A stretch of DNA of 64,000 nt from an uncultured virus (IMG/VR IMGVR_UViG_3300042396_000075). Lineage: Duplodnaviria; Heunggongvirae; Uroviricota; Caudoviricetes. The stretch lies in IMG/VR virus record IMGVR_UViG_3300042396_000075. One strand, written 5' to 3'. This document shows positions 1 to 64,000 of the stretch, piece after piece. Positions within the stretch are counted from its first letter, which is position 1. Every line of letters begins with the position of its first letter. The notes beneath the pieces were generated by a model that worked only from the letters and a program-made list of their open reading frames with translations, did no database searches and was not told the origin of the DNA. Made by a program: the position numbers and the translations under genes.

Positions 1-273
1 CTCCCTTGGGAAAACCTAGAGACTTCAGTACAGAGAGCCATCATGGCTACTGCTATGCGTCACTACCAGAGTATTACTCAGGGTGATGAAGCAACTGATG
101 CTTTCTTAGGCTACCAAGAGCAGCTCTTTAATCTTAAGAGCAGAGCTTCAGATATTAATGATAAGAAGAAAAACATCTTTAACAATAATAATATGATTCG
201 AGATGTTGCCCTGCGTACTCGTTATTTTAGTGATTCAACCCGTTTTAGGTACTGGAGTACCGGAGGTATTTAA
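1..273 (+). CDS. Tail tubular protein A (T7 gp11-like), 5'-truncated
   Basis: Frame is open from base 1 (LPWENLETSVQRAIMATAMRHYQ...), resembling the gp11 C-terminal half; its stop overlaps the start of tubular protein B. Confidence 0.7.
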   Translation, partial: LPWENLETSVQRAIMATAMRHYQSITQGDEATDAFLGYQEQLFNLKSRASDINDKKKNIFNNNNMIRDVALRTRYFSDSTRFRYWSTGGI

Positions 274-3200
274 TGGCTATTCGCAGACGAAGCCCACAGG
301 CTGGGTATGCCTCGACCAAACTTCCTGTCTTCACAACCAACTCTGTTGGTAGACAGTCGCCTAATAGACGGCAACCAAACGAAGCAGAGAATATTGACAA
401 TGCTTTAGTTTCCCTAGAGCGTAACTTTGAGAAGCGACCCGGCTTTGAGATTGTACCGCAGAAGTCTGCAGCCGAAGCTACCTCATGGGATACCTCATCC
501 AATGCTATTCGATTAGATTTGTATTCCCTAGCAGCTGTGCCATCAACCCATGATCTATGGTACTACTGGTACAGTATTAATGAAGAGAATACATTCCTTG
601 TTGTGGTTGACTTTAGTGCAACCACAACTGCTCATAATTTATTTTATATTTTTAGAGTCTACCCTACAGGTAAGTGGGAAGATCTAACTCCAGCTAATCA
701 GAATACTGAGGCTGTAGTCAGTGCAACTAGCCGTGCATACATCACACATAACCCCAACAGCAAGACAGCCAAGGAATCCCTTAAGGCTGTATCATTGGGA
801 TCAAGCGTAGTTGTTCTTAATAAGAATGTACGAGCGGGATTCAGTTCTGATGTTACTGGGGATGTAAATACTGATGGTATGTTATTTGATTTAAACGGAG
901 ATGTCACTACAACTCCAGATGTCAATGGTCGTAAGATTAAATACTATACGGCAGCTAAGGTTGCCAAGGTATTTGACACGGGTGTGGATACTCTACCAAG
1001 TACAGAAGATGATGTTTTACTTGGGTGGCGACCTGCGCTAATAACTGGTATATCACAAACAGTTGGTGGAAGTTCTACTTCTCATATTCATTTATCTAAT
1101 GCAGCTTCTAATGTAGATGATGCTTATAATTGGATGACAATTAGGGCAACTTTTGCTAATGGAGAAGTAAGTAATGCACTTAGAATAGCAGACTATGTTG
1201 GTGCAACTAGACAAGCCACACTTGTTAATGGAGTGGTATTTCCACAAAACACTAACAATTCAACTACCAAATACACAATTGATATTGCATCATTAGAAGT
1301 TAAAGGAAGCTTAACCGCTACTTCAGTTGTTACAGCAACTACAATACAATTAGCAGCATCTGCATCTATCACAAATGATGCGTATAAAGGACAGTTAATT
1401 GTTCTTGCTAATGGTGGTGGTGAAGGGACATATACTATAACAGGATATGTAGGTCAAACTAAAGTAGCCACCATTTCTCCTGCTATTACTGGTAGCAATG
1501 CAACTGCAAGTACTACTTACACGATTAATATAACCAATGCAGATTATATCTCTGCTGATGATTACTATTACTATAATACAGCTCAAGCTTACTTAGGAAG
1601 TCGTGTAGATGATTTATCTACCATTAGACTACCACCTGAAAAGGATGATTGGTTTTCTAATAATTCTAAACTAAGTAGTCCCACAGATAACACTGCTAAG
1701 CTAATGCTTGAGTCTCTCTATGATAGTGACACTCTTCTTAATGGAATTATCAAGGGTCGTGGTAAGATTTTCTTCACACTCAACCCATATCTTAATACCA
1801 CAAGTGGATACTATAGAGTCATTAGTTGGAACCCAGCTGAGCAGACTTATTATTATGATCCAAATGATACTACTAAAGGTATCTATACTTATTCGGGTGT
1901 CACTGTAGTTGGTCCTAATACCATAACACACACAACAGCAATCACCACAACAGGTAGACCTTATCTCCAGAAGATTAGAACACCTGATGAACACTCTTAC
2001 ATTGATCCACGAAGAATGCCACAGAAGCTTGTGGTATCTATTGATTCATCCAATGTAACCGCATGGAACATTGAGCCAATCAAGTGGTCTGCTAGAACCA
2101 CAGGTGACAAGACAACCAATCCGGGACCGAGTATCTTTAAGACCGTAGACCGCAAAAAGCTTAAGCATGTAAAGATTAATTCTATCGCAGTCTTTAAAGA
2201 TAGACTATGGTTCTCCGCTGATGATGTTATCTTTTCATCTGAGATGGGTGAATATGAATCACTCTTCCTTAAGGATGCAGAGAATATTATCACCACAGAT
2301 CCTATTGACATTCGTGTTTCTTCAAACAGCTACTGTGAGATCACAAGTATGACTCCCTTTGAAGAGTATATGTTTATTAATACTAAGGCTAACATTCAAT
2401 TCCAATTGATGTCTGCCGCAGGTATGGAACTGTCGCCAAGCAATGTAGCGGTAGCCCCGGTTACCTACTATGGTACTGCGCCTATCCTAGACCCACAGTT
2501 TATTGGATCGCGTCTATACTTCTTTGATTCCCAGAAGCTCTTCCTGTTTACGGGTAAGGGTACAATGGGCTACGCCTCTGCTGTAGAGGTTTCAAGCACA
2601 GCAGCTGGCTATCTACCAAAGAACTACAGGACTGCAGCCACAGCTCCCGCACAGGACACACTGCTGTTTGTAGATGATGACCAGCGGAACCATATCTATG
2701 GTTATGTCAATCGGTTTAGTGGGGATAGGGTTGTACAGAATTCATTCTATCGCTATATCCTAGATGATACAGATTCTATTGAGACACTACAGTGCTTTGC
2801 TAATAACATGTATGTTGTCAGTAAACGAGAAACTAGTCTGGGTAGTAATACCTATGCTTATTATCTTTATCGTAACTACATGTTAAATGAGGATGTATAT
2901 GTTCCTCGTCTTGATCGCATGTTTAAGATGAAGATTATTGGTTCAGATAATCAACCTGTTTTTTACAATGCGAAGTATGATCCATACACAGCAATGACAA
3001 CTTATCGCATACCCGGACATACTAATATAACTGAAACGGATAAGTACTTTGTTGTCCTCTTTAAGGGATATTTAAATAACGGCACTCCTGATAGTGAAGA
3101 TTTAAGTAATGTAGCTATACAACCTTTTAGTGTAACTAATAAAACAGATGCTAATGGAGGACAGTATACAGAGATTGTAGTCATTGGTGCTAACTACGCT

Positions 3201-3605
3201 GTATCAAACTACTATGTATACATTGGTCTTAAGTTTAAGATGAATGTAGAACTTAGTACTCTCTTTGTACGCGATGAGAATAATAATATTATTGATGGTG
3301 TATTGAATATTCGTAGTGCTATCTTTAGACACTACTTCACTGGACCATATGATATCGAAGTAACCCATAGAGGTAGACCCGCATTCACAACAAGCTATAT
3401 TCCAACAAGACCGGAGTATACAATCTATGAAGATACTTTACCTCTAGAGATATTCCAAAAGCAAGGTGAGTTTGTATCCAAGATTCTTGGGTACTCAGAT
3501 TCAACTACTATTAGAATTACCAGTGAATACCCAACTCCAGTTAATATTACAAACATGGAGTTCAAGGGTAAGTTTAAACAGAAATACACAACCATTGACA
3601 GTTAA
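273..3605 (+). CDS. Tail tubular protein B / nozzle (T7 gp12-like)
   Basis: 1110 aa; N-terminal SVGRQ...EKRPG, WSARTTGDKTTNPGPS, VFKDRLWF and TDPIDI motifs typical of gp12 homologues; synteny. Confidence 0.9.
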   Translation: MAIRRRSPQAGYASTKLPVFTTNSVGRQSPNRRQPNEAENIDNALVSLERNFEKRPGFEIVPQKSAAEATSWDTSSNAIRLDLYSLAAVPSTHDLWYYWYSINEENTFLVVVDFSATTTAHNLFYIFRVYPTGKWEDLTPANQNTEAVVSATSRAYITHNPNSKTAKESLKAVSLGSSVVVLNKNVRAGFSSDVTGDVNTDGMLFDLNGDVTTTPDVNGRKIKYYTAAKVAKVFDTGVDTLPSTEDDVLLGWRPALITGISQTVGGSSTSHIHLSNAASNVDDAYNWMTIRATFANGEVSNALRIADYVGATRQATLVNGVVFPQNTNNSTTKYTIDIASLEVKGSLTATSVVTATTIQLAASASITNDAYKGQLIVLANGGGEGTYTITGYVGQTKVATISPAITGSNATASTTYTINITNADYISADDYYYYNTAQAYLGSRVDDLSTIRLPPEKDDWFSNNSKLSSPTDNTAKLMLESLYDSDTLLNGIIKGRGKIFFTLNPYLNTTSGYYRVISWNPAEQTYYYDPNDTTKGIYTYSGVTVVGPNTITHTTAITTTGRPYLQKIRTPDEHSYIDPRRMPQKLVVSIDSSNVTAWNIEPIKWSARTTGDKTTNPGPSIFKTVDRKKLKHVKINSIAVFKDRLWFSADDVIFSSEMGEYESLFLKDAENIITTDPIDIRVSSNSYCEITSMTPFEEYMFINTKANIQFQLMSAAGMELSPSNVAVAPVTYYGTAPILDPQFIGSRLYFFDSQKLFLFTGKGTMGYASAVEVSSTAAGYLPKNYRTAATAPAQDTLLFVDDDQRNHIYGYVNRFSGDRVVQNSFYRYILDDTDSIETLQCFANNMYVVSKRETSLGSNTYAYYLYRNYMLNEDVYVPRLDRMFKMKIIGSDNQPVFYNAKYDPYTAMTTYRIPGHTNITETDKYFVVLFKGYLNNGTPDSEDLSNVAIQPFSVTNKTDANGGQYTEIVVIGANYAVSNYYVYIGLKFKMNVELSTLFVRDENNNIIDGVLNIRSAIFRHYFTGPYDIEVTHRGRPAFTTSYIPTRPEYTIYEDTLPLEIFQKQGEFVSKILGYSDSTTIRITSEYPTPVNITNMEFKGKFKQKYTTIDS

Positions 3606-3616
3606 CGGAGACACAT

Positions 3617-6600
3617 ATGACAACATATGATAATTTAAATATAGCAACAACAACATTGGTTTTTCAGGGATCAGGAAATACATCGGTCGCATCTGGAATA
3701 TTTGACCTAAGCTCATTAGCTTTTTTACCAAACATTCCTTTAATTGATCAGATTGAAGTAGAACGAGTGTTTGATACAGGTTATGATACTAAATTTGGTA
3801 ACTACTCTTTTACTATTGCTAATCGTAGAGAGATGTTTATTTTTCCAAAGAATTGGTATTCAATTAATGAACAGACAAAAGTATTAACATTTAAAGATCT
3901 TTCTACTATTCCACTTTATGAGGAGAATGGTTTATATTATCCTTACTCTAGGAGTTATGACTTTCCTAGCGGACCCAATCTTGATATTCCAACTGTTCAA
4001 GCTACTTCTTCACAGGTAGGTGGTATTACTCGACAAGCAGATATAGTTTATATTCGGCGTAAGACTCCTTCAATAAATAGTATTGTAACATTTGCACCCG
4101 GTACACGATTAACTACCACCCAATTAAACTTACAGTTTGATCAATTAAAATTTAACATTCAAGAGTTAGTAGCAAAGTTTCGTAATGAAGCTATTTTAAA
4201 GTATGACGAGAATGCAGTAGATGGTCCTTTCCTTGGACAGGGCGATCTAAAGATGAATAACAATTACATCAAAGATGTTAACTCGCCAGCATTTACACTA
4301 TATAACCAAAATATTATAGATTCTTCAGGTCTTAGCTTTTCTGCAAATACTTTTCTTGTTAATTTAGGTGCTGTAGCTAGTGGTATAATTAATGGAACCT
4401 TACATAGAACAGGTCTTAATTCTAGTCCTCCTGTATTTTCTGGGGATTATGATGCTGGTACCCTTAAGTTAATTAACTTGGCTAATGGTTCTAGTGCTCA
4501 AGATGCCGCTACTATGGGTCAGATTAGTAATGCAAGTAACATAACAACGGGTACTTTAAACCCAGCTCTATTTACAGACGCAACTATTCCTTTAGAAAAA
4601 CTTTCTGCTTCAAGAGTAACCTATACTCTTCCTGAGGCTGCTTTACCTAGTGCTAATTCCCTTAGTGTAATTACACCTTATGGTTCAGCAACTGCTACCA
4701 ATACAAACAACATAATCTATGCATCTGTAGATCCCAAAGGAAGAATCACTTCTGTTGGACATCGTAATTTAGCTGCTGGTGATCTTCCCAATACAACTGT
4801 AACCGCAAATACTTATGGCAGTGCTAATACTAAAGTTCCACAAATAACCATAGATGCTCAGGGTCGTATTACACTAGCTTCAGATAGAACTTTAGCTGCT
4901 GCAGATATTACTACTGTTAATGCTAATGCAGTTAGTGGTGTTCTTACTGCAGGTAATCTACCTGCCGTTTCTGCTGGTGGTGGTGGAGCAACCACAGTAA
5001 CTAGTATCCCTAATAGTATTACTGTCGATACCCTTGGTCGTGTGACCGCAGTATCCGGTGGTAGTATTACAGCTAGTAATGTTTCAGACTTTAATACGGC
5101 AGTTCAGACAAGCAAACTGAATCAAATGGCTGCTCCTATAGCAAATGTAACTCTTAACTCACAAAAGATTATAAACTTAGGTGCGCCAGTTGATCCTTCA
5201 GATGCTGCAACTAGAGGTTATGTAGATACAAACTTTACTTCAAGTGCAAATCTTACCGGATCTATTGATACTCGCCTTACTACTAATGCTGTTTACTTAT
5301 CAGCTGCTGGTATATTAAATGCAGGTGGTAAACCAATTACTAATGTTGGAGCTACAACTAACGCTAATGATGTAGTCACAAAGAGTTACTTAGAAGCCAA
5401 TGCAATCTATGCTACTGGTGCTAATCTTAGTGCGGGTACTAAATATCTTACTGATTTAATTATGCGTCCAAGTGGCTCTTTGTCAGCCAACGATGCAGTT
5501 AACTTTGGTTATATTGAAACCGCAATTTTAAATGCAGGTGGACAACAACTAGTTGGTACTTCTTCTCCTCAGGTTTTCAAACAAACTTGGGCATCTGCTA
5601 ATGCTATTTCAGCTAATACACCAGCTACTACAAGTTATATACGCTATCAGTTTAATTTTGTAGATCCTACAAATGTACTATATGCAACTAGTGCAACAAT
5701 GATGCTAGTTGAAGGTACTGGTGGTACTAGAATCTTTACTCCTAATATAGCTAATGCTACCGCGTCTGGTGCTAATGCTGTATATGATGGTTACTTCTGG
5801 TTAGATACTAGCGGCGGTGCAACTAAAGTATTAAATGTGTATGTTAATGCTACGCCAACAGGCGATATTACTATTAGAAACTTTGGTCTATCTCGTATTG
5901 TTGCTGGTGGAACAGCCACCGAAAGCGCAACTGGTTTAGTTTCTATTGTTCCTGGAACTGAAGGTGGTATTAGTGTATCTGGTGCGGGTGCTATTGCTCT
6001 CAGACCTGCTACTTCATCGCAAATAGGTGGTATTAAACTAGGTTCTACTTTATCTACTTCCAGTGGTCTTGTTAATGTTGTGTTCCCGATTGCTGGAAAC
6101 ACTACTCTTGGTCAAGTAATGGTTGATGTAGTTGCTAATAGTGGCTTAAGTTTAAACACCGGAACAGGTGCTCTATCTTTACCAACTGCATCTACAACAC
6201 AACTTGGTGGTGTTAAAATTGACACTACTGCTGGCTTAACAAACACTAGTGGTTTAATTTCAGTAACCCGAAGTGATTCTACTAGTAGTAACTCTACTAC
6301 AACTTTAGCTAACTCTAAAGCAGTAAGTGATCTTAAGGGTCTTTCAATGCTGCTTGATGGTACTCAAACCATGACGGGCAAGCTAAAGACATTTGCATCA
6401 ACTGCAAGTGTTGCTAGTTTAAATGTTCCATCTGGTGTTGCTGTAACAACACGAACAACTGGGGATATATGGAATTTAAGTGGTAGTCTACAATTTAGTC
6501 CTGATGGGACTGCAGTAAAAACTCTTGCTTATCTTGATAGTTCTATCACAGGTAATGCAGCAACAGCTACAGCTTTAACTCCCGGTGGAGCTATTACTCT

Positions 6601-8041
6601 AACAGGTGCAGTAACTTCGTCTGCTACTACTTTTACAGGAAGTGCTATATCTATAGCTACGACCCTTGCTGCGGGTCAGGCTGTAACAGCCGTTACTGGT
6701 GCTGGAGCAAATGCAATAACTGCAACAAGAACAATTGATTCAGTTGCTTTAACTCTACCACAAAATATTGGAACTAGTAGTGATGTTCAGTTTGGTACAG
6801 CTAGACTTGGTAATATTACTTTAGGTACTAATACGATTAATACTGCTACTGGTACTGGTAATCTAATCATAGATTCTGCTGGTGGTACTACAACAATAAA
6901 TGATACTGTAAGTATTGCGGGACCTTTAACTGTTACTGGCAGTAATGCAACTACCCTTGGTGGTGCAGTAACTCTTAGTAGCACACTTGCTCTTAGTAAT
7001 GCCCCTTGTAAAATTGCTCTTGGTAACACAGCGGGTGCAGCTCTTACTTCTATTAATAGCGCAGGTGATGCAACAGGTGCTAATCAAATTGGAGATATTA
7101 TTCTCCGCACTCCTGCTAATGGAAGAGCATTCTTAGTTGGTAATGCTGCAAACACAACACTAACCGCAGAGAATGATGCTATTATTACTAAGGGTGTAAT
7201 GAATAGTGCAATTGCTGGACTTAGCAGTACATACATGTCTATCACTGGTGGCAACGCAGGTGCAAACAGCCAAATCTTTGGTTCTGCTCTTGGTAACTTT
7301 ATTGTTACGGGTTCTGCAGGTGCTACTTCGCTTCAGATTTCCCCTACTGGTACTGCTGTATTTGCTAATCAAGTTACTATTTCTCAAGGTGGTCTTGCTG
7401 TTAATTCCGGTGGTATAAGTGTTAATGGTGCTTCTGCTTCTACTATAGCTGGTGGTTTAGTTATTACTAGCACTGGTGCTGGTACTAATGGTGTAATTAC
7501 TGCTGCTCTAGCTCCATCGCAAGGTTCTCATTTAACCAATAAGACTTATGTTGATGGTGCTATAGATAGTATAAGTGATACAAACGCTAATATCACACTT
7601 AAAAAATTGCTTATGCAGATTCCTATAAGACAATATGTGGTAGGAGGAATAACATCAGGAGATAGTACTACACCTCTCGCTCTTACTACTAGTGGTATGA
7701 CTGTTAATGTACCAAAATATTTTCCAATAAATCTCGGAAGCGGTGGTTTTAGAGCTTCAAATCTTACTGTACTTGAAGGTCATCAAATTATAATTCTTGA
7801 GCAAATAAAAACATCAGGCACTACAACTTTTAACTATACCAAAACTCAGTTATTTGGAACTGCATCTCCAATTGCAGAAATGCTAGCTTGTCGCTTGGAT
7901 TATAATTCTATGAATACTACTGGAACATTCAATAAAACATCTATAGGAAGTATTTTAACTGGTGATGTAGGTGGTACTACATATCAACTTCATGGTGGTG
8001 GTGGAGCAGTAGTAGAACTTATTTTAATGCGTATAGCTTAA
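3617..8041 (+). CDS. Tail fibre protein
   Basis: 1474 aa, Gly/Thr/Ala/Ser-rich; gp17-like anchor motif (YIRRKTP...F.PGTRLTTTQLN); repeated DAAT.GYVD, VD..GRIT and T..QLGGVK fibre motifs. Confidence 0.85.
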   Translation: MTTYDNLNIATTTLVFQGSGNTSVASGIFDLSSLAFLPNIPLIDQIEVERVFDTGYDTKFGNYSFTIANRREMFIFPKNWYSINEQTKVLTFKDLSTIPLYEENGLYYPYSRSYDFPSGPNLDIPTVQATSSQVGGITRQADIVYIRRKTPSINSIVTFAPGTRLTTTQLNLQFDQLKFNIQELVAKFRNEAILKYDENAVDGPFLGQGDLKMNNNYIKDVNSPAFTLYNQNIIDSSGLSFSANTFLVNLGAVASGIINGTLHRTGLNSSPPVFSGDYDAGTLKLINLANGSSAQDAATMGQISNASNITTGTLNPALFTDATIPLEKLSASRVTYTLPEAALPSANSLSVITPYGSATATNTNNIIYASVDPKGRITSVGHRNLAAGDLPNTTVTANTYGSANTKVPQITIDAQGRITLASDRTLAAADITTVNANAVSGVLTAGNLPAVSAGGGGATTVTSIPNSITVDTLGRVTAVSGGSITASNVSDFNTAVQTSKLNQMAAPIANVTLNSQKIINLGAPVDPSDAATRGYVDTNFTSSANLTGSIDTRLTTNAVYLSAAGILNAGGKPITNVGATTNANDVVTKSYLEANAIYATGANLSAGTKYLTDLIMRPSGSLSANDAVNFGYIETAILNAGGQQLVGTSSPQVFKQTWASANAISANTPATTSYIRYQFNFVDPTNVLYATSATMMLVEGTGGTRIFTPNIANATASGANAVYDGYFWLDTSGGATKVLNVYVNATPTGDITIRNFGLSRIVAGGTATESATGLVSIVPGTEGGISVSGAGAIALRPATSSQIGGIKLGSTLSTSSGLVNVVFPIAGNTTLGQVMVDVVANSGLSLNTGTGALSLPTASTTQLGGVKIDTTAGLTNTSGLISVTRSDSTSSNSTTTLANSKAVSDLKGLSMLLDGTQTMTGKLKTFASTASVASLNVPSGVAVTTRTTGDIWNLSGSLQFSPDGTAVKTLAYLDSSITGNAATATALTPGGAITLTGAVTSSATTFTGSAISIATTLAAGQAVTAVTGAGANAITATRTIDSVALTLPQNIGTSSDVQFGTARLGNITLGTNTINTATGTGNLIIDSAGGTTTINDTVSIAGPLTVTGSNATTLGGAVTLSSTLALSNAPCKIALGNTAGAALTSINSAGDATGANQIGDIILRTPANGRAFLVGNAANTTLTAENDAIITKGVMNSAIAGLSSTYMSITGGNAGANSQIFGSALGNFIVTGSAGATSLQISPTGTAVFANQVTISQGGLAVNSGGISVNGASASTIAGGLVITSTGAGTNGVITAALAPSQGSHLTNKTYVDGAIDSISDTNANITLKKLLMQIPIRQYVVGGITSGDSTTPLALTTSGMTVNVPKYFPINLGSGGFRASNLTVLEGHQIIILEQIKTSGTTTFNYTKTQLFGTASPIAEMLACRLDYNSMNTTGTFNKTSIGSILTGDVGGTTYQLHGGGGAVVELILMRIA

Positions 8042-8051
8042 GGAATAACCC

Positions 8052-8306
8052 ATGAATGAGAATAACATTGGTATCTATGTTTCGGTATTACAATTAGCTA
8101 TTCTCACCATTGGGGTAGTTACTGTTATTATACGCCTAGGCAAAAGGGAGGCTCAAATCGACAACAGCATGGCAGAACTTCTTCTATTAAAAGACATAAC
8201 TAGAGATCTAGTTAAGACTGATATTGAATTAGGAAAGAACATGGTGGCTGTAATGGTTGAGTTGAAGGAACTACGGTATCGCATTGAGATGCTAGAAAGG
8301 GATTAA
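8052..8306 (+). CDS. Membrane protein with one TM helix and a coiled coil (possible holin/lysis protein)
   Basis: N-terminal hydrophobic helix; position after the tail fibre. Confidence 0.45.
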   Translation: MNENNIGIYVSVLQLAILTIGVVTVIIRLGKREAQIDNSMAELLLLKDITRDLVKTDIELGKNMVAVMVELKELRYRIEMLERD

Positions 8307-8776
8307 TGCGTAAGATATTCTTACTAGTTTTTCTTACAGGGTGTTCATCTGTTAATGAGATATCTACAAGCACTTATAAGATTCAAACAAATGCTTTACA
8401 GATATTAAATACAAATGACATCGTAGTCGCCCACAAACATGCCCGTAATATCCTTGGTGAATCTGAGGATATTGCTGGTGTCTTAGGTAATATAAAAGAC
8501 AGTACCCCTTGGTGGGCAGACCTACTTAGCTACGGCTTTATTGCTGCAGCTATATTAGGTGTATGTGTACTCTTGTGGTACACAGGAATTGGTACATTAA
8601 TTAAGAAGGTAGTATATTCTCTTGGGTTGTTTATCCCAGAGAAGAAGATTCAACAAGCTAAGTTGCTTGCTGAAGCCAAGGACGAATCAGATCCTACTAC
8701 CATTAGAGAAGCAATCGCAGCATTCAGAGCAGGAGATCCTGCCTTCGATGCTGCATATAAGAAAGTACAAGGATAA
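8306..8776 (+). CDS. Lipoprotein with internal TM helix (possible unimolecular spanin)
   Basis: Lipobox LTGC at aa 10-13; hydrophobic segment at about aa 72-95. Confidence 0.5.
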   Translation: MRKIFLLVFLTGCSSVNEISTSTYKIQTNALQILNTNDIVVAHKHARNILGESEDIAGVLGNIKDSTPWWADLLSYGFIAAAILGVCVLLWYTGIGTLIKKVVYSLGLFIPEKKIQQAKLLAEAKDESDPTTIREAIAAFRAGDPAFDAAYKKVQG

Positions 8777-8780
8777 TATT

Positions 8781-8894
8781 ATGGCATCATTTATCGGTTC
8801 AGTTTGGTTTGCATGTCTTCTTTGCGTGGTTGGCTATATCGCTGGATCAGTCGTTCCAGTGAGCAAGCTGCCTGAGCTGTTCAAGAAGAAGTGA
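8781..8894 (+). CDS. Small membrane peptide (37 aa)
   Basis: MASFIGSVWFACLLCVVGYIAGSVVPVSKLPELFKKK; ATG follows AAGGA; one TM helix. Confidence 0.55.
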   Translation: MASFIGSVWFACLLCVVGYIAGSVVPVSKLPELFKKK

Positions 8895-9115
8895 ATAAAG
8901 AACTTATCACTCAATTAAATGCTCGTCTTATTGAGCGTCTTCTAGACGATCTTCAGGACGATACAAAGAGTACCCCCGGTCTGTACCAAGTCATTCGTGG
9001 CGTGGTCAACGACAACCGGGAAGCTCTAGATGGTATCCCTACGACCTCCCTTGACACCCTAGAGGTGGCAATGAAGGCTAAGATGCCATTCAAATTTAAG
9101 TCTACCCAGATTTAA
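8891..9115 (+). CDS. Terminase small subunit (T7 gp18-like)
   Basis: 74 aa, helical, TPGLYQVIRGVVNDN motif; directly upstream of the large terminase. Confidence 0.7.
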   Translation: MNKELITQLNARLIERLLDDLQDDTKSTPGLYQVIRGVVNDNREALDGIPTTSLDTLEVAMKAKMPFKFKSTQI

Positions 9116-9121
9116 CACAAC

Positions 9122-9160
9122 GGTTCCTAGGGGCAGGAATGCCCTTAGGAACCATTTGAT
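9122..9160 (+). terminator. 14-bp GGAA-tetraloop hairpin, probable terminator or processing site
   Basis: GGTTCCTAGGGGCA-GGAA-TGCCCTTAGGAACC followed by ATTTGAT. Confidence 0.5.
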
Positions 9161-9241
9161 TGTACTTGGGCTAGCAAGATAGCCCATTGACTGAGAAACC
9201 GTTTATAGCCCCTGCTAGGGGGCTTAGAAAGGAAGCCTTCT

Positions 9242-10927
9242 ATGAAAGCTCCACCAGAAGTCCTAGAAGACTTTAGAAACCATCTTTACTTTTGTTTCAA
9301 GTACCTAGGCTTGGGTCAACCTACCCCTAAGCAATACGCTATGGCACATCGGCTCCAAGTAGGAACCAAGGATATGCTCCTACAGGCAGGGCGTGGTGAC
9401 GGCAAGTCCGTTATCATGGCATGCTATGTCTCATGGTTACTCTTGTTAAATCACAATACTACAATACTTGTATTATCAGCAGGGGCTGACCGGGCTATTA
9501 AGTTTGTATTCCAGACCAGAGCTATCCTAACTCAGGTTCCTTACATGAAGGATCTGGAGCCATTAGAGAATGACAAGGACAGTGCCTTTGGTTTTAATGT
9601 ACATACCCGTACCCAGTTCGGACAGGATCTGTCTGTAACGGCTAAGGGTATTACCTCACAGATCACAGGTCTACATGCCGATCAGATTATTGGTGATGAT
9701 GTTGAGATTGTAGAAAACTCTGACTCCCCTCAGGCTAGAGAGAAACTCTGGGAGAGATGCTTGGAGTTAGAGAATGTAGTAAATAAAGTTGATGTGGCTA
9801 GTATCCGATTCTTGGGTACACCACAATCTAAAGACTCTGTATATAATAAACTAGGTGGGATTTACCCCACCGTTAAGTTTCCGGCTGTCATGCCAGACTT
9901 AACTAACCCCGAAGAGATAGAAAATGTTGATGAATATATTCTTGGTCTGGGCTTTGAGCCGGGAGAATCGACTCAGCCTGAAAGATTTCCCACAGAAAAG
10001 CTTGCTGAAATTGAAGCGAAGATTGGTCCGACCAACTTTGACTTACACTACAAGCTTAAGACATCGACTTCAGATGTCAAAAGATACCCCCTTAGATTAG
10101 AAGATTTAATTGTATTGGATGTAGATCCACAGGTCTTCCCAGTCAAGGTAGTTCATGCTAAGAGTGTAGTCAATAAAAGAGTCTCTTCATTTGGTATGAA
10201 GGGTGATCTTGTTTATGAGCCTATGCATATTGAGCCATCCTTTGTCCCCTACAATCAGACGGTCTTATTCATAGATCCCTCTGGTCGTGGTGCGGATGAG
10301 ACAGCTCTATGTGTGGCTTCCTTTGCTCATGGTTATATTGTGATACATGAACTTACGGGTATCCAAGGGGGATACGATAGTCCTACCCTGATGAAGATCT
10401 GTAAGCTTATTAATCAATACAAGATTAACCTTGTTAAGTATGAGTCTAACTATGGTGATGGTATGTTTGGTAAGATCATCCAGCCTGTCATTGCACAGAG
10501 TTGTGGACAGATTGGTATTGAAGAGTACAAGGTTACAGGATCTAAAGAGAATAGAATCTTAAGTACACTTGAGCCAATCATGGCACAACACCGTCTTGTA
10601 TTTGATGTTGGAGTTATCCAAGACAAAGAGAATCAGATGCAGATCACTCGACTACAGAACAAACGGGGTGCTCTTAAGCATGATGACCGTGTTGATGTAC
10701 TCAGTGCTGCTGTGTCCCATTGGATAAATGCTTTGGCTATTGATCCAGATAGAGAACTGATTAATAAGCAACAAGAAGATTATAAGAACCAGATTAAGGA
10801 TTGGATGGGAAACACAAGAGCACTTGGTATTCTAGGTACTAGACTTTCTGGTGCTGTTTTGTTAAATGGAAAAGATATTCCAAAGGGTAAGTTCGGTAAA
10901 TCTATATTAAAAAGAAATCGTCCATGA
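9242..10927 (+). CDS. Terminase large subunit (T7 gp19-like)
   Basis: QAGRGDGKS Walker A, IIGDDVE Walker B, LGTPQ, IDPSGRGADE nuclease motif, HDDRVD. Confidence 0.97.
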   Translation: MKAPPEVLEDFRNHLYFCFKYLGLGQPTPKQYAMAHRLQVGTKDMLLQAGRGDGKSVIMACYVSWLLLLNHNTTILVLSAGADRAIKFVFQTRAILTQVPYMKDLEPLENDKDSAFGFNVHTRTQFGQDLSVTAKGITSQITGLHADQIIGDDVEIVENSDSPQAREKLWERCLELENVVNKVDVASIRFLGTPQSKDSVYNKLGGIYPTVKFPAVMPDLTNPEEIENVDEYILGLGFEPGESTQPERFPTEKLAEIEAKIGPTNFDLHYKLKTSTSDVKRYPLRLEDLIVLDVDPQVFPVKVVHAKSVVNKRVSSFGMKGDLVYEPMHIEPSFVPYNQTVLFIDPSGRGADETALCVASFAHGYIVIHELTGIQGGYDSPTLMKICKLINQYKINLVKYESNYGDGMFGKIIQPVIAQSCGQIGIEEYKVTGSKENRILSTLEPIMAQHRLVFDVGVIQDKENQMQITRLQNKRGALKHDDRVDVLSAAVSHWINALAIDPDRELINKQQEDYKNQIKDWMGNTRALGILGTRLSGAVLLNGKDIPKGKFGKSILKRNRP

Positions 10928-11421
10928 GTATAGCTGTTGTAACAGGTATTGGTCCCCGTACTGGTACTTCATTTGTAATGCAAAGTGCTAAGAAGGCAGG
11001 ACTCCCCATCATAGGGGAGGCATTCAATAACATAGTTGTTCCCAAACACAACCCTGAGGGATACTGGGAAACAAACACACTCAATCCCAAAGAACTTAAT
11101 AACCATATTGTTAAACTTTGGTATCCTAATTTAATCACCATTAACACAAACAGAATATCTCGTATTGTTGTCTTAGAAAGAAAAGATAAGCTGGCTCAGA
11201 TGCATAGTATATACAAAGTCTTTAAAGACGAGTGTGAACTACATCCTATCTTTCTTGATCTAATTAACCCAGTGGATATATTCTACGAGCATGCTACTTA
11301 TTTAAATGAGTGGCTCAACAAACAAAATCAAAATAAAATAATGCGGGTAAATACTGAGGATCTCACAGATTCAATACCAGATATCTTATCCTTCTTAGAA
11401 AGAGGACTCAAATGGGAGTAA
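10924..11421 (+). CDS. Sulfotransferase-family protein
   Basis: VVTGIGPRTGTS (5'-PSB-like loop), NPEGYWE, VVLERKDKLAQMHS (3'-PB-like R...S). Confidence 0.7.
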   Translation: MSIAVVTGIGPRTGTSFVMQSAKKAGLPIIGEAFNNIVVPKHNPEGYWETNTLNPKELNNHIVKLWYPNLITINTNRISRIVVLERKDKLAQMHSIYKVFKDECELHPIFLDLINPVDIFYEHATYLNEWLNKQNQNKIMRVNTEDLTDSIPDILSFLERGLKWE

Positions 11422-12119
11422 TTGCAGCAGGAGCAATGGGAGCAATGGCTTTAGGTTCGGGTATTATGGGTGCATTGGGTTCAGCAAGTCAGGCTGACGC
11501 AGCAGCAAAGGCAGCAGAAATCCAGCAACGGAATGCAAACTTTCAGAACCAATGGGCAAAAGCAACGCAAGACAGAAATGTTATGCGAGAGTTTCAAGCC
11601 AACCTTCAGCGTAGTGTCCAGATTGAAAAGGGTGCTGCAACTGAACGAGCACTAGCGGAGTACTACTTAGACAAGTCATTCTCAAATCAAAAGAGTACAC
11701 TAAGCAAGCAAACCTCACAGGTCAATGCACAGTTCATCTCTTCAATGACAGCCCGTGGTATCACTGCAAGTAGTGGAACGGCTAGAGCAATGCTTCGTCA
11801 GAACATTGAATCCTTAGGTAGCAACATGGTAGCCCTCAAGCTGAACCATCGTAGTGCCTACCAAGACATCATCACACAACAACAAACAAGACTAGGACAA
11901 CGAGGCAATGCCTTTGCTCCAGACCTTGGAGTCTTCATTCCATCTAAGGGTGGTATTGCTAACAACTCCTCAACTGCATTGACCACTGGTTTAATTCAGG
12001 CTGGTCTGTCGGGAGCATCTGTTGGTATTCAGTCTGGTCTACAGTATGGCTTTAAACTTCCCGGTGGCGGTGGCAGTGGTGCTCCTGCACCCATGCCTTA
12101 CTCAGAAAGAGGAGGATAA
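11412..12119 (+). CDS. Internal virion / ejection protein (T7 gp14-like)
   Basis: Gly/Ala-rich hydrophobic N-terminus, Gln/Ala helical core, Gly-rich C-terminus; first of four consecutive large helical ORFs. Confidence 0.7.
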   Translation: MGVIAAGAMGAMALGSGIMGALGSASQADAAAKAAEIQQRNANFQNQWAKATQDRNVMREFQANLQRSVQIEKGAATERALAEYYLDKSFSNQKSTLSKQTSQVNAQFISSMTARGITASSGTARAMLRQNIESLGSNMVALKLNHRSAYQDIITQQQTRLGQRGNAFAPDLGVFIPSKGGIANNSSTALTTGLIQAGLSGASVGIQSGLQYGFKLPGGGGSGAPAPMPYSERGG

Positions 12120-12122
12120 CCA

Positions 12123-13172
12123 ATGGCTAAGAAAGATTTATACTCTTCATTGCAACAGATTGCAACTGAAACAAACATTACTATGGTAGATGCAGTTAAC
12201 ACTGAAGACATGATTGACAAGCAAGACATTGCTAAGATTAATCAAATCACAGAGTTAGCAACTAAGATGTATCCTACTAACGCACAGAATAGATTCAATT
12301 ACTGGAAGAATAATAATTCCCTTGACAGTCTTTCCAACAATAGTAGAAACTACTTCTGGAAGGAATACGAGAAGATGCACCCATCTGGTAAGGATGGGGC
12401 AGTCAGTGACTTTATCAACACCAGTCTCATTGAGTTAAACAATATCAGTGGAGTCTCCAGTAAGGAGTTCTTCCTACGAGATCGTATGGCTAACTCTCCT
12501 GAGTGGGCAAGATCAGCCCTTGCTCCAGAGCTAGCTAAGCTTTCAACTGTAGTGGCTACGGCTAACTTCAGTAAGGCTAGTCAAGTCTACTCTAACACAT
12601 TGAGTGGTAAGGTTAATAAGTTCCTTATGGACAATGAGCTAGACCCTGATGTGTCTACTGACCAACACTCCTCTGACTTTATGAAGCTAGAACAAATGAA
12701 CTTGTTTGATGTAGCCTCTGTAGTCAATGGTCGTATTGGTATCTACAATCAGAATGGATCCTTTGTCCCAAGCTTTGGTCTACAAGACCGCAAGCAAGCT
12801 TTACCAAATGATCCATATGGTGCTCCTTCGTTTGCTGAACAAGTCTTAGTTAAAGACACAGCAACACAGCCAATCAAGGAAGCCATTGAGAATAAGATCT
12901 ATTCCCAACGCAGTGTTATCTCTAGACAAGAGAAGCAATCAGCAATGGAAGTCTCTAAGCTTTTAGAGTCAGGTCATTATAACATTGATAGATGGAATGA
13001 AGCCTTTGCAGTTAACCCAGAGTCTTCCGCTAAAGACCAAGTATATCGTGGTCTTCGTGGGGAGATTGCAGCTGGTAGAATTAAAACAACAAAAGAACTA
13101 ACAGAAAGTATTTATACAGCTATGTCTAAGTACCCTAATATGTTTGGAGATACAACCAATGCCAGCACCTGA
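12123..13172 (+). CDS. Putative internal virion protein
   Basis: 349 aa helical ORF with GGAGG RBS, within the ejection-protein cluster. Confidence 0.5.
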   Translation: MAKKDLYSSLQQIATETNITMVDAVNTEDMIDKQDIAKINQITELATKMYPTNAQNRFNYWKNNNSLDSLSNNSRNYFWKEYEKMHPSGKDGAVSDFINTSLIELNNISGVSSKEFFLRDRMANSPEWARSALAPELAKLSTVVATANFSKASQVYSNTLSGKVNKFLMDNELDPDVSTDQHSSDFMKLEQMNLFDVASVVNGRIGIYNQNGSFVPSFGLQDRKQALPNDPYGAPSFAEQVLVKDTATQPIKEAIENKIYSQRSVISRQEKQSAMEVSKLLESGHYNIDRWNEAFAVNPESSAKDQVYRGLRGEIAAGRIKTTKELTESIYTAMSKYPNMFGDTTNAST

Positions 13173-16100
13173 GCTTAATCCATTACAACAGACAATCTTT
13201 GAAGAAGGACCAAAGGCTGGCTTTGTGCCGCCTGAGTCCATCAACATGTACAAGGAAACCCCAACCCAATTTGGACAGCAACCTATTGGAGTTGAAGGTG
13301 CAGATATTGATTGGTATGCATTAGGCGAGAGTGGCTTTAAGATTGCCAATGAAACCTTTGGTGCTGTAGTTAATAACTTAATTTCATCTAAGGGTAATGC
13401 TATTGCAGAACTTAAGGATGTATATTCAACTAAGCTAAATAATGCATATATTGAACTCAATACAAAGCAAGCTGAAGCTAGAGCTAAAGGTATAGCAATA
13501 GACCAGCCAATCATGGATAGCTTAATTTCAAGAATTAATGAATATAAAACCGAGTGGAATGACAAGGCAAGAGATGTCGTAGAGAATAATCAGGGTGGTT
13601 TATTTGAACCCGCCATTGATTACTGGGATCCTGAGCTAGACATTAAGAGCCTAGGTTCTAGGTATCAAGAACTCGCCTTAAGAGTTCGTTCATCTGATAG
13701 AGATATCTCTGCTGCATCAACAAAGCTTTTGTTTGATGCTCAATTCAATAACATTGGTAAGCAGAAGAAAGACTTTGATGCTAAGCAAGCAAAGTTTGGC
13801 GCAGTCCCTTATAAGGCTGGTGATACTGCAAATCTGGTATTAGCTGGAGCTTCTCCATTGAATGCTGTAGGATCTCAATATCCCCCAGTTTCTCCAACCG
13901 ATCCAACTAATACACCTTACTTTTTTACGCAACTAAAGGATGGTAAACTTACACCAAAGGTAGATGCTGCTGGTAACCAAGTAGTAATCCTAGATCCAGC
14001 TACAGGTCAGTGGCTCTGGAATTCTGCAGCAAGTCAAGATGGCTTAAATGAAAATGAGACTAAGCAGCTTGTTGACTATGCTCAGTTTAGTCCTTATGCA
14101 GAATATAGAGATCGCTCAGCTATTGCATCTCATCAAGGTATGCTGGCTCCAGATTCAGCGGATGTCGTTAAGTTTGTATTTAGTAAGCCAATTGCTACAA
14201 GATCACCACAAGAAATGTTTCGTGTTGCTCTGATGCTAAATCAACTTCCTGTTTCAACACTATCTGATAACCTAAAGGAAATCGGATTGAATGAAGAAGA
14301 TATGGGCATGGCTATAGTCCTTAGAGATGCTGTTCAAAAGGGCGGCACAATGCAAACTCTATCAGAATTAAAAAACATAACCGCAGCAGATATTGGTGTA
14401 GTCAATGAGATTTTAACTTTCGCACAACAAGACAGCCCTTATATAAAAGGTGCTGCAACTAAAGCCACTACATTAGTATATCTAAATAACATTGTTCGCC
14501 CTCTTGTTGGACAAGCATTGGGTCTGAATGACAAGCAACTAACCGATTTACTGGTAGAACTTAATGGAGATACTGTAAAGGATGCGGGTGGACCTGAGAG
14601 TCTTGTCCGTGTTTTAAAAAACAATCCACAACTACTTGGAACTGCCCTACGAGCTATGGCTTATGTTGAAGCTAATAGACGACAGTTTCTAGTTGAAGGT
14701 CGCGCTGGTGATTTAGATGCAAGTAAGGTAGCTGCGTTTGCTGCTACGTTTAATAAGACACTTGCAAACCACCGGGGTATTACCGCTGTAAAGGGTGCTG
14801 ATGGTAGTATGGTTTCTGCTGAAAGTCCTGATTTATCTTACACAAATACTCTTAAGCCTGAAAACACAAAGCTTAATATATTTGATACACACTTTGCAAG
14901 TTCCTATAGTACAGATGATCTGACTAACCCTACTGCTGTTAGAGACTCCGCAATTAAAACTGCAAAGGGTTTAGTCCCTGATTTAAATGAACGACTCTAC
15001 ACCTCTTTCTTAGACAACATGGTTGTTAATCAACCAAATGGTCTAGAAGATAAAACACAAGTTTCTAGAGTTATTCCAGTGGGTGAGCAAGGTAGACTTG
15101 CCGTTGCTTGTAGTGCTGCTGTAATGAAACTCAATGGATATGTTCCAGTAATAGGAGCAACCGCAGAGGCAGACTTTGCCGCACAACTTGCTGCAGTCAA
15201 AAAGGGTTATGCACAGATTCCACCCATGTCAGAATGGGGAATCGAATATAGTGTTAGTCCAAGAGAGCAAGGGTTTATGACCTCATCAACTGGCGGTCTT
15301 CCTCTGGGATACCGAAGGATTATGATGGGTAATGTAGATGTACTTCCCTATCTTACTCCCGCTTCTCAGATTGATTCCAATGGTGTGTTTACCCCGCGTA
15401 GAAATGATGGCACTCCTATATTAAGAGTACCCGCATCAAGAGACAATGGGGGTGCATATCGTATGACACTAGAGAATCTAGAAAGTTATAAAATAACTAA
15501 GACTCCTTCTTATACGATTGTACCTAGCAGTGAAGCGGCAGGAATACTCCCACAAGAGATGGGTATTATTATGAGACAAGCAGAGCCACAAGCTGTCAAG
15601 GCTGTTGCTAGAGCGTTTGCTAATCAAGACAAGCTATTACTAGCAAACATGACTGCAGATGAGGCAAGCACCATCTTCATTGTTAATGCTGATAAGATTA
15701 TGGATATTGTTGAAGCGGATCCTCGCCTCAAACAAATCAAGTATCTACTACAGAACGATATAACCGGAGAGAAAAAAACTGCTGTCTTTAGTCAAGAGAA
15801 CTTTGGCATAATGTTTGAAGACGCAAAGAAAAAAGGTATTACTACTGTTGCTGATTTTATCTCTTACACTCTCGGCGTTGCCGTAGCTAAGTTAGAGAAC
15901 AGACAAGACCAATCAGACTTTATGGAGGCTGCTGCAGAGAATGCTTATAAGCGATCTCTATTATCAGGTGGTCCTCCTATGCCAATTCACGAAGGTGATT
16001 CAGTAGTTCAGGCTGGTCCAGCTGCAGGTATGTCCCTATACCGACCAAACTCAGATAGGTTTGTTCGCAATATGGATAGCTCAGCTCGTGGTGGTAGCAA

Positions 16101-17463
16101 TATTTGGAAGCAAAAAGATAGCAATGTATTCTATGTCTACCGTGCTGGTGAAGATGTTGATACTACAGAGATGGAGCCTTACTTTGAAGGGCGTAAGCCC
16201 AATGAAGATGAAGCTACTTATACTGCACGATTCAACAGCGTCTTTGGTTCTATCTTAACAGATAATAAAAACAAAGAAGCGGCTAAACGAACCAGCCTAG
16301 AAATGATTGGTCGTAGTTCTGCAATGCCAATTGAAGCATCTATCCAAAAGAAAACAGTTCTACCGTCTTCACAAATTGCTGCTTTTACGAAATCTTTTAT
16401 AGAGTTTATGGATAACAATCGTTTGGTTGGTTTAAATTCCCCTGCCAGTCTTCTTGAAATGAAGACCTATGATTTCACTGGTCTGTATTTTGATACAGGT
16501 GAACTACCAAAGGAATGGTCTGATCTTCCACAACAGTATGCACTTCCGGGTAACTCTAGATATATTAAGCCATACCAGACTAAAACATTTGGACAGGCTA
16601 TGGACACAGCGGCTAGCGAATTAATACCTGCTCTATCAGATGCAGTGGGCGCACTTCCAGATGCAGCTATGGCTATTCCTAATGCAATGAAAGAAACTGG
16701 AACAGGTCCGGATGCTTTCCAACAAGCCGGACAAAATATGATGCAGCAAGGTTATGATAACCTCAAAGCTTCATTACTTAAAGAAGCAATGGTAGGTGGT
16801 GATATAGATTCTGTATTAGCACAAACTGTTGGTGACCCAGTAGCTATTCTTAGAACACGCGATGAAGATGTTAAACTTTCACAAGACTCAGCAAACTTTC
16901 TTCTGACTGCATTTGATAAAGATCTGTCAACCAAAGTTATAGCTGAAGTTCTTAAGGGTACTAAACAACCTATGTATGGTGTTTCAAAAGATACTTACAT
17001 GAAAGTTATTGCTGATGTTGTAGCCAAGAAGTGGGAACCCGCTGCTCTTGAATATCAAATCAGACTTAATATTAAAAGAGACAGACTTCTTAAGGAGCGT
17101 CAAGGTTCCAAAGTTCGTATGACTTTTGATGAAGCTGTTGCTGGTGTTGATTCTACTTCCTTCCCGCTTGCTCCTTCCGAGGAAAAGCAATGGGTAGACT
17201 CAGCCCTCAAGGCTTGGAATGTTTATCAAGAAAGCCAAGTTAAGTCAGTCCTTGATGAAAAAGACTCTGGTCCTCAAGAACGCAACAGGAAGCGACAAGA
17301 AGCTACAAAAGAATTTGAAATGAAGTTAAGAGATCCTAGACAATTCATTGATCTCCGACAAGACTTCTTAATGCATTGGTTACTCCCACAGAGTAGAACA
17401 ACTAAATATACTCCAGACCAACTCTGGATTAAAACAATTACAAAACGATTGCTAGAAAAGTAA
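13159..17463 (+). CDS. Putative internal virion protein (gp15-like position)
   Basis: ~1434 aa; ATG at 13159 after GGAG; synteny. Confidence 0.55.
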   Translation: MPAPELNPLQQTIFEEGPKAGFVPPESINMYKETPTQFGQQPIGVEGADIDWYALGESGFKIANETFGAVVNNLISSKGNAIAELKDVYSTKLNNAYIELNTKQAEARAKGIAIDQPIMDSLISRINEYKTEWNDKARDVVENNQGGLFEPAIDYWDPELDIKSLGSRYQELALRVRSSDRDISAASTKLLFDAQFNNIGKQKKDFDAKQAKFGAVPYKAGDTANLVLAGASPLNAVGSQYPPVSPTDPTNTPYFFTQLKDGKLTPKVDAAGNQVVILDPATGQWLWNSAASQDGLNENETKQLVDYAQFSPYAEYRDRSAIASHQGMLAPDSADVVKFVFSKPIATRSPQEMFRVALMLNQLPVSTLSDNLKEIGLNEEDMGMAIVLRDAVQKGGTMQTLSELKNITAADIGVVNEILTFAQQDSPYIKGAATKATTLVYLNNIVRPLVGQALGLNDKQLTDLLVELNGDTVKDAGGPESLVRVLKNNPQLLGTALRAMAYVEANRRQFLVEGRAGDLDASKVAAFAATFNKTLANHRGITAVKGADGSMVSAESPDLSYTNTLKPENTKLNIFDTHFASSYSTDDLTNPTAVRDSAIKTAKGLVPDLNERLYTSFLDNMVVNQPNGLEDKTQVSRVIPVGEQGRLAVACSAAVMKLNGYVPVIGATAEADFAAQLAAVKKGYAQIPPMSEWGIEYSVSPREQGFMTSSTGGLPLGYRRIMMGNVDVLPYLTPASQIDSNGVFTPRRNDGTPILRVPASRDNGGAYRMTLENLESYKITKTPSYTIVPSSEAAGILPQEMGIIMRQAEPQAVKAVARAFANQDKLLLANMTADEASTIFIVNADKIMDIVEADPRLKQIKYLLQNDITGEKKTAVFSQENFGIMFEDAKKKGITTVADFISYTLGVAVAKLENRQDQSDFMEAAAENAYKRSLLSGGPPMPIHEGDSVVQAGPAAGMSLYRPNSDRFVRNMDSSARGGSNIWKQKDSNVFYVYRAGEDVDTTEMEPYFEGRKPNEDEATYTARFNSVFGSILTDNKNKEAAKRTSLEMIGRSSAMPIEASIQKKTVLPSSQIAAFTKSFIEFMDNNRLVGLNSPASLLEMKTYDFTGLYFDTGELPKEWSDLPQQYALPGNSRYIKPYQTKTFGQAMDTAASELIPALSDAVGALPDAAMAIPNAMKETGTGPDAFQQAGQNMMQQGYDNLKASLLKEAMVGGDIDSVLAQTVGDPVAILRTRDEDVKLSQDSANFLLTAFDKDLSTKVIAEVLKGTKQPMYGVSKDTYMKVIADVVAKKWEPAALEYQIRLNIKRDRLLKERQGSKVRMTFDEAVAGVDSTSFPLAPSEEKQWVDSALKAWNVYQESQVKSVLDEKDSGPQERNRKRQEATKEFEMKLRDPRQFIDLRQDFLMHWLLPQSRTTKYTPDQLWIKTITKRLLEK

Positions 17464-17500
17464 TCCTCTTTATGGCGCATTGCCCCCAGAAAGGATATGA

Positions 17501-20500
17501 ATGATTAATTACACTAACAACTTTCCTATAGTACCGGAGACACCAGAGACACCGAGACTGCAACCACAATACTACACAACTGGGAATCAATTCTTGATGG
17601 CTTATCAGGGTGCTCCTAACTATGTTGATATTGCAAGAATGCATGAACCGGGTTTTTGGGGACCACAGCCTAACACCCAAAAAGATACTTACAATAACTT
17701 ATATGCTCTATCACAAGCAGAGTCTATTAGCACAGGTAGTGCTCAGGGCTATGCACAAAAGATTGCGGAGTATCTAGGTATGGGACCTAATGAGTTCCAA
17801 GATTATTCATTGGGTGCATTTCAGCGTGGTATTTTAATGGGTCAGAAAGATGATCCCTTAGCTCCGGTAGAGTTTGGAGCCAGTCAGTTAACTCCTGAAG
17901 TGCAAGATAACCTTCGCTCCATACTTTCCAAGTTGTTACCTATTGCTAAACAAGAACCACAAGATCCTGAGAATCCTACTCCAACACAAAAAAGAGTGAA
18001 TGCTATGATGTACCAGCTTGCCTATGCAAAGGCAAGCGAGGTTACTAAAACAGATCTTGGTTTTTCTGTAGTTGATGCCTTCCGCTCACAAGCAGAAGTC
18101 TATGGTAAGATTCTAAATGCGTATACTTATGGAGCCGCAGGTGCTTTATATGATGGATACAATGCAGCTTATAATCCTACTAAGAATACTAAGATTGCTA
18201 GAGGCATTGATGATATTCTAAAGATTCGTAACCGAGTTGATTTAACTTTTGATCCTGCTATGTGGTGGCGTAATTTAGATCCTACCGTCCAACAGGGTTT
18301 TATTGAAAATGGTATATCACCAAGTACAATTAGAACAGCACTCAATGAAGATGAAGCCAACTTTAGAATTGGTGAAATAATCTTTAAGGGTGATACTCAA
18401 AAAAGAATTGAAGCCTATGCTCCCGGATATCTGGACAGTGGGCGACTAATCAGAGATAATTTGATTGGTGGTATTATAAATTCTTCGGATACCATTCCGT
18501 TTATTGCCCTAGAAATTGGAGCTACAGTTCTTACTGGTGGTGTTGGTAGTTTAGTTGCTACAGCAGCAGCAGCTCCTACTACAGGTTTAACTGTCTTTAG
18601 AGCAGCTCGTAATGTTGCTTCAACAATTGCTAAGCTTCCTCTGGGAATAAGTCCAACCTATGCCAAGAATCTTGGCTTGATTGGTGGCTCTACTCTAACG
18701 GGTGCAATCTTCGGAGTTGGTGCAGCCTTGCAAGAGACTACCAGACAAGAAAAACAAATTGCTTATGCTAATGCCCTTGTCTTTGCTGACCCAGAAATGC
18801 AGAAGGATTATGATCTTTCAAGCATTGGCTGGGCTGGTGGTGAGGGGTTTGCAATCGGCTTCTTGGGCTTTGGTGTGCTACCCCAAGTTGTAGGTAGTAC
18901 GGCTGGGGCTTTCCTAAACAAACTCAAGGGTGTCAATGTTGCCCCTCTGGGAGAATCTGTAGTTCGTATGACCGGAGACAAACGCTTTACCTATGAAGGT
19001 ACAAGCGTTGGTGAGGCTCTGGGATTCTACAAAGGCAAGTTAAGTCGTAAGGATGTAGCAGTTGATCTACCCCTCCATGAGAAGATCATTACCGAAGCCG
19101 AGCTAGAGGGTGTAAAGCCCTCAGCACAGCAGCTAAGTAATGAAACCCAGACTGCAGTCAATAGAGCTGATGCTCGTGCTGCAGTGACTCCTGATGCCGC
19201 TAGAGCAACCCCTGATGTTCCTATGACCAGACGGTTGGACAACGAAACCAGACAAGCCTATGCTGAACGCACAGGTGCTAATGGTACTCTCAGCAACATC
19301 ATTGAGTTTGTTACTGAGATATCCCGTAAGAACTCAGCGGGGGATGCGGTTAAGGAACGCGCTTCCCTTACTGGGACGGGTGATACCTTTGGTGACATGG
19401 GAACTACAGATAGACTTCGGATTCTTTATGCATCCGAAGAACATCTGAATACAACCAGACTTAAGGAAAAGGAAGCAGGTAAGTTAACCCCTGCTCGTGA
19501 GAAAGCCTATGCGATTATGGAGTCGCAGCGGCGTGGTATGATTAAACAATACACTAAGTCTCTGTCCAAGCCAGAGCGTAAGGCTCTCAGTGATAGTCTT
19601 GGTGGTGTCAAGAAATCTGTTAAGACTATTACGGAACATGTAGCTGATGCTAGATCTACCGTGATTACCTCAGCAGCCAAGAATGAAGCAGCTGAAAAGG
19701 CTGCAGTCAGCTTGCTGGGAACAGCGCGAGAGATCGTAGCTAACCCCACAAGGAAGGCTGAACTCCGTGCTGATCTTCCAAAAGAAGTCTTAGATATCCT
19801 TGATGCTGCAATCACTGAAGTTGCTATTACTGGCACAGTCAGTCCAAGTACTGTTGAAGCCCTAAAGGCAGACATCAGTGGTGTGGCTCGTAAGCCATCT
19901 AATAGATTGACGGACTCAATTAAAGAAGCCCTTAAGATTAAGAAGTTGAATCCAAAGCGAATGGCTTTGATCAACGCACTTAAGGATGACATTAATAAGT
20001 TCTCTTCACTAGTCTCTGGTAACCAAGCTAATGCTGAGAAGTTCTTTCAGTTCACCAATGATTTAGTAGATACTGGATTCATTAATGAAATTGACCAAGC
20101 TATTCTATTAGCTTCTGTAGTTCATTTAAACTTTGACTCCAAGGCTTTTGCAGTAGACTTTAAAATTCAATCAATTGTAGATGCGAATGGATTCATTGAG
20201 TACACAACAATTGGTGCTTATAACGCAAACCTTAATACAATAGTAATGAACAGCTCATGGATTGGTGATGACTCAGAGCGAAGAGCTATCACAGTCTTGC
20301 ATGAAATTGGACATGCTTATTTCCAATCAAGTGCAACATCTGATATCTATGTAGATAATTTAAAGATGTACAATAGTCTCACTAAAAACTATGGACCATC
20401 CTTATTAAATCTAGATGTAGCTAACATGGCTGATCCATTACTCTCCGCTAACTTCCTGAGTGTGTATCATCTTCAGAATGCAGAAGAAGTATTTGTTCAG

Positions 20501-23500
20501 TCCTTCTCAAAGATTCTATTTACTGAAGCACAGTTCGCTGTATCACAGATGGCTCCAATTGAAGTATCTTCTTTTAGATCTATCATCAACAGCATGGAAC
20601 AAGGCATTATACTTGCAGCCACTATGTTTGATACTTCAGATCATTACACTGTTGTTAATGGTTTGATTAATCGTTTGACTGAAATGGATATGGCTGCATC
20701 TAAAGCTATCTCTGTTCCAGACTTATCAAGAGCATATGCAGCTGCAGTAAATGCACAGACAGTATCAAGTGATATTGCCTCTAATGTGTTTAACACTTTT
20801 GTAAAAGACTGGATAGTTAAGAACCTACCAGAGCATAGTCCAGAAGTTGTTAAGAGAGCTATGTTAACTAGTGGTGAATATAATCTCATTATGAGAGGTG
20901 ATAGAGATCCTTCTCTGATTGTTGCATTGACAATCCTAAAGAGCAATGGCAGACAAGCTATTGACATGAAGGGCAATCCTACTGTATATATGAAAGACTT
21001 GGTTGATGTCTATAGTACATATAAGCAAACCCAGTTTGGATCTATGCTTATTAAGACTGCCTTCTTACTTACTACTCCAGACTATGCAAAACTAGTTGGA
21101 ATGAGTAAAAATGATCGTATCAAGTTCATGCAACGAAGATTGTTTAGCATGGGAGCCTCATCTTTTGAATCAGTTCAGGGTGGTTTTGAAACCATCTTAG
21201 CTGCTACTTATGAAGATCGTGGTCTAGCCCAGATGCAAGCTACTAATTATTTAGATCCTCTAAATAAACCTAGTCGATACTCACATACCTTCTGGGGAAC
21301 CAAAGCTACTTCGCTTATGGAGTTGCTAGACAACCCTGTTGACGAAGGGGCTATTAAGAACGGTCTTAGTGAAACTGATAGACTTGCTTTATTAGAACAA
21401 GTAAGAAACGATCCATACTTGAATCAACCGTTGATGCATACCTTAAAAGACTATTATAAGAATAATGGCTTTGCAGATATTGCTCATCTGGTTACTTTGG
21501 TACATCATAAGAATTACATTGATACTCTCAAAACAGAAGGTGTCTTTGATGTTGATATCCGTAGGGATGTAGACTATGATACTCCTGATGTTTTAATTGG
21601 AACTGTCAAAGACACATTAAACAATCTACTAGATCCTGCAACTAAAACTGCAGTTACTGAAGCAGATAAAGATGTTGCCGCTGTTCTTTTAAAAGTATTA
21701 GATAATACTACTTTAGCTAAGCAAGTCTTTAAGAGTACACAGCTTGCAGATAATGTGGGTGGTAGATTCTTCTCAAGACTAAATACTATAAGCTTAAACA
21801 CTAGATTTGATCGTGGTAATATTAATGTCCATGAGATTATACATGCTGGTGTCTGGAATAAGATTGATGCTATTTTAGAAGCACAAAAAATAAATACTAA
21901 TCGTCCTTTAGATATAAATGACTTCCGTTGGGATAGAGAACTGCAAGCTAAGTTAGCAACTACTAATCCAGAGTCAACTCTATATAAAGAATCTCTAGCT
22001 GTTGCAGAGTTAATACAAGCTTATCGTGATGCTAATGATCATGTTAATAGACTGGGAATAGATAAGACTACTAAAGAAGGTAGACGGTTAACTTATGGTT
22101 TAACTAATCTAAATGAATTCATTGCTGAGTTCTTAGCAAATGAAAAGTTTAGAAATCTATTTGTAGATCTAGAAGTACAGGGGTTAAATAAATCTCCTGG
22201 AGCATCAAAGAATTCCTTTACACAAGTAGTGTGGAATTCATTAAAACGCATTATTGGAATTGATATTGAAGACAAGGGTCAAACAAACTTTATACAAGCA
22301 TCTCTTAATAATATTGAAACAGTACTAAGAGCTGATATTAAAAGTAAAAGTGATCTTTATGTTGCTCCTGTTCCTTCTCTAGATCCCGTAGAAAGATTCC
22401 AAAAGGTCTTTGGGGATAGCGTGGCTGTAGATAAAAAGACGGGCAAACCATTACTCCTATCTCATGGCACTACTTTTGAGTTTGATAACTTTCAATTAAA
22501 TAAGATGGGATTAGTATTCTTCACAGAGAGCAAAAGCTTTGCTGAGGATTATACTGGTAGCACTGGTCGTATTGTACAGAGGGCTATTGCAGTTTCTCGC
22601 CCATTTAACTATAAAGTAAAAGGGCATTTAGAAGTTATAGAAAGGGGTTTTAAATCTGGTGAGCTATCTCTTTCAGCATATCTGAATGAAACAATTAAGA
22701 AAGCAGATGAACCGTATCGAATTAAACAAGCAATCAACACTATTTCATTGGGTTATTGGAGTGATATAGAAAACCAACTCTTAGTTGATTTTATTAAAGC
22801 CAATGGGTTTGATGGACTTCGCGTTAAGGAAGTTGGACCCAATGGAAAAGATGTAATCAACTGGGCTGTCTTTGATACGCAACAAATACTTGAAGTACCT
22901 GAAGGTGTAATGTCTGAAGTTGATTGGAGTATGCGAGATATGGATCTTCCTATCTGGTCTTCTAAGGACATTGCTGTTGATTCGATTGCCGCATTCCTAA
23001 GCAACAAGGATATTACTCATCTGAGTATTCCTACTTTGCTTAAGAACATTGATGCAGCATTGATTCAAAAGATAAGTGATACTCCAAACATGACCCCTGA
23101 AGCAGCATTAGCTGGTATTCATAAAATGATTACTACTGGGGCTATTGTCTTAAATGAAACTTCTGGTAAGTGGGAACTTCCTTCTACTAAGAAACCAAAG
23201 GAACCAAGTAAAGCCGCCAAGGCTGCTAAAACGCCTAAGGCAAAGAAAGCAGTCAAAGCAAAAGAAGCTAAGGTAAAGGAAGCTACAACACTTGCTGCTA
23301 TTTCCGATGGCAGTGCAGAACTTACTGTAGCAAATCTAGATGATACTATTGTTAGATTGTATGGAGAAAAGAAACTTACAACCGAACAACTCAGTACGCT
23401 ATACTTTCATAAACCATATCTTGTTAGCAAACTTGAAGCCGGTACTTTGCCAACTGAAAAAACTTTGCTTAAGCTTGCTTCAACACTACGCAGAAACCAA

Positions 23501-26500
23501 GTCATCTCTGACAAGAGAATAGGTAAAGGTGGTAAGAATGCCCAGCAAGGAGAAACTGCAGACGGTGAAACCAAACTAGGATCTGCACCTAAACAAAATG
23601 CTGGTAAGTTTGTACCAACCACTGAAAAAGAATTCAGTGCTATTATGTTTGACAGAGCATTGACATGGAATAATCTCACAAACAATGCTCTCTTAACCCC
23701 AGAAGAAGTTACGCTAGCTAAAGCTTTGCTATCGGTTGAGTCCGATAAAGAATTAGCTTCTAAGTCAGCCGAGCTTCTTGGTAAGAAAGTAGAAGATAGA
23801 ACTATTGGCAACCGCAGAAATGCGTTGTATGATAAGATGGTTGCTATTGGTAAGGCTATTGAATATGATCCAAAGGCTAAGCTAGTAGAAACTCAAGACT
23901 CTCTTCTAGCGCATGTTAAGCAAATGGATCAGGTTGTTACTAAGGCAGTAGAAAAGCCAGAGTCAGTTAAGGCGATTGTTAAGCAAGCCGAAGATGCTCC
24001 AACTCCAAAGCAAGTGTCTACTCCAATTGATGCTGGAAGTCGCTTGCTAGAGAAGCAAGCCTTGGCTGCTAGAAGTAAAAAGACCGATGCCCCTCCAGTT
24101 ATGACACCTGTTACAAAGGTGGAAGAGGGTACATTGTTTAGAGCTACTTCGGAAGTTACTGGTAATGTTCCAGAAGCTGTACTACGACCAGAGAAACAAG
24201 TTGATGCCATCATTGAAAACAGTGATGTGTCAACCAAAGAAGCTGTGTCGTTTGTTCCTAAGAAGCCACTAGTAATGACTATGACCGCAGCTGAGTTCAT
24301 GGCTAACGAAGTTAAGATGGCATCCACTATGAAGGTTGCAGATAGAATGGGCGTTGATGCTCTCGTCTTCTCAGACGGTGTAGTAATACCAGTTCAAGCT
24401 GATGCACCTGTGGTTGTTAAGGGTGTTACTGAAACTAAGGTTAAGGCGGGTGTTCCTTCTGTAACAAAGATTAAGGTTAAGAAAGGTGTGCCAATAAAGA
24501 CTGTAACAGCTGCCGTTGAACCTCCTAAGGTTGAGGTAGTAGAACCAACCACAACTCCAGCTCCGGCTGTAGCACCTGTGGAAGATCTACCTTCAACTCC
24601 GGTTCCACTTGCAGCCAGCGAAGGCGCACCAGTTAGAGTTACTAAGACAGGTGGCATTGCTCCCCCTGCTCCACGAAAGACTGTATCAGACGTTGTTAAG
24701 ACTACTGAGACAGAAAGAATAGAGCGGGTTGTTAATGATGATAAAGATTTACTTCGTGACAACGGAATGGACCAAGGGTTCTTAAAGTTATTCTTAAAGA
24801 ACTACTGGACACGCATGAAGAATATAGATCAATCAGTTGATACGTATTCTCCTACGCTGTTGGCACTGTGGACAAAGTTTGTTACTATCAACAAAGCAAT
24901 TGTTGAAGCTAACAGAGCTGTCTTTGGTGATGAGGGTATATCCAAGTTCTGGATTGCGGTAGATAAGCTACGGGCTGAGAATGTTCAGAAGCTTGCTACT
25001 GTTCCGGGTTTCAAGTCTCTATCAGAGCGTCAGCTCATGGTACTTGCTGCCAAGGAAGTTGGTGATGCTTACATGCCTCCTATTCTTTTGGATGAATTGA
25101 ATATTGTTAAATCATCTGAGGATGCTACTGCATTTACTTTAGTTGCCAAGGAGTCTAAGACTCCTCGAAAGAAAGTAAGTGATGCCACTAAAGCAGAGTC
25201 TCCAGTGCCTACACCACCTGAACCAACTCCCGCTCCAGCCCCTAAGGCTGGTGATGAAGTGGGTGTTCCTGAGAAGTTGGATCTCCCAATAGAGCCAATA
25301 AAGGAAACACCTAGAGGTGACATGGGTAGGATGATTGATGCTGGTGTCAGTAACTCTGCCGAAGGTGCATCAGTATTGCTACGTCAAGGTAGTCTCATTG
25401 GAGCAATCTTTGGTGGTAGTGAGCGATCATCTAGAAACTGGTGGAGAGCTATGATGAGTTGGATGGCTAACTCAAGTCAAGCAGCTAGTCAGACTGGTAA
25501 GACCATTAGAAATCTACAGAAGGATATTCGATTCCTGTCTCGTTGGTTTGAAGACAACCGAGCACAGTCAGGACATTTAGTTGGAGCAGGTAAGGAAGCT
25601 TTCCGAACTGCAAGACAATGTAAGTCTGATGAAGCCCGGATGATTACCCGTATTGCTAGACAACAACTCTTACTCAATAAAAAGTTGAAGGATAGTGGAC
25701 TAGCTCTAGATAAGGTTAGAGCTGTTGGTGTACTAAGTTATACAAAGCTTTCAGAGGGTACTATTATTGCCCCTGCTGATCTTGTTGCTCTTGGTCTATC
25801 CCCAGACCTAGCTAAGTCCATTGCTGTTGAAGCTAATTCGTTGTTACAAATTACAAGACAGACCAATCAAACTATATTAGGTTTACAGAATGAAACAGGT
25901 TTGTTTAATAGCAATGCTGCTGATGGTACGCCATTTGATCCTATGAAGTATGCTCCAGTTCAGTTGAACCATGAAAGCTTCTCAGCTATGAGTCCAACTG
26001 ATCGTGCTCTCTTTGTAGCGGGTCTTGTAAAGGCTCGTAGAACTCGTAAGTTAAAGTCACCAATCTTAGACATCAATACACTTATTGTTCTTGGTTGGCT
26101 AGACGTTGCTCCATCAAAAGAGGCGAGAGGTACTGCCTTGTTTGCTGGCAAGCGAGACTTTAGACCCGGTGAGTCAACTCAGAGCTTTAGCCCTGAGACT
26201 CTAGCTGGTCTAAAGATATCTGAACATCCAATTACTGTTGGTGAGAAAGGTGTTCTAGCTACATTGGCTAATGGTTCTGACTCACAGAATTACTTTGTTC
26301 TTACAAATGATAAGAGTGGTGTTATCACATTATATCGAATGCCTAAGGTTATTAGTGAACTAGCTGATGCCGATAGAGTTCGTTACATTGAAGCAATCAA
26401 TGGCAATAAGTCTTTGTATACCCAACGGTGGCAAGACTACCTAAAGGGTAGAGAGCTTATTGAAGTTGAGATGAATGAGATGTTAGACTATAAGACAAAG

Positions 26501-28675
26501 AAGGGTGCATACAGTGAGTACCAGAGAAACACTGGTACTAACATTGATAGACCTCTGATGGTAGTTGATCAGGCAGCGGAGACAGCTTTGGCTGTTCCCG
26601 GTTTGATTCCTGAAGAAGTACTATCTGATCCTGTTATTCTAAAACACATTAGAACCAATCTAGCTGAGTCTTATAATTACTTTATGAATGGTAGAGTATT
26701 TGAACTTATCTTCCAGAGAGAACTTGATAGACTCATGGGTACTCGCAATGTAAGAATCACTGATGTGTTTCCTCATATCGCAAGTAAGTCCAGACAGAAT
26801 TTAGAAACTATAGCTAAAGCTGAGAATTGGACTCCCGGACAGTTGGCTGCAAGACTCCAAGATGTTACGGAAGGTATTCAAAGACTTAAGGATGAATATG
26901 CATCTAATGCAGATACTCTTCCTATGCTTCCTTATCAGGATCAAGCGGCTGCAAGAAGCCTATTGGCATTGATGAAAGTTAAGGTTGCTACTGGTTACTT
27001 CCTTGGAGCATTGCCTGAGCTTATGATGGAAACGCTAAAGTCAAATCCTTTACATCTTCCGGGTAATCTCATTAGTGCTTTAAGGTTTGTGGTCGGAGAC
27101 TTCCGAGTCTCAAAGAACTCTCTTATGAATAACTCTGAGCTTGGAGACATGATCTTCGGTCTGGAGAATATTAAGTATGAGTTTAGTTCCCGATTCTTGG
27201 GTGAGGCAAATCAAGGAGCGTTTGAATTAGATTCTACAATTGGATCTAAGATCAAGAGTAAGTTTATTAATCCTCGCCCTGCAACGGGTATGATAGATAG
27301 AGGCGTTCGTGTTCTAGAGTCTGGAGCTAGAGTTGCTGAGACTATTGGTTCGCTACAAGCGATCACCAATATAACCAGATCAATGGCTAAGGTCCGACTA
27401 CAGCGTATGATCTATGGTCATATTAAGAAAGGTAGAATTCAAAAGCTACTAGTAGCCCTAGAAGATCCTGCCATGATGAAACTCATGCAGGACTATATGG
27501 CAGCTGCAGAGACAAGCGCAGGAGCAGAGAATCAGCTCCGTAAACAATTCTACACATTGGCTAGAAAGACTGGCTTCGGGTTCAACCCAAAGGAAGCTCT
27601 AGTCTTTATGAAGTATGGTTTAAACTCTGTCGAGAAGATTAAACATCTTGAATATTTAATTAAGAAGGTTGACAAGAAGGGTGAGGGTCGGGTTAATCTA
27701 CACAACATGGTTGATGTATATTGGCATGCTACCACTCATCCTGTTGATGGTATTAAGCCAGAAGTATTAGAGCAAGCTATTAGTTCTTACGGACTTGCCC
27801 TAGAAGATCTGGTGGTTAAGACATCATCACCTGAACCTATTGGTTTGGGTCGAGTCACTACGATTGATTCCAAGACACCACTTGGTAAACTCTGGTATGC
27901 TCTTAGCTCCTACATCCGTGGGTTCCAAGATAATGTTATAATGGATTATGGTAGCCGCGATACACTTCGGTACTTAGCCGCTAACATAGTTCTTTATGGA
28001 ACATTGGATGCCACTATCGGTCTACTCCGTGAGTGGATAGCCGGAAGAGATGGCGAGGATATCCTTGAAGAGTTCTCAGATAACCCACATGCCTTTGCTG
28101 TTCGTGTAGCTAAGTCTGCCCCTATCATGGGAATGTGGTCTGGTGCTCTAGAGGCTGGCTTAAGCGGTCTGAGCTACATGTCTGGTGGCACTTGGAAGTA
28201 CTACGGTAGTCCAATGCAGTCCATCGGTATGGGAGCTGCTACCGGGGCTGTAGAGAGTATTGGTAGAGGCGTTAGTGAAGTTGTAGAAGGAGTCACGGGT
28301 GATGAGGAAGTTGATTACATGAAGGTTGCTAAGGGAGTTGGTGATATCACATCAGTTAACTCTTTGTTAAACCGAAGTCCAATTGCTGTGGCTGCTAGAT
28401 CCCTAGAAGTCTCAGGAGCTTTGGAAGAAAAGGGAACATTGCAAACCTACATGAATATGATTCACAGAAACCCACATCCTTATGCAAAGAGCCAAGGAAG
28501 AAAACAAAGTTCTTCTCAGTCGTTACCACCGATACCTAAGGTTGCCCCCCGCAACTTTGAGCTGGAAGCCCAAGCCCTTAAGAAGGCAAGAGCAGCCCAA
28601 GCCGGAGTCCGTTATGAAGACATGTCAAAGGGTGTATCAGGTTCCCTAGGGGATCTCTTAGATGATGCCCAATAG
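17501..28675 (+). CDS. Giant internal virion protein (gp16-like position), polyvalent
   Basis: 3724 aa; two HExxH motifs, an ART-like segment and an HTH-like segment; Gly-rich hydrophobic stretches near both ends. Confidence 0.7.
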   Translation: MINYTNNFPIVPETPETPRLQPQYYTTGNQFLMAYQGAPNYVDIARMHEPGFWGPQPNTQKDTYNNLYALSQAESISTGSAQGYAQKIAEYLGMGPNEFQDYSLGAFQRGILMGQKDDPLAPVEFGASQLTPEVQDNLRSILSKLLPIAKQEPQDPENPTPTQKRVNAMMYQLAYAKASEVTKTDLGFSVVDAFRSQAEVYGKILNAYTYGAAGALYDGYNAAYNPTKNTKIARGIDDILKIRNRVDLTFDPAMWWRNLDPTVQQGFIENGISPSTIRTALNEDEANFRIGEIIFKGDTQKRIEAYAPGYLDSGRLIRDNLIGGIINSSDTIPFIALEIGATVLTGGVGSLVATAAAAPTTGLTVFRAARNVASTIAKLPLGISPTYAKNLGLIGGSTLTGAIFGVGAALQETTRQEKQIAYANALVFADPEMQKDYDLSSIGWAGGEGFAIGFLGFGVLPQVVGSTAGAFLNKLKGVNVAPLGESVVRMTGDKRFTYEGTSVGEALGFYKGKLSRKDVAVDLPLHEKIITEAELEGVKPSAQQLSNETQTAVNRADARAAVTPDAARATPDVPMTRRLDNETRQAYAERTGANGTLSNIIEFVTEISRKNSAGDAVKERASLTGTGDTFGDMGTTDRLRILYASEEHLNTTRLKEKEAGKLTPAREKAYAIMESQRRGMIKQYTKSLSKPERKALSDSLGGVKKSVKTITEHVADARSTVITSAAKNEAAEKAAVSLLGTAREIVANPTRKAELRADLPKEVLDILDAAITEVAITGTVSPSTVEALKADISGVARKPSNRLTDSIKEALKIKKLNPKRMALINALKDDINKFSSLVSGNQANAEKFFQFTNDLVDTGFINEIDQAILLASVVHLNFDSKAFAVDFKIQSIVDANGFIEYTTIGAYNANLNTIVMNSSWIGDDSERRAITVLHEIGHAYFQSSATSDIYVDNLKMYNSLTKNYGPSLLNLDVANMADPLLSANFLSVYHLQNAEEVFVQSFSKILFTEAQFAVSQMAPIEVSSFRSIINSMEQGIILAATMFDTSDHYTVVNGLINRLTEMDMAASKAISVPDLSRAYAAAVNAQTVSSDIASNVFNTFVKDWIVKNLPEHSPEVVKRAMLTSGEYNLIMRGDRDPSLIVALTILKSNGRQAIDMKGNPTVYMKDLVDVYSTYKQTQFGSMLIKTAFLLTTPDYAKLVGMSKNDRIKFMQRRLFSMGASSFESVQGGFETILAATYEDRGLAQMQATNYLDPLNKPSRYSHTFWGTKATSLMELLDNPVDEGAIKNGLSETDRLALLEQVRNDPYLNQPLMHTLKDYYKNNGFADIAHLVTLVHHKNYIDTLKTEGVFDVDIRRDVDYDTPDVLIGTVKDTLNNLLDPATKTAVTEADKDVAAVLLKVLDNTTLAKQVFKSTQLADNVGGRFFSRLNTISLNTRFDRGNINVHEIIHAGVWNKIDAILEAQKINTNRPLDINDFRWDRELQAKLATTNPESTLYKESLAVAELIQAYRDANDHVNRLGIDKTTKEGRRLTYGLTNLNEFIAEFLANEKFRNLFVDLEVQGLNKSPGASKNSFTQVVWNSLKRIIGIDIEDKGQTNFIQASLNNIETVLRADIKSKSDLYVAPVPSLDPVERFQKVFGDSVAVDKKTGKPLLLSHGTTFEFDNFQLNKMGLVFFTESKSFAEDYTGSTGRIVQRAIAVSRPFNYKVKGHLEVIERGFKSGELSLSAYLNETIKKADEPYRIKQAINTISLGYWSDIENQLLVDFIKANGFDGLRVKEVGPNGKDVINWAVFDTQQILEVPEGVMSEVDWSMRDMDLPIWSSKDIAVDSIAAFLSNKDITHLSIPTLLKNIDAALIQKISDTPNMTPEAALAGIHKMITTGAIVLNETSGKWELPSTKKPKEPSKAAKAAKTPKAKKAVKAKEAKVKEATTLAAISDGSAELTVANLDDTIVRLYGEKKLTTEQLSTLYFHKPYLVSKLEAGTLPTEKTLLKLASTLRRNQVISDKRIGKGGKNAQQGETADGETKLGSAPKQNAGKFVPTTEKEFSAIMFDRALTWNNLTNNALLTPEEVTLAKALLSVESDKELASKSAELLGKKVEDRTIGNRRNALYDKMVAIGKAIEYDPKAKLVETQDSLLAHVKQMDQVVTKAVEKPESVKAIVKQAEDAPTPKQVSTPIDAGSRLLEKQALAARSKKTDAPPVMTPVTKVEEGTLFRATSEVTGNVPEAVLRPEKQVDAIIENSDVSTKEAVSFVPKKPLVMTMTAAEFMANEVKMASTMKVADRMGVDALVFSDGVVIPVQADAPVVVKGVTETKVKAGVPSVTKIKVKKGVPIKTVTAAVEPPKVEVVEPTTTPAPAVAPVEDLPSTPVPLAASEGAPVRVTKTGGIAPPAPRKTVSDVVKTTETERIERVVNDDKDLLRDNGMDQGFLKLFLKNYWTRMKNIDQSVDTYSPTLLALWTKFVTINKAIVEANRAVFGDEGISKFWIAVDKLRAENVQKLATVPGFKSLSERQLMVLAAKEVGDAYMPPILLDELNIVKSSEDATAFTLVAKESKTPRKKVSDATKAESPVPTPPEPTPAPAPKAGDEVGVPEKLDLPIEPIKETPRGDMGRMIDAGVSNSAEGASVLLRQGSLIGAIFGGSERSSRNWWRAMMSWMANSSQAASQTGKTIRNLQKDIRFLSRWFEDNRAQSGHLVGAGKEAFRTARQCKSDEARMITRIARQQLLLNKKLKDSGLALDKVRAVGVLSYTKLSEGTIIAPADLVALGLSPDLAKSIAVEANSLLQITRQTNQTILGLQNETGLFNSNAADGTPFDPMKYAPVQLNHESFSAMSPTDRALFVAGLVKARRTRKLKSPILDINTLIVLGWLDVAPSKEARGTALFAGKRDFRPGESTQSFSPETLAGLKISEHPITVGEKGVLATLANGSDSQNYFVLTNDKSGVITLYRMPKVISELADADRVRYIEAINGNKSLYTQRWQDYLKGRELIEVEMNEMLDYKTKKGAYSEYQRNTGTNIDRPLMVVDQAAETALAVPGLIPEEVLSDPVILKHIRTNLAESYNYFMNGRVFELIFQRELDRLMGTRNVRITDVFPHIASKSRQNLETIAKAENWTPGQLAARLQDVTEGIQRLKDEYASNADTLPMLPYQDQAAARSLLALMKVKVATGYFLGALPELMMETLKSNPLHLPGNLISALRFVVGDFRVSKNSLMNNSELGDMIFGLENIKYEFSSRFLGEANQGAFELDSTIGSKIKSKFINPRPATGMIDRGVRVLESGARVAETIGSLQAITNITRSMAKVRLQRMIYGHIKKGRIQKLLVALEDPAMMKLMQDYMAAAETSAGAENQLRKQFYTLARKTGFGFNPKEALVFMKYGLNSVEKIKHLEYLIKKVDKKGEGRVNLHNMVDVYWHATTHPVDGIKPEVLEQAISSYGLALEDLVVKTSSPEPIGLGRVTTIDSKTPLGKLWYALSSYIRGFQDNVIMDYGSRDTLRYLAANIVLYGTLDATIGLLREWIAGRDGEDILEEFSDNPHAFAVRVAKSAPIMGMWSGALEAGLSGLSYMSGGTWKYYGSPMQSIGMGAATGAVESIGRGVSEVVEGVTGDEEVDYMKVAKGVGDITSVNSLLNRSPIAVAARSLEVSGALEEKGTLQTYMNMIHRNPHPYAKSQGRKQSSSQSLPPIPKVAPRNFELEAQALKKARAAQAGVRYEDMSKGVSGSLGDLLDDAQ

Positions 28676-28690
28676 TTGGGGCTACTAGAT
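28668..28690 (+). promoter_or_regulatory. Putative phage RNAP promoter, copy 1
   Basis: CCCAATAGTTGGGGCTACTAGAT; core ATAGTTGGGGCTA seen four times. Confidence 0.55.
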
Positions 28691-29200
28691 AGATACTTAA
28701 GGGATACCTTGAGTAACCTAGACTGTCTTTAAGTTTTTAAAATTATGTTATTATATTATATAGTAATACATAGTCCCTTAGGTAACCTAAGGGTAACCCT
28801 AGTTAACCTAAGTGTTAATTACAATATTATATAAACATACAGATCCTAGGTCCCTGAAAGGGGATCTAGGATTATTCAGAGAATAGAGCACTCCGGGGTT
28901 TACCCCCCGGTTAATCCCTTGTCGATTTCCTATGGGGTCCCCGGATCCCTCTGGGGCTACCGGAGGACATCAACACAAACAACCCTCCACAGGGCAAGCT
29001 AGGGGGATCCCTACTCAATCTAGGAATCGACTAGAGGGGTCAAAAATTAGCGAAGGGGTATCCCCCCTAAATCCCCCCGGCGCACCCCCCGTCATCCCGC
29101 CATGTCCGATAACCTGAGGGGCGTGGCGCGTCCGATAACCTGTGGGGATCAAAGTCCGATAACCTTGGTGGCGAGGGATAAAGTTATCGGACTTTGCGGC
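28690..29200. repeat. Palindrome- and short-repeat-rich non-coding region, probable genome termini
   Basis: TAACC(C)TA repeats, several inverted repeats, GC/homopolymer tract, 3x GTCCGATAACCT; lies between the last structural gene and the first early gene. Confidence 0.55.
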
Positions 29201-29269
29201 TTGTGGTTGCGGATTTTCCCGGCTGATGCGTTGTTAAGTGTCAGCGAATACGAATCGCCGACCTGATCG

Positions 29270-29690
29270 CACCTTACCGGATCTACCGCCCTCAAGGGAC
29301 ATCGTAGCAGGTAAAGCCAACGCCCGAAGGGTTGTCGGAGGTGATGTCATGGAGATTGCACGAATCCCGGCTTGAGTGCCGATGGATCCCTCACCGACAT
29401 GAGGGGGGTAGTAGTGCCGTAATCCATGAATGTTATCAGAACTTCCCCTACGATATGGAACGCATCCAATAAGCCGTCCTAGTAGGTAACCCGATGAATC
29501 CTCGCACTAATGGTAAGCCGATGATTCTGACGTAAGGAGGTGGCACGAGGAGTGCTATGCCCTATGGGCATCGTTCAATAAGCGTAACTTGCAGCCCCAA
29601 GAGGTGGAGCAAGTGAGGAGATTGAATAAGACTGAGGTATAGTAAAGGCGAAAGCGATAGATATCTCAGTACGTAAGATGGTGGATACTC
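29270..29690 (+). ncRNA. Candidate large structured ncRNA (~420 nt)
   Basis: No ORF in the track; many nested helices with G-U pairs; long-range closing pair 29281-87/29680-86. Confidence 0.6.
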
Positions 29691-29797
29691 TAGATTGGCA
29701 CTAGAGTACCCTCTAGAATCCCCTGCGTTCTTTCGTAGGGTATTGCTAGAGGGTAGAATTGTTCTATCCTTTCATCCTCTTTCGGAGAATAATCACT

Positions 29798-30097
29798 ATG
29801 GATAAGAATACTCTCATTACTTTCATGAATAAGGGTCGTTCTGCTGATATGGAGACTGCCGGAGCGGTGTATGATTACTTGTACTGCAAGGCTAAGAATG
29901 CTAAGCATACTACGCAGGGCATTGCATCGTCTGTCTTTGGTCAGATGAATGCTCTGTTGGTTCGTGGTGGTCATCTCGGCTTTGATCGAGATGAACGGGC
30001 TGAGTTTAATTCGTGGGTTGGTCTACCTGCTCCCGGTACTAACAAGAGCAATGCTGCTAATGAAGCATCGAATGTTCTTGCTGAGTTTGGTCTGTAA
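29798..30097 (+). CDS. First early gene, hypothetical
   Basis: ATG at 29798 after GGAG; 99 aa. Confidence 0.7.
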   Translation: MDKNTLITFMNKGRSADMETAGAVYDYLYCKAKNAKHTTQGIASSVFGQMNALLVRGGHLGFDRDERAEFNSWVGLPAPGTNKSNAANEASNVLAEFGL

Positions 30098-30115
30098 GGT
30101 ATGATCTAATCTATC

Positions 30116-30147
30116 GGATGGTAGGGGTGAAATATCTCCTATCATCC
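30116..30147 (+). promoter_or_regulatory. 12-bp intergenic hairpin (possible RNase III site or terminator)
   Basis: GGATGGTAGGGG pairs with CTCCTATCATCC, including G-U pairs. Confidence 0.45.
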
Positions 30148-30163
30148 ATTCAAGGAGGCTACT

Positions 30164-30349
30164 ATGGCTACTAAGACGATTGATACGGTTGGTCGGCAGT
30201 TACTGTTGAATGCAGGTAATTCATCTCAGGATGAACTGAAGGCATTCCAATACCTTCGGGGTATGCAATTAAATGAGAAGGCTATTATCATTGCACTCCG
30301 TAAGGTTGGAGTGTTTACTAAGATTCGTATCACGAAAGTAGGCAAGTAA
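30164..30349 (+). CDS. Early hypothetical protein
   Basis: AGGAGG RBS; TAATG coupling to the next ORF. Confidence 0.7.
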   Translation: MATKTIDTVGRQLLLNAGNSSQDELKAFQYLRGMQLNEKAIIIALRKVGVFTKIRITKVGK

Positions 30350-30558
30350 TGGAGATCATTGATTCATTCAGCGGCAAGGGCTATAAGATTGTTAAGACTC
30401 GTATTAATGACGAGGATGGTGTATGGTCTGCTAGTCGGGCAGAAGTTGGTGGTTTCTATTATGTTGTTTGGAATGATGGTCTTCGGCAGTATCGGACTGC
30501 TGAGTTAGTTCGGGCTGATATTGCGGCGATGTCTAACTCTGAGAAAATAGGTGCATAA
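30349..30558 (+). CDS. Early hypothetical protein
   Basis: Translationally coupled on both sides. Confidence 0.7.
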   Translation: MEIIDSFSGKGYKIVKTRINDEDGVWSASRAEVGGFYYVVWNDGLRQYRTAELVRADIAAMSNSEKIGA

Positions 30559-30707
30559 TGTTCAGAGTAGAATATCAGGGATCGCATGTATGCACTGGGT
30601 CATATGCTCAATGCTTGGCGTATATCCGCAATGATACGGGCATGGTCTTAGATGATGTTGAGATTGTTAGTGTAGAGTCTGGTCGTTTGATGTCGTGGTC
30701 AATCTAA
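30558..30707 (+). CDS. Early hypothetical protein (49 aa)
   Basis: TAATG-coupled; MFRVEYQGSHVCTGSYAQCL... Confidence 0.6.
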   Translation: MFRVEYQGSHVCTGSYAQCLAYIRNDTGMVLDDVEIVSVESGRLMSWSI

Positions 30708-30717
30708 AGGAGATACT

Positions 30718-30984
30718 ATGATCGTAGTAACATCGCGGAGTTTGGATGCCAATGTTAACGAGAAGTTGAGTCGTCCATTGGGTACATTCACTGATATGGT
30801 GGATGTTAAGGAAGCCCGTCTTGCGGACATGGTAACTGAATCCTTGCCCGGATGGGCTAGGGATAGCATCATGATTGATATGAGACAAGTCTCCGCTAAT
30901 CAATGGGTTAGCATATGCCACGATAAGGGTGCATGTATGCATGTTTGTCTGATTGAAGTGACGCAAGTCCTTCACTATGTCTAA
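30718..30984 (+). CDS. Early hypothetical protein
   Basis: AAGGAG RBS. Confidence 0.65.
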   Translation: MIVVTSRSLDANVNEKLSRPLGTFTDMVDVKEARLADMVTESLPGWARDSIMIDMRQVSANQWVSICHDKGACMHVCLIEVTQVLHYV

Positions 30985-30985
30985 T

Positions 30986-31203
30986 ACGGTATACCGTAGG
31001 GAAACCTATGGTATACCTTTGGTTGCTAACATCCTCCTCAATGTTAGATAGTTTGCTGACTATTAAAACGTGAACAATCAGCAAAGGTTAGTTACCGATA
31101 CTATGCTTGTCGTAGGCATACAGAATAACTATTCACTAGGTATGATAGTTGCCTAGTGAATCTATTTCCTATCACGGTATACCGTAGGGAAACCTATGGT
31201 ATA
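30986..31203 (+). repeat. Two identical 30-nt hairpins flanking a structured spacer
   Basis: ACGGTATACCGTAGGGAAACCTATGGTATA at 30986-31015 and 31174-31203. Confidence 0.9.
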
Positions 31204-31246
31204 TCTTTCGTCTGACTTACTTTCTTTCTTTAACAAGGAGAATGAT

Positions 31247-31501
31247 ATGTATAGTGGCTTTAATGCTGAGTGGGAACCGACTGTAGAGATGGAGTTTAAG
31301 AAGGGTGCTCGTATTATTGTTGAGTCATGTGTTAAAGGATTTGAGGTCTTCGCCTATAAGGGTGAGGGTTCTTATGTCATTAATGCACTAGAGTTTGATA
31401 CTCTGGAAAGTGTGTTTGAGTGGGCAAGAGAGATGTCCAATGACTCCTTTGATATTAAGTTCGAAGGGTATCTTTACTTTATTAAGAAGGAGACAGCATG
31501 A
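31247..31501 (+). CDS. Early hypothetical protein
   Basis: ATG at 31247 after AAGGAG. Confidence 0.65.
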   Translation: MYSGFNAEWEPTVEMEFKKGARIIVESCVKGFEVFAYKGEGSYVINALEFDTLESVFEWAREMSNDSFDIKFEGYLYFIKKETA

Positions 31502-31782
31502 ACGAAACAGAAGTAAAGAAGATGTTGACTGCGGCACAAGCGTACATTGTACACCTTGAGGCTGTTCAGTCTGAGTTCTCTGATAAGATTGGAGAGTTAG
31601 TCGAGGCTAATAAGAGACTTCAGGATGCTAATGCTATCTTGAAGACAGGTAATGAAGGGTTTACTAATACCCTTAAGTATTATGCCGCTACTGTGGGTAA
31701 ACTTGAGGAGTATGTTGACTCACTTAAGAAGACTATCAATAAGATGAATGGAGTTAGTAAGTGGACGGAGGTAGAAGTATGA
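31498..31782 (+). CDS. Coiled-coil early protein
   Basis: AAGGAG RBS; heptad pattern. Confidence 0.65.
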   Translation: MNETEVKKMLTAAQAYIVHLEAVQSEFSDKIGELVEANKRLQDANAILKTGNEGFTNTLKYYAATVGKLEEYVDSLKKTINKMNGVSKWTEVEV

Positions 31783-31882
31783 GTATCTTTCTACCTTGTA
31801 TTGGTGGTATGATTGGTGTGCTCATTGTAGCATGCCTACTATACTGTGTTGAAGAGAACGATAAGATTAACAAGGATACACA

Positions 31883-32982
31883 ATGAAGATGACACTTGAA
31901 GGTGATGCTGTATTGATTGTCTTGTCTCTTCTTCGGGAGAGTGTTGTTAGGTCTGCTGAAGAACTGCATCAACGCGATCCTTCTAACTATGAGAACGATC
32001 AAGAGTATGAGTTGGCTCATATGAGTGAGATCTCTCAGATTAGTGTGTTGTGTGGTGTATATGTTAAAGCGTTTATGACTATGGAATATCCGGAGAATAA
32101 ACAATGACACTATGGAATGTACTGATTATCTATGATGATAGAGATGAAATGTTACAACAAGAGTTCATGAGTCTATGGGCTGTGGATCGGTTAGATGTAA
32201 TCATCTCTATCGGTTACATCTATAGTAAGCGTAAGGATCATCTCCGTTCTGTTATCTTTGACCAACTGGAGGATTAATGCAAGAGTTAGCCCCGTATAAT
32301 GTTGTTGTCGTATACAATCCCTCTACTAAGGGGGAGGGTGAGGTGTTGATTGAATGCTCACACTTTGTATTGTCTGAGTCTACTAAACAAGTAAGTAAGG
32401 GGTTGCGTTACCTCTATAAGGATGTTCAGATCATCGCCATTATCTTTGGAGACAAGTATGAAAACCTTGAAGAAGAAGTCTAAGACTAAGAAGGTTACTA
32501 CCAGTCCGTGCCATGTGGTGCGGATGAATGGACAAGTAAAGATTATCTTTGATAGTTTACATGACGCTAAGCGTTATGCTATGACTCTTGGACTGACTTA
32601 TGCCGGAGTTAATATAGACATCTACTCTTACCCAATGGTGAACCCATGAAAGTCTATATGATTGTAGAGATCCCAGAGATTGATGATGTTGAATCACAAG
32701 AGGCAGACAATGCATTGATGATTATCACGGATGCAATGCAACACTTTCCTTATCCATATTACATTGATGAGGTAACTGCAGATGAAGTATGAGATTGTCA
32801 AGGCGTTGTATCAAGGAGAGATGTGGTATAATGTCACAGTAGATGGAGTATATGTCAATGGATTCAGAGACAAGACAGATGCCCTATCCTATGGATGGTG
32901 GTATACAAATTATGGTAAAGCCGTTGCCGATGGGGACGAAGATTATATGGGTAGGGTGCGTACTAACCTACAACAATCCTAG
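31883..32982 (+). CDS. Run of small coupled early hypothetical ORFs (e.g. 31883-32107, 32104-32277, 32277-32483, 32782-32982)
   Basis: Overlapping start/stop codons, same strand, RBS-like motifs. Confidence 0.55.
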
Positions 32983-33036
32983 ATGGTATCCGGTGTGCGC
33001 CGGGGAAACACAAAGCCTAGCACTATCGGCAACCTG

Positions 33037-33060
33037 CCGAATAGTTGGGGCTACTATAAG
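33037..33060 (+). promoter_or_regulatory. Putative phage RNAP promoter, copy 2
   Basis: CCGAATAGTTGGGGCTACTATAAG, intergenic. Confidence 0.55.
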
Positions 33061-33080
33061 TACGAAGAAAGGAACCTTGG

Positions 33081-34198
33081 ATGAGAATTAATAATCACAC
33101 TATGAATATCTATACTGAAGACTATGGTAACATTGATGTAGACTTTAGCATTGAGTGGACTATTGAGGATGGGGAATGGGAGATGGGTACTGTAGATATC
33201 AAAGACTTCTACCCTACTATAGTTGACTATGATACAATCAAAGGGTTGTTAGATAATGTTATTGAAGAGTTGAACTTTAACCCTCTTACACCTTACCGTG
33301 GTGAAGAAGATACTTACGATACCTTACCATCAGGAGCAGACTAATGTCACCGTCTACTACAATCATCTCTGATAACATTAAGTTTATTAAAGAAGTGGCT
33401 GATGTCTTTTATTATTGGATCGAAGATCCTAAGAAGAGAGATGATGCTCAGCGTATGCTGAATGACTTTGATACTATGACAGTCGATAAGTTTTATCTTA
33501 CTGAAGATGAAGAATTGTTTATTAACCAACTTGACCACCTACTGGAGACGCAATGAACACCGAACTAGATACTGCTGTTAAGACTCTCGTTGATCTGATC
33601 ACTAAGGACTTGACGGATAAGATTAATCTAATCTGTGAGCATGCTGTTACCGCATACCTTGAGAGTAGGGACTGTCAGTACCTTATCAAGGATGCTGTTA
33701 GTGAGCAAGTAACCACTCTCGTTGAAGAGCAGATCTCTGATATCTCCCTTTCAATTAGTATCGACTAATGGATATCATCACCGCATATATGATTGTCCTT
33801 CTTACTGAGAAGGGTATTGATGTGGGTGAAGTTCCAGCAGATAAGTTTGATGCATGGACTAAGAATATGCATGCTAATTTTAAATCATATGTTAGTGGCA
33901 TGATCCCTGAAGATTGGTATATCCCACCAACTTATGAATGGACTGAAGAACTACCTGATATTAATGGAGAAGAAGACTAATGGATATCCCGCTACTGATT
34001 CTTATGTTTGGATTTATTGCACATGTTGTTATCAATATTGTTAGTGACATCTTAAGTCGTAGACATTATGATACTCGACTGCATGAAGTTAATGAACGCT
34101 GTGATGGTTTGATTAAGTGGTGTCAACTATTAGACAACCAACTTAGTGGTATGCGTATGGATAACAGAACTGTCCCTCTCAAGAAGAAGAAGAAGTAA
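33081..34198 (+). CDS. Five coupled small ORFs (33081-33344, 33344-33556, 33553-33768, 33768-33980, 33980-34198)
   Basis: TAATG/ATGA coupling; mostly acidic; the last has an N-terminal TM helix. Confidence 0.65.
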
Positions 34199-34202
34199 AC
34201 AG

Positions 34203-34278
34203 AGAAGGGTGGCTGAAACGCAGTTATAGCGCACACCTTATAAGTGTGAGTATGTGGGTGCAACTCCCGCCCCTTCTA
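34203..34278 (+). tRNA. tRNA-Ile(UAU)
   Basis: Acceptor AGAAGGG/CCCTTCT; anticodon arm CACAC-CT TAT AA-GTGTG; T arm GTGGG-TGCAACT-CCCGC; no encoded CCA. Confidence 0.8.
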
Positions 34279-34291
34279 TTAAAGGAACCTT

Positions 34292-34516
34292 ATGATCTTA
34301 CCCGACTTAGATGCTAATGAAACTATCTATGAGACTGCTGATCGTATGTATGATTGGCTCCGTCTTCATGGGTTTGCTGTTACTATACTTACGCCTGATG
34401 ATTTAGAAGTTGAACCTAAACAGGATAAGATTAATAGAGAGACAGTAGAACTTGAGATGCAAGCCGCTGGTCTTAACTACATCGAATGGATTAAGGAAGG
34501 ATACTACAATGGCTGA
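34292..34516 (+). CDS. Hypothetical protein, paralogue of the next gene
   Basis: YDWLRLHGFAVTILTPDDL...MQAAGLNYI. Confidence 0.7.
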   Translation: MILPDLDANETIYETADRMYDWLRLHGFAVTILTPDDLEVEPKQDKINRETVELEMQAAGLNYIEWIKEGYYNG

Positions 34517-34787
34517 TGTCTTTGTGTACAATAAGGATGAAAGTATTGAAGAGAATGTATACCAAGCATACGCTTGGATTCGTAAGCAAGGGTATGCCGT
34601 TGCTATGTGGACACCTGAAGAGATGACATTAGATCCTAAGCATTACAAGGAGACTGATGGGTATGTTACCTTTAGGGAAGACCATCTTGAAGATGCAATG
34701 ATTACTGCGGGTTATGAATATATTACTGAGATGAAGCGTGTTCTCTCTATTGATCCTAACTATGAGGAAAATGACAATGAAGATTGA
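34509..34787 (+). CDS. Hypothetical protein, paralogue of the previous gene
   Basis: YAWIRKQGYAVAMWTPEEM...MITAGYEYI. Confidence 0.7.
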   Translation: MADVFVYNKDESIEENVYQAYAWIRKQGYAVAMWTPEEMTLDPKHYKETDGYVTFREDHLEDAMITAGYEYITEMKRVLSIDPNYEENDNED

Positions 34788-35205
34788 TATTGCTAAGCAA
34801 TGGGTTGATGCTCTTAAGTCTGGTACTTACCAACAAGGGCAAGGTAAACTCCATGCCACAGATATTAATGGAGCATGTATGTACTGCTGCCTTGGTGTAC
34901 TGTGTGATCTGTATATGCAACAGAACCCTGATGAGTTAGATGTTAAGGTTGTTACTCGTAGGTCAGATCAATTCCCTCAACACTTTCAGATGTTGAGTAT
35001 AGGTGATGACTCTATTACTGTCTATGATAATGATAGTCTTGTGTTACCATTGCGTGTTCGTGAATGGGCAGGTATGCACGATGCTCTTGGACGATTCATT
35101 GATAGTGAGTCACATGGACAAGACTCTTTGGCAGAACTAAATGATCATGGTATGTCATTCGCTAAACTTGCTGATGTTATTGAAGTGCATGTTGCTGAAC
35201 TTTAA
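34777..35205 (+). CDS. Conserved-type phage hypothetical protein
   Basis: WVDALKSGTYQQG...YCCLGVLCDL...LNDHGMSFAKLADVIE, a pattern I recognise from phage hypotheticals. Confidence 0.7.
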   Translation: MKIDIAKQWVDALKSGTYQQGQGKLHATDINGACMYCCLGVLCDLYMQQNPDELDVKVVTRRSDQFPQHFQMLSIGDDSITVYDNDSLVLPLRVREWAGMHDALGRFIDSESHGQDSLAELNDHGMSFAKLADVIEVHVAEL

Positions 35206-35211
35206 ACCACT

Positions 35212-35285
35212 GTCCTTGTATCTCAATTGGATAGAGGCATCGGTTTCTACCCGATAGGTTACTGGTTCGAGTCCAGTCAGGGACG
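35212..35285 (+). tRNA. tRNA-Arg(UCU)
   Basis: Cloverleaf; anticodon arm ATCGG-TT TCT AC-CCGAT; T loop TTCGAGT. Confidence 0.92.
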
Positions 35286-35289
35286 CTTT

Positions 35290-35340
35290 GGTAGGTGCAT
35301 ATACAATAGGCTTTGACCCTATCATGCTATGTATCCTACC
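35290..35340 (+). ncRNA. Armless tRNA-Gln(UUG)-like element
   Basis: Anticodon arm ATAGG-CT TTG AC-CCTAT on a ~12-bp outer stem; no D or T arm. Confidence 0.5.
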
Positions 35341-35343
35341 TAT

Positions 35344-35416
35344 GGCACGGTAGACCAATGGCAGAGTCTACAGACTTAAAATCTGTGTAGTGTGGGTTCG
35401 ACTCCCACCCGTGCTA
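35344..35416 (+). tRNA. tRNA-Leu(UAA) with short variable loop
   Basis: Acceptor GGCACGG/CCGTGCT; anticodon arm ACAGA-CT TAA AA-TCTGT; T loop TTCGACT. Confidence 0.88.
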
Positions 35417-35421
35417 CTATA

Positions 35422-35493
35422 GGGATTGTAGCTCAATGGTAGAGCAGTCGGCTTTTAACCGATTGGTTAAGAGTTCAAGTCTCTTCTGTCCCA
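35422..35493 (+). tRNA. tRNA-Lys(UUU)
   Basis: D arm GCTC-AATGGTA-GAGC; anticodon arm GTCGG-CT TTT AA-CCGAT; one T-T mismatch in the acceptor stem. Confidence 0.9.
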
Positions 35494-35511
35494 CTAAGAA
35501 AGGATACTATC

Positions 35512-35781
35512 ATGGTGTTTGATGCTGAGTTAGAGAAACTGATTAACGCAATTGTTATTATCGAATGGGAAGATATCTCTGGGTATGCTGACTCATGGAT
35601 GGATAAGAAAGACATCTATGATATGCACCCCCATCAGTGTATAAGTATTGCTAAACTCTATGAGTGTAATCAAGAGTACATTACTGTTGCTGCTACTTGG
35701 GATGATGTTGGTTCTATTGTATCGGATGTTAATTGCATACCGATTGGCTGTATTAAAACAATTAAGAAGGTAAAGATATGA
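35512..35781 (+). CDS. Conserved-type phage hypothetical protein
   Basis: IIEWED...W...C.S...IP.GCIK pattern; AAGGA RBS. Confidence 0.65.
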   Translation: MVFDAELEKLINAIVIIEWEDISGYADSWMDKKDIYDMHPHQCISIAKLYECNQEYITVAATWDDVGSIVSDVNCIPIGCIKTIKKVKI

Positions 35782-36080
35782 ATGAGACATTCACTAAGAC
35801 ATTAACAATTGACCAAGATAATTATACTGTGCTGCAGTTTATGCTTATTGAACCATCTCGTTTCAGTGAGCCTGAAGCGGTGTATGATGTGGTATTCTCC
35901 ATTCTCAATGTGAGAAACGGCGAAGTTGCTTCAATGAACCAGCGTATTAATATTAAGGATATTGAATCACTATGGACTATGCAATGGGATTGCAAGCGTA
36001 CTTATGAAGCAAGACAAAAGCAAATGGCTGAAGAAAGAACTCAAGCCAAAGAAGAAGTTACCTCCGTACAAGCGGACTAA
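35778..36080 (+). CDS. Hypothetical protein
   Basis: Overlaps the upstream stop; 100 aa. Confidence 0.6.
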   Translation: MNETFTKTLTIDQDNYTVLQFMLIEPSRFSEPEAVYDVVFSILNVRNGEVASMNQRINIKDIESLWTMQWDCKRTYEARQKQMAEERTQAKEEVTSVQAD

Positions 36081-36134
36081 GATACGGCATCTTGATACAC
36101 AAGACCGTGATGAAGAGAACCCTAAAGGAAACTA

Positions 36135-37115
36135 ATGGCACATAACATTACAGATACTGATGGTGCAGTCTATAGTAAGACTGCCGCATGGCATGGACTT
36201 GGCTTGGTTATTCAGGAAGATATGTCACCTACTGAGGCAATGAAAATTGCTGGTCTTGATTGGACTGTTAGTAAGGTCGGTCCAGTAACCGCAGGTGATG
36301 CTACCTCTGATGACTACAATGCTATTGTTCGTAGTGACAACAATGCTATCTTGTCTATTCAATCACCTGACTATCAGATCGTACAGAATAGTGAAGTCTT
36401 TGAGATGGCATACAATCTTGGTGCTGACATTAAGATTGAGTCTGCTCTAAGTATGGGTGGTGGTAAGCGTTTGGTTGTCTTGTGTAAGACAGGTGAGATT
36501 GATGGTGTCAATGGACATGATCCTATCGCACAGTATATGGCACTCATTAACAGTCATGATGGTACTCTTGCTGAGCAAGCACTACCTACTACTGTTCGTA
36601 TCGTATGTCAGAATACATTGAGCATGGCTATGGCAGGTGGTAAGAAGTCCTTCCGTATTGTACACTCAGGTGACATGAAGAAGAAGCGTGAGGCTATGGC
36701 ATCAGCCCTTAAGTTCTACGCTATGTCCGGTAAACTCTTTGAAGATAAGGTACAAACTCTTGTTCGTAAGGAACTTACTAAGTCAGAGATCCAGAAGTTC
36801 TGGTTGGATGTATGGGGTATGGTTGAAGAGCCAGTTGTGGCTAATCCAACACTACCCGATGACTATGAGAACTATCTCCGCGCTACTGTAACTATCCGCA
36901 AGTGGGCTGATACCTTTGATGCTGAACGGGCTGAGTTAAATGGATGTAGTGCTAACCTTTGGCTTGCTGCTAATGCAGTAACTAAGGAACTTCAGCATCG
37001 TATCCCTGCTCGTGGTCGTAAGCCATCGTTTGAATCGTCTGCCTTTAGTAATCTGCTTGGTAAGAATCAAGAGACTACTCTTGATGTTATGAAGTTTGCA
37101 CTCACCCTTGTATAA
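36135..37115 (+). CDS. DUF932-family protein
   Basis: AWHGLG...AGLDWTV, YQIVQN, NSHDG, TTVRIVCQNTL motifs. Confidence 0.9.
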   Translation: MAHNITDTDGAVYSKTAAWHGLGLVIQEDMSPTEAMKIAGLDWTVSKVGPVTAGDATSDDYNAIVRSDNNAILSIQSPDYQIVQNSEVFEMAYNLGADIKIESALSMGGGKRLVVLCKTGEIDGVNGHDPIAQYMALINSHDGTLAEQALPTTVRIVCQNTLSMAMAGGKKSFRIVHSGDMKKKREAMASALKFYAMSGKLFEDKVQTLVRKELTKSEIQKFWLDVWGMVEEPVVANPTLPDDYENYLRATVTIRKWADTFDAERAELNGCSANLWLAANAVTKELQHRIPARGRKPSFESSAFSNLLGKNQETTLDVMKFALTLV

Positions 37116-37124
37116 GGAAACACT

Positions 37125-37238
37125 ATGAAAATCACACTCGAAACCGCCGTTATTAAGTCCGCAATCTTTATCGCAAAGGTAGTTGTCTTTTGTATTATCT
37201 TTAATTCTCTGTGCTTCTACCATAAACTTGGATTCTAA
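37125..37238 (+). CDS. Small hydrophobic peptide (37 aa)
   Basis: AAGGA RBS; one TM-like helix. Confidence 0.45.
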   Translation: MKITLETAVIKSAIFIAKVVVFCIIFNSLCFYHKLGF

Positions 37239-37265
37239 AGGAAACATTAATAACTAAGGAGATAC

Positions 37266-39737
37266 ATGTCTAAACTGTGGGATTCATTATCTAAAGAAGA
37301 ACAAGATAAAAGAACTGCACTACAAGTTATCTCTGAGGAAGATATGCTTTGCCTATCGGAACATAAATACTGGGATGCATACAATGCTAACCCTGATGAG
37401 GGTATCCCTGAGCAAACATTGATTGACGCATGTGTCATCCATCTTACACCCTTCTACCAGCAATGGATAGATACGGTATCACAGAATAGGAAGACACCTG
37501 AATGGGCATTCCCTTTGTTTGCTGTTGGTGCTGCTAAGATGGCAGACATTACTATTAGATCACTGATTCTCGAATGGTTTAACTCTGCTTTCTGGGAGCG
37601 TAAGTATGAGAACGATCTGTTCCCATTGCCTACTGCTCAACACATAGCACATGTTATATCTGAGATGGTAGTGGAGATTGTAGCCTATCAACAGGCTAAG
37701 AAACAATTCCGTGAGGATTGGCTCAAGCAATCCCACTACCAGAAGAAGTGGACTACTAAGAGATGCAAGGCGTTTGCCTATAAGATGGGTACTCTTAATA
37801 AGAAAACCTTCTCAAGGAAACAACGAGAAGACTTTGGTCATCACATGCTACGCATAGCAGAGATGTCTGAGGTCATTAACTTAAAGAACATTCGTAAGCA
37901 TACAGGCAAGCGATGGAGTGAGCGTGTAGTAGTTACCTTTACTGATGACATATTGAGTGAACTTAATAAGCGTCATCAGGATGTGATTGCTACCGCTGCC
38001 CTGCTGTATCGACCAATGATTATCCCACCAATTAAACATACTCTAAGTAGTAGTGGTGGGAATCTACTACCCCATATCCGTAAGCCTGTAGTACAGAAGT
38101 TTAAGGATGTGATGTGGGATGAGAAGGTACACCAGAATGGTAGCCTTCCATCAGAGATAGTAGTCACTGGTCTTAATGCTATGATGCATACCGAATGGTC
38201 TATCAATGAGCGAGTGCTAGAGATAATGACTGCACTCTTTAAGAACAACACACGAGATGCTAACCTTCCCGTGTATGACTTCTCAGCCTTTGACTTTGCT
38301 GATCCCTATCCTAAGGATGGGACTAAAGAAGAGAAGGCTAAGTGGTGTCAGCTCAAGGAAGAAACATATAGCAATTGGTATAAGGAAGAACGATCACGAG
38401 GTCGTATGCTTGTCCGGATTAAACTTGCACAATCATTAATCCCTTTGAAGTTCTTCTATCATATCTATACCTGTGACTTCCGTGGTCGTGCTAATGCAGC
38501 ATGTGATCTACTTAGTCCACAGTCAAGTGACTTTGATCGTGGTCTTATTCAGTTTGCTCAGCCAAGGAAACAAACATCCATTGGTTTGTATTGGTTAAAG
38601 ATTCATGTCGCTAATCTATTCGATCAGGACAAGACAACCTTTGATCAACGAGTTAAGTGGGTCGATGATAACATGGACATGCTTAAGAGAATCAATGATG
38701 ATCCCTATGCTACCCGCTCTGAGTGGGTATCACATAAGAAGAAAAAGAATCCAAGCTTCCAGCGTATCGCTGCTGTCTTTGATCTGTGTCGTACTGATGG
38801 GTTAACTCAAGTGCCTGTGCAAATGGATGGTTCATGTAATGGTGTTCAGCATTGGGCTGCACTTATGCGTGACCCTTATCTTGCCAAGAAGGTTAACCTC
38901 ATACACACTAACAAGCCCGAAGATTTGTATCAGTATGTTGCTGATGTGATGACATCTAACATGGTGTCAGTACAGGATGCAGATACTAACAATGGAAAAT
39001 GGGCGAAAAAATTTATAGAGTATTGGGAGGGTGACATTGACCGCTCTGTTTGTAAGAGAGCAGTAATGACTGATCCCTATGGTGTTACCTTCTATGGTAT
39101 TCGCAGGTACTGTAAGACTGAGGGTCACCTTGATTGGGTTGGTAAGGATGAGATTGCTGGTGCTGTTGTTGAGTTAGCTACCTTCATTGATGCTGCCCTC
39201 AAGGGTACATTGGTCGAGGCTAACAAGGGCAAGGCATGGCTCAAGGTGGTGGCTGATATGGCTAGTGAGTTAGGTAAGAATGTTGAGTGGACTACCCCGT
39301 GTGGGTTTAAAGTAGTACACCAATACTATGAGATACTAACTAGACGATCAGTCGCTAAGCTATTCGATATGAAAGAGTTACACTTTGGCTCACCCGATAA
39401 GGAAACAATTGATGGTGGCTCAGTTAACCTAGCCATCTCCCCTAACTATATTCACTCACTTGATGCAAGTCATATGTGGTGTACCATATATAGAATGGTG
39501 GGTGCTGGTATTGAGCAGTTCAGTATGATCCATGATTCATATGGTTGTCCTGCACCTGATGTTAATCTAATGCGTATGTTTACTAATGAAGAGTTCTGTG
39601 CTATGCATACGACCAATCTATTAGATGACATGCGGATCGAAGTATCAAAAGCATTGAAGATTACAGTACCTGATGCACCACCTACTGGTTTATTAAACAT
39701 TAAGGATGTTTTAGATGCGGAGTATTTCTTCCAATGA
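37266..39737 (+). CDS. T7-type single-subunit DNA-dependent RNA polymerase
   Basis: DFRGR, DGSCNGVQH (motif A), RSVCKRAVMTDPYG (motif B), PNYIHSLDASH, IHDSYG (motif C). Confidence 0.98.
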   Translation: MSKLWDSLSKEEQDKRTALQVISEEDMLCLSEHKYWDAYNANPDEGIPEQTLIDACVIHLTPFYQQWIDTVSQNRKTPEWAFPLFAVGAAKMADITIRSLILEWFNSAFWERKYENDLFPLPTAQHIAHVISEMVVEIVAYQQAKKQFREDWLKQSHYQKKWTTKRCKAFAYKMGTLNKKTFSRKQREDFGHHMLRIAEMSEVINLKNIRKHTGKRWSERVVVTFTDDILSELNKRHQDVIATAALLYRPMIIPPIKHTLSSSGGNLLPHIRKPVVQKFKDVMWDEKVHQNGSLPSEIVVTGLNAMMHTEWSINERVLEIMTALFKNNTRDANLPVYDFSAFDFADPYPKDGTKEEKAKWCQLKEETYSNWYKEERSRGRMLVRIKLAQSLIPLKFFYHIYTCDFRGRANAACDLLSPQSSDFDRGLIQFAQPRKQTSIGLYWLKIHVANLFDQDKTTFDQRVKWVDDNMDMLKRINDDPYATRSEWVSHKKKKNPSFQRIAAVFDLCRTDGLTQVPVQMDGSCNGVQHWAALMRDPYLAKKVNLIHTNKPEDLYQYVADVMTSNMVSVQDADTNNGKWAKKFIEYWEGDIDRSVCKRAVMTDPYGVTFYGIRRYCKTEGHLDWVGKDEIAGAVVELATFIDAALKGTLVEANKGKAWLKVVADMASELGKNVEWTTPCGFKVVHQYYEILTRRSVAKLFDMKELHFGSPDKETIDGGSVNLAISPNYIHSLDASHMWCTIYRMVGAGIEQFSMIHDSYGCPAPDVNLMRMFTNEEFCAMHTTNLLDDMRIEVSKALKITVPDAPPTGLLNIKDVLDAEYFFQ

Positions 39738-39973
39738 CTAAGGTATTTAAAGTTACTAGTGAGGGTGATCTAGAAGAAGCAGTAAGATTGTTTACTGCCT
39801 TAGCTGCATCTGTTAAAAAGAAAAAGAGAATATCCTTTTGGTTTCCAACGGAAGCCCTTAGTGATATCTTCTTACAAGCTGCGTACCTAGACTTCTCTAT
39901 GCGAAACATAGAGCCGCAACCAAACATGAATGTAGAAATTTTTATTGAAGGAGAACCTGATGACAGCGATTAA
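39734..39973 (+). CDS. Hypothetical protein
   Basis: ATGA overlap with the RNAP stop. Confidence 0.6.
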   Translation: MTKVFKVTSEGDLEEAVRLFTALAASVKKKKRISFWFPTEALSDIFLQAAYLDFSMRNIEPQPNMNVEIFIEGEPDDSD

Positions 39974-40187
39974 GATGACTGTGTTACAGAACTTGAAGCC
40001 ACATAGGCGATTGACAGGACAGAAGTGGAGAGATGGTGATCTCTATGATAGTTGGAATCAATTGCAGAAGGATCACTTTGATGGACTCATTGATCTCTAT
40101 GCACCTATTGTTGAAGCAGGTCGTGAGCCTATGCCATCCGTTGCACAACAATGGAAAGATGCATACAAGTGGAGAAACCATAAGTGA
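39960..40187 (+). CDS. Hypothetical protein
   Basis: ATG after AAGGAG; coupled to the next gene. Confidence 0.55.
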   Translation: MTAIKMTVLQNLKPHRRLTGQKWRDGDLYDSWNQLQKDHFDGLIDLYAPIVEAGREPMPSVAQQWKDAYKWRNHK

Positions 40188-40840
40188 GTAGAGTATTAGT
40201 AATTGGAGACACTCACTTCCCTGCTGTCCTTGATGGTTACCTTCAGTTCGTGAAGGATATCAAGGCAGAGTATAAGTGTGACACCATCGTACATATCGGT
40301 GACATCGTTGACCATCATTGCATTAGCTTCCATGCTAAGCATCCGGATCATCCGGGTGCGGTGAGTGAGTACCGCAATGCAATGGAACAGATTAAGGAAT
40401 GGAAGGCTACCTTTAAGAACATGGTAGTTACAATTGGTAACCATGATGAGCGTGTGCTTCGACTTGCAGGTGATGCAGGTATCCCTGACTTTTACTTGAA
40501 GACTTATAATGAAGTCTACAATACCAAGTGGTCATGGGTAAAGAACCATACCGTTGATAGAGTCTTCTATCATCATGGTACTGGTGGCTCTAGTATGTAC
40601 CCCTCGTTTAACACAGCCAAGGCACTTGGTATGTCTGTTGTAGCAGGGCATCATCACTCATGTGCTGGTATTAACTGGCAGGTCAGCCCTCTCAATGCTA
40701 TCTTCGGTATGAATGTAGGTTGTGGTGTAGACCGCAAGCACATTGGCATGAAGTATGGTGAGAACAATATCAAGAAGCCCGTGATTAGTTGTGGTGTTGT
40801 CATTAATGGCGCACCCTATTTAGAACTGATGCCACTATGA
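40184..40840 (+). CDS. Calcineurin-like metallophosphoesterase
   Basis: GDTH, GDIVD, GNHD, HHG and GHHH motifs. Confidence 0.92.
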   Translation: MSRVLVIGDTHFPAVLDGYLQFVKDIKAEYKCDTIVHIGDIVDHHCISFHAKHPDHPGAVSEYRNAMEQIKEWKATFKNMVVTIGNHDERVLRLAGDAGIPDFYLKTYNEVYNTKWSWVKNHTVDRVFYHHGTGGSSMYPSFNTAKALGMSVVAGHHHSCAGINWQVSPLNAIFGMNVGCGVDRKHIGMKYGENNIKKPVISCGVVINGAPYLELMPL

Positions 40841-41406
40841 AAATAACAATTGATTTACCCTATGTAGTTGAACCGCATGGTTCTATTAATCACCAAGTCT
40901 TATTAAACATGGTGATAGAAGCACATGCTAACTCAGCAAGGAATAATCCTAACGCTAGTTCAATGGCATGTCTTAATGCGAGTGGTACAACAGGACGCTT
41001 AGAGAATGCATTAGCTTCGGCTATCTTAACTCTTGGTCTTTACCATGCGCCTATCTCTGAGGCTCGTCTGATGTTGATCACATCTACTAGAGATATAGTA
41101 GACATCCTCAATAGGAAGATTCCTATTGCTGGCTTTGGTAATTCATTCTATAAGGATGGCATTGACCCGGCTTGGCAAGAGGTAGCAAACTATATCGAAG
41201 CGTACCATCCGTGGTATCACTTTAGAATACAAGAGATCAAGAGTATTATTGGTCAGCAAACTCAGAAAAACATTTATCCTAATGCTGCTATGTATAGTGC
41301 AGTCTTATGTGAGATCCTAGGATTTAAGGAAGGCACAGAGATTTCTCTGTTCATCCTTGCCCGTATCCCTACATGGACAGACATGGTGGTAAATCAAAAG
41401 ACTTAA
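40837..41406 (+). CDS. Citrate synthase / citryl-CoA lyase-fold protein, catalytically divergent
   Basis: NASS, LGLYHA, IAGFGNSFYKDGIDP, YPNAAMYSA and LFILARIPTW correspond to citrate synthase signature motifs. Confidence 0.8.
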   Translation: MKITIDLPYVVEPHGSINHQVLLNMVIEAHANSARNNPNASSMACLNASGTTGRLENALASAILTLGLYHAPISEARLMLITSTRDIVDILNRKIPIAGFGNSFYKDGIDPAWQEVANYIEAYHPWYHFRIQEIKSIIGQQTQKNIYPNAAMYSAVLCEILGFKEGTEISLFILARIPTWTDMVVNQKT

Positions 41407-41412
41407 CATTAG

Positions 41413-41435
41413 CCCTATAGTTGGGGCTATAGAAG
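41413..41435 (+). promoter_or_regulatory. Putative phage RNAP promoter, copy 3
   Basis: CCCTATAGTTGGGGCTATAGAAG, intergenic, upstream of the SSB/replication genes. Confidence 0.55.
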
Positions 41436-41461
41436 ATATTATTTTTTAGAAAGGAGGAAAT

Positions 41462-41698
41462 ATGAATACTGAAACTAATACCGAGACTGAAACAAAGGAA
41501 CAAGTTCCTGCTATCCGTACCGATAGTGTTGTTGCGTATCTTAGTCAGCTTTCGGCTGGCTTAAGTCAGCTCGCATCTGGCATGAATACTATTGTAATGG
41601 ATTTGAATATGCAAGTTGACAATATCAACGCATCATTAAAGAAGGAAACTACGAATGAACAAGAGCAAGTTAAAGAAGATGCCACAGTTTGTAACTGA
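41462..41698 (+). CDS. Hypothetical coiled-coil protein
   Basis: AGGAGG RBS. Confidence 0.6.
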   Translation: MNTETNTETETKEQVPAIRTDSVVAYLSQLSAGLSQLASGMNTIVMDLNMQVDNINASLKKETTNEQEQVKEDATVCN

Positions 41699-42197
41699 AG
41701 TAGTCGAAGTTAAGTGGAGCAATCTACTTAAGCCAGACATTGCTTTCGGTGAGGCATCTGCCAACCATAACATTACTGTTGTCTTAGACAAGACACTTGA
41801 TAAAGTTCTCAAGGATATCCTTAAGAAGTCAGGTGCTACTAAGATCAATGGTATCATGGAGAAGGATGGATTGCGTACCTTCAAGGCTAAGAGCCGAGTA
41901 CATGTTGAGGAAGGTAAGTTCCCTTGTGTTGATTCACAGGCTACCCCAACCGATACCGTACCGTTTGGTGGAGATAAGGTAAGACTTAAGCTTTCACCAT
42001 GTGTTATCACACGAGACAATAGTCTTAGTGTGTACTTAAATGGCATTCAGATCATTGAGAAGAATGCCAACAACATTACAGGTGGTTCAGGTTTTGATGC
42101 AGTAGATGGTGGCTTCGTGTCAACCGCTACTCCAACTAAGTCTGCACCAGCACTTGTTAATGTTGAGGAAACAGAGGATGAAGATCTCCCATTCTAA
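41655..42197 (+). CDS. Single-stranded DNA-binding protein (T7 gp2.5-like)
   Basis: WSNLLKPD, GGDKVRL, YLNGIQII and acidic tail ETEDEDLPF. Confidence 0.85.
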   Translation: MNKSKLKKMPQFVTEVVEVKWSNLLKPDIAFGEASANHNITVVLDKTLDKVLKDILKKSGATKINGIMEKDGLRTFKAKSRVHVEEGKFPCVDSQATPTDTVPFGGDKVRLKLSPCVITRDNSLSVYLNGIQIIEKNANNITGGSGFDAVDGGFVSTATPTKSAPALVNVEETEDEDLPF

Positions 42198-42570
42198 TCA
42201 ATGGAGATTTAATCTGAATCCAGTTGCCGCATCAAGACCTAGGGTCGGTAAATGGGGAGCGTATTACACAGGTACTTATAAAGAGTTCAGAGAGAAAGCA
42301 GCAGAGGTAGTATGGGATATACTAGGCACAGACCTAGTACCCCTTACTGGTTCTCTTGCTGTTGACATTGAACTCTATGTTAAGAAGCCTAAGTCTACTG
42401 AGTTAGATGCTCCTCGCCCTGATATTGATAACTTTGCTAAAGCTATACTTGATACAATGAACAAGAAGGTTTGGGAAGATGACTCTCAAATCATTTCCCT
42501 AAATGTAACAAAGCAATGGGCAGCTACAGGTGAAGATGGTTACTTCACTCTGTCAGTAAGCAACCTATAA
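42178..42570 (+). CDS. rusA: RusA-family Holliday junction resolvase
   Basis: PVAASRPR, RPDIDNFAKAILD, WEDDSQI. Confidence 0.92.
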   Translation: MKISHSNQWRFNLNPVAASRPRVGKWGAYYTGTYKEFREKAAEVVWDILGTDLVPLTGSLAVDIELYVKKPKSTELDAPRPDIDNFAKAILDTMNKKVWEDDSQIISLNVTKQWAATGEDGYFTLSVSNL

Positions 42571-42653
42571 CTGGTGTATTGATTGGTCTTAGTCCAAGCA
42601 GTCCGGCACTTGTTGACTGAGATAGATCCGTTGACTTTATTGTCACCACCATA

Positions 42654-42687
42654 GGAAGGGAGGGGGAGAAATCCCCCTTCCTTTTTT
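42654..42687 (+). terminator. Rho-independent terminator
   Basis: AGGGGGA-GAAA-TCCCCCT followed by TCCTTTTTT. Confidence 0.75.
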
Positions 42688-42720
42688 CTAAAGTAAAATA
42701 CTTATCGGAGAAACAAAAGT

Positions 42721-43380
42721 ATGATATACGAAGAGATGTCCGTAAAACACTTACTCAAAATGGGTAGTGATAATACCGTAGTAGATGCTGCTCGTGTTTC
42801 TTTCGCTAAGGAAGCAGCCAACTACACTGAGCTACAGAATATAAAGCTTATTACTTATCTCGCTAAGCATAAGCATTGGAGTCCGTTTGCCCATTGTACC
42901 CTGCAGTTCCATATCAAGGCTCCGATCTTTGTTGCAAGGCAGCTAGCCAAGCATCAGGTTGGCTTCGCATGGAACGAAGTTAGTAGACGGTATGTAGACT
43001 ATGAGCCTACCTTCTGGTCACCACAGAGCAACTGGAGGGCAGCAGCAGAGAACAAGAAGCAAGGCTCCTCCTCTGAGCATGTAAAGGATAGCGCATTAGT
43101 ACAACAGTGTTATAATGAATCAATCAAATCTTCTCTCAGTACATACAGGCTCATGCTGTATGAGGGTGTCTGTCCTGAGCAAGCAAGGACAGTACTACCA
43201 CAGTCTATGATGACTGAGTGGTATTGGACTGGCTCCCTCTATGGTTTCAACAGGGTATGTCAGCTCCGTCTTGACCCACACGCACAGGATGAGTGCCGAC
43301 AAGTAGCACTAGCAATCTCAGACTGCTGTGCCAAAGCCTTTCCTATATCATGGATGGCATTGAATGGATCACTGGGTTAA
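42721..43380 (+). CDS. thyX: Flavin-dependent thymidylate synthase
   Basis: AARVSF, HWSPF, RQLAKHQVG, NEVSRRYV, PEQARTVLP, HAQDE. Confidence 0.97.
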   Translation: MIYEEMSVKHLLKMGSDNTVVDAARVSFAKEAANYTELQNIKLITYLAKHKHWSPFAHCTLQFHIKAPIFVARQLAKHQVGFAWNEVSRRYVDYEPTFWSPQSNWRAAAENKKQGSSSEHVKDSALVQQCYNESIKSSLSTYRLMLYEGVCPEQARTVLPQSMMTEWYWTGSLYGFNRVCQLRLDPHAQDECRQVALAISDCCAKAFPISWMALNGSLG

Positions 43381-43439
43381 TTGTTGGCTATAGGTAGTAA
43401 TAATTAGCAGACATACTCAAAAAGTGTAAAGTATATTTA

Positions 43440-44270
43440 ATGGATAAACTAAATGATTTAAAATTACAGGGTACTTCCCATATGGAAGGAACTTCTCAAC
43501 AAGATTTAATCACACTCCTACAAGAGGAACGCGATGCTGCTCGTACTGAACTGCTTGCGTATGATTCCTTGCATGGCAGGATAACACTAAAGCAAGCAGC
43601 TAAACTAAGACAATGGGGATACCTAATAAAGGAGGATTCAATTGGCAAAAGATAAACCGTGGCTCAAAGCTAAGAAGCGTGACAAGTCACAGTCAGGTAA
43701 GGGTGATAAGTATCGTCCAGTTGATCGTGAAATTTATGAAAAAAATTATGAAGCTATCTTTGGTAAACCAAAAGAAATAAATAAAGATGAATCTAAATGA
43801 ACTCGAAGAACTGGTATATGATCTGGCAGCACTTAGTCACAAGCTTGGTCGTATTGAAACGGATGGTACGACAAGTCAAAACAAGTACGATAAATTGGTT
43901 GACGAGCGTAACGATATCAAGGCATTAATTAGAACTGGCTTTAATCAAATGGCAGACAACACCACCTTAGGGTGGGGCAAGGGTAAAGATGAGTGAACTA
44001 GATGGATGGTTGCAAATGAATTTTCCTGTTGGGTCTTTTATAATACACTCTGATGCTGCAGGTATGGGTGGTGATGATAGATTGTACCTCCGCATACAGA
44101 TGTCTAATAAGAATGTTAACTTTATTGTTTACGAATCTGAGGATCCTAATGGATATCGAACAGATGAAGATCAGGCTATAGCAAGCTTTTGTTTTAGCCC
44201 AGAGTTTCTTATCAAGCTAGCAAAGATCGGATCAATTGATTTAAATGAGTCTATTCCAAAGCAAGACTGA
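43440..44270 (+). CDS. Four small hypothetical ORFs (43440-43655, 43642-43800, 43787-43996, 43989-44270)
   Basis: Overlapping ORFs; 43642 has a TTG start after GGAGG and a GKGDKYRP...NYEAIF motif. Confidence 0.55.
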
Positions 44271-45975
44271 GTGTCCACGCTGTGTACAGAATGGTGCAGA
44301 TCGTAGTGGTGACAACCTTGCAGTCTATGATGATCATGTGTATTGTTTTAAATGCAAGTATTACCGCTCTTCTAAAGGAACAGAGATGACAGATGAACTT
44401 ACTACAACAACCCCTAAAGAATTTAAAGTGCTCACTGGTTCTTACATTGATCTTGAGGATCGCGGCGTTACGGAAAAGACTTGCCGCATGTATGGCTATC
44501 AGGTAGCCAAGATCAATGGTAAGGAAGTACACATTGCTAACTACTATCAAAGTGGTGAGCTATTAGGACAACACCTTCGTGGTCCTAACAAACAGTTTGC
44601 TTGGCGTGGTAGTGCCAAAGGTTTAGAACTCTTTGGTCAGAACCTATGGAAGGCAGGAGGCAAGCGGCTTATCATTACTGAGGGTGAGATTGATTGTATG
44701 ACAGTCAACCAAGTACTCGGTGGTACATGGGCTGTCGTGTCTATCCCCAATGGTGCTACCTCTGCAGCCAAGTCTATCAAAGAGAATCTTGAGTTCATTA
44801 ACTCATACGCTGAAGTTGTCCTATGCTTTGATATGGATGAGGCAGGACAGAAAGCTACTATGGAAGTTGCTGATCTACTTCCTCCGGGTAAGTGCAAGAT
44901 TGCTAAGCTCCCATACAAGGATGCTAGTGAGTGCTACATGAATGCTCAGACCAAGCAATTGGTATCAGCACTATGGGAAGCACAGCAGTATTCTCCTGAT
45001 GAGATCATGCACATCTCTAAAGTTATCACAGACTCACAGTCTATGAACCATGCTCGTGTCTATCCCTTCCCTTACGATGGTCTATCAGAGTTCCTGATTG
45101 GTCAGCGTAGTGGAGAGATTACACTATGGGCATCCGGTACTGGGTCTGGTAAGTCTACTATACTTCGTGAGCTTATGATGCATCACTTAGTAGAGGGTCG
45201 TAGTGTTGGGTGTATCATGCTTGAGGAATCTCCACAGGAAACTATGGATGATATGATCAGCTTGATACTTAACAAACCAGTCCGTGCTATTAGAGCAGGA
45301 CGAATGATGAATGAATTGCGTACCATGCTTGGCAAGAAACAAATCAACATGGCTATGGTTGATGATCTTACTGATGAGGAATACGCAGCAGCTAAGGCAC
45401 AACTGTGTGGTACAAACTTCTATGTGTATGACCACTTAGGTAACAGTGCAATGGCTAATCTGCTGGCTCGTATGGAGTTCATGGCAACCTCCCTCAAGGT
45501 GGATGTCATTGTGCTTGATCATATCACCGCCGCTGCTGCAGGACTTATGAGTATGCAGACTAAGGATGTCGAGGGTGGTAACTCAGAGCGTATCATTATT
45601 GATACACTCATGAAGGAACTCCGTGCTATTGCTGTGCGTACAGGTGTGCATGTAGACATCGTATCACAACTCAAGAAGAGTGACAAGGCATACGAAGAGG
45701 GTGACCGTATTACCCTGCAAGATCTGCGTGGCTCCGGTGCATTGGCATCTGTACCTAACACAGTCATTGCTTTGGAGAGAGATCGACAGAACACAGATGA
45801 GAAGATTGCTAACACTACACTAGTGCGTGTACTCAAGAACCGTCTGACTGGTCGAGCAGGTATTGCAAGTACATTATATTATGACCATGTGTCAGGCAGA
45901 CTAGAAGAAATTGGATTCGCTATTGCTGAGGATGGCTCAGTAGTGTTTGAACCCGAACAACAACAGGAGTTCTAA
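44245..45975 (+). CDS. Primase-helicase (T7 gp4-like)
   Basis: Zn finger CPRC...CFKC, TOPRIM ITEGEID/FDMD, Walker A GTGSGKS, LDHI, LRGSG, KNRLTG. Confidence 0.97.
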   Translation: MSLFQSKTECPRCVQNGADRSGDNLAVYDDHVYCFKCKYYRSSKGTEMTDELTTTTPKEFKVLTGSYIDLEDRGVTEKTCRMYGYQVAKINGKEVHIANYYQSGELLGQHLRGPNKQFAWRGSAKGLELFGQNLWKAGGKRLIITEGEIDCMTVNQVLGGTWAVVSIPNGATSAAKSIKENLEFINSYAEVVLCFDMDEAGQKATMEVADLLPPGKCKIAKLPYKDASECYMNAQTKQLVSALWEAQQYSPDEIMHISKVITDSQSMNHARVYPFPYDGLSEFLIGQRSGEITLWASGTGSGKSTILRELMMHHLVEGRSVGCIMLEESPQETMDDMISLILNKPVRAIRAGRMMNELRTMLGKKQINMAMVDDLTDEEYAAAKAQLCGTNFYVYDHLGNSAMANLLARMEFMATSLKVDVIVLDHITAAAAGLMSMQTKDVEGGNSERIIIDTLMKELRAIAVRTGVHVDIVSQLKKSDKAYEEGDRITLQDLRGSGALASVPNTVIALERDRQNTDEKIANTTLVRVLKNRLTGRAGIASTLYYDHVSGRLEEIGFAIAEDGSVVFEPEQQQEF

Positions 45976-47666
45976 TGAAAGTATGTGTACTTGATATTGA
46001 AGGAAATGGTTTAGCTGAGTTGATATTAGATTCTAAAGGTAATCCTCACAAGGAAGTTACTCGTGTATTATGTGCAGCCACCAAGATTCCTAATCAAGAA
46101 CCAGTACTTTGGTTAGAACATCAGATGCCAGACCTTGTAAATTACCTCAAACAATTTGATGTTATTATCGGTCACAACATCTTGGGGTATGACTACCCGG
46201 TCATGCGTAGACTGTACAATATGGCTATGCCTAAGCGTATTGTTGATACACTTATCATCAGCAAGCTAATGCATCCAGACATCAACACTCACCCATTCAA
46301 AGACAACTCACTCAAGTCATGGGGTATACATCTTAACTTTCCTAAGTCAGAGTATACCTTGGGCTGGACTAGTTACAACCTAGAGATGGGCAAGTACTGT
46401 CAGCAGGACACTCGACTTGGCGAAGCTATCTTCAATAAACAAAAGAGTTTTATATCAGACAACAAAAATATTGTAGCCTTTGAGCATACAGTATCTACAA
46501 TTTTAATGGAGCAAGTGTGCAATGGATTTAATTATGACCTTGATGCCGGAGAAGAGTTGTATAAAAACCTTATGTTGGAAAAGCTTGGTATCGAAGATGA
46601 AATGCGTCAAGTCTTCCCTGACCGGGTTATCATTAGACATTCGCCCAAGACAGGCAAGAGACTCAAAGACAAAGTAGATACCTTTAATCCCGGTTCTCGA
46701 CAACAAATAGCTAACCGTCTTACCGAAAGGTATGGATGGAAACCACAAGAAACTGAGAAGGGAAACCCAAAGGTAGATGAATCCGTGTTGGCTGTGTTAG
46801 ACTATCCAGAAGCAAAGACACTCGTAAAGTATTTCAATGCAATCAAGTTAATGGGTATGGTTGAGGACTGGAACAGTCGATCAATCAATAGTCGAGACAG
46901 GCGTATACATGGCAACATCAATCCACAGGGTGCAGCGACAGGTCGTTGTACCCACAGTCAGCCCAACATAGCACAGGTAAGTGGTGATCACAGAGCAAGA
47001 GAACTCTGGCTATGTGATCCCAAGCAGGTGCTAGTTGGTGCTGACTTGTCGGGGCTAGAGCTTCGTATGCTTGCCCACTTCATGGCTAAGTATGACAACG
47101 GTGAGTATGGTAAAGTACTCCTAACAGGAGACATTCATACACACAATCAGAAGGCAGCTGGACTCAGCTCACGAGCATTAGCAAAGTCTTTTATCTATGC
47201 GTACCTCTATGGTGCGGGTGATAAGAAGATTGCTTTAGTTTGTAGTTGTAGTATTGGTGAGGCTAGGGGATTAAGAGAACGCTTTCAGAAAGAAATCCCT
47301 GCCCTTACTAAGGTGCAGGACATGGTAAAGTATGAGGCACTCAAGCACAAGGGTGTACTCCTGCCTGATGGTAGGCGTGTACCCGTGCGTAGTGAACACG
47401 CTGCCCTCAATACCCTGCTGCAGGGGTCAGGAGCCATCGTAAGCAAGTACTGGATGGTCGAGGCGTTCAAGTCTATCAAGGCAGCAGGAGCCAAGCAGCT
47501 GGCTTATGTGCATGACGAACTACAGTACTCGTGTCCGGTAGAGACTGCTGAAGGATTCGGTAAGGCTGTTACTGCTGCTGCTACTACAGCAGGTGAGATG
47601 TTAAAGATGAATATTCGTATTGATGCAGAGTACTGCATTGGTAAGTGTTGGGCTGATACACATTAA
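45975..47666 (+). CDS. Family A DNA polymerase (T7 gp5-like)
   Basis: Exo motifs DIE, GHNILGYD, YCQQD; pol motifs DLSGLELR, KSFIYAYLYG, VHDE. Confidence 0.97.
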   Translation: MKVCVLDIEGNGLAELILDSKGNPHKEVTRVLCAATKIPNQEPVLWLEHQMPDLVNYLKQFDVIIGHNILGYDYPVMRRLYNMAMPKRIVDTLIISKLMHPDINTHPFKDNSLKSWGIHLNFPKSEYTLGWTSYNLEMGKYCQQDTRLGEAIFNKQKSFISDNKNIVAFEHTVSTILMEQVCNGFNYDLDAGEELYKNLMLEKLGIEDEMRQVFPDRVIIRHSPKTGKRLKDKVDTFNPGSRQQIANRLTERYGWKPQETEKGNPKVDESVLAVLDYPEAKTLVKYFNAIKLMGMVEDWNSRSINSRDRRIHGNINPQGAATGRCTHSQPNIAQVSGDHRARELWLCDPKQVLVGADLSGLELRMLAHFMAKYDNGEYGKVLLTGDIHTHNQKAAGLSSRALAKSFIYAYLYGAGDKKIALVCSCSIGEARGLRERFQKEIPALTKVQDMVKYEALKHKGVLLPDGRRVPVRSEHAALNTLLQGSGAIVSKYWMVEAFKSIKAAGAKQLAYVHDELQYSCPVETAEGFGKAVTAAATTAGEMLKMNIRIDAEYCIGKCWADTH

Positions 47667-47674
47667 GGAGACAC

Positions 47675-48007
47675 ATGTCTAAATTAGAATTATATATTGC
47701 TGGTCCTATGAGAGGATATCCTAACCATAACTTTGAGGCTTTCTATAAGGCTGAGAAGAAGTGGACTAAGAATCCTGTGGTTGGTAAGATCCACAATCCC
47801 GCTAAGATGGATGAGGATGAGGGGTTTGATCCCTCTACTGTTGAGGATTCATTAGATCATCTTCGTGCTTGCATGAAGCGTGACATTGATGCTATCCTTC
47901 AGTGTACTGGTATGGTAATGCTCTGTGGTTGGGAGCATTCGGAAGGTGCGAGGGTTGAACATTCACTAGCTACATATCTAGGGATGCCGATCTTCTATGA
48001 AAGTTAA
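47675..48007 (+). CDS. DUF4406 / nucleoside deoxyribosyltransferase-like protein
   Basis: YIAGPMRG...NPA...GWEHSEGARVE. Confidence 0.8.
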   Translation: MSKLELYIAGPMRGYPNHNFEAFYKAEKKWTKNPVVGKIHNPAKMDEDEGFDPSTVEDSLDHLRACMKRDIDAILQCTGMVMLCGWEHSEGARVEHSLATYLGMPIFYES

Positions 48008-48500
48008 TGGAAGAATTGTATTTTATAACTTCAAGAAGGTACAAGGGTGGCGATACTATGCCATTCGTTTACTATCTTGGAGCCGTCATACTCATGCTCA
48101 CATTGAGTTTGATCTGAGTATACCATTTGCTTTTGTAGTGGTAGATCGTAAGCCAGTAAAGGTAATGAGACTTGCCAATCTTAAACAACTAAAGATAAGC
48201 AAGTACTATGAGTTTGATCTAGGATCTATAGACATGAGTGAAGAAGATATTATCTTTGCTTATAAATATAAACCACTCAATAGTTATAAGATGCTAGTGT
48301 ATACACTCATAGGTAAATACATTGGTATGAAACAACCAACCAATTGTATTACTTTTATATGTGACTATTTAAAATTCAAAGGTTGGGATACACCCAATCT
48401 GTTCAACCCTAAACAACTATGGGAAAGCTTACATGATAACGATAATGATCGGTGGACAAGCAAGAGTCGGGAAGACAACACTAGCAAAGTGGATCAGTGA
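47997..48500 (+). CDS. Possible permuted papain-like (NlpC/P60 superfamily) enzyme
   Basis: SRHTHAHIEF (His) precedes Y...NCITFI (Cys)...PKQL. Confidence 0.5.
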   Translation: MKVNGRIVFYNFKKVQGWRYYAIRLLSWSRHTHAHIEFDLSIPFAFVVVDRKPVKVMRLANLKQLKISKYYEFDLGSIDMSEEDIIFAYKYKPLNSYKMLVYTLIGKYIGMKQPTNCITFICDYLKFKGWDTPNLFNPKQLWESLHDNDNDRWTSKSREDNTSKVDQ

Positions 48501-49173
48501 GTACGCTTATAACAATAAGTATACACCAGTGATTGTTCCCTTTGCTGCTGCCCTTAAGGAAGAGGCGGCTAAGAAGGGATACACTAAGGATACCAATCAA
48601 GAAGAGTATCGTGAGTTCTGTCAGACCCTTGGCTCTACTATGAGAGAACAAGATCCAGACTATTGGGTTAAACAATTCCGTATTAAGATTAAGAAACTCT
48701 ATGAGGAAGAACAAGCAGCCCTAAAGGCTGACCCATCTATCTGGCATGAGAAGGTTATCATTGTGGATGACTGTCGCTATACCAATGAGATTGCTGCTGC
48801 TCGTGACATCCGTGCTCTCACAGTCTTTGTATCAGCAGGTGAGCGTGAACTCCCTGAGGAGTTTGCAGAGTGGAGAACACATGAGTCTGAAGCACTAGCA
48901 ATTGCTATTGAGACAGGCAACAAACAATATGAAGACATGTTTCACTACACTCTAAAGAATGATGAGAGTGAGGCAGCATTCAAAACTAAGTGCAATACAA
49001 AGTTTGATGAATGGTTTCACCTACTCTCCGAAGCAATGTTAGATGATTTGTGTAACTGTGAGCTGTGCCTATCCTCAAGAGAAGACAGACTACCTGATGG
49101 AGATACTGTGTTCAAAGAGATCATGGAAATTTTTATAGATAAGGAAGACGATGATAAGCCAACCAAGACCTGA
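48433..49173 (+). CDS. Deoxynucleoside monophosphate kinase-like protein
   Basis: GQARVGKTT P-loop, FAAALKE, REQDPDYW, DDCRYTNE, HESE. Confidence 0.85.
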   Translation: MITIMIGGQARVGKTTLAKWISEYAYNNKYTPVIVPFAAALKEEAAKKGYTKDTNQEEYREFCQTLGSTMREQDPDYWVKQFRIKIKKLYEEEQAALKADPSIWHEKVIIVDDCRYTNEIAAARDIRALTVFVSAGERELPEEFAEWRTHESEALAIAIETGNKQYEDMFHYTLKNDESEAAFKTKCNTKFDEWFHLLSEAMLDDLCNCELCLSSREDRLPDGDTVFKEIMEIFIDKEDDDKPTKT

Positions 49174-49930
49174 TACTGCTGTGCTTGACGGAGACATCAT
49201 TGCCTATCGTGCTGCCTTTTGGGCAGATCAAGAAGGCATTGAGTACCTTGCGGAGCGCATTGAACATGATGTCAAGGCATGGACTCCCGTAGGAGTAACG
49301 AAAGTATATGTGGCTATCTCCTGTGATCGTAAAGATAACTTTCGTAGACAAGTGTGGGAACCATATAAAGCTCATCGGGATGTAAAGAAACAAGCACCAG
49401 ATAGTTTATCATACGCTGTTGATTTAATTAAACAGAATGATATACTCTTTGTTCCTACCCTAGAGGCTGATGATATTATGGGACTCATGGCTTCGGGTAA
49501 CAAGGCTATTGCTGTGACCATTGACAAAGATCTCCGGTCTGTACCGGGGTGGCATTGGAACCCAGACAAGGAAGTTAAACCTCTGGAACTTGATACTTAT
49601 ACCGCTGACTTTAACTTTCACAAGCAATGGATCATGGGTGATACGACTGATAATATCCCCGGTATCTGGAAGTGGGGACCTGCCAAGGCAGAGAAGTGGC
49701 TTAAGTATGTCCATCCCCGTAACTGGACAGCCGCCGTATTGGCAGCTTATGACCAAGCTAAGCCTCAGGAAATGGATAGATATGGATATGATTACTGTCT
49801 CGCTATGGCTAGGTGTGTACGCATCCTTAGACATGGTGAATATAACAAGAAAACTAAGTCCGTACTATTGTTTGACCCAATAGTTGGGGCTACTAAGAGT
49901 GATACTCAAGGGAACACTAATGAACACTGA
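49151..49930 (+). CDS. 5'-3' exonuclease (T7 gp6-like)
   Basis: DGDIIAY, YKAHR, LEADD, DKD, GDTTDNIPG. Confidence 0.93.
   Translation: MISQPRPDTAVLDGDIIAYRAAFWADQEGIEYLAERIEHDVKAWTPVGVTKVYVAISCDRKDNFRRQVWEPYKAHRDVKKQAPDSLSYAVDLIKQNDILFVPTLEADDIMGLMASGNKAIAVTIDKDLRSVPGWHWNPDKEVKPLELDTYTADFNFHKQWIMGDTTDNIPGIWKWGPAKAEKWLKYVHPRNWTAAVLAAYDQAKPQEMDRYGYDYCLAMARCVRILRHGEYNKKTKSVLLFDPIVGATKSDTQGNTNEH
49876..49899 (+). promoter_or_regulatory. Putative phage RNAP promoter, copy 4
   Basis: CCCAATAGTTGGGGCTACTAAGAG in the exonuclease 3' end, upstream of dut/nrdJ and the late genes. Confidence 0.55.
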
Positions 49931-50432
49931 TGTAAACCAATACAACACTGAGTCTTTAACTATTGCTAATCAAAACAATTACAATACTTCTACTTATACC
50001 CATAGCGATTCTAAGATCCCTATGGTACTCCATGATAGAGACTGTGCTCCAGCCTACCATACCAAGGGTGCAGCCGGGGCTGATCTTAAGATCACTACGG
50101 ACACTACGCTACTCCCCGGAGTAGTAACTAGAGTACCCACAGGGGTTAGCTTAGCTATCCCTGAGGGCTATGTAGGATTACTCTTTATGAGATCAGGTCT
50201 TTCTAACAAAGGAATTAACTTAGCCAACTCAGTTGGTGTCATTGATTCTGATTATCGTGGTGAGATTTGGTTACCACTTATTAACAATTCAACAATAACA
50301 CACACTCTTAAACGGGGTGATCGTGTTGCACAGATTGCCTTCATGCCCGTTACACAGTTCTCGTTTGTCTCTGTAGATAAACTTCCGTTTACTGTGCGAG
50401 GCGAAGGTAAGTTTGGGAGTACAGGAGTCTAA
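49920..50432 (+). CDS. dut: Trimeric dUTPase
   Basis: AAGADL, RSGL, GVIDSDYRGE, GDRVAQ, RGEGKFGSTG. Confidence 0.96.
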   Translation: MNTDVNQYNTESLTIANQNNYNTSTYTHSDSKIPMVLHDRDCAPAYHTKGAAGADLKITTDTTLLPGVVTRVPTGVSLAIPEGYVGLLFMRSGLSNKGINLANSVGVIDSDYRGEIWLPLINNSTITHTLKRGDRVAQIAFMPVTQFSFVSVDKLPFTVRGEGKFGSTGV

Positions 50433-52321
50433 TGGATACATTTCAAAAGTTTATTGCTATCAGTCGCTACAGTCGATGGATGGATAAAGAGAACCGCAGA
50501 GAGACTTGGGATGAGACTGTCGATAGGTGGTGGAATTACTTTACTGGTAAAGCTCCTGTCCTTCTGACACGGACAGATATCAGAGATGCTATCCTTAATC
50601 TAGAAGTACTGCCAAGTATGCGTGGGTTGATGACCGCAGGTCCAGCATTGGATCGTGATCATACTGCCCTATACAATTGCTCATACATTGAGATTAATAA
50701 AACAACTTCCTTCTCCAACCTTATGTACATTCTTATGTGCGGTACTGGAGTAGGCTATACGGTTGAGCGTAGATGCACCGACAAACTTGGGACTATCCCA
50801 ACAATACATAAGATGTTTGATACAGTTATGTTTGTTGAGGATAGCCGCGAGGGTTGGTGTGATGCACTTAACAACCTACTTGACAATCTTTATAAGGGTA
50901 TCCACATTAAGTGGGACACAAGTAAGATCCGTAAGTCAGGTGAAAGATTAAAGACCTTTGGTGGTAGAGCAAGCGGTCCTGCCCCACTAGAAGAAGTCTT
51001 TAGATTTGTAGTACAGACATTCTATTCTGCCCAAGGTCGTAGACTTACGCCCCTTGAGTGCCATGATATCTGCTGCAAGATTGCTCAGTCAGTCATTGTG
51101 GGTGGTGTACGCCGCTCCGCTATGATCTCTCTAAGCGACCTAGCAGACCGTGAGATGGCTACTTGCAAGAGTGGTGCGTGGTGGCAAGCCTCAAGTCATC
51201 GTGCCTTAGCGAACAACTCAGCCATCTACAACGGCAGACCATCAATGGGTCAGTTCCTCGAAGAGTGGACAGACTTATACAACTCCCATAGTGGAGAGCG
51301 TGGTCTTTGTAATCGTGATGCAATGAAGAACATTGCTGTCAAGGCAGAGCGTGGTGAGGATCATTACTATGGTACGAATCCATGCAGTGAAATCATCCTA
51401 CGCCCTAATCAATTCTGTAATCTATCTACTGTTGTTGTCAATGCAACTGATACACAAGAGTCGTTAGAAAAGAAAATTGAAATGGCTACCATCATTGGCA
51501 CTATCCAAAGCATGTTCACTTACTTCCCTTACCTAGCCAAGGATAAGACATGGCAGGATAACTGTGAGGAAGAGAGACTGCTTGGTGTATCCATGACAGG
51601 TATCTTTGATAACAAGTTGATGTCCGGTCTATTAGGACATGGCAGACTTAAGTATGTCCTTGAGGATCTACGAGAGACAGCCATCAAGACTAACCTTGAC
51701 TGGTCTAAGAAGCTGGGTATCAATCCAAGTAAATCAATTACTTGTATTAAACCAGAAGGTACAACCTCATGTCTTGCTTCGTCAGCCAGCGGATTACATC
51801 CCCGGTATGCTGAGCATTACTTTAGAAGAGTCCGTATCGACAAGAAGGATCCACTCTACTTCATGATGAGAGATGCCCAAGTACCAGTAGAAGACTGTGT
51901 AATGAACGCAGATTCAACTGCAGTCTTTACCTTTGTTCAGGCTGCTCCATCGGGATCACTAACTCAGAATGAACTATCCGCTATTGATCATCTTAATTTA
52001 TGGTTAACCTATCAAGAGCACTACTGTCAGCACAAGCCAAGCATTACTGTTAACTATGCTGACAATGAGTTTCTTCCTGTAGGTCAGTGGGTGTGGGATA
52101 ACTTTGATAAGATTTCTGGTATATCTTTTTTACCTAAGTCTGATCATGTATATGCACAAGCTCCCTTTGAATCTATATCGCTAGAAACATATAATGAATT
52201 TCCAGTTATAGATGTAGACTTTAACAAGCTATCTCTCTATGAAAAGACTGATACAACAACATCATCTCACACCTTAGCCTGTACTGCAGGAGCTTGTGAG
52301 ATAATTGATCTAAGGGGATAA
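50432..52321 (+). CDS. nrdJ: Class II (adenosylcobalamin) ribonucleotide reductase
   Basis: RRETWDETVDR, LPSMRGL, NCSY, GGVRRSA, TNPCSEI, KPEGT, C-terminal CTAGAC; no small-subunit gene. Confidence 0.92.
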   Translation: MDTFQKFIAISRYSRWMDKENRRETWDETVDRWWNYFTGKAPVLLTRTDIRDAILNLEVLPSMRGLMTAGPALDRDHTALYNCSYIEINKTTSFSNLMYILMCGTGVGYTVERRCTDKLGTIPTIHKMFDTVMFVEDSREGWCDALNNLLDNLYKGIHIKWDTSKIRKSGERLKTFGGRASGPAPLEEVFRFVVQTFYSAQGRRLTPLECHDICCKIAQSVIVGGVRRSAMISLSDLADREMATCKSGAWWQASSHRALANNSAIYNGRPSMGQFLEEWTDLYNSHSGERGLCNRDAMKNIAVKAERGEDHYYGTNPCSEIILRPNQFCNLSTVVVNATDTQESLEKKIEMATIIGTIQSMFTYFPYLAKDKTWQDNCEEERLLGVSMTGIFDNKLMSGLLGHGRLKYVLEDLRETAIKTNLDWSKKLGINPSKSITCIKPEGTTSCLASSASGLHPRYAEHYFRRVRIDKKDPLYFMMRDAQVPVEDCVMNADSTAVFTFVQAAPSGSLTQNELSAIDHLNLWLTYQEHYCQHKPSITVNYADNEFLPVGQWVWDNFDKISGISFLPKSDHVYAQAPFESISLETYNEFPVIDVDFNKLSLYEKTDTTTSSHTLACTAGACEIIDLRG

Positions 52322-52324
52322 ACA

Positions 52325-53161
52325 ATGGCAAAACAAAGACAAACATTAACTGGAGCAACAACAGCTCTTGCAAATTACAATACACAACTAACAGAATTAA
52401 ATACAGATATTGCTGGTGTGCAGGGTGGTCTTTTAAACATGGCAAATGTAGGACAAGCATCCTACTATAGTACTACTAAAGAGACTGCTCTGACCAAACA
52501 AGACTTGCCTAACTTTTCGGATATTTATAACCCGATGTATGCGAAGATGAAAGATGTTCGATTTACTGTAGGTGATGATATAACTACAGCAAACAACGAT
52601 GCTGCTTTCTATGTCTTTAATCCAGAGACTGAAGCAAAAAGACAAACCGATATGCAAATTGATGTTGTTGCTAAACAGAACGAAGAGTTTGATTTACAGC
52701 AGCAACGTATTACTGAGTTTGTAAAACAATCAGGCGAAGCACAAAAGGATAATGTTTTAGACCAATATCTTGCATCAGTAACAAAAAACGCAAACACAGG
52801 TGTTATTAAAAGCACAGATGTTGACTTTGATATGAACGCATATGCAGCAGCTGGCAATAGAAACAGAAGTTCTAGTAGAGTTAATGGAAATAAAATTTAT
52901 AGTTATAAAGCATCCGAAGAAGTGGCTGCTGCTAGACTACAAGCTTTTAGAGATGCAGAAACCCTGCGCTTTAGATCCGATCCTACTATACAAACAGCTC
53001 AGGCTACTATATATGCAGCAACACTTGCCGAACAGCAAAAAGAACTAAACAAAAAAATTACTGATGCTGCTAACGCTGTAAAAAACCTCACACAAAAACA
53101 ACTTGACGCTGCAGTTAAGGCTGCAGTTAAGGCTGTAAGGAAACCAAAGAAAAAGAAATGA
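52325..53161 (+). CDS. Hypothetical helical protein with a basic tail
   Basis: 278 aa ORF with GGGG RBS. Confidence 0.6.
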   Translation: MAKQRQTLTGATTALANYNTQLTELNTDIAGVQGGLLNMANVGQASYYSTTKETALTKQDLPNFSDIYNPMYAKMKDVRFTVGDDITTANNDAAFYVFNPETEAKRQTDMQIDVVAKQNEEFDLQQQRITEFVKQSGEAQKDNVLDQYLASVTKNANTGVIKSTDVDFDMNAYAAAGNRNRSSSRVNGNKIYSYKASEEVAAARLQAFRDAETLRFRSDPTIQTAQATIYAATLAEQQKELNKKITDAANAVKNLTQKQLDAAVKAAVKAVRKPKKKK

Positions 53162-53346
53162 TCACTAACATCCAACAATCAAAGACTCGCTTAGCTCTAT
53201 CTACCCCAATAGATCTACCTGAAGTTAAACAGTTAATCAAAGATCTGTATATTCAAATAGAAGAGTTAAGAAATGAAATCAGAAAAGTATCCGAGAATAG
53301 ACCCAGACCTGATAAAAATTCTGGAAGAACTATACAAGCCCCTTGA
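53158..53346 (+). CDS. Hypothetical protein
   Basis: ATGA overlap with the upstream stop. Confidence 0.5.
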   Translation: MITNIQQSKTRLALSTPIDLPEVKQLIKDLYIQIEELRNEIRKVSENRPRPDKNSGRTIQAP

Positions 53347-53464
53347 ATACGATGCTGACTGTGAAGAAAGCAAGTTTGCAAGACGATCTGCATTTAGAGC
53401 AGGGCAAATAGAAGTCGTAAACAAATTAAAAGCTGTGCTAAAGCAACAGCAAGGAGGCAAGTAA
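53273..53464 (+). CDS. Small protein of the pre-portal type seen in T7-like phages
   Basis: LIKILEELY...FRAGQIEVVNKL pattern; position. Confidence 0.65.
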   Translation: MKSEKYPRIDPDLIKILEELYKPLEYDADCEESKFARRSAFRAGQIEVVNKLKAVLKQQQGGK

Positions 53465-53465
53465 T

Positions 53466-53798
53466 ATGGGTGGAAGCCCTAGGATTAGTGGTGGTATGTC
53501 ATATGCTGAACAAAAGAAACTGATGGATGACGAACGCGCCTTCCAAAAGGAACAGGAAGAAGAGCGTAGAAAAGCAGCAGAAGATTCTGAGACTCGCCGT
53601 GTTGCTAGAGAAGCTGTTGCTATGGCTAGAACCAAGGCAGATGAGCAAGCAGCAGTCCAAACATCCACTGCTGCAGAACAAGAAGCAATTATGGAAGCTC
53701 AGTCACAAGCTGAAGCACAAGGTACTAGAGGTATTCAAGGTGATAACGCTAAAGCATTAGATTTTTATTCCGCACTATACAATGGTGTATCTACATAA
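53466..53798 (+). CDS. Small virion-associated protein (pre-portal)
   Basis: MGGSP start, charged helix, directly before the portal. Confidence 0.55.
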   Translation: MGGSPRISGGMSYAEQKKLMDDERAFQKEQEEERRKAAEDSETRRVAREAVAMARTKADEQAAVQTSTAAEQEAIMEAQSQAEAQGTRGIQGDNAKALDFYSALYNGVST

Positions 53799-53808
53799 AG
53801 GAGTGTAA

Positions 53809-55422
53809 ATGGCAAACAATCTTGTTGAACGCTTCCGAATGTTAGATGCAATGCGAACATCTAAACTATACCGTGCTCGGCTATGTGCCGCACTAACTGT
53901 TCCAAGTCTTCTCCCACCTTCGGGTTGGACGGAAGAGATGGAACTACCACAGCCCACATCATCTGTTGGTGCGAGAGGTGTGACTTCATTGGCTAGCCGA
54001 ATGCTATCAGCAATGATGCCATTGAATGACACACCCTTTTTTAAATTTGGTCTTCGGTCTGGTGTAGAACCAACCGCAGAAATTGGACAGTATCTTGAGA
54101 CTATGAGTTATCAAGTCTATCGCAAACTTATTGGTACTAACCTAAGAGAAACAATCTTTCAAACAATACAAAATTTAATTGTAGTTGGAGATTGTTTAGT
54201 ACATGAGATGGATGACTTTAAGTTTAGAGTTACTCGTCTAGATAACTATGCTGTACAGCGTACTGTTGCTGGAGATGTCAATGAAATTATTCATATTGAA
54301 TATGATCTTGTAGATCCAGAAGCAATTAGTCCTCACTTCTCTTTACCCGAATCCGCTAAGAGAGGTTACAAAAAAACATATTGTCAATATCTCAAGGAGG
54401 ACAATCTATGGAAGTACACAAAGGAAGACGGCGATGGGAACCTACTGACAAGCGGTGTCTACGAAGTATGTCCTGTGACGGTACTACGGTGGTACGGCAT
54501 ACCCGGAGAAAACTACGGGAGATCGCACTGCGAAGATATCCTAGGCGACCTATCAAGTCTTGATGGTTATACTAAAGCATTGCTTGATGGCATGGCAGCA
54601 GCCTCAGCCTTCTGGATGGGCATTGATCCATCTGGTATTACTGAGGTAGACGATGTTGCTGATGCACCCAATGGCTCATGGATTCCCGTGAGACAAGCAG
54701 ATGTATTTGTACTGTCACCATCACAGACAATGAACCCACAGATTTCAGCCGCTCAGACCGCTGTTGAAACTATGCGTAGAGAAATTGGTCAGGCATTCTT
54801 AATGTCTGCCTCCTCACTACCAAGTGGTGACCGCGTAACTGCTACCGCTGTTCGTATGATTGGTTCTGAACTTGAGACAGTCTTAGGTGGAGCATTCAGT
54901 GCTATCGCTAGAGATCTCATGGAACCAATTGTCAAGCGATCTGTATTTTTAATGATTGAAAACGAAGAACTTGATACAAGAATGTATGAACAGTTCTTTG
55001 ATGATGAAGGTGTATTATCTATTGAAGTAATTACTGGTCTTCAAGCCCTAAGTCGTGACACTGATTTGCAAAAGCTTATGCAGATGGGCGAGATGGTTCG
55101 CAATCTACCTGAGCAAGCAGCCGCTGCATTTAAATGGGAAGAGTATGCTAGAGCGTTGATTACTTCTCTTGGCTTTGATGCCCGTAATTGGGTACGCTCA
55201 GCTGAAGATATTCAGCAAGAGCAAATGATGATGCAACAACAACAGGCTCAGCAGCAGATGGCTCAGGCTTCCACACAGGCAACTGCTGGAGCAATGGGTA
55301 ACATCATGGCACAGGCAGGACAACAAGATCTCGCACAGAATGGTGGACAAGGTATCATGAATGTTCTTCAGAACTCTGGTGCTGACATGTCTGCATTTAC
55401 AGGAGGACAACCTAATGGCTAA
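53809..55422 (+). CDS. Portal / head-tail connector (T7 gp8-like)
   Basis: GARGVTSLASRML, PFFKF, GENYGRS, RVTATAVR, LETVLGG, TGLQALSR. Confidence 0.96.
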   Translation: MANNLVERFRMLDAMRTSKLYRARLCAALTVPSLLPPSGWTEEMELPQPTSSVGARGVTSLASRMLSAMMPLNDTPFFKFGLRSGVEPTAEIGQYLETMSYQVYRKLIGTNLRETIFQTIQNLIVVGDCLVHEMDDFKFRVTRLDNYAVQRTVAGDVNEIIHIEYDLVDPEAISPHFSLPESAKRGYKKTYCQYLKEDNLWKYTKEDGDGNLLTSGVYEVCPVTVLRWYGIPGENYGRSHCEDILGDLSSLDGYTKALLDGMAAASAFWMGIDPSGITEVDDVADAPNGSWIPVRQADVFVLSPSQTMNPQISAAQTAVETMRREIGQAFLMSASSLPSGDRVTATAVRMIGSELETVLGGAFSAIARDLMEPIVKRSVFLMIENEELDTRMYEQFFDDEGVLSIEVITGLQALSRDTDLQKLMQMGEMVRNLPEQAAAAFKWEEYARALITSLGFDARNWVRSAEDIQQEQMMMQQQQAQQQMAQASTQATAGAMGNIMAQAGQQDLAQNGGQGIMNVLQNSGADMSAFTGGQPNG

Positions 55423-55711
55423 GAAAGTTAATAAAGCTAGCATGTCTTGTAACAAACCCACTAAGTCTCCTAACCCGAATAAGAAACGGGTAGTAAAGGC
55501 TTGTGCTAATGGACAAGAAAAGATCATTCATTATGGGGCAGCAGGTTATGGTAACAACTATAGTCCTGAAGCTCGTAAGTCTTTCAAGGCTAGACATAAG
55601 TGTGATTCCGCAAGTAATAAACTCACTGCTAAATACTGGGCATGCAAAGACCTATGGGGTGGACCCGGTAAGTCTAAGACATCATGTCCTAAAAATAGAA
55701 AATGTAAGTAA
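55415..55711 (+). CDS. Small basic Cys-containing phage protein
   Basis: KIIHYG...RKSFKARHKC...AKYWACKDLW motif; GGAGG RBS. Confidence 0.7.
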   Translation: MAKKVNKASMSCNKPTKSPNPNKKRVVKACANGQEKIIHYGAAGYGNNYSPEARKSFKARHKCDSASNKLTAKYWACKDLWGGPGKSKTSCPKNRKCK

Positions 55712-57051
55712 TGAGTTCAAGTAAAGCCTTACAACAGCAGCAATTATTAAATAAAAAACTACAAACTCTGTTGTCTTCTTCTTTAAAAAAAACAACTGAA
55801 CTTACAGTTGCTTTAGAAACTAAAGTTCAAACTACAAAGTTTGAAGCAATGTTAGAAGAAAAAGCAGAGGTAACACATACACACACATTATCCAATTTAA
55901 CGCAAAGTGGAGCTACTTTAAATCAAGTACCCCAATGGAATGGAAGCGCATGGGCAGCAGCAAGCGTGGCTGGTGGGGGCGGTGTTGCATTAGGTGATAC
56001 CAATACATGGACTGCACTCAACACTTTCTCTGCTACAACCGCATCGACATCATCTGCTACAGGTGCAGTCATTGTTGCGGGTGGTGTGGGTGTTGCTAAA
56101 GACTCCTATATCAACGGACACAAGATTGGTCGTGGTGCGGGAGACTTCGATACCAATATTGCAATCGGTCGGCTTGCGCTTGGCAACAACACGGGAACAT
56201 CTGTTACTGCTATTGGTGTTCAAGCGGCAGATGTAAACACGGGTAGCACAGTATTAGCGTTTGGGTATCAAGCGGCGTACCAAAATAAATCCAATAATCT
56301 AGTTTCCATTGGTCCCGGTTCAGGAGTTTCTAACACAGGCGTAAACAATGTTTTTGTAGGTGGCAATGCAGGAACTTCCAACAACGCCGCAAACTGCATT
56401 GCAATTGGTTTTAATGCTGGTGCAAGCAATCTTGGTGGTGGTCTTACGGCTATCGGCTCTGCGGCAGGTGCTGCAAATAAGGTAGGCGGTCAATTCTTAG
56501 TTGCTATTGGAGCAAGTGCAGGATATGGCAATAATGGATACGGATGTACCGCAATCGGATATGTGGCACTAAGTGCTAGTTGTTCAGGACACCGAAATAC
56601 TGTAATCGGTAGTAACGCTATGGATGCTGCCACAACAGCAACTAACAATACTGCTGTGGGCGCACACTCGCTTGGTGCAGTAACAACAGGCGCGGGTAAT
56701 ACGGCATTGGGTGGCTACGCTTGTGACTTGCTTACTACAGGCAGCAACAATGTAGTCATTGGATTTGAATCCGATGTTGCCGCTGTCGGTGACACTAACT
56801 CAATCGTCATCGGCAAGGGCGCAGTTGGGCTTGGAACTAACACAACTGTCATCGGCGTAACTGCAACAACATCCACCAAACTGTTTGGCTCGTTGCTGAT
56901 TACAGGTGACACCGTATCAGTTGCCACTCAGAAGACCCCAGCCTCTGCTACAGCAACAGGCACCAAGGGGGACATCGTTCACGACACCAACTACATCTAT
57001 GTCTGCACGGCTACCAACACTTGGAAGCGTGTAGCAATCTCTACTTGGTAA
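55711..57051 (+). CDS. Fibre-like protein with beta-roll (YadA-head-like) repeats
   Basis: Many ~14-aa N.AIG..A..N repeats; C-terminal GTKGDIVHDTNYIYVCTATNTWKR. Confidence 0.7.
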   Translation: MSSSKALQQQQLLNKKLQTLLSSSLKKTTELTVALETKVQTTKFEAMLEEKAEVTHTHTLSNLTQSGATLNQVPQWNGSAWAAASVAGGGGVALGDTNTWTALNTFSATTASTSSATGAVIVAGGVGVAKDSYINGHKIGRGAGDFDTNIAIGRLALGNNTGTSVTAIGVQAADVNTGSTVLAFGYQAAYQNKSNNLVSIGPGSGVSNTGVNNVFVGGNAGTSNNAANCIAIGFNAGASNLGGGLTAIGSAAGAANKVGGQFLVAIGASAGYGNNGYGCTAIGYVALSASCSGHRNTVIGSNAMDAATTATNNTAVGAHSLGAVTTGAGNTALGGYACDLLTTGSNNVVIGFESDVAAVGDTNSIVIGKGAVGLGTNTTVIGVTATTSTKLFGSLLITGDTVSVATQKTPASATATGTKGDIVHDTNYIYVCTATNTWKRVAISTW

Positions 57052-57054
57052 AAC

Positions 57055-57156
57055 ATGGCAAAAAAAACATACAAATGTAACTGTGGTAAGACTACCACAT
57101 GCACGGGCAAAGACGCTACAAAGATAGTGTACCCAAAGAAAGATAAAAAACAATGA
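57055..57156 (+). CDS. Small basic Cys peptide (33 aa)
   Basis: MAKKTYKCNCGKTTTC...; stop overlaps the next start. Confidence 0.4.
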   Translation: MAKKTYKCNCGKTTTCTGKDATKIVYPKKDKKQ

Positions 57157-57674
57157 TTCATACACACACAATGTCACAGTTAAAGACTGTGCAAGAGCCG
57201 CTGATTCTTCTTGCGCCAACAGCAAATATACCTAACAATACTACAACTATTCCTAATAACCTGCCTACTACTACGGCACCAACAAATAGCAATAGTGTTG
57301 TAGTAGCTGCTTCAACTTTAAATTACATTAAAATTATTCCATTAACAACAGCAGCAACTGCACAAACTATTCGGGTAACTGGTTGGAATAAATCAATTGT
57401 TGGTGCTACTACATGGTATGTACCACAGTTATTATTCTATGGTTCAATAGCAGCTTTAGGTGCGTCTTCAGTCACCATTAACACTGTTGCTTTATTCCCA
57501 GCAGCCACTATTAACAAAACACAAGGTGATGCTAAAATTTATAATGCAACATCAGTTAGTTCAACAGCTTTTATCCTTGTTGATACCTTAGGTTGTGAGC
57601 AAATTGAAATTGAATATTTTGCTACAGGTAGTGGTTCAGCAACAGGTGGTAATGCTTTCTATGGAGCAATGTAA
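57153..57674 (+). CDS. Hypothetical beta-rich virion protein
   Basis: Thr/Ala-rich; coupled to the next gene. Confidence 0.6.
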   Translation: MIHTHTMSQLKTVQEPLILLAPTANIPNNTTTIPNNLPTTTAPTNSNSVVVAASTLNYIKIIPLTTAATAQTIRVTGWNKSIVGATTWYVPQLLFYGSIAALGASSVTINTVALFPAATINKTQGDAKIYNATSVSSTAFILVDTLGCEQIEIEYFATGSGSATGGNAFYGAM

Positions 57675-60600
57675 TGCATCGTAATCGAACATGGACTTTA
57701 GATCCTCCTGAATGGAGGACACAACGGAATCGTTTGCTTCCTATAGAAGGAGGAGATGGTTCTACATTGAATTTAGATTTTACTACGGGTATACTTGATC
57801 CACGATTAATATTTAATAGACTGGGTACTGCAACCTTTGTAAATTCACAAGGGTATGTGGCATATGCAAATACTAATTTAGTTGTCAATAGCGCGTTAGT
57901 TGGACCATCTTCACCGACAAATTGGACAAGTAGTGGATCTTGGGATGCAAGTACTCCTTCTCCGGGTGTAAGACGAGTTACTACAGGTGCTACAGCACTA
58001 CAAAAATTCACTAGTTGTGCAGTAAACATTACTCCCGGCATTACATACTCATTTAGTGTATATGTATCTGAAGTTACTGGACAACACTATGCAAACACAA
58101 TAACACCAACTGGAACTGCCGTAGTTTCACAGTACTATCTCAATGGTAGTCCCGTTACTCCTTATATAACAGCATCACCGGGTTTAATTACAGCAGTGTT
58201 TACAACAACTTCGGGAACTGTAAATGATATTCGTATAGGTATTGGCAGTACGGGCACCAATGTTGCTAATGCTACTTGTGAGTTTTCACAACCTAGATGT
58301 GTTCCTGGAAATATTGCTCAGCCAACTTATTTTGCAAGTCCAATTGACAAAGCATATCACGCCCCTCGGTTTGACTACAGCACTTCAAACATTGGGGAAC
58401 CAAGGGGATTGTTGATTGAAGGGCAAGCAATAAACCTATGTAGATACTCTGCTGATCCTCAGTTGTGGGTGGGAGCAACAAACATAACAGCACCAGCTAA
58501 CGGCAGTGGATTAGCTCCAGATGGTGTTTCAATTCCTAAGCAGCTGATCATGACCTCAAGTTCATATCATGCACAACAAACTGCTAGTACACAACCAATA
58601 GGCACTTATACTTTTAGTGTTTATTTAAAAGCAGCTACTCCACAACAAGTAGGTATGCGTGTAAATAGACAAATAGATGGCACCAATAGTAATATGATTA
58701 TTGCTAATGTTACAACTACTTGGCAACGGTTTTCTGTTTCTGTAACAACTAATGCTGTTGATGTTGTTGAAATAGATCTTGATCAGCGTAATTTGGGTGC
58801 AGGAAGTTCTGTTCCGGGTCCGGGTGTTGCTGCAACCTTTCTTATGTGGGGCGCACAATTAGAACTTGGATCAATTGCAACTGCTCATATCCCTACGGGA
58901 GCAAGTGCTGTAACAAGACCCGCAGATTTTATAACATCTGCTTCAAGTGCTGCAAACTCAAAACCAACAGAATTTAGTGTTGATGATTTTACAGCCAATG
59001 CATCTAGTAATACGGCATATACTTATTTAATACAATATGACCGCTTTGCACGAGTTGGTAATGTATACCCAGCAGCACTTTATGGTCGCACTACTGCTGG
59101 AGCAGTACGAGTAGATTTCCGTGATTTTTCTGGAACAAGTATTGAACTAGGGGCTAGTGGACTTAACTGTTTTGCTAACTACGCTCTTACAAATACTAAT
59201 CTTAAAGTAGCAATTGCTCAAGATGGAAGTACATTCCCAAGTGGAGCAGTAAATGGTGTTGTTACAACAGCAACATCAGGAACAATTGGTACTAGTTCTG
59301 GTTGTCAATGGTTGCAAATTGGTAACTCATCAGCAGTTTCTGGATCCTTTAATCCAATTAGAATACAAAAATTACAGTGTATTCCCAGACGGCTTTCTAA
59401 TTTACAGCTACAACAAATTACAGATCCTAACTATATTGCACCTACTTTAGATTTAGATTTTACAGCTATGACTAGTGGTGCAAATCTAACAGCTAAGGGA
59501 ATAACCTTTAGCCGTCTTACTAGTGCAACCTTAATTAATACAGCAGGTGTTGTACAATATGCAGAGGCTAATGAAGTTAGAAACAGCACTATGCTAACTG
59601 CATCTAACTGGACTCAAGGAACTACTGGTGGCTCTCCCTCTGTAACAATTAATGGAAATAATACGGTTACCTTTGCCAGCGTTGCAGGTATAGCCACTTG
59701 GGTACAAACATTAGGGCTTAATGCAGGACTGCCTATTTCGTTTTCAATAGAAGTTACTGCATTAACTAATACAGACATCCGCGTTAGTGATATGATGGGA
59801 GCAGGATTTGGATTTACCGGGCAGACTTATTATTACACAAATACTTCTGGTGTCACAAGTGCAATAAATTCGTTGACTGTTGTTTCCAATGTTGGTCTTT
59901 ATACAGTAACAGCCACAACTACTGGAACAGGTGGCAACAATATTATTTTTGGTACTGGTTGTAATAGTTTTAATAAAACCGGATCAATAACATTTGCTCG
60001 CCCACAGCTTCAATATGGAACCGTTGTTCCACGAACTAACTACTTTCCAAATACATCTACAACAGCTAGTTATCAAGAACCTCGATTTAATAATGCAGTT
60101 GTAACAAGCCGTGCTAATTATATTAAACAATCTAATAACTTTACTATAGCAGGAGGTACACCTTGGGCGCAAAAAAATGGTACACACTCTGTAACTCTTA
60201 CAGCTGCTTATGAGTCAGCACCACCCGGATTCAGTGGTACTGCTACAAGAATTACATCAAGCAATGCTGCTGCAGGTATAACACAAGCTCTTAATGTGCC
60301 ACTTATTTCTGGTAAACCAATAAGAATTTCATTTTATGTGAAATCAAATGTAGTTACTGCACAAACTTGTATACTACAATCAAGTTCTAGTACTTCAGCT
60401 GTTGTTACAATACCAACAACATGGACAAGAATTGATGAGATAGCACCATCTGCTATAACTGAAATCACTTTAAAAGGGTTTATAGATCCACTTGATATAT
60501 CTATTTATGGTATACAAGTTGAATATGTAACAAGTGGTAATGCTACTGCTTATATCCCTACAACAACCATTGGTGCTTTTAGCCGAACAACCAAACCCCG

Positions 60601-61732
60601 TGGTATATTAATAGAACAACCCACAGAAAATCTTAGTTTACACTCTGGTGTATTGTATGCTGGTAATTGGGGTGCTTCAGGAGGTATTACTAAATCACAA
60701 GATACTTTATTACCAGACCCCTCAGGTGGTAATAATGCTTGTAAAATTACTAAAGAAAGTGGATATCAGTATGTAGTTGTTAATCAAACTCCAATACCTA
60801 CATTTACTATTCCTGCTAACTCAACAAAATATCTTACTGCATCTGTGTGGTTAAGAGTAGAAACTAACGGTCAAGTTCCTTCTATCGGTATTTTTGATCA
60901 AGGTGCGACAGCTTTTGGAACACGTTATCAAGCAAGAACAGATAATGATTTAGTTACTATTGCTGGTGGTGCTGGTGCAGATGCTGATATTACATTTGGA
61001 TCAGTATTAGATTGGGTACGAGTAAGTGTTACTCGTGTGTTTACAAATGCCACTGCTTCTCCAGTTAGTTTTAGTAGTTTAGTTTTTTATATTTATCCTA
61101 ATAGACAGAATACAAATGCCTCTACTATTTATGCATGGGGTGCTCAGGTAGAGGCAGCATCAGGAGCTACTACTTATTTACCAACAGTTGCAAGTGCTCT
61201 AACCAGATCACTAGAAAGTTGTTATTTATTTGGTTCAAACTTTACCTCATGGTATAACACACTTAATCCTGCAGGTACTTTCTATATGGAGTTTGATCGT
61301 CCTGAAGCAAGTAGTACAACAATGGGAAATCCAGTACCAGTTGGCTTTGGAGATTATTCCCCCGGAAAACTTATAATGGCATCTTGTGGAGAATCTAGTA
61401 TTGGTACAGGTATGTTTGTTGGTATTTGGACTAATATTAATTTCTTTAGTGGTACTATAATAGGCGCAACCACAAGAAAAGAAAACAACAAAGCAGCATT
61501 TGCTTTTAATGGTCCAGCCATGAGAGGTGCTTTAAACACAACTGGTTTAAGTAATCTAATAACAGGTGCTGGTAGTATGAATACTAAAGAAGTTTTATAT
61601 ATTGGCAGTGATGGAACTATTACTTCTGGCACACCTGCTGGAAGCCGTGATTGGCTTAATAGTAGTGTTCAGCGTGTTGTGTTCTATCCAACCGAATTCA
61701 CACCTACCCAACTAACAACAATTGTTTCCTAA
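57674..61732 (+). CDS. Large spike/fibre protein with duplicated modules and CBM-like domains
   Basis: TL.LDFT...F.RL..AT, G.LIE....NL and WGAQ.E...PT motifs each repeated. Confidence 0.75.
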   Translation: MHRNRTWTLDPPEWRTQRNRLLPIEGGDGSTLNLDFTTGILDPRLIFNRLGTATFVNSQGYVAYANTNLVVNSALVGPSSPTNWTSSGSWDASTPSPGVRRVTTGATALQKFTSCAVNITPGITYSFSVYVSEVTGQHYANTITPTGTAVVSQYYLNGSPVTPYITASPGLITAVFTTTSGTVNDIRIGIGSTGTNVANATCEFSQPRCVPGNIAQPTYFASPIDKAYHAPRFDYSTSNIGEPRGLLIEGQAINLCRYSADPQLWVGATNITAPANGSGLAPDGVSIPKQLIMTSSSYHAQQTASTQPIGTYTFSVYLKAATPQQVGMRVNRQIDGTNSNMIIANVTTTWQRFSVSVTTNAVDVVEIDLDQRNLGAGSSVPGPGVAATFLMWGAQLELGSIATAHIPTGASAVTRPADFITSASSAANSKPTEFSVDDFTANASSNTAYTYLIQYDRFARVGNVYPAALYGRTTAGAVRVDFRDFSGTSIELGASGLNCFANYALTNTNLKVAIAQDGSTFPSGAVNGVVTTATSGTIGTSSGCQWLQIGNSSAVSGSFNPIRIQKLQCIPRRLSNLQLQQITDPNYIAPTLDLDFTAMTSGANLTAKGITFSRLTSATLINTAGVVQYAEANEVRNSTMLTASNWTQGTTGGSPSVTINGNNTVTFASVAGIATWVQTLGLNAGLPISFSIEVTALTNTDIRVSDMMGAGFGFTGQTYYYTNTSGVTSAINSLTVVSNVGLYTVTATTTGTGGNNIIFGTGCNSFNKTGSITFARPQLQYGTVVPRTNYFPNTSTTASYQEPRFNNAVVTSRANYIKQSNNFTIAGGTPWAQKNGTHSVTLTAAYESAPPGFSGTATRITSSNAAAGITQALNVPLISGKPIRISFYVKSNVVTAQTCILQSSSSTSAVVTIPTTWTRIDEIAPSAITEITLKGFIDPLDISIYGIQVEYVTSGNATAYIPTTTIGAFSRTTKPRGILIEQPTENLSLHSGVLYAGNWGASGGITKSQDTLLPDPSGGNNACKITKESGYQYVVVNQTPIPTFTIPANSTKYLTASVWLRVETNGQVPSIGIFDQGATAFGTRYQARTDNDLVTIAGGAGADADITFGSVLDWVRVSVTRVFTNATASPVSFSSLVFYIYPNRQNTNASTIYAWGAQVEAASGATTYLPTVASALTRSLESCYLFGSNFTSWYNTLNPAGTFYMEFDRPEASSTTMGNPVPVGFGDYSPGKLIMASCGESSIGTGMFVGIWTNINFFSGTIIGATTRKENNKAAFAFNGPAMRGALNTTGLSNLITGAGSMNTKEVLYIGSDGTITSGTPAGSRDWLNSSVQRVVFYPTEFTPTQLTTIVS

Positions 61733-61742
61733 GAAAGATATC

Positions 61743-62054
61743 ATGGATTATCAATTACGAACAGATACTAAAGAAGAAACTGATGCCGCTCTCGTAGCTG
61801 CAGGTATTCTTGCTGAACAAGTAGACGAAGGTGTTACAACCTTAGTCCCTACTGGTTTAGTTGCTATTGATTATATCGGCTCAATTTCAAAGTCACCAAT
61901 TACAGACGAAGAAGGTGTTGTTATTACACCCGGCACAACTGACTCACGATTCCATACAAACATCCGTGTTTGTTTTGAGATGACGGAAGAACAGATTGAG
62001 TTGCTTCCTGTTGTTGATCCCGCACCAGCGATTCCCTATCGCGTATTCGCATAA
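61743..62054 (+). CDS. Hypothetical protein (possible partner of the spike)
   Basis: MDYQLR...FHTNIR...P.RVFA; directly downstream of the spike. Confidence 0.6.
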   Translation: MDYQLRTDTKEETDAALVAAGILAEQVDEGVTTLVPTGLVAIDYIGSISKSPITDEEGVVITPGTTDSRFHTNIRVCFEMTEEQIELLPVVDPAPAIPYRVFA

Positions 62055-62070
62055 GAAAGGAAAAAACCAA

Positions 62071-62181
62071 ATGAAGAACCCAATGAAAAAGACTGCACCA
62101 AAGAAGGCAGTCTCCCCAATGATGGCTAAGAAAGCCGCTATGGTAGCTAAGAAGAAAACACTTAAGAAGAAGCCTTATTAA
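62071..62181 (+). CDS. Small Lys-rich peptide (36 aa)
   Basis: MKNPMKKTAPKK...KKKPY after AAGGA. Confidence 0.55.
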   Translation: MKNPMKKTAPKKAVSPMMAKKAAMVAKKKTLKKKPY

Positions 62182-62202
62182 ATTTAACGAAAGATACACA
62201 AT

Positions 62203-63132
62203 ATGAATGAAGAGACTCCCGATATGATGGAACAATCCCCTGAGACTCCAGTCATGTCTTCGGAACAATCTCTTACATCGACTCCAGAGGATGCTCAGCT
62301 TGCTCGTGAGAAAGTAGCCTTTGATGCTTATGTAAGAAACCAAGGTATGGCTGTCCCTGAGAATTTCAAGGATGCCGGAGCTTGGTTTGAGAGTTTAAAG
62401 ACTGCTCAAAAAGGATACACACAGTCACGACAAGAAGTCGCAGACCTGAAGAAGAAGTATGAAGCAACCCCGTCAACTACTAATCCAGTTACGGGACAAC
62501 CTGTGGTAGAACCTGTGAAGGAAGTAATTCCTTTGTTACCAGAGGTCTTAAAGATTCCAGAGAATAAGGTTGAAGAGGTAGCCAAGGTAGAAAACATCCC
62601 GGCATCCTCAGATGATTGGAAGCAGTGGACCATTGAGTTCACGGCTAACAATGATCTTTCGGCTGAGACATTGGAAGTCATTAAGAAGAAGACTGGTCTT
62701 CCTGATTATGTTGTTAATGAATATATGCAGGGACAGAAGGCTAAGATTGAGATGGCTTATACTAAGGCATCTGAGTTAGTTGGTGGTCGGGAAGAGTTGA
62801 GTAAACTCTTTGTCTGGGCTAGCAAAAATCTCAGTGCTGCAGAACAGGCTTCAGTCAATCAGAACCTAGCATCGGCATCTTGGGATGTAGCCCTCTATGG
62901 GCTTCAGGCTAAGTATGCTAAGACCACACAGACAAGCAAGGGTGCAGAACCCAAGCCAACCGCAAGAGGGCAGATCCCTATTGCATCGACTCAGCAGGGT
63001 ATTGTCGCTTATCAAACTAAGCGAGAGTTCTCTGCAGAGCGTAATCATCCGGGCTTTAACAACGATCCTAAGTATCGTGCATATGTTGAGCAGCGGATGA
63101 TGCGTACTAACTTTGAAAAATTACCCAAATAA
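62203..63132 (+). CDS. Capsid assembly scaffolding protein (T7 gp9-like)
   Basis: PENFKD, VGGREELSKLFVWASKNLS, DPKYRAYVEQR; directly upstream of the capsid. Confidence 0.88.
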   Translation: MNEETPDMMEQSPETPVMSSEQSLTSTPEDAQLAREKVAFDAYVRNQGMAVPENFKDAGAWFESLKTAQKGYTQSRQEVADLKKKYEATPSTTNPVTGQPVVEPVKEVIPLLPEVLKIPENKVEEVAKVENIPASSDDWKQWTIEFTANNDLSAETLEVIKKKTGLPDYVVNEYMQGQKAKIEMAYTKASELVGGREELSKLFVWASKNLSAAEQASVNQNLASASWDVALYGLQAKYAKTTQTSKGAEPKPTARGQIPIASTQQGIVAYQTKREFSAERNHPGFNNDPKYRAYVEQRMMRTNFEKLPK

Positions 63133-63270
63133 TCCGTAACAAGACAGCGGATCGACTGAGGTTAGCCAAAGGGTAAATCCCCCTTTATGGTAATGGATGA
63201 CCCTTGGCTAAACTCACTCAACAAAAGACTCCCTTAGGAATAATCGAACGGTTGAGAACTTTTTGTCTTA
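63132..63270 (+). promoter_or_regulatory. Structured capsid mRNA leader with possible pseudoknot
   Basis: Three helices plus complementarity of loop AAGACA with distal TGTCTT. Confidence 0.5.
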
Positions 63271-63316
63271 CAATTTGATATGAATGATATGATCTTTTTT
63301 AAGAAAGAATATTACA

Positions 63317-64000
63317 ATGGCTTTTAATAGTACAAATATTATTGCGGCTGATTTTACACTTCCGCGCACTGCAGTTGGAGATAATACTTCGGGTGGAAAC
63401 CTTTCGCTTAATAAGCTTTGGCTCCCACTTTGGTCTGGCGAAGTAATCAATGCATATGATCAATTCAATATGTTTGAAAACATGATTACTAACAAGACTC
63501 TTACTGGTGGATACTCATGGGAATTCCCAATTACGGGTACTGTTGGTTTGAATGCATCGTGGAATGCTGGTATTGAACTTGGTGGTTTTAGTGGTACAAC
63601 AAACTCATCTGCTACCACTATCAAGGTTAATCTTGATAAGCGTCCTATGGCTGCTCACTTTGAAACCGACAATGTTGACTTGCTCGTTACTCAGTGGGAT
63701 TACCGCTCTGAGCTGGCTCGTCAGGCTGGACTCACCCTTGCTAATACCCGTGATCGCCAGATTGTAATGGCACTTGTAGCAGCTGGTGCATTATCAGCTC
63801 AATCACAAGATCCTCGTGGTCTTGCAGCTGCTGCATTCCATGTACCATCCCAGATTAAAAATGCAGCAACTCCTGCAAATCTTCCAGCCGCAGCTACTGA
63901 TACTGAAGGACTTCTTATTCTCCAAGCAATTGAGGATTACCTCGTTGTTTGTCAGGAGAATGATGTTGCTATTGGTAGCGTCTATTGCGCTGTCACTCCA
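63317..64000 (+). CDS. Major capsid protein (T7 gp10-like), 3'-truncated
   Basis: MAFNSTN...LWLPLWSGEVINAY...GYSWEFPITG...DYRSELARQAGLTLANTRD; open to the window end. Confidence 0.93.
   Translation, partial: MAFNSTNIIAADFTLPRTAVGDNTSGGNLSLNKLWLPLWSGEVINAYDQFNMFENMITNKTLTGGYSWEFPITGTVGLNASWNAGIELGGFSGTTNSSATTIKVNLDKRPMAAHFETDNVDLLVTQWDYRSELARQAGLTLANTRDRQIVMALVAAGALSAQSQDPRGLAAAAFHVPSQIKNAATPANLPAAATDTEGLLILQAIEDYLVVCQENDVAIGSVYCAVTP

Follow-up and report, generated by a model that had tools for sequence, protein, structure and literature searches.

A candidate structured RNA in a hypervariable slot before the early genes of a large T7-like phage

The DNA analysed (the window, 64,000 nucleotides) makes up most of the genome of a large T7-like podophage. 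A single-subunit RNA polymerase (RNAP) gene was located at 37266-39737, together with genes for a T7-type primase/helicase and DNA polymerase, the top matches of the terminase were T7-like maturases, and all main genes were on the + strand. The closest cultured RNAP was 28% identical. Four tRNAs (Ile-TAT, Arg-TCT, Leu-TAA and Lys-TTT; 34203-35494) serve A/T-rich codons, which suggests that the host has a higher G+C content than the phage. Bacteroides was considered as the host and set aside, because the sole GTDB match was a contig of 20 kb that had probably been mis-binned into a Bacteroides MAG. A gene for a 3,724-aa protein (17501-28675; an ART-PolyVal ADP-ribosyltransferase-like domain, PF18760, E 2e-8, at aa 1646-1796, as in polyvalent proteins) is followed by a gene-free interval (28676-29797) between the late genes and a series of small early genes, which extends for ~7.5 kb ahead of the RNAP gene. 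In T7, a gene-free stretch leads from the left genome end to the first early gene (the layout before gene 0.3), and genome ends are expected in an interval of this type; by analogy, the ends of the window phage should lie, as we presume, within 28676-29797. The original prediction had placed a ~420-nt structured RNA (29270-29690) ahead of the first early gene, and in the T7-like gene order this stretch does sit between the last late gene and the first of the early genes. The interval and its borders contain the following features:

28671..28687, + strand: candidate phage RNAP promoter, located where the late genes end and directed towards the presumed genome end
29104..29246, + strand: conserved upstream flank with three GTCCGATAACC repeats, one inverted copy and a 55-nt block
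29247..29707, + strand: cassette A, a structured non-coding RNA candidate that fills a variable slot (ends approximate)
29709..29753, + strand: 18-bp bulged stem (predicted fold), a candidate processing site
29721..29734, + strand: conserved closing motif CCCTGCSTTCTTTC, found in all but one of the 11 distinct slot sequences
29798..30097, + strand: first early gene, encoding an all-helical protein of 99 aa, which travels with cassette A

The 17-nt sequence AATAGTTGGGGCTACTA occurred exactly three times in the 64 kb (at 28671, 33040 and 49879, one of them within the early region), a number of matches reached in none of 100 shuffles, and it is likely to be a promoter of the phage RNAP; no promoter of this type was found inside the slot. 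An early promoter is presumed to lie in the conserved flank (29104..29246), and a search from 28831 to the cassette found no site of the sigma-70 consensus, which may not be the type used by the host. The three direct GTCCGATAACC repeats and the inverted one (29104-29196) differed in copy number and spacing among strains and are possible protein-binding or terminal signals. Further upstream, two non-coding blocks (28880-28931 and 29022-29098) were kept in relatives with 76% RNAP identity and are candidate terminal-repeat or packaging signals. Long hairpins lie between the early genes at 30117-30150, 30988-31017 and 31176-31205, of which those at 30988 and 31176 are GAAA-capped and present in up to three copies in relatives; all three are candidate processing sites or terminators.

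In the sister phages L022, L017 and L005, homology to the window ended at 29246-29247 and resumed at 30447-30980, so that the exchanged block also took in genes 1-3. The slot was defined as lying between an inverted GTCCGATAAC repeat and the closing motif at 29721-29734, and 11 distinct sequences were obtained: three of type A (537-538 nt), three of type B (L010, 461 nt; L011, 379 nt; and the truncated L006), and those of L131 (314 nt), L008 (331 nt), L024 (431 nt), L037 (356 nt) and L030 (103 nt). No similarity of type A to any other slot type was detected by local alignment, nhmmer or covariance models. The RNAP genes were 98.2-99.1% identical among carriers of A (window, L016), B (L022/L010, L020/L011) and the L017/L008 cassette, and 76-77% identical in L024, L030 and L037. 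As the slot of L030 measures only 103 nt, a large RNA is dispensable for some relatives. The closing motif CCCTGCSTTCTTTC had one exact copy in the window, and the slot sequence that lacked it came from a contig cut short. In L008, L010, L011 and L024 the motif also forms the start of a long stem, whose 3' arm differs between them; in L037 and L030 it does not. The motif could be an antitermination box (boxA); no paper on such a closing motif was found in the literature searched.

The slot is thus hypervariable, and the cassette and the first gene change together. Cassette A adjoined the gene for the 99-aa protein in all three distinct variants. Nine homologues of this protein were found (38-95% identity, one of them a 59-aa fragment), with no Pfam or PHROG family and no usable Atlas feature match. 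Its structural model had five helices (pLDDT 76), and a fold search gave no significant match, the best being AcrF3 (Z 4.8, rmsd 3.2, 80 aligned), which was within background. The first genes of L010, L011, L131 and, more weakly, L008 were from another family, the one in L131 being related to the first gene of type B (E 9e-20), and no homology was found between the 99-aa protein and the first genes of other slot types. The first proteins of L024 and L030 did not align by BLASTP and were therefore not grouped as one family. Joint travel of the RNA and gene 1 is equally explained by their adjacency.

Covariation was richer in cassette B (L010:6450-6850 and L011:6415-6735, also L006 and L131) than in cassette A. 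Both partners had changed in 8 of 38 predicted pairs of the 5' part and in 7 of 26 of the 3' domain, and several G-U changes were seen on the + strand. One strand of cassette B fitted either a local hairpin or a long-range helix, and the compatible variation of both pairings suggests a switch. The 3' domain was also present in L131, and L008 was at most weakly related. A pattern scan for cassette B gave six loci, namely the three known ones and three chance matches. The other slot types had no Rfam match at E up to 1, and z scores of whole slots on the + strand ranged from -0.3 to -3.5. Pistol ribozymes (RF02679) were found between early genes at L037:3157-3228 and L039:969-1042 (38.9 and 46 bits, respectively), and none in the window. 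In distant relatives (RNAP 48-52%), gene-free early stretches with strong folding (z -3.6 to -6.3, 12 shuffles) were observed at L043:5690-6430, L046:5950-6530, L049:5170-5660 and L050:4590-5200, partly tRNAs and long hairpins.

All helix arms named in the original prediction were located in the sequence at the positions given, and the GC content of the stretch (0.51, relative to 0.41 in the window) agreed with the enrichment described. The stretch had also been called ORF-free, which holds in that no long ORF covers it, but ORFs of 40-48 aa overlap it. Protein coding by cassette A was rejected because the longest ORF is frameshifted between variants; a few ORFs of 8-19 codons were shared by all three near-identical variants. 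Nearly complete pairing had been envisaged, which overstates the proportion of paired bases, 54% (centroid) or 60% (MFE). The proposed RNAfold comparison with shuffled controls gave an ordinary folding energy, with z -1.67 on the + strand and 5 of 100 shuffles as good; on the minus strand of the 421-nt stretch, z was -1.62 and 7 of 100 shuffles were as good. As many as 14 of 25 sampled 421-nt genome windows scored as low as the stretch (a rough comparison, with eight shuffles each), and it contained two perfect helices of at least 7 bp, where the null gave a mean of 3.3. Over the entire 528-nt slot, z was -4.4 on the minus strand versus -1.4 on the + strand (30 shuffles).

The local helices of the original prediction were well predicted (pair probability, P, 0.77-0.99), these being TCATGG/CCATGA, CGGC/GCCG, CCCTCA/TGAGGG, ATGCCC/GGGCAT, TTCAAT/ATTGAA, ACTTGC/GCAAGT, ACTGAGGTAT/ATATCTCAGT and GC-GAAA-GC. 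Two of its nested arms were not (ATCGTAG/CTACGAT, P 0.05-0.11; GGAGGT/ACTTCC, P 0.13-0.17), nor was the helix TCCTCG/CGAGGA (0.00-0.04), and the single closed architecture of 420 nt was not supported. The probability of its closing helix ATCTACC/GGTGGAT varied between 0.01 and 0.96, depending on where the ends were set. Within cassette A, the word TAAG occurred six times (29470-29676), mostly at junctions, and AAGCC and CCGATG three times each, a repetition not matched to the same degree in other slot types. The predicted domains are:

29274..29314, + strand: 5' domain, a TTACC/GGTAA helix around CTAC/GTAG and a small hairpin, chosen after the variants had been seen
29333..29338, + strand: candidate pseudoknot strand, the exact complement of the entire 6-nt loop at 29394-29399
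29347..29429, + strand: best-supported domain, in which TCATGG/CCATGA and GCAC/GTGC lead to a junction with hairpins at 29368-29381 and 29388-29405
29441..29551, + strand: middle region of ambiguous fold, with two competing sets of helices
29557..29670, + strand: 3' hairpins at 29557-29571, 29574-29626 and (GAAA-capped) 29631-29670, P 0.77-0.99

In the 5' domain, RNAalifold identified a compensatory change at 29275/29313 in L152. This change favours the local 5' domain, whose interior contains two of the arms that had been assigned to long-range helices. The TCATGG/CCATGA helix of the best-supported domain and both junction hairpins had pair probabilities of 0.92-0.93, and GCAC/GTGC one of 0.71. 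The candidate pseudoknot strand and its loop were invariant in the three variants, and a single match of this kind among several loops would be within chance. The complementarity of CGGCTT to AAGCCG, likewise a candidate pseudoknot, is present with every partner invariant among the variants, and is of a kind that the folding program used cannot score. For the middle region, the MFE and RNAalifold structures disagreed, and a G/A change at 29539 left the pair intact in either. The stems of the 3' hairpins were invariant, with no compensatory change, and three different loops occurred at 29563-29565.

Three distinct full-length variants (the window, the L016 type and L152; ~95% identical), found via the first early protein, were compared. 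The reference for the test was the centroid fold predicted from the window alone, against which the variants were then scored. Out of 26 variable sites, 18 were unpaired in this fold. Three pairs showed compensatory changes on both sides (29350/29426, 29352/29424 and 29360/29415), one changed from G-C to G-U and so was kept on the + strand (29358/29417), and one, at a helix end, was broken. When the same substitutions were placed on random sites of the same base, ~10 breaks resulted on average, and none of 5,000 trials was as good. With substitutions confined to the dense block in which they cluster, three compensations compare with a local null mean of 0.23 (P 0.001). The MFE structure fared worse on the variants (three breaks). 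In a post hoc structure 4 of 74 pairs were compensated and none was broken, with 8 of 500 shuffles as high; this structure carries less weight because it was fitted to the variants. A sequencing run (X1, probably DNA) contained four short contigs on the stretch, of which one of 151 nt repeated six changes of L016 and one of L152. In the same contig (depth 2.6, which may hold errors), 29381 was altered, breaking the outer CGGC/GCCG pair, and the base at 29298 was missing.

The covariation was concentrated in one 83-nt domain and came from three near-identical full variants. Among these homologues, compensatory pairs exceeded chance, and the long-range helices received no such support. A conserved RNA fold on the + strand was corroborated for part of the stretch by the change that kept a G-U pair and by the compensations. 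At the level of sequence comparison, part of the fold is therefore conserved and under selection on the + strand, and cassette A is probably a genuine structured RNA, on comparative grounds rather than by its folding energy.

The original prediction had recognised no family, in agreement with a search of the Rfam 15 covariance models, none of which matched at gathering score. Over 29247-29707, no Rfam 15 match was obtained at E up to 10, including ROOL, GOLLD, OLE and raiA, and there was no match to a CRISPR repeat or tracrRNA among the Rfam models at the same threshold. A known self-cleaving ribozyme or group I/II intron was rejected on this search, which detects Pistol in relatives. A tmRNA or tRNA-like element was likewise rejected, as ARAGORN reported only the four tRNAs elsewhere in the window. 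A likeness to RNase P RNA motifs, noticed by eye, had no profile match on the forward, doubled or reverse sequence (profile of 30 RF00010 loci from one phylum, sequence only; positive control 278 bits). Antisense action on phage genes was also rejected, the best match (12 nt) being the same as in shuffles. No homologues of cassette A were found in 72,556 plasmids or, beyond two chance 30-nt matches, in 50,697 phage records, and a scan of IMG/VR with a 17-nt pattern gave 14 loci, of which three were the known copies and 11 were unrelated by alignment score. Neither nhmmer (176 loci) nor a covariance model (26 sources) found a distant cassette A, no second copy was present in the window or the 176 loci, and none was found in five whole records of relatives, a set with no positive control among the five. 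No match was found in six of the nine supplementary files of the largest catalogue of viral structured RNAs (PMC10690425). As far as such searches can define one, cassette A is a new family, outside every family tested. No promoter or terminator delimiting its RNA was found.

The best explanation is that cassette A and the first early gene(s) form an exchangeable module at the leading end of the T7-like phage genome. We put at about 45% the probability that the cassette encodes an accessory RNA at the head of the early transcript, which is cut free at the downstream stem and acts on the host. The slot would lie just inside the genome end that is injected first and would be the first to be transcribed by the host RNAP, with the promoter in the conserved block upstream of the slot. 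Release from the early polycistron would occur at the 29709-29753 stem, a candidate RNase III-like processing site, much as RNase III cuts T7 early RNA (processing described in PMC6938266). By binding, the free RNA of ~450 nt would serve as a decoy for or an inhibitor of a host factor, most likely part of a defence system, and different phage strains would carry different RNAs because their host strains differ in what needs neutralising. Strain-level exchange at the leading end is typical of counter-defence genes. Occupancy of the slot by different folded RNAs gives a hint of an exchangeable tool with which the phage handles its host, and the position of cassette A as one of several unrelated cassettes in sister phages fits an interaction with the host without proving it.

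The main rival reading, which we consider less likely, is that the fold instead remains part of the early transcript and acts in cis, by stabilising the 5' end, by giving the host RNAP a put-like resistance to termination, or by tuning translation of gene 1 or transcription-driven DNA entry. The cassette has the presumed early promoter on one side and gene 1 on the other, the conserved closing motif might be an antitermination box, and downstream come terminator-like hairpins (30988-31205) and then early genes up to the RNAP gene, over ~7.5 kb. The put RNAs of HK022 are described as acting from such a position (PMC9378689), but are ~70 nt long with two stem-loops, as compared with ~450 nt here. 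The unrelated folds amid near-identical polymerase genes and the almost empty slot of L030 also argue against a cis-acting element, as such turnover is unexpected for one whose binding partner is a conserved enzyme of the host. A ribozyme of an undescribed kind, self-cleaving or self-splicing, or else a passenger element, is improbable; it would process the early transcript or merely ride in a tolerant slot. The Pistol ribozymes in the early regions of L037 and L039 and the several junctions and candidate pseudoknots of cassette A point that way, against which stand the lack of an Rfam ribozyme or intron match at E up to 10, of an RNase P signal (circular permutation included), of a second copy in the window or 176 loci, and of an adjoining nuclease or reverse transcriptase gene.

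That the structure forms in single-stranded DNA near the genome end, for entry, replication or concatemer processing, is very unlikely. The presumed termini and repeated palindromes are near, and relative to shuffles the minus strand folds at least equally well; one-sided changes nevertheless retain G-U pairs on the + strand (29358/29417, and several in cassette B), the compensated helices span up to 80 nt, a GNRA tetraloop is present, and terminal signals would be expected in the conserved flanks rather than in a variable slot. The least probable account is a neutral spacer in which apparent covariation stems from one recombined block. It would explain the ordinary folding energy and the location of three of the four compensatory pairs in one dense substitution block, but the local null still gave P 0.001, compensations arose on different branches (29350/29426 in L016 only, 29275/29313 in L152 only), and cassette A was about as conserved (0.95) as the adjacent genes (0.92-0.96).

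Comparison with known systems showed both likenesses and differences. ROOL and GOLLD are, like cassette A, large, multi-domain, phage-encoded RNAs whose function is described as unknown, ROOL being reported as non-essential in one strain (PMC12286853). They are longer, however (659 and over 800 nt, respectively, versus ~450 nt), and tend to adjoin tRNA islands, whereas cassette A heads the early region with the nearest tRNA 4.5 kb off, and unlike them it occupies a strain-variable slot and has no Rfam match. Abundant lncRNAs have been described for phage K (PMC9241854), and at best cassette A would act in the manner of these or of ROOL and GOLLD. There are also leader-derived non-coding RNA candidates known from Pseudomonas phages (PMC10914365). 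The put element of HK022 shares with cassette A the arrangement of a structured RNA 3' of an early promoter and 5' of terminator-like sites (PMC9378689), but cassette A has at least five helical domains, among which a put-like sub-element is possible, and is not conserved in sister phages. RNA inhibitors of phage origin that lie beside counter-defence genes, Racr (PMC10651486) and vsgRNA (10.64898/2026.06.01.729453), are the closest model for the mode of action, being phage non-coding RNAs directly upstream of small accessory genes. They are reported to imitate either a CRISPR repeat or a guide of 89 nt, with acr genes next to them, whereas no recognised Acr lies beside cassette A, for which no likeness to a known defence RNA was found. 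By layout rather than phylogeny, the window phage resembles AG-10.1 (Autographiviridae; PMC12361551), with a large T7-like genome and a 3,724-aa protein before a variable early region and the RNAP, and differs in having an SSB-like gene, which AG-10.1 is reported to lack; the main text of that paper does not use the word 'noncoding'. The likeness to T7 itself lies in the gene-free leader and in a long stem before the first gene (here the predicted one at 29709-29753); unlike the T7 leader, cassette A is a covarying multi-domain RNA exchanged between strains, and no sigma-70 promoters were found here. No published account of the cassette A RNA or of a swappable slot was found in the literature searched.

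To our knowledge, nearly all phage counter-defences are proteins, and the few RNA cases are short CRISPR mimics. A broader reading, which we regard as doubtful, is that phages of this kind reserve a first-transcribed slot for exchangeable RNA-protein modules, and that strains swap several unrelated RNA folds there (250-470 nt), which serve them as effectors of counter-defence or host takeover; it is just as speculative that such a slot is for RNA what the hotspot of anti-defence proteins at the leading end is for proteins in phage genomes. If the slot does hold larger RNAs that are interchangeable and have targets in the host, phages that are nearly identical but carry RNA A, RNA B or another RNA, together with a relative with almost no RNA, would form a natural panel in which the function of large phage non-coding RNAs is directly testable. 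A search rule also follows, namely to inspect the leader ahead of the first early gene. Even if cassette A proves to be a cis-acting leader, at least two uncatalogued families of structured RNA (A and B) would have been defined.
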